Source: Candidatus Baldrarchaeum yapensis
GTDB taxonomy: Archaea; Asgardarchaeota; Baldrarchaeia; Baldrarchaeales; Baldrarchaeaceae
Length of the DNA stretch: 32,000 nucleotides
Direction: 5' to 3'
NCBI GenBank assembly: GCA_016840465.1
Contig: JAEOSH010000006.1
Location: 30,001-62,000 of the forward strand
In this document: one piece after another, positions 1-32,000 of the stretch
Layout: the number at the start of each line of letters is the position of its first letter
How positions within the stretch are numbered: position 1 is the stretch's first letter
Translations under genes and position numbers: made by a program
The notes under the pieces: model-generated
What the model was told of the DNA's origin: nothing
The model's database searches: none
The model's input: only the letters and a program-made list of their open reading frames with translations

Positions 1-2
1 GA

Positions 3-329
3 ACATCAAGTTATTTCGTCATGAACATGCTAAGGAGAGTAGTTGAACTTCGGCATATTGACGAAAATGGTACAAAGTATGCGGCTAAATATGATGAGAA
101 AAGCGGGGTTCTAATAGAATATAGGATCAAGAATTACGCGGAAAATTATTCTCTAGTCATTATACTGGAGTCGGCGTACGGGGTTGAATTGAGCGTTGAT
201 ATTCTGTACTATGTGATGCTTGCCCTTCCGTTCATTATTGTTCCGGCGATAATAACTTATTTCATCACAAGGCCGCGCCTTCCGAAAGTGGGAGGGATAA
301 GAAGTGAAGGAGGCGGTGATAAAGGTTGA
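3..329 (+). CDS. C-terminal fragment of a membrane-anchored/secreted protein (5'-partial)
   Basis: Frame is open to the left edge (TSSYFV precedes the Met at 21). Ends in a hydrophobic helix (ILYYVMLALPFIIVPAIITYFIT) plus a basic tail (RPRLPK), typical of C-terminal anchors. Overlaps the ABC ATPase start. Confidence 0.65.
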   Translation, partial: TSSYFVMNMLRRVVELRHIDENGTKYAAKYDEKSGVLIEYRIKNYAENYSLVIILESAYGVELSVDILYYVMLALPFIIVPAIITYFITRPRLPKVGGIRSEGGGDKG

Positions 330-1245
330 AGGTTTGGTGAAATTCTACGGGAAGATAAGGGCACTTGCTGGAGTGACATTTGAGGTAGAGCATGGGACGT
401 GTTTCGGCTATCTTGGACCCAATGGGGCTGGGAAGACTACGACTATAAGAATTCTCCTAGGGTTAATAAAACAGGACGCAGGCAGGGCATTTATTCTTGG
501 AGAGAAAGCAGGATCGAGGAAGGCTCTAAGAAGGGTGGGTTACCTCCCAGAAAGACCCGGATTTTACGATCATTGGACTCTCCTTGACTATATGAGGTAT
601 ATAGGAACTCTTTATGGAATGGCCCTACGAGAGGCTAAGAGAAGGGCTGAAGAACTCTTAGAGTGGATAAAATTGGGCGATTGGGCATACGAAAAAATAG
701 GTAATCTTAGTGCGGGCATGCGCCAAAGACTCGCTTTCGCGCAGGCCTTCATTAACGACCCAGACTTGCTGATACTTGACGAACCCACATCAAATTTGGA
801 CCCAATGGCGCGCATCGAAATTCTTGATAAGATAAAGTCCGCGGTCAGGGAGGGGAGAACAGTCCTGTTCTCGAGCCATGTTCTTCCCGAGGTGGAAAGA
901 GTTTCCGACCATATAGTGATTATCCACCGCGGGCTAATACTCGCCCAAGGGAGAATCGAAGACCTGCGGAGACTTCCTAACACCTACAGCATAAAAACCG
1001 ATAATCCTCAAATCTTAGTAAATGAATTAAAGAACCTGTCCTACGTGAAAAATGTAAGTATAAAAGATAGAGAGACGTTGTTTGTGGAAGTTGAGGATGT
1101 CAGCAGATTCGAAGGAGAGATTGCGAGAATTATCGCCAAATGCGGAGTTAAATTGAAGCGTTTTGAACCCGTAGGTGAATCCCTCGAAAACATTTATGTT
1201 AGAATTGTACGCGAGGGAGGGATTCCGGTTGGTGGACAGAGATGA
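304..1245 (+). CDS. ABC transporter ATP-binding protein (ABC-2/DrrA-like exporter)
   Basis: Walker A GPNGAGKT, signature LSAGMRQR, Walker B LLILDEPT, switch SSH. GTG start with GGGAGGG upstream. Confidence 0.96.
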   Translation: MKEAVIKVEGLVKFYGKIRALAGVTFEVEHGTCFGYLGPNGAGKTTTIRILLGLIKQDAGRAFILGEKAGSRKALRRVGYLPERPGFYDHWTLLDYMRYIGTLYGMALREAKRRAEELLEWIKLGDWAYEKIGNLSAGMRQRLAFAQAFINDPDLLILDEPTSNLDPMARIEILDKIKSAVREGRTVLFSSHVLPEVERVSDHIVIIHRGLILAQGRIEDLRRLPNTYSIKTDNPQILVNELKNLSYVKNVSIKDRETLFVEVEDVSRFEGEIARIIAKCGVKLKRFEPVGESLENIYVRIVREGGIPVGGQR

Positions 1246-2146
1246 ACTTAAAAACAAAATTGAAGTGTTTGGCAGGTTACTTTTGGAGGAAATGAGGATC
1301 TCGTATAGAAGCAAGAGGTTTTACATATACCTCATCCTATTCTTGCTTCCGCCGCTTTTCATGAGCCTGTGGTACTTCATCTTCCAGTATCACATCGACA
1401 TTCAGACAATCGACCTGAAAATATTCATGCAGGGAGAAGGAGCCAAGGAGGACATACTGACCGAAAGAGTGAATATCGTAAAGGGAATGAGGGGAATAAG
1501 TTCCGGGCTTTACATGAGTGGCCTGATGGGGCTCCTTATAGCGGTGATTTCATCCGAATGGGTTGCAGGTGAGCGGCATAGTGGAATGCACAACATAACT
1601 TTTTCGAAATTCATGAGCAGGAGCGGGATACTTCTTGCAAGGTACATCGCGTTCCTCATACACAGCGCCATTTTCGTAACCATAGCGATACTATGGGTGG
1701 GGGTGCTAGTATTGACGCCGTTAATAAATGTAGGCCTGTTCTTTGAAGCATTTAGCAAGACGGCCAACATACTGCTGATAATGATAGGTGTAACCATTCT
1801 ATGCATACTGGCATACACGTCCCTAGCAACTCTCTTCTCAGTGCTGTCTCCGCGGCCAATGATAGCGATCATCATGATGCTAATCTACACAATGGTGATT
1901 GTCAGCATTGTCAGCGTAATCGCCTTAATATTTGGACAACAAAACCCAGCTCTTTATAATCTCATGTACCTCTCATTAAGCAACGACGGAAGCGTCGTAA
2001 TGGAACACTTCATCCTCGGCGAGGAATTCTGGAAATCATACATAATTCCGCAGGACCCGTACGTTGCGCTATCGGTGCTGATCGCTGTATCGGTAGGTGG
2101 GCTTGTACTGGCATGCCTGTTGTTGGAGACTAGGGAATTTTCATAA
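1229..2146 (+). CDS. ABC-2 type transporter permease
   Basis: About 6 hydrophobic helices and an EAA-like segment (SSEWVAGERHSG...SRSGILLARY). Follows the ATPase. Start placed at TTG 1229 (or GTG 1232) after GGGAGGG; the ORF track starts at 1175. Confidence 0.88.
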   Translation: MVDRDELKNKIEVFGRLLLEEMRISYRSKRFYIYLILFLLPPLFMSLWYFIFQYHIDIQTIDLKIFMQGEGAKEDILTERVNIVKGMRGISSGLYMSGLMGLLIAVISSEWVAGERHSGMHNITFSKFMSRSGILLARYIAFLIHSAIFVTIAILWVGVLVLTPLINVGLFFEAFSKTANILLIMIGVTILCILAYTSLATLFSVLSPRPMIAIIMMLIYTMVIVSIVSVIALIFGQQNPALYNLMYLSLSNDGSVVMEHFILGEEFWKSYIIPQDPYVALSVLIAVSVGGLVLACLLLETREFS

Positions 2147-2211
2147 GTCACTGAAAGCTAAGTACATTTCAAGGGCAGTGTGCACAATGACATTTTATCC
2201 GGTGATACGAG

Positions 2212-4239
2212 GTGCCAATACTTTTCTTTATTGCTACTCACATGATGCTACTGCTCTTCGTAGTCCCAGTACTCATTCCGAAAACCTTCGGAATTCCCCC
2301 CTTAACTATAAAATTTTGGCGTAGAATCTTTCTATCTACTGCTATCCTCCTTGAGGTTCTTGTGAACATACAACTTTTACCACTTTACATATGGCATGAT
2401 GCCCCCTACGGTTCGCCAGAGTTGATCCTCAGATCTTCATTTTTGTTGCTTCTTTCACTCTCTCTCATGAAGTTTTCCTTCTCTAAGTATTACTCCGAAA
2501 AATTAGAAATCGCGGAAATGGCAAGACGTGAGGTTTTATTCCGAAAAATAAGTCCGTTCATTGTGTGGGGGGCCGTGGGATCGATAGTATTCATAATTCT
2601 GGCATTTGTCGTGGTATCGTTATTGCTTATTCCGGCGTACATGTGTTACTACTTCCTCGTATTCATAAGAACACTATTTGCTCCCGACATAATATCAAAA
2701 TTTGCTCCATTGCGTAAAAAGACAATAATGCAAGTGGTGTCGATGTTCTTCCTCATATATTTCGCCATAATTTCGACATTAGTTATATTTCCGCCTTACT
2801 GGCAAGCACAACACTTTAATAATACGGTTAAAATTGAAAGATCGTCACCTTTTACTTCAGAAGTATCTCCCGCAATGGTTCGCCTGATCGACAAGAATCT
2901 TGCCACGTCTATCATGAGCAGGTACATTTCGGAGTTCGGTTCAAACGCAAATCTTGGAACGCCTCATATAGCCAAAAATGGCAACTCTATTGTGTGGATA
3001 GCACCTGTTTACCCGGCTAATGTCTTTGCTCAGAACTACATAATTGGATTCATAATCATAAAAGCGAATGATCCTATGAGCCCTCCCGTGATTTTAAAGG
3101 AAAAATTCTACGTTGGTGATCTGCTTTACGGCGGTCACAATGTGCACATTAAGAACTTCTTAGAAGATACTACGGTGAGCCGTTCAAGCGCGTACTTCGC
3201 GTTTGATAAGGATGGCAAAATAGTTCTGGTGGTATTAAGAGTCCGTATGACACCGTTGACCTATGAGATCCCAGGAGAGGTCTTAATATACGACCGTAAC
3301 GGAAAAGTTATCGGAAGATATGATATTACAAACGCGCCCGACTGGGTACCGCAGGTTTATGACCAGAAACTCGTCGAAGCAACAGTCCACAATATTGGCC
3401 AGTATTATAGAGGGAATAAAGTGGATCCATTTGCCGGGGGGCTTCTTACAATACCCGCGTCAGAAGACCGATTCGAAATTACGGAATCCCCTCAGAACAT
3501 CATAAATCCCGACACAAATTGCGTTGAAACGATAATTTATGTTCATCCTCTCGGTAATGATAGAACTCTGGCAGGGATTTTCCGTATATTCAAGGGCGGC
3601 ATATACTTTTACGACTTCAGAATGCTCAGTTTAATTAGCGCTAGGGTTGCACATGATTATGCCGAATCCCTTTTTCCCAAACCAGCGGTAGGAGAATATT
3701 TCGCAACTGCGGGGATGCTTTATCCCGTTAAACATCCCCTCACCGGAGAAGCTGTGTGGACATGGTTTGTCCCAATTTATTGGAGGAAAAACGCGACTAT
3801 ATTACTAAGAGGCCTCGTTCTAATAAACGCTCACAACATGAGTTACTTTTATTACGGCATCATCAGGGAGAACGAACATGGTTGCGAGTTCGTTGCGCGA
3901 GTTCTTGAAGGTTACAAAAGAGTGTTGAAGCAGGCCATTAAATACGAATATATCATTAATTATGCGAACGAAACCCACATTTCTGGATACTTTAGAGTTT
4001 TGAACGTATCGAGGTATGTAAGTGGAGGGGAAACCCACATAGTCCTCTGGATAAACTACGAAAACGTATCCTTCGTTGAGGCAACTGCAAGTGACCTTAA
4101 GAACAAAACCGCGTGGTATGAACTTTTGTTTACGCGCCCCGGTGATGTTGTCCTCATAACCGCGGAGAAAGCAGATGGATACTGGGTCCTTAGAGAATTC
4201 GATAACCTTGAGATAACACCGGAAGGACGCGTGCATTAG
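2212..4239 (+). CDS. Large uncharacterised membrane protein (N-terminal TM bundle plus large extracytoplasmic domain)
   Basis: 675-aa ORF, GTG start 6 nt after GGTGA. 4-5 hydrophobic segments in the first ~195 aa, then a beta-rich soluble region (VWIAPV, APDWVPQVY, C-terminal TRPGDVVLI). Confidence 0.8.
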   Translation: MPILFFIATHMMLLLFVVPVLIPKTFGIPPLTIKFWRRIFLSTAILLEVLVNIQLLPLYIWHDAPYGSPELILRSSFLLLLSLSLMKFSFSKYYSEKLEIAEMARREVLFRKISPFIVWGAVGSIVFIILAFVVVSLLLIPAYMCYYFLVFIRTLFAPDIISKFAPLRKKTIMQVVSMFFLIYFAIISTLVIFPPYWQAQHFNNTVKIERSSPFTSEVSPAMVRLIDKNLATSIMSRYISEFGSNANLGTPHIAKNGNSIVWIAPVYPANVFAQNYIIGFIIIKANDPMSPPVILKEKFYVGDLLYGGHNVHIKNFLEDTTVSRSSAYFAFDKDGKIVLVVLRVRMTPLTYEIPGEVLIYDRNGKVIGRYDITNAPDWVPQVYDQKLVEATVHNIGQYYRGNKVDPFAGGLLTIPASEDRFEITESPQNIINPDTNCVETIIYVHPLGNDRTLAGIFRIFKGGIYFYDFRMLSLISARVAHDYAESLFPKPAVGEYFATAGMLYPVKHPLTGEAVWTWFVPIYWRKNATILLRGLVLINAHNMSYFYYGIIRENEHGCEFVARVLEGYKRVLKQAIKYEYIINYANETHISGYFRVLNVSRYVSGGETHIVLWINYENVSFVEATASDLKNKTAWYELLFTRPGDVVLITAEKADGYWVLREFDNLEITPEGRVH

Positions 4240-5195
4240 ATCAAAAGTTTAAGGAAGTTCCTCAGCGCGCTTATATCCCCATATATAAACAGCACGTCAC
4301 CCTCTTTTACACATATGTTTCGATCCCACAACCATTCGCTTCCTCTTCGCACAGATAACACTTTTACACCTGTCTGATTTTCAATGTCAGCAATCTTCAA
4401 TCCGTTAATTTTGGCATGCCTGTGAATCTTGATCACGAAAGGTTTCGGAAATTCCGATATTATGTCAGTAAAACACCCGAGTATGTATTCTATTACGGCG
4501 ATTTTGCTCGTGCTGAGAATCTCGTCGGCAAATCCCCCTTTCTTCAAAATTTCCGCAATGTCATCGTTATAGATTCTAACGATGATCTTCGCGTTTGGAT
4601 TCAATTTTCTGATGCGCTCTGCAATCACCGGATTTACGTAATCATCATTAATCGATATAATGACCGCTCGTGCGTGTTCCACATTCGCTTCTCTTAAGAC
4701 AGATGTGAGAGAGGCGTCGCCGAATATCACCGGTACACCCTTACTGATCAAATTGCTCACAAATTCGTTATGTTCCCTATCTCTCGGAAGTACTATTAGC
4801 ACAAACGGTATTCCTAACTCGAGAAGTGCACTGACAACTCTACGCCCCAAGTGACCACATCCTATCACAACTATATGATCACGCATGTGCTGTGCCCTTA
4901 TTCTGGCTTTTTCATCGTAGTGCAATGTTCGAATTTCAACAAATGCCATTATAGGAGACATTTCTATCAGAAATATTATTAGGAGGCAAACACACTCCCC
5001 GATCGTGTGAGGCTCGTAGTTTAAAGAGAGAAACAGAACCAGGTTCTCGAATGTAAGCTCGACTCCAGAAGATAATGCTACCACCACGAACAGCACTGCC
5101 AATGTTGAGAAATATATCAATGCGGTTCTTATTAGTCTGAGAAAGTAGAGAATCTCAAGGATTAAAATGTAAATATTCCTTAGGAGGCTCTTCAT
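4236..5195 (-). CDS. Channel-like membrane protein with RCK (TrkA_N + TrkA_C) domains, no canonical K+ filter
   Basis: Two N-terminal hydrophobic segments. RCK motifs DHIVVIGCGHLG, VIFGDA...LREANVEHARAVI and NPNAKIIVR, plus a TrkA_C-like tail. No TVGYG. Confidence 0.85.
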   Translation of the reverse strand: MKSLLRNIYILILEILYFLRLIRTALIYFSTLAVLFVVVALSSGVELTFENLVLFLSLNYEPHTIGECVCLLIIFLIEMSPIMAFVEIRTLHYDEKARIRAQHMRDHIVVIGCGHLGRRVVSALLELGIPFVLIVLPRDREHNEFVSNLISKGVPVIFGDASLTSVLREANVEHARAVIISINDDYVNPVIAERIRKLNPNAKIIVRIYNDDIAEILKKGGFADEILSTSKIAVIEYILGCFTDIISEFPKPFVIKIHRHAKINGLKIADIENQTGVKVLSVRRGSEWLWDRNICVKEGDVLFIYGDISALRNFLKLLI

Positions 5196-5228
5196 GTGTA
5201 CCCCCTGTTGGACATGGAAACGTTTCGA

Positions 5229-5951
5229 TCATCCTATTATCTTCTTTGGGTGGTAGCAATTCCCCCATATAAGAAGCGCCCTATTAACCTTATAAAATGG
5301 TCCGCTTGCAAGATTCTCATCGTACATTTTCAAAAACAGCCTTCTGACAATATTCGTCCCACTAACATAAGGGCTGATCGCGCCTGCGCCCTTAAGTTCA
5401 AGAATTAATGTACCTGCATAGGATCGCGGCAGACCCGAGAGTTCACATCCTTTCACTATCGCGTTTGCCGATATTAAACCAAATACCGAATTTTTGATAG
5501 CGTACTCAAATATTCGTGGCACATAACTGGCAAATTTATCTCCAATATCATCAAAATACCATACCAGTGCATCCCGGCAATCTAAGTACCCCTCGGTAAT
5601 AAGTAACCTCAGAAGGTATCTGATAATCTTAGGCATTGAAAATCGTTCGTTTACAGAACACCTAAATGCCACATTTTCCCACTCAAGGCAGTCTCCTGAA
5701 ATTCTCTCTTCGCTGAAGAAAGCGTTCCATTCCCATCCCAGGAAGATGATGGTATTAAATGCCTGAAGGACATTAAATTGTGAAACATTTTTGCGCACTT
5801 CCGTTAAGATTTGACCTGCGGTTAATGTTCCATTTTTCACAAAAAGATTGAGAACCTTGGCGAAAGTCACCTTAATGGGTTCTTCCTCCTCGCTCAAATA
5901 CTTCCTGCAGATTTCATTGTATATGATCTGGTGATTGTTTGAGGTCACCAC
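5229..5951 (-). CDS. Hypothetical protein, possibly winged-helix containing
   Basis: 240-aa ORF with a GGTGA-like SD. The C-terminal LILELKGAGAISP...FYKVN pattern resembles a wHTH recognition helix plus wing. Co-oriented with the RCK gene (33-nt gap). Confidence 0.65.
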   Translation of the reverse strand: MVTSNNHQIIYNEICRKYLSEEEEPIKVTFAKVLNLFVKNGTLTAGQILTEVRKNVSQFNVLQAFNTIIFLGWEWNAFFSEERISGDCLEWENVAFRCSVNERFSMPKIIRYLLRLLITEGYLDCRDALVWYFDDIGDKFASYVPRIFEYAIKNSVFGLISANAIVKGCELSGLPRSYAGTLILELKGAGAISPYVSGTNIVRRLFLKMYDENLASGPFYKVNRALLIWGNCYHPKKIIG

Positions 5952-6130
5952 TATTCACCAAGCTGGGTTAATCATCGGCAAATTCTCATCTAATAACCAA
6001 TTGAACAAAAATAAATCTCTTGTTTAAAGACTAATCTTCATGGAAATCGCAAATCTGCCATATGAGTTCTCTCGAACTACCTCCTAACACCGTGCAACAT
6101 TCTTAGATGGAATTATATGTCAAAAGACGG

Positions 6131-6143
6131 GAAAAATTATTAT
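6131..6143 (+). promoter_or_regulatory. Putative BRE-TATA promoter of the helicase gene
   Basis: GAAAAATTATTAT lies about 43 nt upstream of ATG 6186; AAGGAGG at 6166-6172. Confidence 0.45.
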
Positions 6144-6185
6144 GACCGGCGCTAACAGGTGGTTAAAGGAGGCCAATGGCGGTAA

Positions 6186-8525
6186 ATGTACATAACCGAT
6201 AATATTGCCAAATTGGAAGGACTGTTGAGAAAGTGGGGTATTTCCGAGTTAAGGGAGGTACAACGCAAGGCCATAGACATGGGGCTACTCAGAGGAGAAA
6301 GTTTGATTGTATGTGCGCCAAGTGGCAGTGGTAAGACGTTAATCGGAGAGATAGCACTTGCTCTTAATGCAAATGATGGGATGGGCGTATATTTAGTGCC
6401 CTTTAAGGCTCTTGCTGACGAAAAATTTGAGGATTTCAGGAAGAAGTTTGATTGGAAGAAAGTGGGAATAACGACTGGTGATTATGACGTAGTTCCTGAA
6501 AGTCTTAGAAACTATGACATTTTAGTCACAACATATGAAAGATTCGACAGTATACTCAGAGCGGATCCTCCCTGGTTGCGAGAAATAAAGGTCGTAGTTG
6601 TCGATGAAATACACATGATCGGGGACAAAAATAGGGGTCCTCGACTTGAAAGTCTCCTTTTCCGCCTCTCCTCGAAATTAAAAGAATTTCAGTTAATAGG
6701 TTTAAGCGCTACTATTGCGAATCCGGAAGAAATTGCCGAGTGGCTGGGTTGTAAACTTGTAATGAGCAACAAACGCCCAGTTCCTCTCAAGTATCAGGTA
6801 GTTCTCTGTAAAAACAAAAGAAAGGAGATACTTGAATTATCGAGGAGATGTTTGGAGGAGGGAGGGCAGGCGCTTATCTTTGTTCTAACTAGGAGAGAGG
6901 CGGAAGACGTGGCGGTGATGCTGTCCGAAGTCAGTGAGGAATTTCTGAGTACAGATGATAGAAAAACTCTCGAAAATATTGCTAAAGACTTAGAAAAGGA
7001 GGATATGCCATCGATCTCAAAGAGGCTTGCGATGATTTTGCGGCTCGGCGCGGCGTTTCATCATGCCGGTCTTCCTCATAGGGATAGATCCTTAGTTGAG
7101 AAATTATTTAGGGATAAGGTGCTTAAGCTGTTGTCTTGTACAACAACGTTGAGTGCAGGGGTGAATTTACCCGCTCGGTACGTGATACTAAAAGATGTCA
7201 CTAGAAAGAGAGGAAAGAAGATATCAACAGCGTTAGGGGCCAACGAGTTTCACCAAATATTAGGCAGGGCCGGCCGTCCCGGCTTTGATGACATAGGGAT
7301 AGGTGTGGTATTAAGTTCGTCTCATAGGGAATTGCAATACATAAAGAGAAGGTACTTTTCCGGTGATGGGTTGGATCCAGTATACGACAATGTTTTAAGT
7401 GCCATGATGCACTTTGATGCGCTTACAGAGCAGGTGCTTCTGCGAATTTTCGAGGAAGAACCCACGAGTATAGACTCTCTAGTGCAGTACTTCTCTGGGA
7501 CATTCTGGGGTTGGAAAGTCGGCGGTCGCGAGGCGATTTCAAGAATTTTTTACTCAGAAGCAAAGGACGTTCTCAGAGGACTTAAGGAGATTTGTATGGA
7601 TGCCCGCACATTGGAAGTTGACATTTTAGAATTCAACGGCATTTCTGTAAAGGCTCGGGTGCAAAGCGAGTCCTCATCGAAATGGTATAGGGTTCAAATA
7701 GATGCAAGCGGTAATGCGCAGTGTTCATGTCCCGATTTCAAGTTTAGGAGGAGAAAAGAAGGAGAACTCTGTAAGCATCTTGCAACTCTAGTAAGATACA
7801 TTGTTGAAGAGGGGATCGGCGACGCAATACCAGTGGTGCTCGATTATATTCGTATTACAAGAAATGTTGAGGTATCTCCGATATCTTACTTAAGGATCGG
7901 GGGCTTCATCTCATCTTCCCGTGATGGAACCCTTCATTGCACGAAGTTCGGAAAAACCACAATACTCCTCTATATAAAGCCAAAAACTGCGCTGTTCCTT
8001 AGAGGTGGAATTATTCGCGTCGGAGATCCTTTAGAGAAATATCTTATTGAACTAGCCATACATGCTGCTCACTTAGAGGATAACGAGAAAATCGGGCCGC
8101 GCAGAATGAAAAGGTACGTGGATGCACTGCTTATGTGGATAGATGAATATCGAGAATCGGAGATTTGCGATAGTTGTAAAATAGATCCGGGAGATTTCCA
8201 AATGCTCAGGGATAGAGCAACATGGATGATGCATTCGATCTCCATACTGGCATCACTCTTTAATAGGGGGAACGTTGCAGAGACCGCAAGAAAACTGGAG
8301 GAGAGGTTGAAACACGGCGTCAGGGAGGAGTTATTGCCAATATTAAGAATGAGAGTCGAGGGCCTCGGTAGGGTGAGGGCAAGGATACTTTTCAATGCAG
8401 GGTTCAAAACCCCGGAGGATCTCAAGAATGCAACCTTAGAGACTCTTACAAGGTTGCCGAGCATAGGCAAGAATCTCGCGAGCAGAATACTCAGCCGATT
8501 GAAGCATAATACCATGGAACATTGA
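6186..8525 (+). CDS. Ski2-like SF2 helicase of Hel308/Hjm type with SWIM zinc-finger insertion
   Basis: APSGSGKT, DEIH, SAT, HHAGL, TTTLSAGVNLPAR, QILGRAGRPG and a C-terminal HhH pair (EGLGRVRA, PSIGKNLA). Extra CSC-x13-CKH motif at 7722-7778. Confidence 0.92.
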   Translation: MYITDNIAKLEGLLRKWGISELREVQRKAIDMGLLRGESLIVCAPSGSGKTLIGEIALALNANDGMGVYLVPFKALADEKFEDFRKKFDWKKVGITTGDYDVVPESLRNYDILVTTYERFDSILRADPPWLREIKVVVVDEIHMIGDKNRGPRLESLLFRLSSKLKEFQLIGLSATIANPEEIAEWLGCKLVMSNKRPVPLKYQVVLCKNKRKEILELSRRCLEEGGQALIFVLTRREAEDVAVMLSEVSEEFLSTDDRKTLENIAKDLEKEDMPSISKRLAMILRLGAAFHHAGLPHRDRSLVEKLFRDKVLKLLSCTTTLSAGVNLPARYVILKDVTRKRGKKISTALGANEFHQILGRAGRPGFDDIGIGVVLSSSHRELQYIKRRYFSGDGLDPVYDNVLSAMMHFDALTEQVLLRIFEEEPTSIDSLVQYFSGTFWGWKVGGREAISRIFYSEAKDVLRGLKEICMDARTLEVDILEFNGISVKARVQSESSSKWYRVQIDASGNAQCSCPDFKFRRRKEGELCKHLATLVRYIVEEGIGDAIPVVLDYIRITRNVEVSPISYLRIGGFISSSRDGTLHCTKFGKTTILLYIKPKTALFLRGGIIRVGDPLEKYLIELAIHAAHLEDNEKIGPRRMKRYVDALLMWIDEYRESEICDSCKIDPGDFQMLRDRATWMMHSISILASLFNRGNVAETARKLEERLKHGVREELLPILRMRVEGLGRVRARILFNAGFKTPEDLKNATLETLTRLPSIGKNLASRILSRLKHNTMEH

Positions 8526-8685
8526 AATTAAGTGAAAATGCCATTTGTAGTTGATATTTTCGTAATTTATGGCCCAAGAAAGAGAAATAATGGAAACTCA
8601 CCTGAATTCTCAGCACCTTTATTTCACGGGATCGGATAGTATTGATGATGTTACGAAGCGATCAATCCGTGCGGTGAGAGTAACA

Positions 8686-10080
8686 ATGGACAAGTTAAGA
8701 GAGGTTCTTGACAAAATGTTTCATGCAAAATCCATAGCGATAATAGGGGCCTCTCCTCGCCCTGGAAGCGTTGGGAACCTTTTCCTAAAAAGATTAATGG
8801 ATTTCGGATATTCAGGAAAACTATTCCCGGTGAATCCCCGATATCAGGAGATATACGGGTTGAAGTGCTATCCCAGCGTAAGGGAAATACCAGAGGAAGT
8901 GGATCTAGCAATAATAACAATACCTGCAAATCTTGTTCTCAGAGCCGTCAAAGAGTGTGCGGAAAAGGGAGTGCCTGGAGTGGTTATAGTCAGTGGAGGA
9001 TTTAAGGAATTGGGAGAAGAGGGAAGAAGACTGGAGGAAGAATTGACGAGGATAGCGAAAGAAACGGGGATCAGAATAATCGGCCCCAATTGCATGGGGA
9101 TATACTGCCCGTCGTCTCAGATAACATTTCACGATAAGTTTCCAAAAGAAAGCGGGGATATAGGTTTCATTTCGCATAGCGGAGGCCTGTGTGAGCTATT
9201 TGTTCTGATGATGGGGGAAAGAGGCCTCGCGATGAGTAAGGTCATAAGTTGCGGAAACGAGTGTGATTTGAAGTTTGTAGATTTTCTAGAATATCTCGAG
9301 GACGACGAAGAGACACGTGTAATAACCGGATATGTGGAGCAAATACGAGAGGGAAGACGGTTTCTCGAGGTTGCGAAGAGAGTGACTAAAAAGAAGCCAG
9401 TGATAATATGGAAGGCCGGAAGGGGATCCGCGGGTCAGCGGGCCATCTTCTCTCACACTGGTGCACTCGGCGGATCCGATAAAATCTATAATGCCGTATT
9501 CAAACAGGTTGGTGTTCTGAGAGTCAATTGTCTAGAGGAGATTATCGACTTAGCTATGACATTCCATTGCTTATCCCCCAGAAAAGTGAGAAATGTTGCA
9601 GTGATTACTGGACCTGGAGGTTTGGGAGTTGCAATGGTCGATGCCTTCGAGTCCGCAGGCCTTCAGGTGCCTGAATTTTCAAAGGAAACGCAAGATCGCC
9701 TTAAGAAAATAATGCCACCCGTAGCGGGAGTAAAGAACCCTGCGGATCTGACTCTTGCGATTTTCGAGGATATAGATTTGACACGAAAGGCCATTGAAAT
9801 AATCAAAGAAGATGACAGGATTGACGCAATTGCGGTCGGAATAGCGGGCGCGATAGCATACCTATCTCCTGACGCGGTCAACAGAATACTAGGTGGAGTC
9901 TTAGAGGCATCAAAGGAGTCCGAAAAACCCGTTGTTGCCGTATGGCCTCATGTTGGCCGGCTATGGAGTTACGTTAGAGAATTCGTCAGATCAGGGGTTC
10001 CTGTATACACTTTCCCTGAAGACGCAGCAAGAGGGCTTAGAGCGCTTGACTGGTACTATACCCGTACATCTGCAAAATAG
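8686..10080 (+). CDS. Acyl-CoA synthetase (ADP/NDP-forming), alpha subunit
   Basis: CoA-binding KSIAIIGAS...GKLFPVNP, RIIGPNCMG, phospho-His motif SHTGAL and NPADL. Start moved to ATG 8686 (GGTGAG at 8673); the ORF track starts at 8569. No ATP-grasp beta domain. Confidence 0.92.
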   Translation: MDKLREVLDKMFHAKSIAIIGASPRPGSVGNLFLKRLMDFGYSGKLFPVNPRYQEIYGLKCYPSVREIPEEVDLAIITIPANLVLRAVKECAEKGVPGVVIVSGGFKELGEEGRRLEEELTRIAKETGIRIIGPNCMGIYCPSSQITFHDKFPKESGDIGFISHSGGLCELFVLMMGERGLAMSKVISCGNECDLKFVDFLEYLEDDEETRVITGYVEQIREGRRFLEVAKRVTKKKPVIIWKAGRGSAGQRAIFSHTGALGGSDKIYNAVFKQVGVLRVNCLEEIIDLAMTFHCLSPRKVRNVAVITGPGGLGVAMVDAFESAGLQVPEFSKETQDRLKKIMPPVAGVKNPADLTLAIFEDIDLTRKAIEIIKEDDRIDAIAVGIAGAIAYLSPDAVNRILGGVLEASKESEKPVVAVWPHVGRLWSYVREFVRSGVPVYTFPEDAARGLRALDWYYTRTSAK

Positions 10081-10125
10081 TCGAAAGTTCCTCTTACACC
10101 CCTGTTTCTCAATTACGAAGAACGA

Positions 10126-10169
10126 ATTTCATAAACTCATAAGTTTATAAACTTATGAGTTTATGAAAT
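10126..10169. repeat. Perfect 44-bp palindrome (no spacer) containing five 8-bp units
   Basis: ATTTCATAAACTCATAAGTTTA|TAAACTTATGAGTTTATGAAAT equals its own reverse complement (checked base by base). TTTATAAA at the centre (10144-10151). Confidence 0.97.
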
Positions 10170-10183
10170 CTTGGTGTTAAACG

Positions 10184-11770
10184 TTGTCCTACCTGTTACC
10201 AGTGACGGGCGAGGACTTCTTCGATCGGGAGCGAGAACTGGAGATCTTGGAAAGTGGGAAGAATATAGCACTTATAGGACCTAGAAAGTCGGGAAAGACA
10301 TCTATAATATTTGAATTTGTACGAAGACATCCCGAGAAGAGAATTGCTTACGTGTATGTTCTTTTCCAGGAAGACATCAATAGCTTAATTTCAAGAATGG
10401 CAAGATCGGTGCTAATGGTAATACTAAGAGTAAGGGATGAAGTGCCGGCGCTTGATGATCTGATATCCGCAGCTATGGACAAGGTGCCGGAAATATCGGC
10501 TCTCCTATATAATCTTATGCGACATATCAGGAAGCAAAGACATGAGGAGGCTCTCGAGGCATTAGCTAATGTTTGCGAGAAAACCGGAACCGTAATCGCC
10601 ATAGATGAGTTTCAGAACGTTTTTCAATTAGAGAAGTTCGTAGATATTCTGCGCATGATCTTACTCAAGTATAGAAAGGTACAATGGATAATAACTGGAT
10701 CCAGCATAGGAATCATGAAGGAACTGCTCATGGAACCATCATCTCCCCTTTTTGGGCACTTTGAGGTCGTATGGGTCGGCGCATTTGATATGCCCACGGC
10801 TTCAGAGTTTCTGGAGTTCTTACTAAGGCGTACCCAATTTTCGATGCCACCCGATGTGAAACAATACATTCTTGCAATTTCAGGAGGCTTCCCATTCTAC
10901 ATCTCAATCATTGTCTCAAAGTCCGTAGAGAAAGCCAAAACCAAACGAAAAGGGAAAATAGTCCCTTGGAGCGATGTCATGGAAACCTTAGAGGAAGAAT
11001 TGTGCCATCCGGAGGGCACTCTGTACAGGCATTTTATAGAAACTCTAGAGAAGGGTATGAAACGAAGAAATGTGGGGAAATATATAGACGTACTTTACTG
11101 GATCGCAAAAGGAGCGTCAGATTTAACGACCATATCCAAAAACACAGGATTCAGCCCGCAGCACTGTCTGAAAATACTCAGATTTCTCGAAAAAAGCATG
11201 TTAATAGAGAGAGTGGGGGATAGTTACTTTCTGAAGGACCCTCTCATGGACATATGGCTCAAGAGAATATATGAGTTGATGAGCCGAGAATACTCCCCGG
11301 TAAGGGACTTTACACAAATAAAACTGATGTTAAAAGAGTATTTGGACGAATTGAGAAAGCAGATTTCGATAGGTGCGGAGGCAAGGATCAGAGAATTGCT
11401 TAGAGCATTCGATGGAAGAAGGAAGATACCAATAGCTGGAGAAATTGTAAGGACCCCAACATTTCAAATGGTGTCGAGGATTACATGGAATGGTAATGAA
11501 ATAGATGTTCTCGCAATCGGGTCCGAGGTGTGGGTTTTAGAAGTAAAAACCGGGTCTGTGAAATATGAAGATCTGAAAACCTTCGCTAGGAAAATAGATG
11601 ACGCGATAAAATCCGGAGTTATTAAGCGTGTTGACAGAAGAATACTCGCATGCCTCGGTGATATTAAAGAGAATCTGGTAACAGAAGCAGATAAGCTCGG
11701 TATCAAGATTTGGAGAAAAGAGGAGATTAACAAAGCCATGCGGATTTTCGGTTATTATCCATTCCTGTAA
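10184..11770 (+). CDS. Archaeal ATPase (ATPase_2/STAND-like) + winged helix + C-terminal PD-(D/E)XK nuclease-like domain
   Basis: FFDRERE, Walker A GPRKSGKT, Walker B IAIDEFQ, ITGSS, GGFPFY. wHTH around YIDVLYWIAKG...LRFLEKSMLIER...YFLKDP. Nuclease motif E...EIDVLA...LEVK. TTG start after GGTG. Confidence 0.9.
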   Translation: MSYLLPVTGEDFFDRERELEILESGKNIALIGPRKSGKTSIIFEFVRRHPEKRIAYVYVLFQEDINSLISRMARSVLMVILRVRDEVPALDDLISAAMDKVPEISALLYNLMRHIRKQRHEEALEALANVCEKTGTVIAIDEFQNVFQLEKFVDILRMILLKYRKVQWIITGSSIGIMKELLMEPSSPLFGHFEVVWVGAFDMPTASEFLEFLLRRTQFSMPPDVKQYILAISGGFPFYISIIVSKSVEKAKTKRKGKIVPWSDVMETLEEELCHPEGTLYRHFIETLEKGMKRRNVGKYIDVLYWIAKGASDLTTISKNTGFSPQHCLKILRFLEKSMLIERVGDSYFLKDPLMDIWLKRIYELMSREYSPVRDFTQIKLMLKEYLDELRKQISIGAEARIRELLRAFDGRRKIPIAGEIVRTPTFQMVSRITWNGNEIDVLAIGSEVWVLEVKTGSVKYEDLKTFARKIDDAIKSGVIKRVDRRILACLGDIKENLVTEADKLGIKIWRKEEINKAMRIFGYYPFL

Positions 11771-11773
11771 TGA

Positions 11774-12946
11774 TTACTTGCGGGCGACGATAATTACGCT
11801 TGCCACGGAAAATGGCCCGCCCAGATTGTGCGCAAACCCTATTTCAGCATCTTTGACCTGTAACCCTTCTGCTCTGCCTAAAACCTGTCGTGTGAGTTCT
11901 ACAACCATTCTACAGCCTGTCGCTCCAATTGGATGCCCGAAACACTTGAGTCCCCCATCAGGGTTTATAGGAAAGTCCCCGTGAATGGTCGTAACTTCCT
12001 CTCTTATGAGATCAGCACCCTCTCCAGGTTTACACAACCTCATATCTTGATAGTCCAACAGCTCCGTTATTGTAAAACAGTCATGCACAATACCAAAATC
12101 TAGTTCTTTACGCGGATCTTCAATCCCTGCCATCTTGTAAGCCATATCAGCAGCCTTTCTCGTCGATGGGAAGCCTAGGAAATCAAAATTCGGATCAAGC
12201 CACGGTGTTGCTGTTTCGACGGCAAGTCCTAGCCCCTTTATAACAGCATACTCATCACCTACCAACTTCCTAGCAATTTCGGGCCTTGTTAGAACGACGG
12301 CGGCAGCACCATCCGAAACCGCGCAACAATCGTACAACCCCAATGGATATGCAATTATGGGAGCCTTAAGCGCGGTTTCTATATCTATCTTCCTGCGAAA
12401 GTGCGCCTTGGGATGATAATAACCATTATAGTGGTTTTTAACCGCAACCTTTGCTAGGTCTTCTTTTGTCCAACCCCATACCTTAAACGCTCTGACCGCG
12501 CAAAGTGCAAACATTGCAGGAGCAGATAGACGCGGTAATACCGGTTGCGGATTCATTTCACCGACGCCAGGTAATCCTCTTGCTCCTTGATCGAGAATTT
12601 TCTCCACACCGCAAGCAATAACTATGTCATACAGCCCTGATGCAACTGCAATAGCAGCATTCCGAATAGCGTCCATTCCCGAAGCACAATAGTTCTCTAC
12701 TCTCGTAACTGGCTTGCCGAAGATCTTAAGGGGCTCGGAAAACGCAGTACCGCCAACTCCACTGAAAGTGTAGAACGTTGCAACCCATATCCCGTCAACG
12801 TCCTTAACAGGGTCTATATTAGCCTCGTTACACGCCTCATGTACCGCCTCTACTAACAAATCCTCAGCATCCTTATCCCATATCTCTCCAAACTTCGTGA
12901 CACCTGTACCTATAATCGCAACTTTATCCTTCAAACTGCCAATCAC
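11774..12946 (-). CDS. Acetyl-CoA C-acyltransferase (archaeal/SCP2-type thiolase)
   Basis: Active-site ENYCASG, KNH, SDGAAAVVL, HDCFT, GHPIGATG. GTG start coupled to the upstream stop via GGGGGTGA. Confidence 0.95.
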   Translation of the reverse strand: MIGSLKDKVAIIGTGVTKFGEIWDKDAEDLLVEAVHEACNEANIDPVKDVDGIWVATFYTFSGVGGTAFSEPLKIFGKPVTRVENYCASGMDAIRNAAIAVASGLYDIVIACGVEKILDQGARGLPGVGEMNPQPVLPRLSAPAMFALCAVRAFKVWGWTKEDLAKVAVKNHYNGYYHPKAHFRRKIDIETALKAPIIAYPLGLYDCCAVSDGAAAVVLTRPEIARKLVGDEYAVIKGLGLAVETATPWLDPNFDFLGFPSTRKAADMAYKMAGIEDPRKELDFGIVHDCFTITELLDYQDMRLCKPGEGADLIREEVTTIHGDFPINPDGGLKCFGHPIGATGCRMVVELTRQVLGRAEGLQVKDAEIGFAHNLGGPFSVASVIIVARK

Positions 12947-12950
12947 CCTA

Positions 12951-14378
12951 TCACCCCCTCACCGGACGCGCTTTCCAGTAATAAAATCTATAATCCGATT
13001 TCTGGTGAATAAGCCTAAATGTAACTTCCACCGGCATATCAACATCCAACTCTCCCATAAGAACATCAGTTACCTCCAGTAGTACACGTGTTCCATCTTC
13101 AAGATCTATCACAGCCTTTATTCCGGGATATACGCCGTCTCCGGGATAGCCCCCAGGTCCTAAGAGAAAATCATACGTATACGTGAATATTTTCCCCCTT
13201 CTTGCAAGTTTAACAATCTCATACTTGTCCTTTGCGCCGCAAATCCTGCAAACACGGGCAACAGGGTATGTAATTCTTCCGCACTCCTTGCATTTCATCC
13301 CGTAAAACGGCAATTCGAAGATCTCATCTCTCCAATAAGTTACCACCGACGCCTTGGCAGGCTCGGGCCACCTGCGATCTCTAAGCCTCTTAAAGTCCAT
13401 ATACAGCTCATACGTCGGTAATAACTTTTTAGATCTTATGTGCCCCTTAACCCCACGTCTTTTCTCATTGATGCTCTCTATTTCATCTGTAACTTCTACA
13501 TAAAAAGCCTCACATCCGTCCCCATACCCGGCACACAATATTCTATCACCGGGTTTTGCATCCTCCAGCGCCGCGGCAAGTAATAGCAATGCATGAGCGG
13601 CACCGGTGACTCCTACATCAGCAAATAGAAAGTCCTGAAGTTGGCTTTTCACATCAATGCCAATCGCAGATGCAGCTCTCACGTACTGCCTGGGATCGTT
13701 TGCGTAAAATGCAATCTTGGAGAAATCTTTCAAACAGAGTCCGGCTTTCTCTAACAGCGCCTTAATCGTTTCACTGAGAACTCTAACATAAACAACATTA
13801 TCCGCTCTTGGGTCGAATTGCATAACGTACCTATCCTCAGACCTCCTCCATGTTCCAAGAATGGGCTCATTCAGCACATGAAACTCTTTAACTTCTGCAA
13901 TTCCACGCTCTTTCCCCAATAAAAACGCCACTCCTGCATCACCATATATCTGCTCCTGTGCAGAGCCCGGAACCGGCAACCGACAATCCGCAACAGTTAC
14001 TAATACCCTTTTGCATCTCCCGGACTTTATAGCGTCCACCGCAGCCCTTATAGCCGTGATCCCGCACCTCAACGAAGATGTAAAATCCGCAACCGACACA
14101 TCTCTCCTCAAATCGAGCGCAGATGCTATTATTGTCGCGTTTTGCTTCTCTATGTAGGGAGGTGTAGTCGTCGCAAAATGCAACGCGTCTACGCCCCTTA
14201 CGTCCAAATCAGAAATGCAATCTAGCCCCGCCTCGACCGCCATGGTGATGCTGTCTTCGTCCCAGCCCGCTACCGCTCTTTCGCCGCCCATTGATGGAAT
14301 GCCGGTGGCTCTGGAAAGTTCGGTTCTACTTATCCTCCATATCGGAATATATGCGCCATAGGAAAGAATACCTACCAT
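12951..14378 (-). CDS. HMG-CoA synthase-like (catalytically degenerate) domain fused to DUF35 Zn-ribbon/OB-fold
   Basis: VGILSYGAYIP...DEDSITMAVEA thiolase-fold N-terminus. C-terminal CKECG-x8-CRIC zinc ribbon and OB fold. Start at ATG 14378 (SD GAGAGGGG, promoter 38 nt upstream); the ORF track starts at 14456. Confidence 0.9.
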   Translation of the reverse strand: MVGILSYGAYIPIWRISRTELSRATGIPSMGGERAVAGWDEDSITMAVEAGLDCISDLDVRGVDALHFATTTPPYIEKQNATIIASALDLRRDVSVADFTSSLRCGITAIRAAVDAIKSGRCKRVLVTVADCRLPVPGSAQEQIYGDAGVAFLLGKERGIAEVKEFHVLNEPILGTWRRSEDRYVMQFDPRADNVVYVRVLSETIKALLEKAGLCLKDFSKIAFYANDPRQYVRAASAIGIDVKSQLQDFLFADVGVTGAAHALLLLAAALEDAKPGDRILCAGYGDGCEAFYVEVTDEIESINEKRRGVKGHIRSKKLLPTYELYMDFKRLRDRRWPEPAKASVVTYWRDEIFELPFYGMKCKECGRITYPVARVCRICGAKDKYEIVKLARRGKIFTYTYDFLLGPGGYPGDGVYPGIKAVIDLEDGTRVLLEVTDVLMGELDVDMPVEVTFRLIHQKSDYRFYYWKARPVRG

Positions 14379-14415
14379 GACAACCCCTCTCATCCATACA
14401 TCGCCAGAAGACGAA

Positions 14416-14431
14416 TATTTAAACATTTTCA
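14416..14431 (-). promoter_or_regulatory. BRE-TATA promoter of the HMGS-like/thiolase operon
   Basis: The minus strand reads TGAAAATGTTTAAATA, 38 nt upstream of ATG 14378. Confidence 0.6.
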
Positions 14432-14627
14432 GTTGACATGTGGTCTTAAATGGCAATAATGAAAAAATTTCCGGACAATATTTACAATTCTTGCGGGCAA
14501 ATCTCCGATGCTGTGAAATATCGAGGTAAAAATGGGGACATCTGAGATAAAAATTAAGTAATCGTAGAACAATAACTCCCTACTCACAAAATTTCCGTCA
14601 CGAGAAAAGATCTACGGAGCGATCACT

Positions 14628-15791
14628 GTGAAAGACAACGAAGGTATATTCCCATTGTATATCGGGCTCGCACTCGACTCCCTGGCTTGGAGCATCCTAT
14701 GGATATTTACCCCGTTACACGTATTTCTACTTGGGGGTTCGTTGTTCATCATTGGAGTGATCTGTGCGCTTCCGCCTTTCGCATCCGTGGTAACGACACC
14801 AATCTGGGGGCATCTATCCGATAAAACGGGAGTAAGAAAGCCCTTCATAATACTGGGAACCGCGACATCGGGGCTCCTAGCACTATTATACGCAATACTG
14901 ACAGAACCCTTCCACTTCCTAGTACTCACACTTGCCATAATACCGTTTAATGTTGCATACTTCCCCGCAACATACGCTCTTCTCACCGAAAGAGTGGAAA
15001 TGAGGGGTGAGAGCCTCGGAAAGTGTGAGGCCTACACATCAGCGGGGTGGCTCATAGGAAGTCTCGTGGGGGGACTATGCGCCGAATCCATGAACCTACA
15101 AGCAATCTTCATTATAGCGTCCGCCTCCGCAACCCTAGGTACACTGATAATACTATTCGGCCTCGAAGAACATCCAAAAAAGAGAAAACACAAAAACACC
15201 GAAAACATGACTTTCAAAGAAATACTAACCAGACCCCAGATGAAAACCCTATTCGCATTGCTGCTGATCATCTACACAGGAACAGCATCTTTTTCAACAT
15301 TCTTCTCAATTTACTTCACCGAGACGATTGGGGGCAATTACGCACTTTTAGGAATTTCAAACGCACTTGCCACACTCTTCGGCAGTATCGTGTCTGTACC
15401 CTTAGGAAAAGCCGCAGACAAGATAGGAAGAAAGCCTATCATCCTATACAGCACTTTAGGATACGTGATACTATTCATACTTCTCATAATCGTTCGTGAT
15501 CCATACGCCGTTGCACTATTATGGGCAATACCTTTCTATGTTGGGATATATGTGGGCTTTGGAGCAATGGTCTCGGATATCACCTCAGAAGAGGAAAGAG
15601 CCCGAGGGATGTCAATATTAAGTATCTCGGTTAGCATAGGAAGTGGCTTAGGCGCAATAATAGGCGGCGCCTTGGGCCAGAATTTTGGCATCGACAAAAA
15701 CCTGTACTTTGCAACACTCCTATCCTTATCTGCATTCCTGCTATGTACTACAATCTTAGAGGAAACATTAAAAACCCGTGCCGCCAGTTGA
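14628..15791 (+). CDS. MFS transporter
   Basis: About 12 TM segments. MFS motif A appears twice (WGHLSDKTGVRK, LGKAADKIGRK). Confidence 0.93.
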   Translation: MKDNEGIFPLYIGLALDSLAWSILWIFTPLHVFLLGGSLFIIGVICALPPFASVVTTPIWGHLSDKTGVRKPFIILGTATSGLLALLYAILTEPFHFLVLTLAIIPFNVAYFPATYALLTERVEMRGESLGKCEAYTSAGWLIGSLVGGLCAESMNLQAIFIIASASATLGTLIILFGLEEHPKKRKHKNTENMTFKEILTRPQMKTLFALLLIIYTGTASFSTFFSIYFTETIGGNYALLGISNALATLFGSIVSVPLGKAADKIGRKPIILYSTLGYVILFILLIIVRDPYAVALLWAIPFYVGIYVGFGAMVSDITSEEERARGMSILSISVSIGSGLGAIIGGALGQNFGIDKNLYFATLLSLSAFLLCTTILEETLKTRAAS

Positions 15792-15930
15792 TGATCCTTC
15801 AAATTCAAAATTATCGCGAAGCCCCCTGCACAACTTAAAGCAAAATGTTCATCTGCTAATAAAATGTAAATGTATTAGAATCTGTATTGCTAACCCTCAA
15901 CTTCTAACAAGAATCGACTTGGTGAGGTTG

Positions 15931-16423
15931 TTGATTTCCGATAATGTAAAAAGCAGAATCGAAACATCAAGAACGAAACAAAAAGAGAATTTTCCGGTAT
16001 GGAATTTCCCATTAAAACTCAAAGGGAGATCATATGTCAACTTTCTGAACTCATGGAAGAAGACGATTCCATCTACACTTCGGATGAATATGCAAGGAGA
16101 AGGGGCTTCGAAGCAGCAGTTGTCCCACCATCAATAATATTGTCCCTGCTGTCGTTGAAATTAAGGGACGCATTTTTAAAATACATGCAAAAACTGATGG
16201 GATGGGGGCGAAGGGATTAATACATGTAGGATCAAACGTTGAGTTCCACAAACCACTCATCGCGGACAAGGAGTATAAGGTACTTATGAAACTCAAGAAC
16301 TTAAACGAAAAATTTTGAAAGAAGGGAACTTACCTGCTAATGTCTCTCGAAATATCAATTTTCGATGAAAAAGAAGAGATCATGTTGCGTGATGACCATA
16401 AGTTCTTCATTAAAATAGAGTGA
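15931..16423 (+). pseudogene. Disrupted MaoC/hot-dog dehydratase, N-half (MaoC_dehydrat_N/HadA-like) subunit
   Basis: Pieces IYTSDEYARRRGFEAAVVPPS and LIHVGSNVEFHKPL...F*KKGTYLLMSLEISIFDEKEEIM lie in different frames. A 5-bp tandem duplication GATGG (16196-16205) shifts the frame, there is an in-frame TGA at 16316, and a probable 1-nt loss near 15962. SD GGTGAGG precedes TTG 15931. Confidence 0.82.
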
Positions 16424-16435
16424 TGGGGAAAGCCT

Positions 16436-16861
16436 ATGGAAAGGGGATCTTATAAGGAAATAAGGGTCGGAACATCAATTCCCCCGCTTAAAGTTACAAT
16501 CGACAGGGATAAGTTGCTCAGGTACTGTGAAGTGACAAGAGAGGTAAACCCTATACATTTTGACGAAAATGCAGCAAAAATGCTCGGATTTGATGATATA
16601 GTTGTACAGGGAATTTTCACAATCGGCTTTTCCCGAAGATGCTTACTAGGTGGCTAGGAAGTCCGACATGTCTGAGAAGGATTGAAGTTCGCTTCACAGC
16701 ACCGGTATATGCGGGAGATACCATCATCTTTCATGGTATTGTCAAAAATATTCTGCAAGAGAAAGGAAAGACCCTGTTAGAATGTGAAATATGGGCGGAA
16801 AAGGAGAGCGGCAAGAGGGTCATTTGAGGGCGACGCGGAAGTGCTACTGGAAAAGCCTTGA
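16436..16861 (+). pseudogene. Disrupted MaoC-family (R)-enoyl-CoA hydratase subunit
   Basis: EVNPIHFDENAAKMLGF...QG, then a frame change at ~16628-16634 to MLTRWLG...VRFTAPVYAGDTI, then a second change at 16823-16825 to EGDAEVLLEKP*. The repaired product is 141 aa. Confidence 0.87.
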
Positions 16862-17008
16862 TGTAAGACCTATTGTATGCGTGAAAGTAATCCTCCAATG
16901 TACAAATAGTGCGAGAAATCTTGCATCACTTAGGGAATCCCTTAAAACTAAAAGTTCATGAGAATTACTCGACAGCGAAGGTGTTCCATACTCAAAGGTA
17001 GTGGTACC

Positions 17009-18244
17009 ATGGGGGCCGGAGATTTTAGAAGTGTGGAAGAACTCCTAAAGGCACATGGCAAACCTCCTAGAGAAGTATATCTCGATTGTGAGAATTCTCC
17101 TTGGGTCCCTCCCGAAGTCATTGACGCGATGCTTCCGTACTTTAATACCATCGGATATGGAAACCCCTTGATAACACATAAGGCCGGTTGGGAAGCTTAT
17201 GAGGCGTATAGAAGGGCCCTCATACAAATAGCTCGCCCGATAAATGCCGATCCCCAGCAATTCATCATCACCCACAGCGGGACTGAAGCAAACAATCTCG
17301 CAATCAAGGGGTATGTTCTCGCAAACAAAGATAAGGGAAGGAAAATAGTTGTATCGGAAATAGAGCATTTAAGCGTAATTTTCACAGCGGAGTACCTTAA
17401 AAACTGCGGATTTGAGGTCGTTAAGGTTCCGGTCGACGCAGAGGGTTTCATAGATCTCGAAAAACTGGCGGATATTGTCGATAGAGAAACCATTCTCGTG
17501 AGTATTATGTTGGTCAATCACGAAATAGGGACAATAGAACCCCTCAGGGAGGCCGTGGAAGTAGTAAAGGACAAAAACCCTGATGTGGTCTTCCACACGG
17601 ATGCTGCGGATGCGTACGGCAAAATAAAATTTGACGTGGAGAAACTTGGAGTTGATATGGTTTCACTAAGCGCCCGCAAAATTTATGGGCCAAGAGGAGT
17701 AGGTGCGCTTTATGTAAGAGAGGGAATAAGGTTGGAAAAACTGATACATGGCCAAATAAGTATAGAGGAATTATGGCCGGGGGTCGAGAACGTACCGCTG
17801 GTTATGGGTTTCGCAAAAGCAAGTGAACTTATATTCAAAGATTTTGACAGGAACGTCAGCCACATGAGAAAACTAAGGGACATGCTCATAGACGGCATAT
17901 TATCATCAATCCCGTACACTTTCCTTAATGGGCCAAAGGGGGATAGAAGAGCGCCGGATAACGTTAACATAAGCTTTCTCTACTGCGAAGGCGAGGCCAT
18001 GGTGATAGAGTTAAGCACGCACGGAGTTTATGTATCCAGTGGAAGCGCGTGTGCAAGCCGAATGTTGGAACCAAGTCACGTTCTCCTCGCCATAGGGCGA
18101 AAATTTGAAGAAGTGCACGGAAGTCTGCTGATGAAGGTGACGCCATATCACACAGTTGAAGATATAAAGTACGTATTAGAAGTATTGCCGAAGGCGGTAG
18201 AAAGAATAAGGAGTATAAGTGCACTTAAGCCCGAAGGTGATTGA
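17009..18244 (+). CDS. iscS: IscS/NifS-like PLP protein (divergent cysteine desulfurase family)
   Basis: YLD, GNP, TEANNLAIKG, EH, HTDA, RKIYGPRGVG (PLP Lys), SSGSAC (catalytic Cys), LEPSHVL. Likely start ATG 17009; the ORF track starts at 16958. Several ligand residues are substituted. Confidence 0.88.
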   Translation: MGAGDFRSVEELLKAHGKPPREVYLDCENSPWVPPEVIDAMLPYFNTIGYGNPLITHKAGWEAYEAYRRALIQIARPINADPQQFIITHSGTEANNLAIKGYVLANKDKGRKIVVSEIEHLSVIFTAEYLKNCGFEVVKVPVDAEGFIDLEKLADIVDRETILVSIMLVNHEIGTIEPLREAVEVVKDKNPDVVFHTDAADAYGKIKFDVEKLGVDMVSLSARKIYGPRGVGALYVREGIRLEKLIHGQISIEELWPGVENVPLVMGFAKASELIFKDFDRNVSHMRKLRDMLIDGILSSIPYTFLNGPKGDRRAPDNVNISFLYCEGEAMVIELSTHGVYVSSGSACASRMLEPSHVLLAIGRKFEEVHGSLLMKVTPYHTVEDIKYVLEVLPKAVERIRSISALKPEGD

Positions 18245-18760
18245 ATGCCAACGAAAAGGATCCCACTTCCCTATAGCCCAAAGGTGTTAGAATACTTCAG
18301 AAACCCCAAAAATTTGGGCCCGCTCGAAGATGCAAGCGTTGTTGCGATGGCAGGTAGTCCCGCGTGCGGCGATATGATCGCAATATACCTCAAAGTCAAC
18401 GACGAAAGCGAAATCATAGAAAAAGCAACATTCGAAAGCTACGGGTGTGCAGCCAACATAGCGGCAGCGAGTGTCATGACAGAAATGATAACGGGCAAGA
18501 CGCTAAAGGAAGCTTGGAATCTTACATGGAAGGACTTGTCCGATGCATTGGGCGGCCTCCCCTCTATAAAGTTTCACTGTGGAATACTCGCGGTTGGGGC
18601 TTTACGCAGAGCAATAAGAGAGTACTATAGGAAAAAGGGTAAAAATCCCGACTGGTTGCCTGAGGATCTTACAAAAGAAGAAAAAATGGCGCTCGAGGAG
18701 GAAGAACTGGTAAAACGGTTGCAAAAACGATACGAGAGAATGCTGAAACGGGGTGAATGA
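18245..18760 (+). CDS. iscU: IscU/NifU-like Fe-S cluster scaffold with charged C-terminal extension
   Basis: YSPKVLEYFRNPKN, PACGD, YGC, LPSIKFHC. Starts immediately after the iscS stop. Confidence 0.93.
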   Translation: MPTKRIPLPYSPKVLEYFRNPKNLGPLEDASVVAMAGSPACGDMIAIYLKVNDESEIIEKATFESYGCAANIAAASVMTEMITGKTLKEAWNLTWKDLSDALGGLPSIKFHCGILAVGALRRAIREYYRKKGKNPDWLPEDLTKEEKMALEEEELVKRLQKRYERMLKRGE

Positions 18761-18763
18761 CAA

Positions 18764-19036
18764 GTGGGCCTAGTGGACGAGTTTGTGAAGAATTACACGA
18801 AGAGTTGTACTGCGGAAACGACGTATACCGTTACGCTCAAGTGGGACAAGATTGATGACGCCTATCGGAGAATCTTAAGTAAGGGTAAGGTTATTTCAAA
18901 GATGCCCATGTTAACCCGCGTCGTCTACGAAGGTGTGGAGATAACGCTTTTCAGAACGGGAAAAATGGTTATTAAAAAACTTGGTGATCGCGATATAAGG
19001 GAATTTTTGGAGAATCTTCTCTCGGATAGCGGCTGA
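18764..19036 (+). CDS. Small hypothetical protein (ITLFRTGKMVIK motif; TBP-half/ThiF-C-terminal-like fold suspected)
   Basis: GTG start after GGGGTGA, 3 nt after the iscU stop. 90 aa with typical codon usage. Confidence 0.7.
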   Translation: MGLVDEFVKNYTKSCTAETTYTVTLKWDKIDDAYRRILSKGKVISKMPMLTRVVYEGVEITLFRTGKMVIKKLGDRDIREFLENLLSDSG

Positions 19037-19044
19037 CTTTTCAA

Positions 19045-19057
19045 GAAATCATTAAAT
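19045..19057 (+). promoter_or_regulatory. Putative BRE-TATA for the 4Fe-4S gene trio
   Basis: GAAATCATTAAAT lies about 35 nt upstream of ATG 19092. Confidence 0.4.
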
Positions 19058-19091
19058 TATCCGTGGCGACTATTTCTCAGTGGGGAGAAGT

Positions 19092-19910
19092 ATGTGTGAC
19101 TGGTGCATTAAGCACGGAGAAGGTAAACTATGGTATTTAAACGCGAAAAACTACGCCAGAAAAATGTATCGAGAGAGAAAAAGAGCGGAACTTACCGGAA
19201 AGGTGGAATTTGATCCGCTCAAATTAATAATGGAGCAGCTTGAGAACGCACTTAAGTATTACGGCACCGAACGCTGGCCAACCATAAAAAAGCAAATAGA
19301 AAACTTCTGCCACGCGGTGCACTTTGGCCAGGTGGTGCCACTTGAAGACCTAAAAGCGATCCTTGACATCGCATGGCCTATTGCGAGAATAACATGCGCA
19401 TGTAGACGCATGGTTTATGGACTTGAAGATGAAGAGAACTTCTACTGTTTCGGGATAGGCGTCGGGATGTATAAGTGGGAGCGCTGGCCCGAAAATTACA
19501 GAGGTGGTGTGGAGTTCATATCCCCCGATGAGGCCAAGAGGCTTGTGGAGGAGTTCAACAAAAAGGGACTTGTGCACACAATTTGGGTTTTCGGAACTCC
19601 CTACATAGGAGGAATATGCAACTGTGAATACCCCGTTTGTCTCGGAATAAGAAACCGTGTGGACTACGGGATCAAAATATTACTAAAGGGACATTACGTA
19701 GCGGTTCTGGATCCGGAAAAGTGCAACGGTTGTAGAAGATGTGTAGCGAGATGCCAATTCGGGGCGATAAAATACTCCCCCAGCATGAATAAAGTTGTCA
19801 TAGATATGAAGAAGTGCTTCGGATGCGGGTTGTGTGTCACCGCCTGTCCTCGTGGAGCAATCAGACTTGAAAGGAGAGAGAAGTTCCCAGCAATAGCGAA
19901 TGACTGGTAG
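19092..19910 (+). CDS. 4Fe-4S dicluster protein with Cys-rich N-terminal domain
   Basis: CNGCRRCVARC and CFGCGLCVTAC ferredoxin motifs, plus CDWC, CACRR and CNCEYPVC. ATG 19092 follows GGGGAGA; the ORF track uses GTG 19080. Confidence 0.88.
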   Translation: MCDWCIKHGEGKLWYLNAKNYARKMYRERKRAELTGKVEFDPLKLIMEQLENALKYYGTERWPTIKKQIENFCHAVHFGQVVPLEDLKAILDIAWPIARITCACRRMVYGLEDEENFYCFGIGVGMYKWERWPENYRGGVEFISPDEAKRLVEEFNKKGLVHTIWVFGTPYIGGICNCEYPVCLGIRNRVDYGIKILLKGHYVAVLDPEKCNGCRRCVARCQFGAIKYSPSMNKVVIDMKKCFGCGLCVTACPRGAIRLERREKFPAIANDW

Positions 19911-19919
19911 GTGAACCGG

Positions 19920-20150
19920 ATGCCGATAAGGATAGAAGTGGACACCGAGAAATGTGGAAACGCAATGGAGTGCAAGATTTGTCTCAGAGTTTGTCCTCAG
20001 AGAGTTTTTATGATGTTCCCAAGCACCTATGAGAAGTACAAGTTATCAGAGAGGTTTTATATACGCCCGGTCCATGCAGTTGCCTGCGTGCTTTGTAATT
20101 TATGTGTGGAAAAATGTCCTAAGGGCGCAATAAGGATAATAACGCAGTAG
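19920..20150 (+). CDS. Ferredoxin (2x[4Fe-4S]-type)
   Basis: CGNAMECKICLRVCP and CVLCNLCVEKCP. ATG 5 nt after GGTGA. Confidence 0.88.
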   Translation: MPIRIEVDTEKCGNAMECKICLRVCPQRVFMMFPSTYEKYKLSERFYIRPVHAVACVLCNLCVEKCPKGAIRIITQ

Positions 20151-20159
20151 GTGAGACAT

Positions 20160-20732
20160 ATGACCACAGAGGGGGAATTATACGACTATTATCTGCCGGA
20201 TGAGTTATTAGCCACAATAAGGGAAAAATTCGACGTGAAAACTCTGGTGAGGGAACTTGTGGAAAAATGCAGAGGAAAAGACCCAACGGAGATCGAAAAA
20301 CTGGCATCTCAAATTTTAGGCGAAAGGTTGAAGGAATCCATTAAGGCGGCGATAGAGGTGGGGGAAAAGGTACTGGACAGGACCGCAGAGTGGATTTACA
20401 AGGTGGCCCAGAAGACCGGAATAAGGTTTCCGAGTGTACCTCAAAGATTCATAGAAGCCCATTTTATGGCAGCAAGAAAAAATGATAAATATGAAATACG
20501 CGCCAGTACACCATCTTTTATGGAATTTGAAGTCAAAAGATGTGAAATTTTTGATTTGCTGAGAAAATCTCTTGGCGATGATGCAATGAGGTCAATGCCT
20601 TGTCGCTATGGATGCATATTAGCATCAAAAACGTTATTCGAAGCGCTAAAATTTGATGTAGAGATACTAAGACATTCTGAGATGTCCAAGGACGGAAAAT
20701 GCAGAATAGAAATTAAGTTGAAGAGTGGTTAA
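20160..20732 (+). CDS. Hypothetical protein with C-terminal V4R/ATC-hydrolase-like Cys domain
   Basis: FEVKRC...PCRYGC...GKCRIEI pattern. ATG 5 nt after GGTGA, coupled to the ferredoxin stop. Confidence 0.65.
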   Translation: MTTEGELYDYYLPDELLATIREKFDVKTLVRELVEKCRGKDPTEIEKLASQILGERLKESIKAAIEVGEKVLDRTAEWIYKVAQKTGIRFPSVPQRFIEAHFMAARKNDKYEIRASTPSFMEFEVKRCEIFDLLRKSLGDDAMRSMPCRYGCILASKTLFEALKFDVEILRHSEMSKDGKCRIEIKLKSG

Positions 20733-20754
20733 AAAGAAAGGAGCAAATAACAAT

Positions 20755-22395
20755 TTACTCCAACTTTAGTGTCTTGTACTGCTCTATAAGTTTCATTACA
20801 TCTATTTTTCCGGTTCCGGTTTTTGGAAGTGACTCAACGAATATGAATCTATCAGGTATCCACCACTTCGCGACTTTGCCCTCTTCCGACAGTTTCAGCA
20901 TGAAATTCCTCATCTCATCCTCAGTTATCTTATCTTTATATTCGGGCTTCGGAACTATTACTGCAATAGGCCTTTCTCCCCATTTCTCGTGAGGTACGGG
21001 AATCACCGCTACCTCAGAAACCGCAGGATGTGTGCTTAGCAGGTCTTCTAATATCAATGGAGATATCCATTCTCCTCCACTCTTTATCACGAACTTCAAT
21101 CTTCCAACTATCTGTATGTATCCATCCTCGTCCCAGACACCAACGTCACCCGTATGCAGCCATCCGTCCTTCCATAACTCTCTCGTCTTTTCAGGGTCCT
21201 TATAATACTCGCGTGTGCACCATGGTGCCCGTACTACAATCTCTCCGACAGTCTTTCCATCTTTAGGTACTTCTTCTCCCTTCTCATTCACAACCCTTAC
21301 CTTTACTAATGGGAATGGAATTCCCGTCTTAAGTGTGACTTCAAATTTCTTATCCTCCGGCCATTCAAGCATGTGTTCCTTATATCCGGCAATTGTGAGT
21401 GCTGGGCACGTTTCAGAGAGTCCGTATGCGGAAATTACCTTCATTCCCAGTTCTCTAGCCCGCTTGGCTAATCCTCTTGGAAGGGCTGCACCTCCAATTA
21501 TCATTTTCAGTCTTGAGAACACGTCTCTATATTCTTCGGCTTTTGGATGATAAACTAGCGCATGTAGGATTGTTGGTACGCCATATGTATAGGTGACGCC
21601 TTCCTTTCGCATAAGCTCGAGTATTAAGTCCCATTCGTATCTACCAGGTAAAACGAACTTTACTCCCATAAAGGCCGCGGTGTATGGCATACCCCAAGAG
21701 TGTACATGGAAGAACGGTACAAGTGGCATTACTACATCTTGAGAAGTCAGATTAAATTCTCCGGGGAAGAGCGACGCAAGTCCAAGAGCCAACGAATGTA
21801 ACGTTATTTGTCTGTGCGTGAAGATGACTCCCTTTGGAAGTCCCGTGGTTCCTGATGTGTAGAAGAGTGTAGCATCGGTGTTTTCATCCAAATCAGGGAA
21901 TTCATAGTCAGGCGATGCTTCCTTAACAAGTGATTCATAATCATAAGCGGGTTCTAGCTTAGTTTCCGGAAACGTTCCAGTATCCGATGTAATTATAAAT
22001 GCTTTCAGGCTCTTGGGAAGCATATCCTTTACTCTTTCGACTATTGGCAGGAATTCGTCCCTTATTACAAGAACATCATCCTCGGCATGCTTCATGGTAT
22101 ACAGGAGGTGTTCTGGGGGCAAACGCAGGTTTATGGTGTGGAGTATAGCGCCCATCATAGGAACCGCAAAGTACAACTCAAGGTACCTATGTGTGTCCCA
22201 GTCGAGTACTGCTACTTTCGTCCCTCTTTTAACCCCGATCTCCTCGAGTGCGTTTGCAAGTCTCTTTATTCTCTCGTAAAACTGGGACCAAGTATACCTA
22301 ACAAGGTCTCTATATACAACCTCTTTATTTGGTGCCCGATTAATACCCCACTCGAGGAGGTTTTTTATTATCAACTGGTAGTTGTACGCACTCAA
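20755..22395 (-). CDS. Long/medium-chain fatty acid--CoA ligase (AMP-forming, AlkK/DmdB-like)
   Basis: YTSGTTGLPKG, YGLSET, GWLHTGDVG, IKSGGEWI, LPKTGTGKI. TTG start with SD GAGGGAG. Confidence 0.95.
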   Translation of the reverse strand: MSAYNYQLIIKNLLEWGINRAPNKEVVYRDLVRYTWSQFYERIKRLANALEEIGVKRGTKVAVLDWDTHRYLELYFAVPMMGAILHTINLRLPPEHLLYTMKHAEDDVLVIRDEFLPIVERVKDMLPKSLKAFIITSDTGTFPETKLEPAYDYESLVKEASPDYEFPDLDENTDATLFYTSGTTGLPKGVIFTHRQITLHSLALGLASLFPGEFNLTSQDVVMPLVPFFHVHSWGMPYTAAFMGVKFVLPGRYEWDLILELMRKEGVTYTYGVPTILHALVYHPKAEEYRDVFSRLKMIIGGAALPRGLAKRARELGMKVISAYGLSETCPALTIAGYKEHMLEWPEDKKFEVTLKTGIPFPLVKVRVVNEKGEEVPKDGKTVGEIVVRAPWCTREYYKDPEKTRELWKDGWLHTGDVGVWDEDGYIQIVGRLKFVIKSGGEWISPLILEDLLSTHPAVSEVAVIPVPHEKWGERPIAVIVPKPEYKDKITEDEMRNFMLKLSEEGKVAKWWIPDRFIFVESLPKTGTGKIDVMKLIEQYKTLKLE

Positions 22396-22443
22396 GCGAA
22401 CTCCCTCACTCTGTGATTCATGACGATGTAAAGCTAATTATGA

Positions 22444-22456
22444 ATTATAAATTTTC
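22444..22456 (-). promoter_or_regulatory. BRE-TATA promoter of the acyl-CoA ligase
   Basis: The minus strand reads GAAAATTTATAAT, about 50 nt upstream of the TTG start. Confidence 0.55.
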
Positions 22457-22530
22457 CGGGGAAAACATAATATACGGATTTAGCTAACGCCATGCGATCT
22501 ACAACATAATATTGTCGAAGAACTATCAAT

Positions 22531-22956
22531 CTACTGGAGGAAGTCTTTGAGCACCTCTCGTATTCTTTCTGCGTACTTCTCTCTTTCTTCAAGGCTTATC
22601 TTCTCCCTATTGACAATCTTGAGACTAACACCCCTATATCTGGGTATTACGTGGAAGTGGAAGTGAAATACCTCCTGCCCACCACCCCTCTCATTCGTCT
22701 GGAAGAAACTCAATCCATCAGCGTTAAGAGCCTTACGCGCGGCCATTCCTATTCTTTTCGCCATTACAATGACATATGCGAGAAGGTCATCAGGAACCTC
22801 ATATATATTCTCATAATGTTGCTTTGTCACAACAAGCAGATGACCGGGTGATGCTGGTGCCATGTCCATAAATGCAACTATTTTATCGTCTTCGTAGACG
22901 AATGCAGCCTCCGCCTCTTTCCTTACTATTTTACAGAAGATGCAACCCTCCGACAA
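22531..22956 (-). CDS. HIT family nucleotide hydrolase (Hint-like)
   Basis: CIFCKI, PASPGHLLV and the histidine triad HFHFHVIPR. Confidence 0.95.
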   Translation of the reverse strand: MSEGCIFCKIVRKEAEAAFVYEDDKIVAFMDMAPASPGHLLVVTKQHYENIYEVPDDLLAYVIVMAKRIGMAARKALNADGLSFFQTNERGGGQEVFHFHFHVIPRYRGVSLKIVNREKISLEEREKYAERIREVLKDFLQ

Positions 22957-22977
22957 CTACATCACCCGCACAAAATC

Positions 22978-23823
22978 CTAAACGTACTTAGAAAGATCCC
23001 TTAAAAACCCAACCTTTCTCACGCAACCGTGAAACGTCCATTCGTGATTCCCGTACTTCCTTTTCTCTAATTCTGTAGCAAACTCTTCCTCTTCATCCTT
23101 TAATTCTGACTCTACAAATTCTACATTAAGCGCATCGGAAAATCCCCGTATTAATGCTTTAAGCACAGTATCCGTGTCAACATCTACCCCTAAGTCCTTA
23201 AGCGATACTATGCTTTTCTTCAAATCGTCTAAAGTCGTCCCACTGGGGACTTTTATGACCTCATACCAATCTTCGGGCCTGAAGCCGATAAGCAAAGTTC
23301 CGTGTTGCAACAAAGCTTTATGAAGTCTTCGCTGCGCACTTCCCGAAATTTTTCTCCCTTGCACCTTAATATCGCTTTGTGCTTCTCTGAAATAGCAAAG
23401 AGCATATTTCCTTGTACCACTAAAGCGTGTTCCATGAGATGCATTGATACCTAACCTTTTGAGTGCACTTATTATTCCCCTCGTAATAAAAGTAGCAGAA
23501 CCGACCACATCATTAGGCATACATGGAAAGTCTAACGGCAGAATCACACTATATGTGATTTCGAGATCCTCTGCATGTAAAAGCGCTCCTCCGCCGGTTG
23601 GTCTTCTAACGAGTTCAAAACCCTTCAATCTTATTTTTTCAATATTCACGGAATCCTCTAACTTTTGATGAAAACCTATGCTCACAGTACTCGGTCTCCA
23701 CATGTAAAACCTAATGATCGGCATGTGCTTTTCTGGTTGATAGAGTAAGAGAAGGGCTTCATCGACCGCCATGTTCCTTCGTCCCGGCATTTTGTCATGT
23801 ACTATAAGCCGAGCTTTCAGCAT
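22978..23823 (-). CDS. Lipoate--protein ligase family protein (LplA/LipM-like catalytic domain)
   Basis: NMAVDEALL, RRPTGGGALLH, LCYF, RKISGSAQRR, LQHGTL. No C-terminal LplB domain. Confidence 0.9.
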   Translation of the reverse strand: MLKARLIVHDKMPGRRNMAVDEALLLLYQPEKHMPIIRFYMWRPSTVSIGFHQKLEDSVNIEKIRLKGFELVRRPTGGGALLHAEDLEITYSVILPLDFPCMPNDVVGSATFITRGIISALKRLGINASHGTRFSGTRKYALCYFREAQSDIKVQGRKISGSAQRRLHKALLQHGTLLIGFRPEDWYEVIKVPSGTTLDDLKKSIVSLKDLGVDVDTDTVLKALIRGFSDALNVEFVESELKDEEEEFATELEKRKYGNHEWTFHGCVRKVGFLRDLSKYV

Positions 23824-23863
23824 CTTATCACCGTAAACTGATGCGAAAGCAATCGTCGGGAAA

Positions 23864-25231
23864 TTAAACGATCTCGAGCAATTTTAAATCTAGATACTCA
23901 TGCTGGGGATCAAAATAAGCATTGTATATCGGTGTCCTAGGTCTTGTTCCGTAAAGGAACACGTATCCGTGCCTATAAAAGACCCTTATTCCTCGATCCG
24001 CCATGTCTCTGAATATTTTCCTCGATTTAGAACTCTCATGTGCGAATGCAACTATTATATCATTCATTTTCCTGCCCTCGGATAGTATCCTCGTGCCCGC
24101 ACGGACACCATCTTCCATGCCAAACGTGTGTTCGAGAGCGTCGATCGAGAACATGATGGCCACATGAGGACTACGAACTTTCGCTCTCTCCGTAATGAAC
24201 GCTCGCACAAACATCTCAACATCTTCAACATCCAAGGACATCATATTCACACGATCATAAATGCTCTTTCCGAAAATCAATTCAAGTTGACGCAATGGGA
24301 ACTCCTTGTCGACATACTCGGGTGGTATGTATATTACGTCTATATTGCGTGATAGAAAACCTCTCATGTGAACCTCGGTGAGGGCGGTGAGAACACCAAC
24401 CGGGACATAAGGTCCTATTTCGTAAAATAGAAAGTTCCCGTATCTGAATAGTCCTATTGCTCTATCCAACGATAGTGATCCTGTTGTGCACCTCTCGTGC
24501 GGAATCTTCATCTTAGAAAGTACGTCTACGATCCTTTTCCCCTTTTCCTTTATTTCGCTCATACTTGGATATTTAAATCGTGTCAGCATCTCGAACCTTC
24601 CGCCACTAAGCGTAAACGCAACAACTGGATTGTTTATCTTAACGGATCTTAACTTTTCAATGACCATCTCGCGATACATGCGCCCATTTATTAACTCGTA
24701 CGTAAGACTTACAACTCCATCAGCGAGGTAATCGAGTTTCGAACTTTTCATCCGTTCGGTTATTATAACGGTCTTGATGTTCGATTTCCTTGCAAAATCG
24801 GAAAACACGTGCATGAATTCTATCTCAGAAACCTTTATGGCATCACATATTGCATCCAGCGAGTCTATGACTACTAAGGAGCGATCAACATGAGCAGTTC
24901 CACCGATTTTCGTATACAACCCTCTCAGAAAGTCAGGAAATGATGAAAACTCTAAAGCCTCATACATGCTATGTGCTCGAGGGAACGGCGTGCGTACGGC
25001 ATCTATGATGTTCTCGGGCGGAAGATATTCGCTTATATGAGGATATTGGCTCAATACAACGTCCGGGTCGACTCTCGTTGAGAGATAATAACCATATCCT
25101 CTTTCAGCAAACTCTAATAGGCACTCCATCGAGAAAAGTGTCTTCCCAGATCCGGCCTTACCTTTAACAAGCAGAATATTGTTCCCCTTTACAGAAAAGA
25201 ACCGTCTTATCTCCTCTGGCACCCTACTCAT
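23864..25231 (-). CDS. GvpD/KaiC-like RecA-superfamily ATPase (active N-domain, degenerate C-domain)
   Basis: LLVKGKAGSGKT, YLSTRV, VVIDSLDA, LDYLADGVV, IEKLRSV. The second domain starts TTGSLSLD and ends FLYGTRPRTP. Start uncertain (25231, 25243 or 25255). Confidence 0.85.
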   Translation of the reverse strand: MSRVPEEIRRFFSVKGNNILLVKGKAGSGKTLFSMECLLEFAERGYGYYLSTRVDPDVVLSQYPHISEYLPPENIIDAVRTPFPRAHSMYEALEFSSFPDFLRGLYTKIGGTAHVDRSLVVIDSLDAICDAIKVSEIEFMHVFSDFARKSNIKTVIITERMKSSKLDYLADGVVSLTYELINGRMYREMVIEKLRSVKINNPVVAFTLSGGRFEMLTRFKYPSMSEIKEKGKRIVDVLSKMKIPHERCTTGSLSLDRAIGLFRYGNFLFYEIGPYVPVGVLTALTEVHMRGFLSRNIDVIYIPPEYVDKEFPLRQLELIFGKSIYDRVNMMSLDVEDVEMFVRAFITERAKVRSPHVAIMFSIDALEHTFGMEDGVRAGTRILSEGRKMNDIIVAFAHESSKSRKIFRDMADRGIRVFYRHGYVFLYGTRPRTPIYNAYFDPQHEYLDLKLLEIV

Positions 25232-25608
25232 CTGATTCCCCATCCTTCCGACCATAACAGATGCGTATCGTCAAATTCTGAAACGACCCGTAAATAAATA
25301 TTGTTCGTGGAAATTTAGATTTTACTGGGAGAATAATACTCTGTTGCAGAGAACGGCCAGCATTGATCCGTACCACCGAGATGTTTTAGAAAACGCCGGA
25401 TCCTGACTTTTCGAAATATTAAGGCCGAGTACGGAGTTGTAATAGCAATTACGAGAGAATGTACACGAATGAGGGAAATTTGTAAAACTGTTGTCAAGTG
25501 CATATAAATTGGGTAACAAGAAAGTGTGAATTCCCCTTGAGATAAATTAAAAAATTAATGTCTCAACTTATAACGACATCTCTCTTTACTGAAGGAGAGG
25601 AGTCGGGA

Positions 25609-26361
25609 TTGCCAATTGCGATCCTCATACTCCATTCAAACGGCATCCTTCTATTTGACCGCATATATGGCGAAATGCAAATTGGAAAGAGAAAGGAACT
25701 GTTCTCGGGACTCATCTCTGCAATCGTGTCCTTTATGAAAGAATTAACATCGTCCGAAATAAAATACCTCATGACGGAGGATCATGAAATATTCATTGCC
25801 CGCGGAGACAGCATTGTTGTCGCTTTAGTCGCTTATGGAAAATATGATAAGAAAACTCTCGAAAAAGTGTTACGAGAACTTGTAGATAGTTTTGTTAAAC
25901 GTTATAGCCATGCGGCATCGCTAGAGGGACTCGTAGAATTATCGGTATTCAGAAAGTTCTCAGAAGAAGTTGACGCTATTTTCCTAAGAAACGGTCTTAT
26001 ATCGGAGAAAGACATAGTTGCAATAAGGACGCGCGAGATTCTTGAAAGAGTGTCCAAAGGCGAACTATCGCCGGACCAAGCAATGGGCCTGATTTCCGAT
26101 ATAAAGGAGAACGTGAAATTTTATCGCGTATACGCACCGTCAACACCACACGTCCTCAAAAATGCAGTAATAAGAATGTCAACGGATCCTGTGACGGTCA
26201 CAATTTTAGAAAACATAGGGCGCGGAATGAGTGTCATCGAAATGACCGACGCTTTGAAAAAATCCGGATATAATGTAACCCCTGATCGCATACTTGAGAT
26301 ACTTGAAAGCTTAAGGGCTAGGGGAATTGTGAAACTCGATAAGTACAGAATCCCGGCATAA
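25609..26361 (+). CDS. Longin/roadblock-like domain + SHOCT-like helix pair + C-terminal winged helix
   Basis: IAILILHSNGILLF...LFSGLISAIVSFMKEL...IVVALV...LRELVDSFVKRY (Asgard longin-like), ILERVSKGELSPDQA (SHOCT-like), ILENIGRGMSVIEM...ILESLRARGIVKL (wHTH). TTG 25609 follows GGAGAGGAG; the ORF track starts at 25558. Confidence 0.75.
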   Translation: MPIAILILHSNGILLFDRIYGEMQIGKRKELFSGLISAIVSFMKELTSSEIKYLMTEDHEIFIARGDSIVVALVAYGKYDKKTLEKVLRELVDSFVKRYSHAASLEGLVELSVFRKFSEEVDAIFLRNGLISEKDIVAIRTREILERVSKGELSPDQAMGLISDIKENVKFYRVYAPSTPHVLKNAVIRMSTDPVTVTILENIGRGMSVIEMTDALKKSGYNVTPDRILEILESLRARGIVKLDKYRIPA

Positions 26362-26513
26362 AAAGATAGGAGCGAGAATCTCTAAACAAAATTACTATGA
26401 GTATTAAGATCCGATGTCAGTAGTCGAGGTATTCATCATCAGGTCAGAGGGTAGTCCCTAGCCATCATCCGCATCTAATGGTATAATTGCAGAAAATAAA
26501 CTTAATGGTGAAG

Positions 26514-27269
26514 TCATAGTAACAAATCACCCCGACGATATTCCTCAATATCACCAATGATTCCCTTTACTCTTTCGAGTCTCTCCTTCATCTGGAGGAT
26601 TCCACTGTCAACGTTAACCCTCAAACTTCTTCTTAAAACTGAAGATACTACCTCCACTCCTCCCAGAAAGCTTTTTATCTCATGATATGCTTTTTCGGCT
26701 GACCTCTTATCAAGAGATCCAGAAGCTATTCTGACCATCAACATATCTATGAGCTTGTCTATTTTCTTTATCCGCGACTCCAGTTGTTCTTTGAACATGT
26801 TCCGAATTATTTTATGCATCCAGTCCTCTAGTGGTCTCAGCTTTGAAAGTTTGAAACACTTTCCCCCCTCACTCTTTATGAGCATGACTATCTCTCCTGG
26901 AGTTACTATCTTGGGGTGCATTCTCTTCTTCACATATGCGAACAGGTATGTGGACTTTGCGATTCTTATTGCGGGTGCATACCACATCATTCTCTGGAGG
27001 CGTTTTCTCAGTTTAACATTAGATTGGGGCAGATCAGAATACGTCACAAGACTGAGACTTCCAACGTTAACGTCATCGCCGCTGACATGGGGTTTTTCAA
27101 CGCTCCTGAATTTCTTAAGAACAATATAGGAGTTTTCTGGGAGCACGATGTCACCCTTCGGGACGATCCACACCCGCCGCCCTATTCTTCGCGCTCCTTT
27201 GATCTCAAGCAACTTCTGTATCCGTTGCCTTCGGGAGGAACTCCCATCGATCAGAATTACTATCTGCAC
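26514..27269 (-). CDS. Hypothetical protein with two Cas2/PaaX/ChrB_N-like repeats and a helical C-terminus
   Basis: GTG start after GGTGA. Repeat 1 is IVILIDG...RRQRIQKLLEIKGARRIGRRVWIV; repeat 2 is LVTYSDLP...LRKRLQRMMWYAPAIRIAKSTYLF. The fold call is pattern-based. Confidence 0.6.
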   Translation of the reverse strand: MQIVILIDGSSSRRQRIQKLLEIKGARRIGRRVWIVPKGDIVLPENSYIVLKKFRSVEKPHVSGDDVNVGSLSLVTYSDLPQSNVKLRKRLQRMMWYAPAIRIAKSTYLFAYVKKRMHPKIVTPGEIVMLIKSEGGKCFKLSKLRPLEDWMHKIIRNMFKEQLESRIKKIDKLIDMLMVRIASGSLDKRSAEKAYHEIKSFLGGVEVVSSVLRRSLRVNVDSGILQMKERLERVKGIIGDIEEYRRGDLLL

Positions 27270-27527
27270 ATCATCACCCGGCTCATACTCTCATCATGCA
27301 CAAGCATCTGTCACTATTAGCACTTTGTACTTAATGCGTATTATTTCCTGCCATCTAAAAATATTATCTTGGGTATATAGTCTACAGATGGGCACTCATT
27401 ACCACTTATGAATAAAGAAGGTAGGCGGTCATCGATATTGCTCCACTGACTATTGTTCTCAATAATAGTTATTGTCGTTTCAGGGGATTGCTTTTTTAAT
27501 CCTTCTATGGAAACTTATTTCTAGAGC

Positions 27528-28334
27528 GTGATGCAGATGAGCGGTGAAAGGGAACTCATGGAGGCTGTGAGATCCGCTGCGGAACTCATAGTATCATCGG
27601 AGTACGTAATTGCCCTCACAGGTGCTGGAATTTCTGTGGAAAGTGGAATACCTCCATTTAGGGGTCCCGGTGGAATATGGACAAAGTACGGTGAGCCACC
27701 GCCAGATCAGTATCAGGAGTTTCTTCGGGATCCAAAGGGTTGGTGGGAGAGGAGGTTAAAGAGAGAGCTAGAAGGGCCGACAGGTGAGATGGTGAGAAAA
27801 ATTTACGAGGCGAAGCCGAATCTTGCGCATAAGGCTCTTGCCGAGTTAGAAGAAATGGGAATATTAAAATCGATAATTACGCAAAACATAGACGGTCTGC
27901 ATCAAAAGGCCGGGAGCAAAAACGTGATAGAGATCCATGGCAACATTTACAAACTCAGGTGCATTTCGTGTAATGCCAGATTTGATAGAGACAAGTTTGA
28001 GATAAAAGAACTTCCACCGCTGTGTCCCAATTGTGGTGGATTGGTAAAACCAGACGTAGTATACTTCGGGGAACCCATTCCACCGGATATGCTAAATGCG
28101 TCCCTCCTAGAGGTATATAAGTGCGACTGCATGCTCGTCGTTGGAACATCCGCAGTCGTCTACCCAGCCGCAGGTTTTCCGATAGCCGCAAAAAGACGCG
28201 GGGCCTTTCTTATAGAAGTGAATCCGTATGAAACCTCAATATCACATATATGCGATGTGGTCTTGAGAGAGGCCGCAGGAAAAGCTCTACCACTGGTCGT
28301 CCAGGAGGTTAGGCGTTTGCTTGCCAGAAGGTGA
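27528..28334 (+). CDS. cobB: NAD-dependent protein deacylase (Sir2/CobB family)
   Basis: TGAGISVESGIP.FRG, TQNIDGLH, IHG, CISC...CPNC zinc site, KPDVVYFGE, VGTS.VVYPAA, EVNP. Confidence 0.96.
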   Translation: MMQMSGERELMEAVRSAAELIVSSEYVIALTGAGISVESGIPPFRGPGGIWTKYGEPPPDQYQEFLRDPKGWWERRLKRELEGPTGEMVRKIYEAKPNLAHKALAELEEMGILKSIITQNIDGLHQKAGSKNVIEIHGNIYKLRCISCNARFDRDKFEIKELPPLCPNCGGLVKPDVVYFGEPIPPDMLNASLLEVYKCDCMLVVGTSAVVYPAAGFPIAAKRRGAFLIEVNPYETSISHICDVVLREAAGKALPLVVQEVRRLLARR

Positions 28335-28339
28335 AATCT

Positions 28340-29716
28340 ATGGGTCAAGTGAAGATAACGTTCTACGGCGGTGTTGGTGAAATAGGCGGAAATAAAATAC
28401 TGGTAGAAGATAAAGGATACGATGTACGGCTTCTCTTAGATTTTGGTAAATCCTTTAAAATAGCATCACAGTATTACCAATTTCCGATCGATTACCCTTC
28501 AAGCCTAGATGAGTTGCTCGATCTTGGTGCAATTCCACAGATAGAAAACCTTTATACGAGAGAGTTTTTGGCACGAAGGAATGGAGATGTCGGGGGAGAG
28601 GAGGAGCCTCCGGTTGACGCGTGTTTGATATCCCACGCACACATGGATCACGCACAATACATATCTCTCCTAAATAGAAAAATACCGGTATATGTGAGCG
28701 AGTGCTCATACAGCATTCTCACTGCGGCAGATCAGATATGGCGAACACGGCTAGAGACAAATTTTTCCGGAATAAAATTTGAAGTATTCAAAAATGGCCA
28801 GAAAATAAAAGTTGGAAATTTAGAGATAAAGGCTCTTTACGTCGATCATAGCATTCCTGGGGCGTCCGCGTTCATACTCTACACCAGTGAGGGGCCATTG
28901 GCGTACACGGGCGACTTCAGACTTCATGGAACTTTTGAAACTCTAACAAGCGCTTTTATTGACGCTTTGAGAATGGAGGAGAAGATAATTGCGCTAATAT
29001 TTGAATCTACGTCGATATTTCGAAGCAGGATGCAAAGTGAAAGGAACGTCGAGGACTCCGCGGGGATACTTGCAAGTGCGTGTAGAGGGCTCGTAATAGC
29101 AGATTTCTCATCAACCGATTTCTTCAGATTCCAGACATTTTACAAGGTTGCACGTAAATGTGGAAGAGAGATTGTAATTACTGAGAGGTTTGCAAAGATT
29201 GTAGAGGCAATAAACCAGTACCCCGAGTACAGGTGGCCGGGTTTAAGATCCTCCGGAGACATAAGGATAATCCCAGATGCGCAACGGAGGGAAAGATGGA
29301 GAGAGGAGATGCGTAGAAGATTTCCCGACCTATATATAAATTGGGATGAAGTGCGCAAAAATCCACAAAAGTACATATTTTGTACATCTTATAACAGTGT
29401 TCGCGACCTGAGAACAATAAAACCGGAGCCAGGATCAATTTACATACTGAGTTCGAGCGAACCCTTCAATGAGGAGCGCGAACTTGCGTTTGAAAAGTTG
29501 TTAAACTGGCTGGAAAAGTTAAATGTGCCGATGTACCGTATTCACGCCAGTGGCCATGCAACACCTCACGAAATCCAACAACTTGTGCACGAGACCCGTC
29601 CTAAAGTGATAATACCAATACATACCGAGTATCCTGCCGTCATTGCAGGATTTCTGCAAGGCCTTTCCGAGAAATCTCTTATACCCGAAAAGGGAATAAC
29701 ATACGAAATACAATAA
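28340..29716 (+). CDS. Metallo-beta-lactamase/beta-CASP hydrolase, RNase J-like
   Basis: GGVGEIGGN, LLDFG, SHAHMDH, VDHS, YTGDFR, IHASGHA, PIHTE. ATG 28340 lies 5 nt after GGTGA (alternative GTG 28331 overlaps the sirtuin stop). Confidence 0.88.
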   Translation: MGQVKITFYGGVGEIGGNKILVEDKGYDVRLLLDFGKSFKIASQYYQFPIDYPSSLDELLDLGAIPQIENLYTREFLARRNGDVGGEEEPPVDACLISHAHMDHAQYISLLNRKIPVYVSECSYSILTAADQIWRTRLETNFSGIKFEVFKNGQKIKVGNLEIKALYVDHSIPGASAFILYTSEGPLAYTGDFRLHGTFETLTSAFIDALRMEEKIIALIFESTSIFRSRMQSERNVEDSAGILASACRGLVIADFSSTDFFRFQTFYKVARKCGREIVITERFAKIVEAINQYPEYRWPGLRSSGDIRIIPDAQRRERWREEMRRRFPDLYINWDEVRKNPQKYIFCTSYNSVRDLRTIKPEPGSIYILSSSEPFNEERELAFEKLLNWLEKLNVPMYRIHASGHATPHEIQQLVHETRPKVIIPIHTEYPAVIAGFLQGLSEKSLIPEKGITYEIQ

Positions 29717-29717
29717 T

Positions 29718-30005
29718 TCATCGCTTCAAATTGCCATTTAATGCTCTACTCTTTATTACCCTTACCCCCAATGGGGTTCTCTTTAGAAATATTTTCTCCC
29801 CATCGCGCTCCGCAACCACGTACATCTCATTACAGTCAAAGACCTCCTTCATCTTGTTGAACAGAGCCTCTATAAATATCGCAAGCATTCTTAGATCCTG
29901 GTCATCGGTGCTTTCTGTTATGAAGGGAAACTCTTCCACCCCATTCTTTTGTGGCTTGGATGATTTGTCCGACACCGCTGGTATCCCCAACAGATCGTTA
30001 ATCAA
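29718..30005 (-). CDS. Small hypothetical protein, possible roadblock/longin-like fragment
   Basis: 95-aa ORF filling the gap between two plus-strand genes. Helix (MLAIFIEALFNKMKEVF) followed by beta strands. TTG start without a clear SD. Confidence 0.5.
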   Translation of the reverse strand: MINDLLGIPAVSDKSSKPQKNGVEEFPFITESTDDQDLRMLAIFIEALFNKMKEVFDCNEMYVVAERDGEKIFLKRTPLGVRVIKSRALNGNLKR

Positions 30006-30107
30006 TAACCCGTTATATCCATATTCCTAATTTGCTAAGGTGGCATATCTGATGTTCCACCCGCTATTGCATCATTCCATCGACAAAAAGTGTAAGGGTG
30101 AATGCGG

Positions 30108-32000
30108 ATGGTTACGGATGTTGATAGTATTTTCTCGACATTATATGGTGAAATTTCCGGGATAAGGGCGAAGGACTTCGTCTCCGAAATTTCTAGGTAT
30201 CACAGAATACAGGCGTCGCCGGGATATCGAAAAGCCGCAGAATTCATCCTAGATACGCTTAAAAAGCACGGAATAGACACAAAAATTCTGAGTTTTGAAT
30301 CCAACGGGCGAAAGAAATATTTAGAGTTTCTATCCCCCATGGGCTGGGAAGCCACTCATGCAATTCTGGAAATGGTTGAACCTAGGAGAGAGAAACTCGT
30401 TGATTACACCGAACATCCGATATCTCTGGTTGCGTTTTCGGGAGGAACGCCAAAAGGTGGGGTGACAGCCGAGGTCACTTACGTGGGACCTGGTATAGAA
30501 GATAGGAATTATGACGGGATTGATGTTAAAGGGAAGTTCGTCTTGGCATATGGCGAGCCCCGTAGAGTCTTTAAAAAGGCCGTTATTGAGCGAGGAGCCA
30601 TCGGGCTTATATTTTTCAGGAGAGGGGTTGCTGAGCAGGACGCTATTCCATATAGATCCCTATGGCCGTCGGCCGACGAGATTTACAAATTAGTCCCCGC
30701 ATTCTCCGTATCTAAAAGGACAGCTGAGAGGATAATATCACTAATAGAAAGAGGAGAAAGGGTGAAAGTGAGGGCGGAGGTGAATGTTAAGTTTTTCGAA
30801 AGTAGCCTAGACATCATTACTGCCGTCCTGCCAGGCGAGGTGGAAGAGGAAGTTGTTCTGATAGCACACTTATGTCATCCTAAACCTTCTGCAAATGACA
30901 ACGCTTCCGGGTCAGGACTGCTACTTGAGATCGCGTGCACATTAAAGAGGCTCATGGACGCGGGATTATTGAAACTTAAACGGGCGGTAAGATTTTTCTG
31001 GGTACCAGAATATACAGGAACGGCAGCCCTTCTTTCGGAGGGCATAAAAAATATTGGAAAAATCAGAGCAGTGATAAATCTTGATATGGTCGGAGAAGAT
31101 CAGTCGCAATGCGGATCGGTTCTCTCAATAGTCAGTTCGCCAATGTCTGTCCCGTCGTTTCTAACATTCCTTATAGAATCGCTGGTGGAACGTTCCGCAA
31201 AGGAGAAATTAAAACAATTTGGCGCTGTAGATTCGTTATATTCGTTCAGGTTCAAGAGGACGCCGTTTGTTTGGGGAAGCGACCACGAAGTTTTCTCGTG
31301 TTCGGACTTCAAAATACCATCTGTTGCGCTGATATGCTGGCCGGACAGATACTATCATTCGAGTTTCGATACTGCGGACAAGGTCGATCCGCAAATTTTG
31401 AAGCATATTGGCGCCGCAGTAGCAACAGCGACCATCATCTGCGCATCGTCATCACAAGAAATAGGCCTCTGGGTGCTACCACGTGTGATGAGAGGTATTA
31501 TGAGCGTATTGGGATCCATCGAGGAGAAAGCGCTGGCAATAAAGGATCCGAAGACGTACCGCCTGATGTATGAATCACTTGATGTTTACGAAAAGTGGGC
31601 ACTTGGAACCTTACACTCGATCTTGACAATGTTCGATGGTGAAGTTTTAAAGAAATGCGTTATGGAGAGCGAAACTGAAATTAAGAATGCAATTTCGAAA
31701 ATCAGGAGAAGGTTTCTAATAGTAGCCGAGGGGCGGGGATGGCCCATCACGGATGTGGAACTTACAGAGGAGGAACGTGAGGCATTAGAACGTGTCTACA
31801 TCAAGAAATTCAGGGGACCTCTGCCTTTAAGATATTTGAGAGAGCACCCTAAGGATGGAAGAGCCCTATGGTATCTGAGAAAAATAGAATCTGATGACCC
31901 GATAATTTCCCAGATATCAGAAATGCTAAACCTCATGGACGGCACAAAGTCGCTCTACGACATCTATGTGACGCTAATAGCAGAATACGGAAAATCAAAC
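30108..32000 (+). CDS. M28-family/DUF4910 aminopeptidase-like protein with PA domain (3'-partial; missing from the ORF track)
   Basis: Translated by hand from ATG 30108 (GGGTGA upstream) and open to the window end: RYHRIQASPGY, PA domain DVKGKFV, AHLCHPKPSANDNASG, FFWVPEYTG, NLDMVG, GSDH, WPDRYYHSSFD. Confidence 0.92.
   Translation, partial: MVTDVDSIFSTLYGEISGIRAKDFVSEISRYHRIQASPGYRKAAEFILDTLKKHGIDTKILSFESNGRKKYLEFLSPMGWEATHAILEMVEPRREKLVDYTEHPISLVAFSGGTPKGGVTAEVTYVGPGIEDRNYDGIDVKGKFVLAYGEPRRVFKKAVIERGAIGLIFFRRGVAEQDAIPYRSLWPSADEIYKLVPAFSVSKRTAERIISLIERGERVKVRAEVNVKFFESSLDIITAVLPGEVEEEVVLIAHLCHPKPSANDNASGSGLLLEIACTLKRLMDAGLLKLKRAVRFFWVPEYTGTAALLSEGIKNIGKIRAVINLDMVGEDQSQCGSVLSIVSSPMSVPSFLTFLIESLVERSAKEKLKQFGAVDSLYSFRFKRTPFVWGSDHEVFSCSDFKIPSVALICWPDRYYHSSFDTADKVDPQILKHIGAAVATATIICASSSQEIGLWVLPRVMRGIMSVLGSIEEKALAIKDPKTYRLMYESLDVYEKWALGTLHSILTMFDGEVLKKCVMESETEIKNAISKIRRRFLIVAEGRGWPITDVELTEEEREALERVYIKKFRGPLPLRYLREHPKDGRALWYLRKIESDDPIISQISEMLNLMDGTKSLYDIYVTLIAEYGKSN

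Follow-up and report, generated by a model that had tools for sequence, protein, structure and literature searches.

The 32,000-nucleotide stretch analysed here, referred to as the window, encodes on its forward strand (10184–11770) a 528-aa protein, P0001, predicted to combine an AAA+ ATPase, a winged helix-turn-helix (wHTH) and a PD-(D/E)xK nuclease-like domain. The gene starts with TTG at 10184, an assignment backed by orthologues whose N-termini (MEILQRPVTG..) align with that of P0001. A Shine-Dalgarno-like GGTG (10174–10177, forward strand) lies 6 nt upstream of the TTG, and a crude gene set of the genome shows motifs of this kind in the same position at 818 of its 2058 members. The 103-nt intergenic region follows an acyl-CoA synthetase gene, which has eight paralogues in the genome and only ~40%-identical matches in the nearest genomes. 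Beginning 46 nt past the stop codon of this upstream gene, a 44-bp spacer-less palindrome (10126–10169) ends 14 nt before the start codon of P0001. Reading of the sequence confirms the layout given in the original prediction, including five 8-bp units (10130–10169), TTTATAAA at 10144–10151, located 33–40 nt upstream of the TTG, and GGTG placed 4 nt past the palindrome.

The two arms (10126–10147 and 10148–10169) measure 22 nt each, are 100% complementary and have a 0-nt spacer, bearing out the exact palindrome described at the outset. Spacer-less palindromes with arms of 6, 7, 8, 9, 10, 11 and 12 nt number 446, 120, 32, 7, 5, 2 and 2, respectively, across the whole 2.27-Mb genome, in which the present element is the longest and the runner-up has 12-nt arms. 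With counts dropping ~4-fold per arm base, ~1e-6 palindromes of arm 22 are expected in the genome. The sequence occurs once in the genome, allowing up to three mismatches, and the window contains no other inverted repeat of at least 14 nt.

An independent Logan assembly of SRR14699971 contains a contig that begins exactly at window position 10140, covering the right arm and 8 nt past the axis. A contig end within the palindrome could be taken as the sign of a fold-back or chimeric join, and the genome does hold one genuine artefact of the fold-back kind, located where a contig ends (C74:1–141) and having arms of 70 nt. Position 10140 is, however, the first 31-mer not entirely within the palindrome, the break that a k=31 graph is expected to show at a real one. 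Symmetry is limited to the 22-nt arms, both flanks are unique and carry intact genes, and orthologues from other organisms are preceded by the same array, equally far from their start codons, making an assembly artefact scarcely conceivable. Nothing obvious points to one; the palindrome is real and non-random.

The ATPase_2 domain of P0001 (residues 12–240; 10217–10903, forward strand) matches PF01637 at 59.8 bits against a cut-off of 33.2, with Walker A (GPRKSGKT) and Walker B (DEFQ) motifs that are invariant in the orthologue alignment. The AAA+ fold is closest to 2qen and 2fna, followed by Orc1/Cdc6, including forms bound to origin DNA. The wHTH (residues 297–350; 11072–11233, forward strand) is predicted to consist of three helices and a β-hairpin wing at a pLDDT of 87, with a recognition helix spanning residues ~325–337 and beginning SPQH; it is poorly modelled in the full-length model and well modelled in the C-terminal fragment only. 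Its structural matches are of the MarR/ArsR type, accompanied by weak matches to the Csa3/CasR wHTH. A long helix and the nuclease-like domain (residues 376–528; 11309–11767, forward strand) were assigned by fold and conserved residues, with E439, D441, E453 and K455 falling in invariant alignment columns. Foldseek comparison of the domain model (pLDDT 87) retrieved VC1899, Can2, NucS/EndoMS, FokI and SfsA (E = 5e-4 to 2e-2, probability ~1), a separate search gave a CARF_PDDEXK match at E = 0.001, and the C-terminal domain is predicted on this basis to adopt a PD-(D/E)xK nuclease fold. The ATPase-wHTH-nuclease architecture originally proposed as DUF234-type is thus supported by Pfam, by folds and by collinearity with a DUF234 paralogue over 458 aa at 24% identity, but the Pfam DUF234 model (PF03008) itself gives no match to P0001 at E <= 0.001. 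Three paralogues (C12:63360, C37 and C55) match that model at 1e-17 to 1e-31.

Prediction of a homodimer for residues 285–528 yielded a score of 0.64, against 0.00 for the best of three controls, with a predicted interface at residues 389–404 and 525–528. Contacts agreed by at least 38% between runs, and partner pLDDT was at least 77. Among proteins of solved structure, this mark is reached by 20 of 30 that are same-chain pairs and by one of 23 that are single chains, counts that apply only approximately given the use of a custom alignment. The model supports pairing of the C-terminal half of P0001 as a homodimer, although the score may partly reflect likeness to solved PD-(D/E)xK nuclease dimers.

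The palindrome is best parsed as two 14-bp dyads of the form AAAC-N6-GTTT, joined by an AT linker into a 16-bp period and flanked on each side by one additional half-site. Site 1 (AAACTCATAAGTTT, 10133–10146), symmetric in six of seven dyad pairs, begins at −51 from the start codon, and site 2 (AAACTTATGAGTTT, 10149–10162) begins exactly 16 bp beyond it. Within a dyad, half-site centres are 10 bp apart. The palindrome's axis runs through the AT linker (10147–10148), which is also the midpoint of TTTATAAA. The left half-site-like arm, ATTTCAT (10126–10132), belongs to the perfect symmetry and, together with the following AAAC, resembles the GTTT-AT-AAAC junction; bacterial orthologues have no counterpart of it, and a −10 box occupies that place. 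The right half-site-like arm, ATGAAAT (10163–10169), is assigned from sequence reading and symmetry. Third and fourth full dyads at 10117–10130 and 10165–10178 were considered and rejected, matching half-sites being present only inside the palindrome. The 8-bp periodicity first described is real as a unit, but relatives conserve the 16-bp period of 14-bp dyad plus AT, and the 8-bp unit was rejected as the functional repeat. As a tandem array, the element is present in this genome solely at the promoter of its own gene. Two lone copies of site 1, located within ORFs at other places in the genome, count against the operator reading.

Orthologues ~30% identical to P0001 form a clade drawn from Anaerolineae, ANME-3/Methanosarcinaceae, Altiarchaeota, Pseudomonadota and others, and examination of their upstream regions returned the array in most. 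Under a relaxed criterion, 16-bp-period pairs of 14-mers sharing the same outer dyad half-sites were found in 34 of 48 distinct regions, compared with 0–3 regions for each other period from 12 to 20 bp, 0.06 in shuffles and 0/880 in coding windows. The linker is AT in 42 of the 49 site pairs so defined, and in all 11 pairs of the 11/48 regions that satisfy a strict criterion. The window gene and an Anaerolineae orthologue (L075) have identical site distances from the start codon (−51, −43 and −35), a common AAAC..GTTT AT AAAC..GTTT frame and the same outer half-sites at site 1. In L075, a 12/12 sigma-70 promoter ends 1 nt upstream of site 1, and 10/12 sigma-70 promoters occupy the equivalent place in L042 and L044. 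Bacterial arrays begin immediately past consensus −10 boxes, and the L075-type placement is, as read from these promoter matches, the classical position of a repressor.

Half-sites vary by clade (AAAC, AAGC, ATTC and ATGA), and the start of the recognition helix varies alongside them (SPQ/TPQ, RTTS and TAPE), a covariation seen across ~4 clades and confounded with phylogeny. Among 14 ANME sequences, half-sites and AT junctions are invariant and site centres variable. Anaerolineae orthologues have only two dyads, and the ANME and ATTC clades have three, comprising six half-sites. The array always lies 5' of the gene, with a constant distance to the start codon, and accompanies it across domains and in unrelated genomic settings where the neighbours are different. 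These comparisons point clearly to co-inheritance of array and gene across bacteria and archaea. P0001 lacks a close orthologue in the nearest genomes, which contain only paralogues of 24–26% identity, and no orthologous empty site for a synteny test of gene insertion could be defined in them.

The array contains the sole TATA-like sequences of the intergenic region, suggesting that it overlaps the real promoter of the gene. The centre of the palindrome had been taken as a TATA box, and TTTATAAA indeed fits the archaeal TATA consensus, starting at −40 from the start codon. TATA-like hexamers at Shine-Dalgarno-led genes of this genome start broadly between −60 and −37, which puts the central one at the proximal edge and makes its position weakly informative; as a means of picking the TATA-like sequence in use, this profile was too broad and was dropped. 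The junction GTTTATAAAC is common to the window array and bacterial orthologues, and TTTATAAA is the two-site junction in Anaerolineae orthologues as well, downstream of a sigma-70 −10 box. Since it recurs as an operator junction in bacteria, TTTATAAA appears to belong to the layout of the operator and need not be a TATA box.

An action as RNA would make the element a 5'-UTR hairpin through which translation or the stability of the mRNA is controlled, or a hairpin acting like a terminator for the acyl-CoA synthetase gene. Bacterial orthologue arrays lie between the −10 box and the Shine-Dalgarno sequence and are hence transcribed, the single strand of the palindrome folds strongly (−18.1 kcal/mol as DNA, z = −8.5), and the upstream stop codon is close. 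Yet direct-repeat arrays at several paralogues (C83, C68, C55 and L070) have no hairpin potential, and at one orthologue (L113) the dyad is repeated directly, breaking global pairing. Half-site sequence is conserved, with changes in one half-site of the 14 ANME sequences uncompensated in its partner, and a 14-mer with a 2-nt centre is unable to form a full stem. The stems are AT-rich and have no oligo-T terminator form. Rfam searches of both strands returned only plant and animal miRNA-hairpin models, generic matches at 18–32 bits against gathering scores of 83–171, and no family above its gathering score. An RNA function is, on these grounds, quite improbable.

As a perfect, spacer-less, AT-rich 44-mer, the palindrome is of the cruciform-capable type, and homologues of P0001 are frequently found among toxin-antitoxin, integrase and restriction-type genes. 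Both features would suit structural or recombinogenic DNA, whether a hotspot of cruciform formation, a recombination site, or the edge or insertion scar left by a mobile cassette of a single gene. Orthologues, however, conserve the per-site dyads and the 16-bp period and not the global symmetry, which argues against the cruciform raised in the original prediction. The palindrome is unique in the genome, without the second copy or partner repeat of a mobile-element terminal inverted repeat or MITE, which argues against a site for gain and loss of the gene, also raised there, or for a mobile element. The constant position 5' of the gene speaks against structural DNA as well, and no homologues were found in plasmid and phage collections. 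Both alternatives fit the data worse than an operator does, and a structural or recombinogenic role is very improbable.

Of the 15 PF01637 genes in the genome, 12 are preceded, within 130 nt, by a strong repeat of their own, inverted or direct; ~0.1 would be expected per class. Their upstream repeat scores include the top four among 2061 genes (Mann-Whitney p = 1.5e-7), with assorted families making up the remaining high scorers. The first impression that no other intergenic region holds anything comparable therefore stands within the window but not genome-wide, where most paralogues have analogous elements. Paralogue arrays differ in sequence from one another, and the genome's two true Orc1/Cdc6-like genes (C51 and C67) have no such array. 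Arrays are also present at ~360-aa paralogues composed of ATPase and wHTH without a nuclease domain, leaving the wHTH as the common denominator. Elements of this kind were recognised by eye at nine of ten paralogues in an ANME-3 genome. In other Asgard genomes, a strict repeat criterion detected them in 5 of 23 PF01637 upstream windows and 6 of 503 control windows, a perfect-repeat test that misses many imperfect or long-looped elements recognised by eye only. Together, the orthologue and paralogue arrays support the original proposal that the palindrome is a multi-site operator belonging to the gene downstream of it and written in a private DNA code.

Palindromic operators are generic, and the array could instead be bound by another transcription factor than the downstream product. 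Two 10-mers, ACTCATAAGT and ACTTATGAGT, are common to this array and that of paralogue C12:63360, which could mean cross-regulation. Such a factor would have to follow an array that moves with its gene across contexts and domains while neighbours change, and that differs at every paralogue; the gene's own wHTH is the only component always co-inherited with it. Regulation by a separate factor is improbable for these reasons.

A further alternative makes the array a loading or assembly platform on which several dimers and their AAA+ domains would form a higher-order complex, with six half-sites receiving six protomers, that might serve the nuclease as a 'self' reference or site of activation; or else the array could be iteron- or origin-like DNA of an initiator resembling Orc1/Cdc6. 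The proximity of the AAA+ fold to Orc1/Cdc6 bound to origin DNA favours it, as do the many arrays with three dyads (ANME clade, ATTC clade and paralogue C12:63299), compared with two dyads and two half-sites here, and a perfect symmetry beyond what simple repression requires. An origin of replication would be expected to show ORB elements flanking an AT-rich unwinding element, but none lies between or beside the sites and the arms abut without a spacer. Around 15 such arrays occur in a 2.3-Mb genome, none at C51 or C67. The arrays at nuclease-less paralogues and those of Anaerolineae, with two dyads only and squarely on the promoter, also count against this alternative. We regard this group of functions, too, as having little probability.

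We consider it likely, from the comparison of upstream regions, that the palindrome is a private autorepression operator of the downstream ATPase-wHTH-nuclease gene. In this model, a two-fold symmetric P0001 dimer would dock onto a 14-bp dyad with one wHTH recognition helix at AAAC and the other at GTTT, two half-sites that the 10-bp spacing of their centres would put on one helix face. Joining of the dyads by AT at a 16-bp period would set adjacent dimers on roughly opposite faces, and the two weaker flanking half-sites would fill out a 44-bp stretch spanning the sole TATA-like sequences and the expected transcription start. Occupancy of the array would shut the promoter, so that the supply of a potentially harmful nuclease would stay small and limit itself. 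We infer that P0001 itself binds the array and that binding represses; ATP-dependent oligomerisation and occlusion of TBP, both part of the original prediction, are purely conjectural. The perfect 44-bp symmetry exceeds the need of binding and is not conserved in orthologues, so another factor besides operator function may also act on the palindrome. In a bolder version, which we regard as unlikely, the array would serve as a template for three dimers assembling into an AAA+ hexamer, release or remodelling of this complex, through ATP or a signal from an invader, would derepress the gene and arm the nuclease, and each PF01637 paralogue would read only its own array.

The proposed autorepression operator resembles several known systems. 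C proteins such as C.AhdI and C.Esp1396I bind C-box operators, tandem dyads on the regulator's own promoter that are filled by successive dimers and control the nuclease of restriction-modification systems. By analogy, the present array has tandem dyads on its own promoter, a predicted tight, self-limiting control of a nuclease, and mobility of the element with its gene. C proteins are separate small Xre-type HTH proteins, whereas here the wHTH is fused within an ATPase-nuclease. The present arrays also differ in their 16-bp period, made up of a 14-bp dyad and a 2-bp AT linker, in numbering up to three sites, in their occurrence in both archaea and bacteria, and in having no methyltransferase partner. 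MarR/ArsR autorepressors share the wHTH fold and palindromic sites with half-sites one helical turn apart overlapping their own −10/+1 region. In P0001, however, the wHTH lies between an AAA+ ATPase and a PD-(D/E)xK domain, dimerisation is predicted via the nuclease-domain helix and not a MarR-type helical interface, and the sites form multi-site arrays of fixed 16-bp period.

The AAA+ initiators DnaA and archaeal Orc1/Cdc6 likewise bind site arrays beside their own genes (DnaA boxes and ORB elements, respectively). Orc1/Cdc6 combines AAA+ with wHTH and, behind 2qen and 2fna, is one of the solved folds closest to that of P0001. Differences from Orc1/Cdc6 include the missing unwinding element, an array on the core promoter, the C-terminal nuclease domain and a private site sequence for each of ~15 paralogues, as against array-less genuine Orc1/Cdc6 genes in this genome. 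Ss-LrpB of Saccharolobus solfataricus, a member of the Lrp/AsnC family, recognises three palindromic boxes in the control region of its own gene. These boxes follow one another at intervals of whole helical turns and are located upstream of the promoter. It is similar as an archaeal autoregulator with an array of regularly spaced dyad boxes, and differs in fold, the array here having a 16-bp period and sitting on top of the promoter. By sequence and fold, P0001 belongs to the family of PAB2304 (2qen) and SSO1545 (2fna), which are solved but uncharacterised structures. A search of the accessible literature found no function or regulatory site for the PF01637/DUF234 family.

Among uncharacterised protein families of archaea, the PF01637/DUF234 ATPases rank with the most expanded, with ~15 members here and 10 in the ANME-3 genome. 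If each has a private operator built on a fixed 14+2-bp grammar common to bacteria and archaea, these arrays would offer a first concrete, testable handle on what PF01637 proteins bind, and would supply ready cognate protein/DNA pairs for the study of wHTH specificity or as orthogonal repressors. The nuclease would then seem to pose enough danger to require tight self-limitation, a feature it would share with restriction-modification and toxin-antitoxin modules. Should the less probable hexamer template hold, the pairs would form a natural set of mutually orthogonal protein-DNA partners, switches for single-gene defence or DNA surveillance would gain a new logic, and PF01637 AAA+-wHTH(-nuclease) proteins would constitute a large archaeal and bacterial family of self-contained modules of gene and private DNA address, with two or three dyads each. 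In bacteria the predicted operator is paired with a sigma-70 promoter and in an Asgard archaeon it lies over a TATA-like centre, an arrangement that shows how a cis-element and its gene can cross between two transcription systems.

The element at window 10126-10169 is an exact palindrome with two 22-nt arms and no spacer, as the original prediction described, and is the sole inverted repeat of at least 14 nt within the 32-kb window. All five in-register 8-bp units of that description are present, the axis motif TTTATAAA occupies 10144-10151, 33-40 nt 5′ of the TTG start at 10184, and the GGTG of the SD begins 4 nt past the palindrome end. The element is single-copy in its own genome (2.27 Mb, 100 contigs) and by a wide margin its longest spacer-less palindrome: arms of 6, 7, 8, 9, 10, 11 and 12 nt occur 446, 120, 32, 7, 5, 2 and 2 times, and the next is the element itself (arm 22), which excludes a chance origin. 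An independent Logan assembly of SRR14699971 holds a contig with the identical downstream protein, P0001, that starts exactly at window 10140, the first 31-mer not fully within the palindrome and the point at which a true palindrome should interrupt a k=31 graph. This contig reproduces the right arm plus 8 nt past the axis; an assembly artefact is extremely improbable. A typical fold-back artefact, in contrast to the 44-bp element, is seen at C74:1-141, where the contig terminates in an inverted repeat whose arms are 70 nt long. Elsewhere in this genome, a perfect 24-nt tandem duplication (two copies of AATTGTAAAAATTGTAGAAGTTGT) lies at C21:8069-8116, outside all crude gene calls.

Comparison with relatives reveals a core of two 14-bp dyads, site 1 (AAACTCATAAGTTT, 10133-10146) and site 2 (AAACTTATGAGTTT, 10149-10162), joined by an AT linker to give a 16-bp period. 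The terminal 7 bp, ATTTCAT on the left and ATGAAAT on the right, each resemble one extra half-site. The predicted 8-bp periodicity results from the alternation of half-sites and YATR tetramers; the units are present, but relatives parse the element as 14-bp dyads plus AT. Isolated exact copies of site 1 occur inside ORFs at C4:2423 and C6:4187, against a chance expectation below 0.1 for a 14-mer, and could be secondary targets.

The gene (10184-11770) encodes the 528-aa P0001, and its TTG start is supported by alignment of the N-terminus (LSYLLPVTGE) with orthologue starts (MEILQRPVTGE...). P0001 matches Pfam ATPase_2 (PF01637) at 59.8 bits (cut-off 33.2), and its full-length AlphaFold model (pLDDT 76) is nearest to 2qen and 2fna, uncharacterised archaeal ATPases, followed by Orc1/Cdc6 on origin DNA. 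The model of residues 285-528 (pLDDT 87) comprises a wHTH (three helices and a β-hairpin wing, residues 297-350), a long helix and an α/β domain. Foldseek places its front part with MarR/ArsR wHTH proteins and the α/β domain with the PD-(D/E)xK nucleases VC1899, Can2, NucS/EndoMS, FokI and SfsA; E439, D441, E453 and K455 are conserved among 18 homologues. Weak profile matches to Csa3/CasR wHTH and CARF_PDDEXK are consistent with these folds. The Pfam DUF234 model gave no match to P0001, yet a DUF234 paralogue 23 kb downstream aligns collinearly with it along 458 residues at 24% identity. Together, these lines of evidence support the ATPase-wHTH-nuclease architecture originally proposed. At residues 188-193 (window 10745-10762), PLFGH replaces the family motif SPL(Y/F)GR, the usual Arg being an invariant His in all 18 members of the P0001 clade; this ATPase may have a different way of working or act purely as a switch. 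The gene upstream of the element (8569-10080) is of the ADP-forming acyl-CoA synthetase type (CoA_binding and Succ_CoA_lig), with at least eight paralogues in this genome and many in related Asgard genomes, which makes synteny around P0001 unusable.

A protein search gave homologues of ~30% identity, whose DNA came from metagenomes and species genomes, in Anaerolineae, ANME-3/Methanosarcinaceae, Altiarchaeota, Pseudomonadota and others. All stand as lone genes amid differing neighbours, frequently beside toxin-antitoxin, integrase or restriction-type genes. The Anaerolineae carry AAACAC-N2-GTGTTT AT AAACAC-N2-GTGTTT upstream, and its sites lie as far from the start codon (-51, -43 and -35) as those of the window element. 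At locus L076 the array is a perfect 32-bp palindrome with TTTATAAA at its centre. Dyads come in threes in ANME-3 relatives (AAGCAY-N2-RTGCTT) and in one bacterial group (ATTC-N6-GAAT), and as a pair in a further bacterial group (ATGA-N6-TCAT); throughout, they are 14-mers with AT joins. Across 48 distinct upstream regions of the orthologue clade, two dyads with matching outer half-sites recur at exactly 16 bp in 34, compared with 0-3 for other periods from 12 to 20, 0.06 for shuffled sequences and 0/880 for coding windows. The linker is AT in 42/49 dyad pairs; a strict version of the test retains 11/48 regions, all with the AT linker.

In 14 ANME sequences, half-sites and AT junctions are invariant and site centres variable, and half-site changes lack compensation in the partner half-site, which argues for recognition by a protein rather than a hairpin. 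An RNA hairpin, also disfavoured by the existence of direct-repeat arrays, dyad centres of 2 nt and Rfam matches that are all sub-threshold and attributable to chance, is quite unlikely. A cruciform, recombination site or mobile-element boundary, which includes the gene gain-and-loss site once offered as an alternative, is very unlikely: the sequence is unique in the genome, and global symmetry is not conserved.

The Anaerolineae locus L075 has a perfect TTGACA-17-TATAAT promoter ending 1 nt 5′ of the first dyad, and L042 and L044 have promoters matching 10/12 at the same place, so that the array spans ~-6 to +25, where a repressor classically blocks a strong promoter by steric hindrance. Bacteria, which have no TBP, also conserve the GTTT-AT-AAAC junction with TTTATAAA inside it, so this junction belongs to the operator design; it may double as a TATA box in the archaeon. 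The putative TATA box at the axis starts at -40, within the broad zone (-60 to -37) of TATA-like hexamer starts at SD-led genes of this genome. Since the symmetry is perfect, any promoter signal is mirrored, and the element may also fire antisense toward the acyl-CoA synthetase gene.

Two-copy prediction of P0001 residues 285-528 scored 0.64 (best of three controls, 0.00), a mark reached by 20/30 proteins solved as one-chain pairs and 1/23 single chains (rough counts; own alignment used). Contact agreement between runs was at least 38% and partner pLDDT at least 77; the predicted interface consists of the long helix 389-404 together with the C-terminus. The prediction supports, without showing, a symmetric homodimer; likeness to dimeric PD-(D/E)xK nucleases already solved may contribute to this pass. 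A two-fold dimer fits dyads with half-sites 10 bp apart. Half-site and predicted recognition-helix start appear to change together by clade: AAAC with SPQ (this gene and Anaerolineae), AAGC with TPQ (ANME-3), ATTC with RTTS and ATGA with TAPE. With ~4 independent clades, confounded with phylogeny, this is suggestive only.

Paralogues extend the pattern across the family. Of ~15 PF01637 genes in this genome, 12/15 carry a strong repeat in the 130 nt preceding the domain, either inverted and perfect (arm ≥9, loop ≤8) or direct (≥11, offset ≤30). Such inverted and direct repeats number only 127 and 125 genome-wide, giving ~0.1 expected per class. Nothing comparable had been noted in other intergenic regions, which holds within the window but not for these paralogues. 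The repeat sequence differs at every paralogue: the DUF234 gene C12:63360-64781 is preceded at 10 nt by a 52-bp palindrome (C12:63299-63350, 1.3 kb past the window end; 24-nt arms, 4-nt centre ATAA) of three CTACT-N4-AGTAG boxes with a 15-bp period, C31 has three TATACACCATAT(GG) units at 16-bp intervals, C46 two AGTCATAGGGGGTATGACT units at a 20-bp interval, and C89:14425 and C89:68317 have 15-bp arms. The top four upstream repeat scores among 2061 crude genes all belong to PF01637 (Mann-Whitney p = 1.5e-7), the remaining high scorers to unrelated families. In other Asgard genomes, the strict criterion selects 5/23 PF01637 upstream windows and 6/503 controls; one of the five, in a same-order genome (G004:C247), is a perfect spacer-less 44-bp palindrome, AT-rich and unrelated in sequence, directly 5′ of a different paralogue. 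An ANME-3 genome shows such elements at 9/10 paralogues (by eye), and an Altiarchaeota paralogue has TGACA-N4-TGTCA AT TGACA-N4-TGTCA.

Paralogues of ~360 aa (ATPase and wHTH without nuclease) also carry arrays, making the wHTH the domain common to all array-bearing genes; an operator for a different factor is unlikely. The tandem array occurs in this genome only at the P0001 gene's own promoter, which points to self-regulation and not a regulon.

An autoregulatory operator is the most likely reading of the element. Such operators are a known kind, and the original prediction, which favoured one, is partly supported: the form here is shared 14+2 arrays at the gene's own promoter, and the prediction's 8-bp code and TATA reading are revised. 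From anatomy, conservation and folds, we infer that P0001 dimers probably bind the dyads and repress their own gene, with ATP dependence and TBP exclusion as putative features. Dimers would occupy both complete dyads and, probably, the half-sites beside them, on alternating helix faces (16 bp being ~1.5 turns); the 44 bp so covered include the expected start site as well as the TATA-like junction, and this coverage would repress transcription. In working principle, such control would resemble C-protein/C-box control of restriction-modification nucleases, MarR-type autorepressors and the three-box autoregulation of archaeal Ss-LrpB. A further parallel is with the AAA+ initiators Orc1/Cdc6 and DnaA, which bind site arrays next to the genes that encode them. 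It is improbable that the element is iteron/origin-like DNA or a platform for loading or assembly. Unlike in all these systems, the wHTH is built into an AAA+-nuclease polypeptide, the 14+2 bp grammar is fixed and common to bacteria and archaea, and the whole expanded family appears to use private arrays. The searchable literature yielded no regulation or DNA sites for PF01637/DUF234 proteins; a PD-(D/E)xK survey lists DUF234 only as the nuclease-fold domain of AAA+ 'DEXX-box' ATPases (PMC3424549). This form of operator is new to that literature and general across the PF01637 family. More notable than the element, which is of moderate interest in itself, are the 'private address' pattern across the family and its ability to pass from one transcription system to the other.

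Two 10-mers, ACTCATAAGT and ACTTATGAGT, are common to the window element and the C12:63299 array; such 10-mers number 18 in the whole genome, four of them in these two arrays, which could reflect cross-talk or a common preference. A ~470-aa FINRE/DUF234 subfamily (Asgard L054, L055, L065 and L073; ANME-3 genome G061, L147-L151) bears a nested palindrome over the start codon, with outer arms GTTGnAA...TTnCAAC and a AGTATAATACT-like inner part, so its first codons (M-x-Q-Q) are DNA-constrained; the design is common to Asgard and Halobacteriota. Finally, a 16-nt-arm palindrome around GGTCTATAGGGG...CCCCTATAGACC (C1:66395-66434) lies 10 nt 5′ of a DUF1847 gene and has a related 11-nt-arm copy at C81:632-661; the two may mark a site for another regulator or belong to a small family of repeats.

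Follow-up and report, generated by a model that had tools for sequence, protein, structure and literature searches.

Among solved structures, the nearest to the protein described here is IscS of Archaeoglobus fulgidus (IscS2; PDB 4eb5, 4eb7, and 4hvk, with 4r5f for the D199K mutant). A. fulgidus IscS is inactive, yet its cysteine is a ligand of the [2Fe-2S] cluster on IscU in the crystal of the complex. A first reading of our locus, made from the sequence only, had invoked this precedent, and the literature bears it out. Archaea also have the MIS (minimal iron-sulfur) system of MisS and MisU, which passages in PMC13066941 and PMC12442378 attribute to Garcia et al. 2022. The IscS of M. acetivorans has been characterized and is a typical PLP cysteine desulfurase. 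Reviews name four residues that are strictly conserved in such enzymes, including the arginine that binds the carboxylate of the substrate (PMC8918507). Fe-S assembly is least understood in archaea, where it has yet to be settled how the MIS and SMS systems obtain their sulfur (PMC13066941).

Here we compare these systems with a locus from the Asgard archaeon Candidatus Baldrarchaeum yapensis, which lies in a stretch of 32,000 nucleotides (the window). We refer to its IscS-like protein, and to the subfamily that it represents, as ISCS*. (Active-site positions are in E. coli IscS numbering unless the window protein is named.) Like A. fulgidus IscS2, ISCS* is an archaeal type-I protein with an IscU partner, it has leucine instead of Arg354, Q183 is changed, and the cysteine loop is kept. 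But the PLP lysine is gone from A. fulgidus IscS (Asp199, in SSND), which binds PMP, while ISCS* keeps the lysine (SARK). Conversely, A. fulgidus IscS keeps N155 and a canonical-like N-terminal motif (YTSA), and ISCS* does not. The set of residues that is fixed in ISCS* (E10, N11, H155, D183, W240, V243, and K356) also differs from A. fulgidus IscS. In a FastTree phylogeny that did not include A. fulgidus IscS itself, representatives that were judged A. fulgidus-like by residue pattern alone (the P0130 and P0134 groups) were outside the ISCS* clade, so on that reading there would have been two independent departures.

Like MisS-MisU, or IscS2-IscU2 of M. acetivorans, ISCS* and its IscU are encoded by an archaeal two-gene unit. 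In contrast to M. acetivorans IscS, ISCS* lacks the arginine, and it is usually in one operon with a type-II SufS and a small cysteine protein, an arrangement for which we found no description in the literature. ISCS* resembles E. coli IscS-IscU (1p3w, 3lvl) and human NFS1-ISCU in its fold (TM 0.87–0.93), its PLP lysine and aspartate, its SSGSAC loop, and its adjacency to a U-type scaffold. However, it is just 37% identical to E. coli IscS, with the changes R354L, N155H, Q183D, T243V, R240W, and SATT → ENS; it has a clade-specific N-terminal helix; and its IscU has a 41-amino-acid acidic tail. Finally, the genetic linkage of a canonical SufS with U-type and small single-cysteine proteins recalls bacterial SufS-SufU or SufS-SufE, but here the U-type partner is IscU-like and an extra type-I paralogue, ISCS*, sits between SufS and IscU. 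The small protein of the window (p90) differs from SufE in that its predicted fold is TBP-like and it has no match in Pfam. Searching for papers on MisS/MisU and on IscU or SufS of Bathyarchaeia, Asgard archaea, and Thermoproteota, we found none that describe the ISCS* clade or its operon.

The locus and its IscS-like protein

The ISCS* gene (17009..18244, + strand) encodes 411 amino acids, and we identified it as IscS/NifS/MisS-like from its translation, profiles, alignment, tree, and fold match. The protein is identical to that of a gene already called in public collections. The gene for the IscU/MisU scaffold (171 amino acids; 18245..18760, + strand; identified by profile matches and alignment) starts at the base after the stop codon of ISCS*. 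The gene for p90 (90 amino acids; 18764..19036, + strand), whose single cysteine is C15 and which recurs beside ISCS*-IscU, starts 3 nt past iscU. Reading upstream, we noticed a TATA-like A/T box (CCTTAAAACTAAAAG, 16940..16954, + strand), which is a candidate promoter for the operon. The box is just 5' of an in-frame ATG at 16958, and in alignments, the N-termini of homologues coincide with the residue that matches 17009 or lie close to it. Because the TATA-like box abuts the upstream ATG, we favor 17009 as the true start codon.

The neighboring genes that we scanned contain no HscA/B or IscA domains, and the window has no HscAB chaperone, A-type carrier, hscBA, fdx, or iscA genes. Adjoining IscS-like and IscU-like genes, with ISC chaperones and carriers absent among the scanned neighbors, are the layout of a MIS-type locus.

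Among class-V PLP proteins, ISCS* belongs to type I (IscS/NifS/MisS). The class-V fold is recognized by Pfam Aminotran_5 (PF00266; 205.9 bits, above the gathering cut-off of 21.5, E = 1e-60), with residues 23–388 matching positions 1–370 of the 371 in the profile, and the AF2 model has a pLDDT of 91. The best fold matches are type-I structures. A. fulgidus IscS is the nearest by sequence (E = 1e-96) as well as by fold (TM 0.96–0.97, rmsd 1.5 Å). The long cysteine loop of the type-I proteins is present, in place of the β-hairpin of type II, with C348 of the window protein lying within YVSSGSACAS; residues 347–351 have low pLDDT, as expected of a mobile loop. ISCS* scores below every equivalog cut-off in NCBIfam, including those for NifS (TIGR03402, 390.9 versus 530.75), IscS (TIGR02006, 321.1 versus 643.2), and NF010611 (322.6 versus 548).

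Active-site replacements are fixed across a monophyletic clade

We used MAFFT to align the window protein to E. coli IscS (from NC_000913). The Schiff-base lysine and the aspartate that contacts the pyridine nitrogen are retained (K224 and D198, for K206 and D180), as are the acid-base histidine that stacks on PLP (H120, for H104), the cysteine (C348, for C328), T76, and S203. But E28, N29, and S30 stand at S10, A11, and T12 (YLDYSATT → YLDCENSP), H171 at N155 (VNNEIG → VNHEIG), D201 at Q183 (DATQ → DAAD), R223 at H205 (SGHK → SARK), W256 and V259 at R240 and T243 (RSGT → WPGV), and L374 and K376 at R354 and S356 (SSIRFS → GSLLMK). So the position of the carboxylate-binding arginine is taken by Leu374.

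The alignment reproduces all of the substitutions that the sequence-only reading had listed (N155H, Q183D, H205R, T243V, R354L, and SATT → ENS), along with its claim that K206, D180, H104, and C328 are retained. Its statement that most of the substrate and PLP ligands have been lost is right about Q183, T243', H205, N155, and R354, which are gone, but too strong for the cofactor, whose anchors K206, D180, T76, S203, and H104 are kept.

We then compared 121 members of the ISCS* clade to 147 other type-I representatives. E10, N11, L354, K356, K206, and C328 are each found in all 121, as is V, I, or L at position 243, while W240 is found in 119, D183 in 118, and H155 in 115. Most of the other representatives have R354 (134/147), T243 (132/147), N155 (126/147), and Q183 (124/147), and the clade's replacements occur in at most 5% of them. 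With 115–121 of 121 inside the clade versus 5% or less outside it, the pattern far exceeds what chance would produce. The exception is H205R, which is present in the window protein but is private to it: position 205 is Y in 70 of the 121 members, H in 42, and R in only 2. Altogether, ISCS* has 23 clade-specific fixed positions, and its clade-specific N-terminal helix has an invariant Leu12 and His16. Across the 121 core-clade members, D180, T76, and S203 hardly vary, and the PLP-stacking histidine has been lost from 76 (H104P). An invariant K206, near-invariant D180, T76, and S203, and fixed replacements are what one would expect of a ligand pocket that is in use and not of a retired one.

Whether the substitutions define a clade had been left as a question by the earlier reading, and they do: ISCS* is monophyletic (SH-like support of 99 and a stem length of 0.31 in FastTree), with the replacements fixed in 115–121 of the 121 members. 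The clade corresponds to one cluster at 50% identity, and the next sequences are at most 48% identical. It ranges across Asgard archaea, Bathyarchaeia, Thermoproteota, and related archaea, with over 120 clusters at 90% identity among those listed. We recovered 588 species-level genome matches, and most of the 80 that we examined belong to the ISCS* clade. The substitutions mark a discrete and widespread archaeal subfamily, which is obligatorily paired with a long-tailed IscU. We reject decay and thermophile or lineage drift as their source because the replacements are fixed and because SufS, whether from the operons of relatives or from this genome, keeps the equivalent canonical residues.

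Beyond the core clade, 7 of the 12 ISCS* copies from one Asgard family have K206R and altered S203/H205. These copies keep C328 and L354, and six of the seven keep K356 and E10/N11. The p90-ISCS*-IscU synteny is intact in six of the seven loci, and the seventh begins at the end of a contig, which puts any p90 gene out of view. Because the K206R copies keep both C328 and the synteny, they suggest that selection in this family preserves the cysteine loop rather than Schiff-base catalysis. Two relatives without K356 (L097 and L098) have an arginine at position 11, so the positive charge may have been relocated instead of lost.

IscU, SufS, and p90 at ISCS* loci

IscU lies directly 3' of ISCS* in 55 of 55 loci, and it adjoins ISCS* in all 21 loci from the same phylum. 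The genome has no NifU_N gene besides that of the window's IscU. This IscU has all of the cluster ligands (C41, D43, C68, H111, and C112) and an acidic C-terminal tail of about 41 amino acids that is typical of the clade (PDWLPEDLTKEEKMALEEEEL...). It does not have the identity of a SufU: it scores below the cut-off for that family (TIGR01994, 66.5 versus 92.5), and the histidine next to the third cysteine is kept (His105 next to Cys106, in 55 of 55 IscU sequences).

About 39 of the 55 loci, from several phyla, have a second class-V gene within 4.5 kb, and all 28 of the full-length copies are orthologues of this genome's SufS (47–63% identity). By comparison, of the 24 control loci with a canonical type-I gene, just one has SufS nearby (the controls are mostly bacterial, and these synteny counts are from related, non-independent genomes). 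As for the suggestion that the genome might contain a second, canonical desulfurase, we found SufS unlinked to the locus, on another contig (C63) beside unrelated genes. It scores above the TIGR01979 cut-off (553 versus 475), and all 12 catalytic residues that we checked are intact. When 29 SufS sequences are compared, eleven of these residues (H55, H123, N175, D200, Q203, S223, H225, K226, R359, C364, and R379) are intact in every one, and T278 is intact in 28. In one relative's genome (G005, which may be incomplete), we found no strong SufS-like match. Other genes near ISCS* encode TusA (9 of 55 loci), a TusA-like protein with the motif GCTxxP (8 of 55), and CysK-like PALP enzymes.

Members of the p90 family are near ISCS*-IscU in 34 of 55 loci, and C15 is invariant. 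The relatives of p90 have only weak matches in Pfam, to TBP or DUF3378. When p90 was compared to the PDB, Foldseek found nothing at E ≤ 0.001, and VIA-align gave middling matches (Z = 6.8–6.9) to the TBP-like fold. In the Atlas, p90 is similar to clusters from Bathyarchaeota and resembles part of ThiF-family proteins (TM about 0.6), which is only a lead. We also considered that p90 might be a TusA, but there is no similarity between them. A complex prediction for ISCS*, IscU, and p90 gave a score of 0.00 with p90 as the partner, which is uninformative about binding either way.

How sulfur may reach IscU

We propose that ISCS* is a partner that docks to IscU and uses its cysteine loop to relay sulfide, or sulfur made by SufS, rather than a desulfurase of free cysteine. 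Judging from sequence comparisons, we think that there is about an even chance that this is correct. We propose a relay instead of production because the cysteine-binding residues have been swapped while the cofactor lysine and the cysteine were kept. ISCS* is most likely no longer the cell's free-cysteine desulfurase; that is, we infer that it has lost stand-alone activity. Sulfur would be made elsewhere, probably by the canonical SufS, or else would come from free sulfide. It may pass through p90 (or through TusA or the TusA-like protein in other lineages). Cys348 of the window protein would then receive the sulfur and hand it over to the docked IscU, or would ligate the nascent cluster. The window protein probably still binds PLP, which would serve either a structural role or some altered reaction.

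The sequence-only reading had likewise doubted ordinary desulfuration of L-cysteine and suggested a scaffold or an enzyme with another sulfur donor. This reading is supported in part. Indirect support comes from Leu at position 354 in 121/121 members, the canonical SufS that this genome encodes and that most relatives have within the operon, the single-cysteine carrier-like p90, TusA, and TusA-like proteins in the operons, the K206R relatives from Asgard archaea with the same synteny, and the A. fulgidus protein. On the other side, the core clade strictly conserves K206 and the alternative pocket, which speaks for a PLP site that still functions, and the lysine in LLMKV may stand in for the arginine (see below).

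Our proposal can be extended to an undescribed hybrid Fe-S system of ISCS*, IscU, SufS, and p90 in Asgard archaea, Bathyarchaeia, Thermoproteota, and related archaea. In this system, SufS would make the persulfide; the TBP-fold p90 (TusA or a TusA-like protein in some lineages) would carry it; and ISCS*, as a retired protein that still holds PLP, would be the shuttle and the fourth cluster ligand on the long-tailed IscU. This broader scheme is possible, and we offer it tentatively.

ISCS* might instead still be an ordinary L-cysteine desulfurase (a MisS), with Lys376 and His171 of the window protein replacing Arg354 and Asn155, and with SufS serving other pathways. As mentioned by the sequence-only reading, the lysine in LLMKV might be a shifted substitute for the arginine. 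This lysine (K356) is invariant (121/121) and is two residues past the R354 position, in the same predicted β-strand (372–376 in the model). Given the ordinary alternation of a β-strand, its side chain should point to the same side as that of R354 and might bind the carboxylate in its place. The arginine at position 11 in relatives that lack K356, the intact K206, D180, T76, S203, and SSGSAC loop (and, in the window protein, H104), and the classic iscS-iscU gene arrangement would also fit. However, the arginine is nearly universal in class-V enzymes (134/147 here) and is reported to be strictly conserved (PMC8918507). Q183D, T243V, and R240W simultaneously alter the contacts to O3' and the phosphate of PLP, and the acid-base His104 is also missing from 76 of 121 members. 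Furthermore, K356, E10, and N11 are conserved in six of the seven K206R sequences; their persistence without the Schiff-base lysine argues against a role in PLP catalysis. And a second cysteine desulfurase would be redundant beside an intact SufS that shares its operon. So we consider an ordinary desulfurase to be unlikely.

It is also conceivable, but improbable, that ISCS* and IscU are a sulfide-dependent MIS pair, with ISCS* stabilizing IscU, Cys348 of the window protein acting as the fourth cluster ligand, and SufS and p90 being functionally unrelated. Sulfide was proposed as the sulfur source for the A. fulgidus precedent, MIS and SMS systems can reportedly use sulfide (PMC13066941), and, judging by source names, these lineages are mostly anaerobes of sulfidic habitats. 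SufS is unlinked in this genome as well. But SufS adjoins the ISCS*-IscU pair at about 39 of 55 loci from several phyla (versus 1 of 24 controls), and single-cysteine carrier-like proteins recur in these operons, both of which speak against such a pair. Also, a mere ligand donor would not need to retain K206 strictly, yet the core clade does.

About as improbable is a PLP enzyme that moves sulfur onto Cys348 from a new substrate, such as an amino-thiol with a different group or no free α-carboxylate (cysteamine, or peptide- or carrier-bound cysteine), in a pocket remodeled around Glu10, Asn11, His155, Asp183, Leu354, Lys356, and the N-terminal helix (Leu12, His16): the strictly conserved K206 of the core clade, the exchange of a positive arginine for leucine, the new acidic E10 and D183, and the presence of E10, N11, S12, H155, D183, L354, and K356 among the 23 fixed positions would suit it, but there is no consistent candidate substrate pathway nearby, the neighbors (SufS, CysK-like PALP enzymes, TusA, and p90) point to cysteine as the sulfur source via SufS, and the losses of His104 (76/121) and of K206 (in Asgard relatives) fit poorly with conserved PLP chemistry.

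If ISCS* is a relay, as we propose, then it gives sulfur a concrete path into archaeal IscU that can be tested. In any case, a large share of the archaeal proteins that are annotated as cysteine desulfurases belong to a subfamily that lacks the substrate-binding arginine. This subfamily is locked to IscU and usually comes with a genuine SufS and with p90, an uncharacterized family of cysteine proteins with over 3,000 members. From full enzymes to loss of the arginine and then to loss of the histidine or the lysine, these proteins form a natural series for studying how an enzyme changes into an adaptor. Our results argue that metabolic reconstructions of Asgard and TACK archaea should not score ISCS* genes as cysteine desulfurases.

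A divergent IscS-like protein beside IscU

The ORF at 17009-18244 (+) encodes a 411-amino-acid protein with the fold of class-V aminotransferases (PF00266, 1.2e-60). We will call its archaeal subfamily of type-I IscS/NifS/MisS-like proteins ISCS*. The longest form of the ORF starts at 16958. Starting at 17009, as the sequence-only reading did, gives an N-terminus that agrees with the homologues in our alignment, and a TATA-like box (16940-16954) lies just 5' of the upstream ATG. The position of this box favors 17009, which is probably the true start codon. This exact protein is already present in public collections as a called gene. Among NCBIfam models, NifS and IscS match it best, although the protein scores far below all of the equivalog cut-offs (390.9 vs. 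530.75 for NifS and 321.1 vs. 643.2 for IscS). By sequence, the closest protein with a solved structure is the inactive IscS of A. fulgidus (E ~ 1e-96), which is also the structure that is closest to the AF2 model (pLDDT 91.3; TM 0.96-0.97, rmsd 1.5 Å).

The gene for IscU (171 amino acids; NifU_N, 1.4e-39) starts at 18245 (+), the base right after the stop codon of the ISCS* gene. Three bases 3' of iscU, at 18764-19036 (+), is the gene for a protein of 90 amino acids that has no match in Pfam; we will call its family p90. Beyond p90 are three closely packed genes (19080-20732, +), encoding a 276-amino-acid protein whose C-terminal part is a 2x[4Fe-4S] ferredoxin domain and whose N-terminal 200 amino acids are unassigned, a dicluster ferredoxin (79 amino acids), and a 193-amino-acid protein with no Pfam match. 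They might donate electrons to the Fe-S system or be its client; the group is not kept beside ISCS* in other genomes. On the 5' side, a MaoC-type hot-dog dehydratase is split between two overlapping ORFs in different frames (16436-16827, +) that cover positions 14-66 and 66-103 of the 123 positions in the Pfam profile; either the gene is frameshifted or the assembly is in error here. Farther 5', at 11774-14456 (-), there is a fusion of a ketosynthase-fold enzyme (weak matches to ACP_syn_III) with a DUF35-type Zn-ribbon/OB module (zf-ChsH2 and OB_ChsH2_C), and a thiolase gene lies 4 nt downstream of the fusion.

We aligned the ISCS* protein and its relatives to E. coli IscS (from NC_000913), whose numbering we use. 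Every substitution listed in the sequence-only reading was recovered (SATT → ENS(P), N155H, Q183D, H205R, T243V, and R354L), and we also found R240W and, two residues past R354L, S356K. In IscS and SufS structures, N155, Q183, and T243 have roles in the active site. H104, D180, K206, and C328 are present, as that reading had it, and so are T76 and S203. So although the substitutions are real, its statement that most substrate and PLP ligands are lost was somewhat overstated for PLP, as H104, D180, K206, T76, and S203 are kept. In cysteine desulfurases, the active-site His, Lys, Cys, and Arg are described as strictly conserved, and the guanidinium of the Arg binds the carboxylate of the PLP-cysteine aldimine, which triggers movement of the catalytic loop (2022 review, PMC8918507).

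The ISCS* clade

The substitutions define a clade, a point that the sequence-only reading had proposed to check, except for H205R, which is particular to this protein (Arg in 2 of 121 clade members). Among the matches listed by a word-indexed protein search, at least 120 clusters are 59-68% identical to it; these are from Asgard archaea, Bathyarchaeia, Desulfurococcaceae, Ignisphaera, Thermofilaceae, Nezhaarchaeales, and Geothermarchaeota. An exhaustive search of 50%-identity representatives gave a single full-length cluster (543 bits) plus two partial sequences, which are shorter and share the signature, after which the matches fall to at most 48% identity and about 360 bits. In a FastTree tree rooted on SufS, ISCS* is monophyletic, with a long stem and SH-like support of 99.

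We compared the 121 members to 147 other type-I representatives. Five positions are fixed in the clade and altered relative to the others: Glu10 (Ala, Asn, or Ser in the others), Asn11 (Ala in 122/147), Val, Ile, or Leu at 243 (Thr in 132/147), Leu354 (Arg in 134/147), and Lys356 (Ser or Thr), with 121/121 at each; nearly so are His155 (115/121; Asn in 126/147), Asp183 (118/121; Gln in 124/147), and Trp240 (119/121; Arg in 137/147). Lys206 and Cys328 are also found in 121/121, and in 135 and 142 of the 147 others. A systematic scan found 23 columns that are fixed in the clade yet rare elsewhere, some of them in an N-terminal helix that is peculiar to the clade and has invariant L12 and H16. 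Judging from these alignments, the substitutions are a trait of the clade and not decay, and an alternative signature that is fixed speaks against a dead pseudo-enzyme. The clade itself is divided: H104P, H205Y, and G75E are found in addition in 76 of 121 members, and the window's protein sits in the branch that retains His104. Representatives whose residues look like those of A. fulgidus IscS (assigned by pattern alone) are placed elsewhere in the tree; on that reading, the canonical residues would have been lost more than once.

IscU, SufS, and single-cysteine proteins

A species-level scan matched 588 relatives, and we retained the best 80. For 55 loci of the clade (51 from the scan, three from contig look-ups, and the window), we clustered the neighboring ORFs. 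IscU (median 168 amino acids) is immediately 3' of ISCS* in 55/55, with the ligands C37, D39, C63, H105, and C106 all present. These IscU proteins have a conserved acidic tail of about 41 amino acids, P(D/E)WLPxELxxEEKxALEEEEL (18632-18760 in the window, the C-terminal 42 residues), which is absent from E. coli IscU and may form a helix for docking.

About 39 of the 55 loci have a second class-V gene within 4.5 kb. Its full-length copies, 28 in number, are all orthologous (47-63% identity) to the SufS of the window's genome. That genome (2.27 Mb, 96% complete) has a single NifU_N gene, the IscU beside ISCS*, and one SufB-like gene; a search for a canonical IscS or SufS, as the sequence-only reading had proposed, found SufS on another contig (TIGR01979, 553 vs. 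a cut-off of 475), among unrelated neighbors. Of 12 catalytic residues that we checked in these 29 SufS proteins, 11 are canonical in 29/29 and the other (T278) in 28/29. The canonical set includes N175, Q203, and R379, which correspond to residues that are altered in ISCS*; this rules out lineage-wide drift as the cause. Only 1 of 24 control loci with canonical type-I genes, mostly bacterial, has SufS nearby.

p90 adjoins ISCS*-IscU in 34 of the 55 loci. Over all loci, including those from the window's phylum (below), it was seen in the window, at L014:6962-7231 and L096:3968-4228, and in about 45 others. This family has over 3,000 members, mainly from Bathyarchaeia, with no Pfam domain and one invariant cysteine (C15) near the N-terminus. 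JGI often mislabels it as "ribonuclease HIII" or TBP. AF2 models p90 with confidence (pLDDT 91), and the predicted fold resembles TBP, with matches that are middling at best; a similarity to part of ThiF-family proteins (TM ~0.6, Atlas) is a lead only. p90 is a candidate for a new sulfur carrier or cluster ligand.

Other neighbors are classic TusA with CPGP (9/55 loci), CysK-like PALP genes (9 loci), and a TusA-like protein with GCTxxP (8/55). In operons from Thermoproteota and Aigarchaeota, this TusA-like protein, of about 80 amino acids and with an invariant GC(T/V)xxP, replaces p90 between IscU and SufS (L012:3668-3898, L015:7867-8109, and six more loci); this motif recalls the CPxP of TusA, but the protein has no Pfam match. 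The gene order is ISCS*-IscU-SufS-p90 in Bathyarchaeia, ISCS*-IscU-(TusA-like)-SufS in Thermoproteota and Aigarchaeota, and ISCS*-IscU-p90 in the window; (SufS-PALP-)TusA-ISCS*-IscU is also typical. In Bathyarchaeia, a large DEAD/Hel308-like helicase is divergently upstream of ISCS* (L014:186-3845, -, with equivalents in about 28 loci), and the L014 gene contains an intein, which includes a LAGLIDADG endonuclease domain.

Within the window's phylum, 22 of 121 genomes have ISCS*-type matches (at least 49% identity). In the 21 loci that we fetched, IscU adjoins ISCS* in all 21, p90 does so in 13, and SufS is present in 8. A copy (50-52% identity) occurs in each of the two genomes sampled from the window's order, and in one, with a long contig (L097), SufS is 1.2 kb from ISCS* and is 78% identical to the SufS of the window's genome.

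Proposed role of ISCS*

The Arg is lost universally, His104 or Lys206 is often lost in sub-lineages, the Cys loop and the partnership with IscU are conserved throughout, and the operon with canonical SufS and single-Cys carriers recurs. Together, these observations speak against ISCS* being merely the cell's cysteine desulfurase. They favor a role as an IscU-docking Cys-loop relay and ligand that is fed by SufS or sulfide, to which we give an even chance.

The main rival, which is possible but doubtful, is that the clamp for the carboxylate has been relocated to K356. In one Asgard family, 7 of 12 ISCS* copies have K206R with altered S203 and H205 (L101, L102, L109-L112, and L114, from genomes G065, G078, G120, G114, G046, G090, and G061). 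C328 and L354 are retained in 7/7 and E10, N11, and K356 in 6/7, and the retention of these last three without the Lys speaks against a relocated clamp. The order p90-ISCS*-IscU is intact for 6 of the 7; the seventh (L114) begins at a contig end, with the p90 region out of view. Two of these genomes are single-contig assemblies, with no further type-I gene at E ≤ 1e-60; both have a full-length SufS-like gene (about 394 bits, below the family cut-off). The K206R copies look like an additional step away from catalysis. Also, two lineages that lack K356 (L097 and L098) have Arg at position 11, so a cation in the pocket possibly matters.

We also considered that ISCS* and IscU are a purely sulfide-dependent pair, which would make the linkage to SufS coincidental; this seems unlikely given how SufS recurs in these operons. 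That ISCS* acts on a new amino-thiol substrate is about as unlikely.

The inactive IscS of A. fulgidus, the IscS1 of M. acetivorans that lacks the Lys (PMC7585200), and the MIS concept were already known. The core ISCS* clade retains the Lys and lacks the Arg. In the literature, we found no account of this clade, its link to SufS, or p90, although the key MIS paper possibly mentions them.

As a relay and ligand, ISCS* would dock IscU, and its Cys loop would receive sulfur from SufS or sulfide and pass it on, or would ligate the cluster; in the window's protein, PLP would stay bound as a cofactor that is structural or altered in some other way. To judge by the K206R copies, selection in part of the family apparently keeps the Cys loop, together with the pocket's alternative residues, independently of the Schiff-base Lys.
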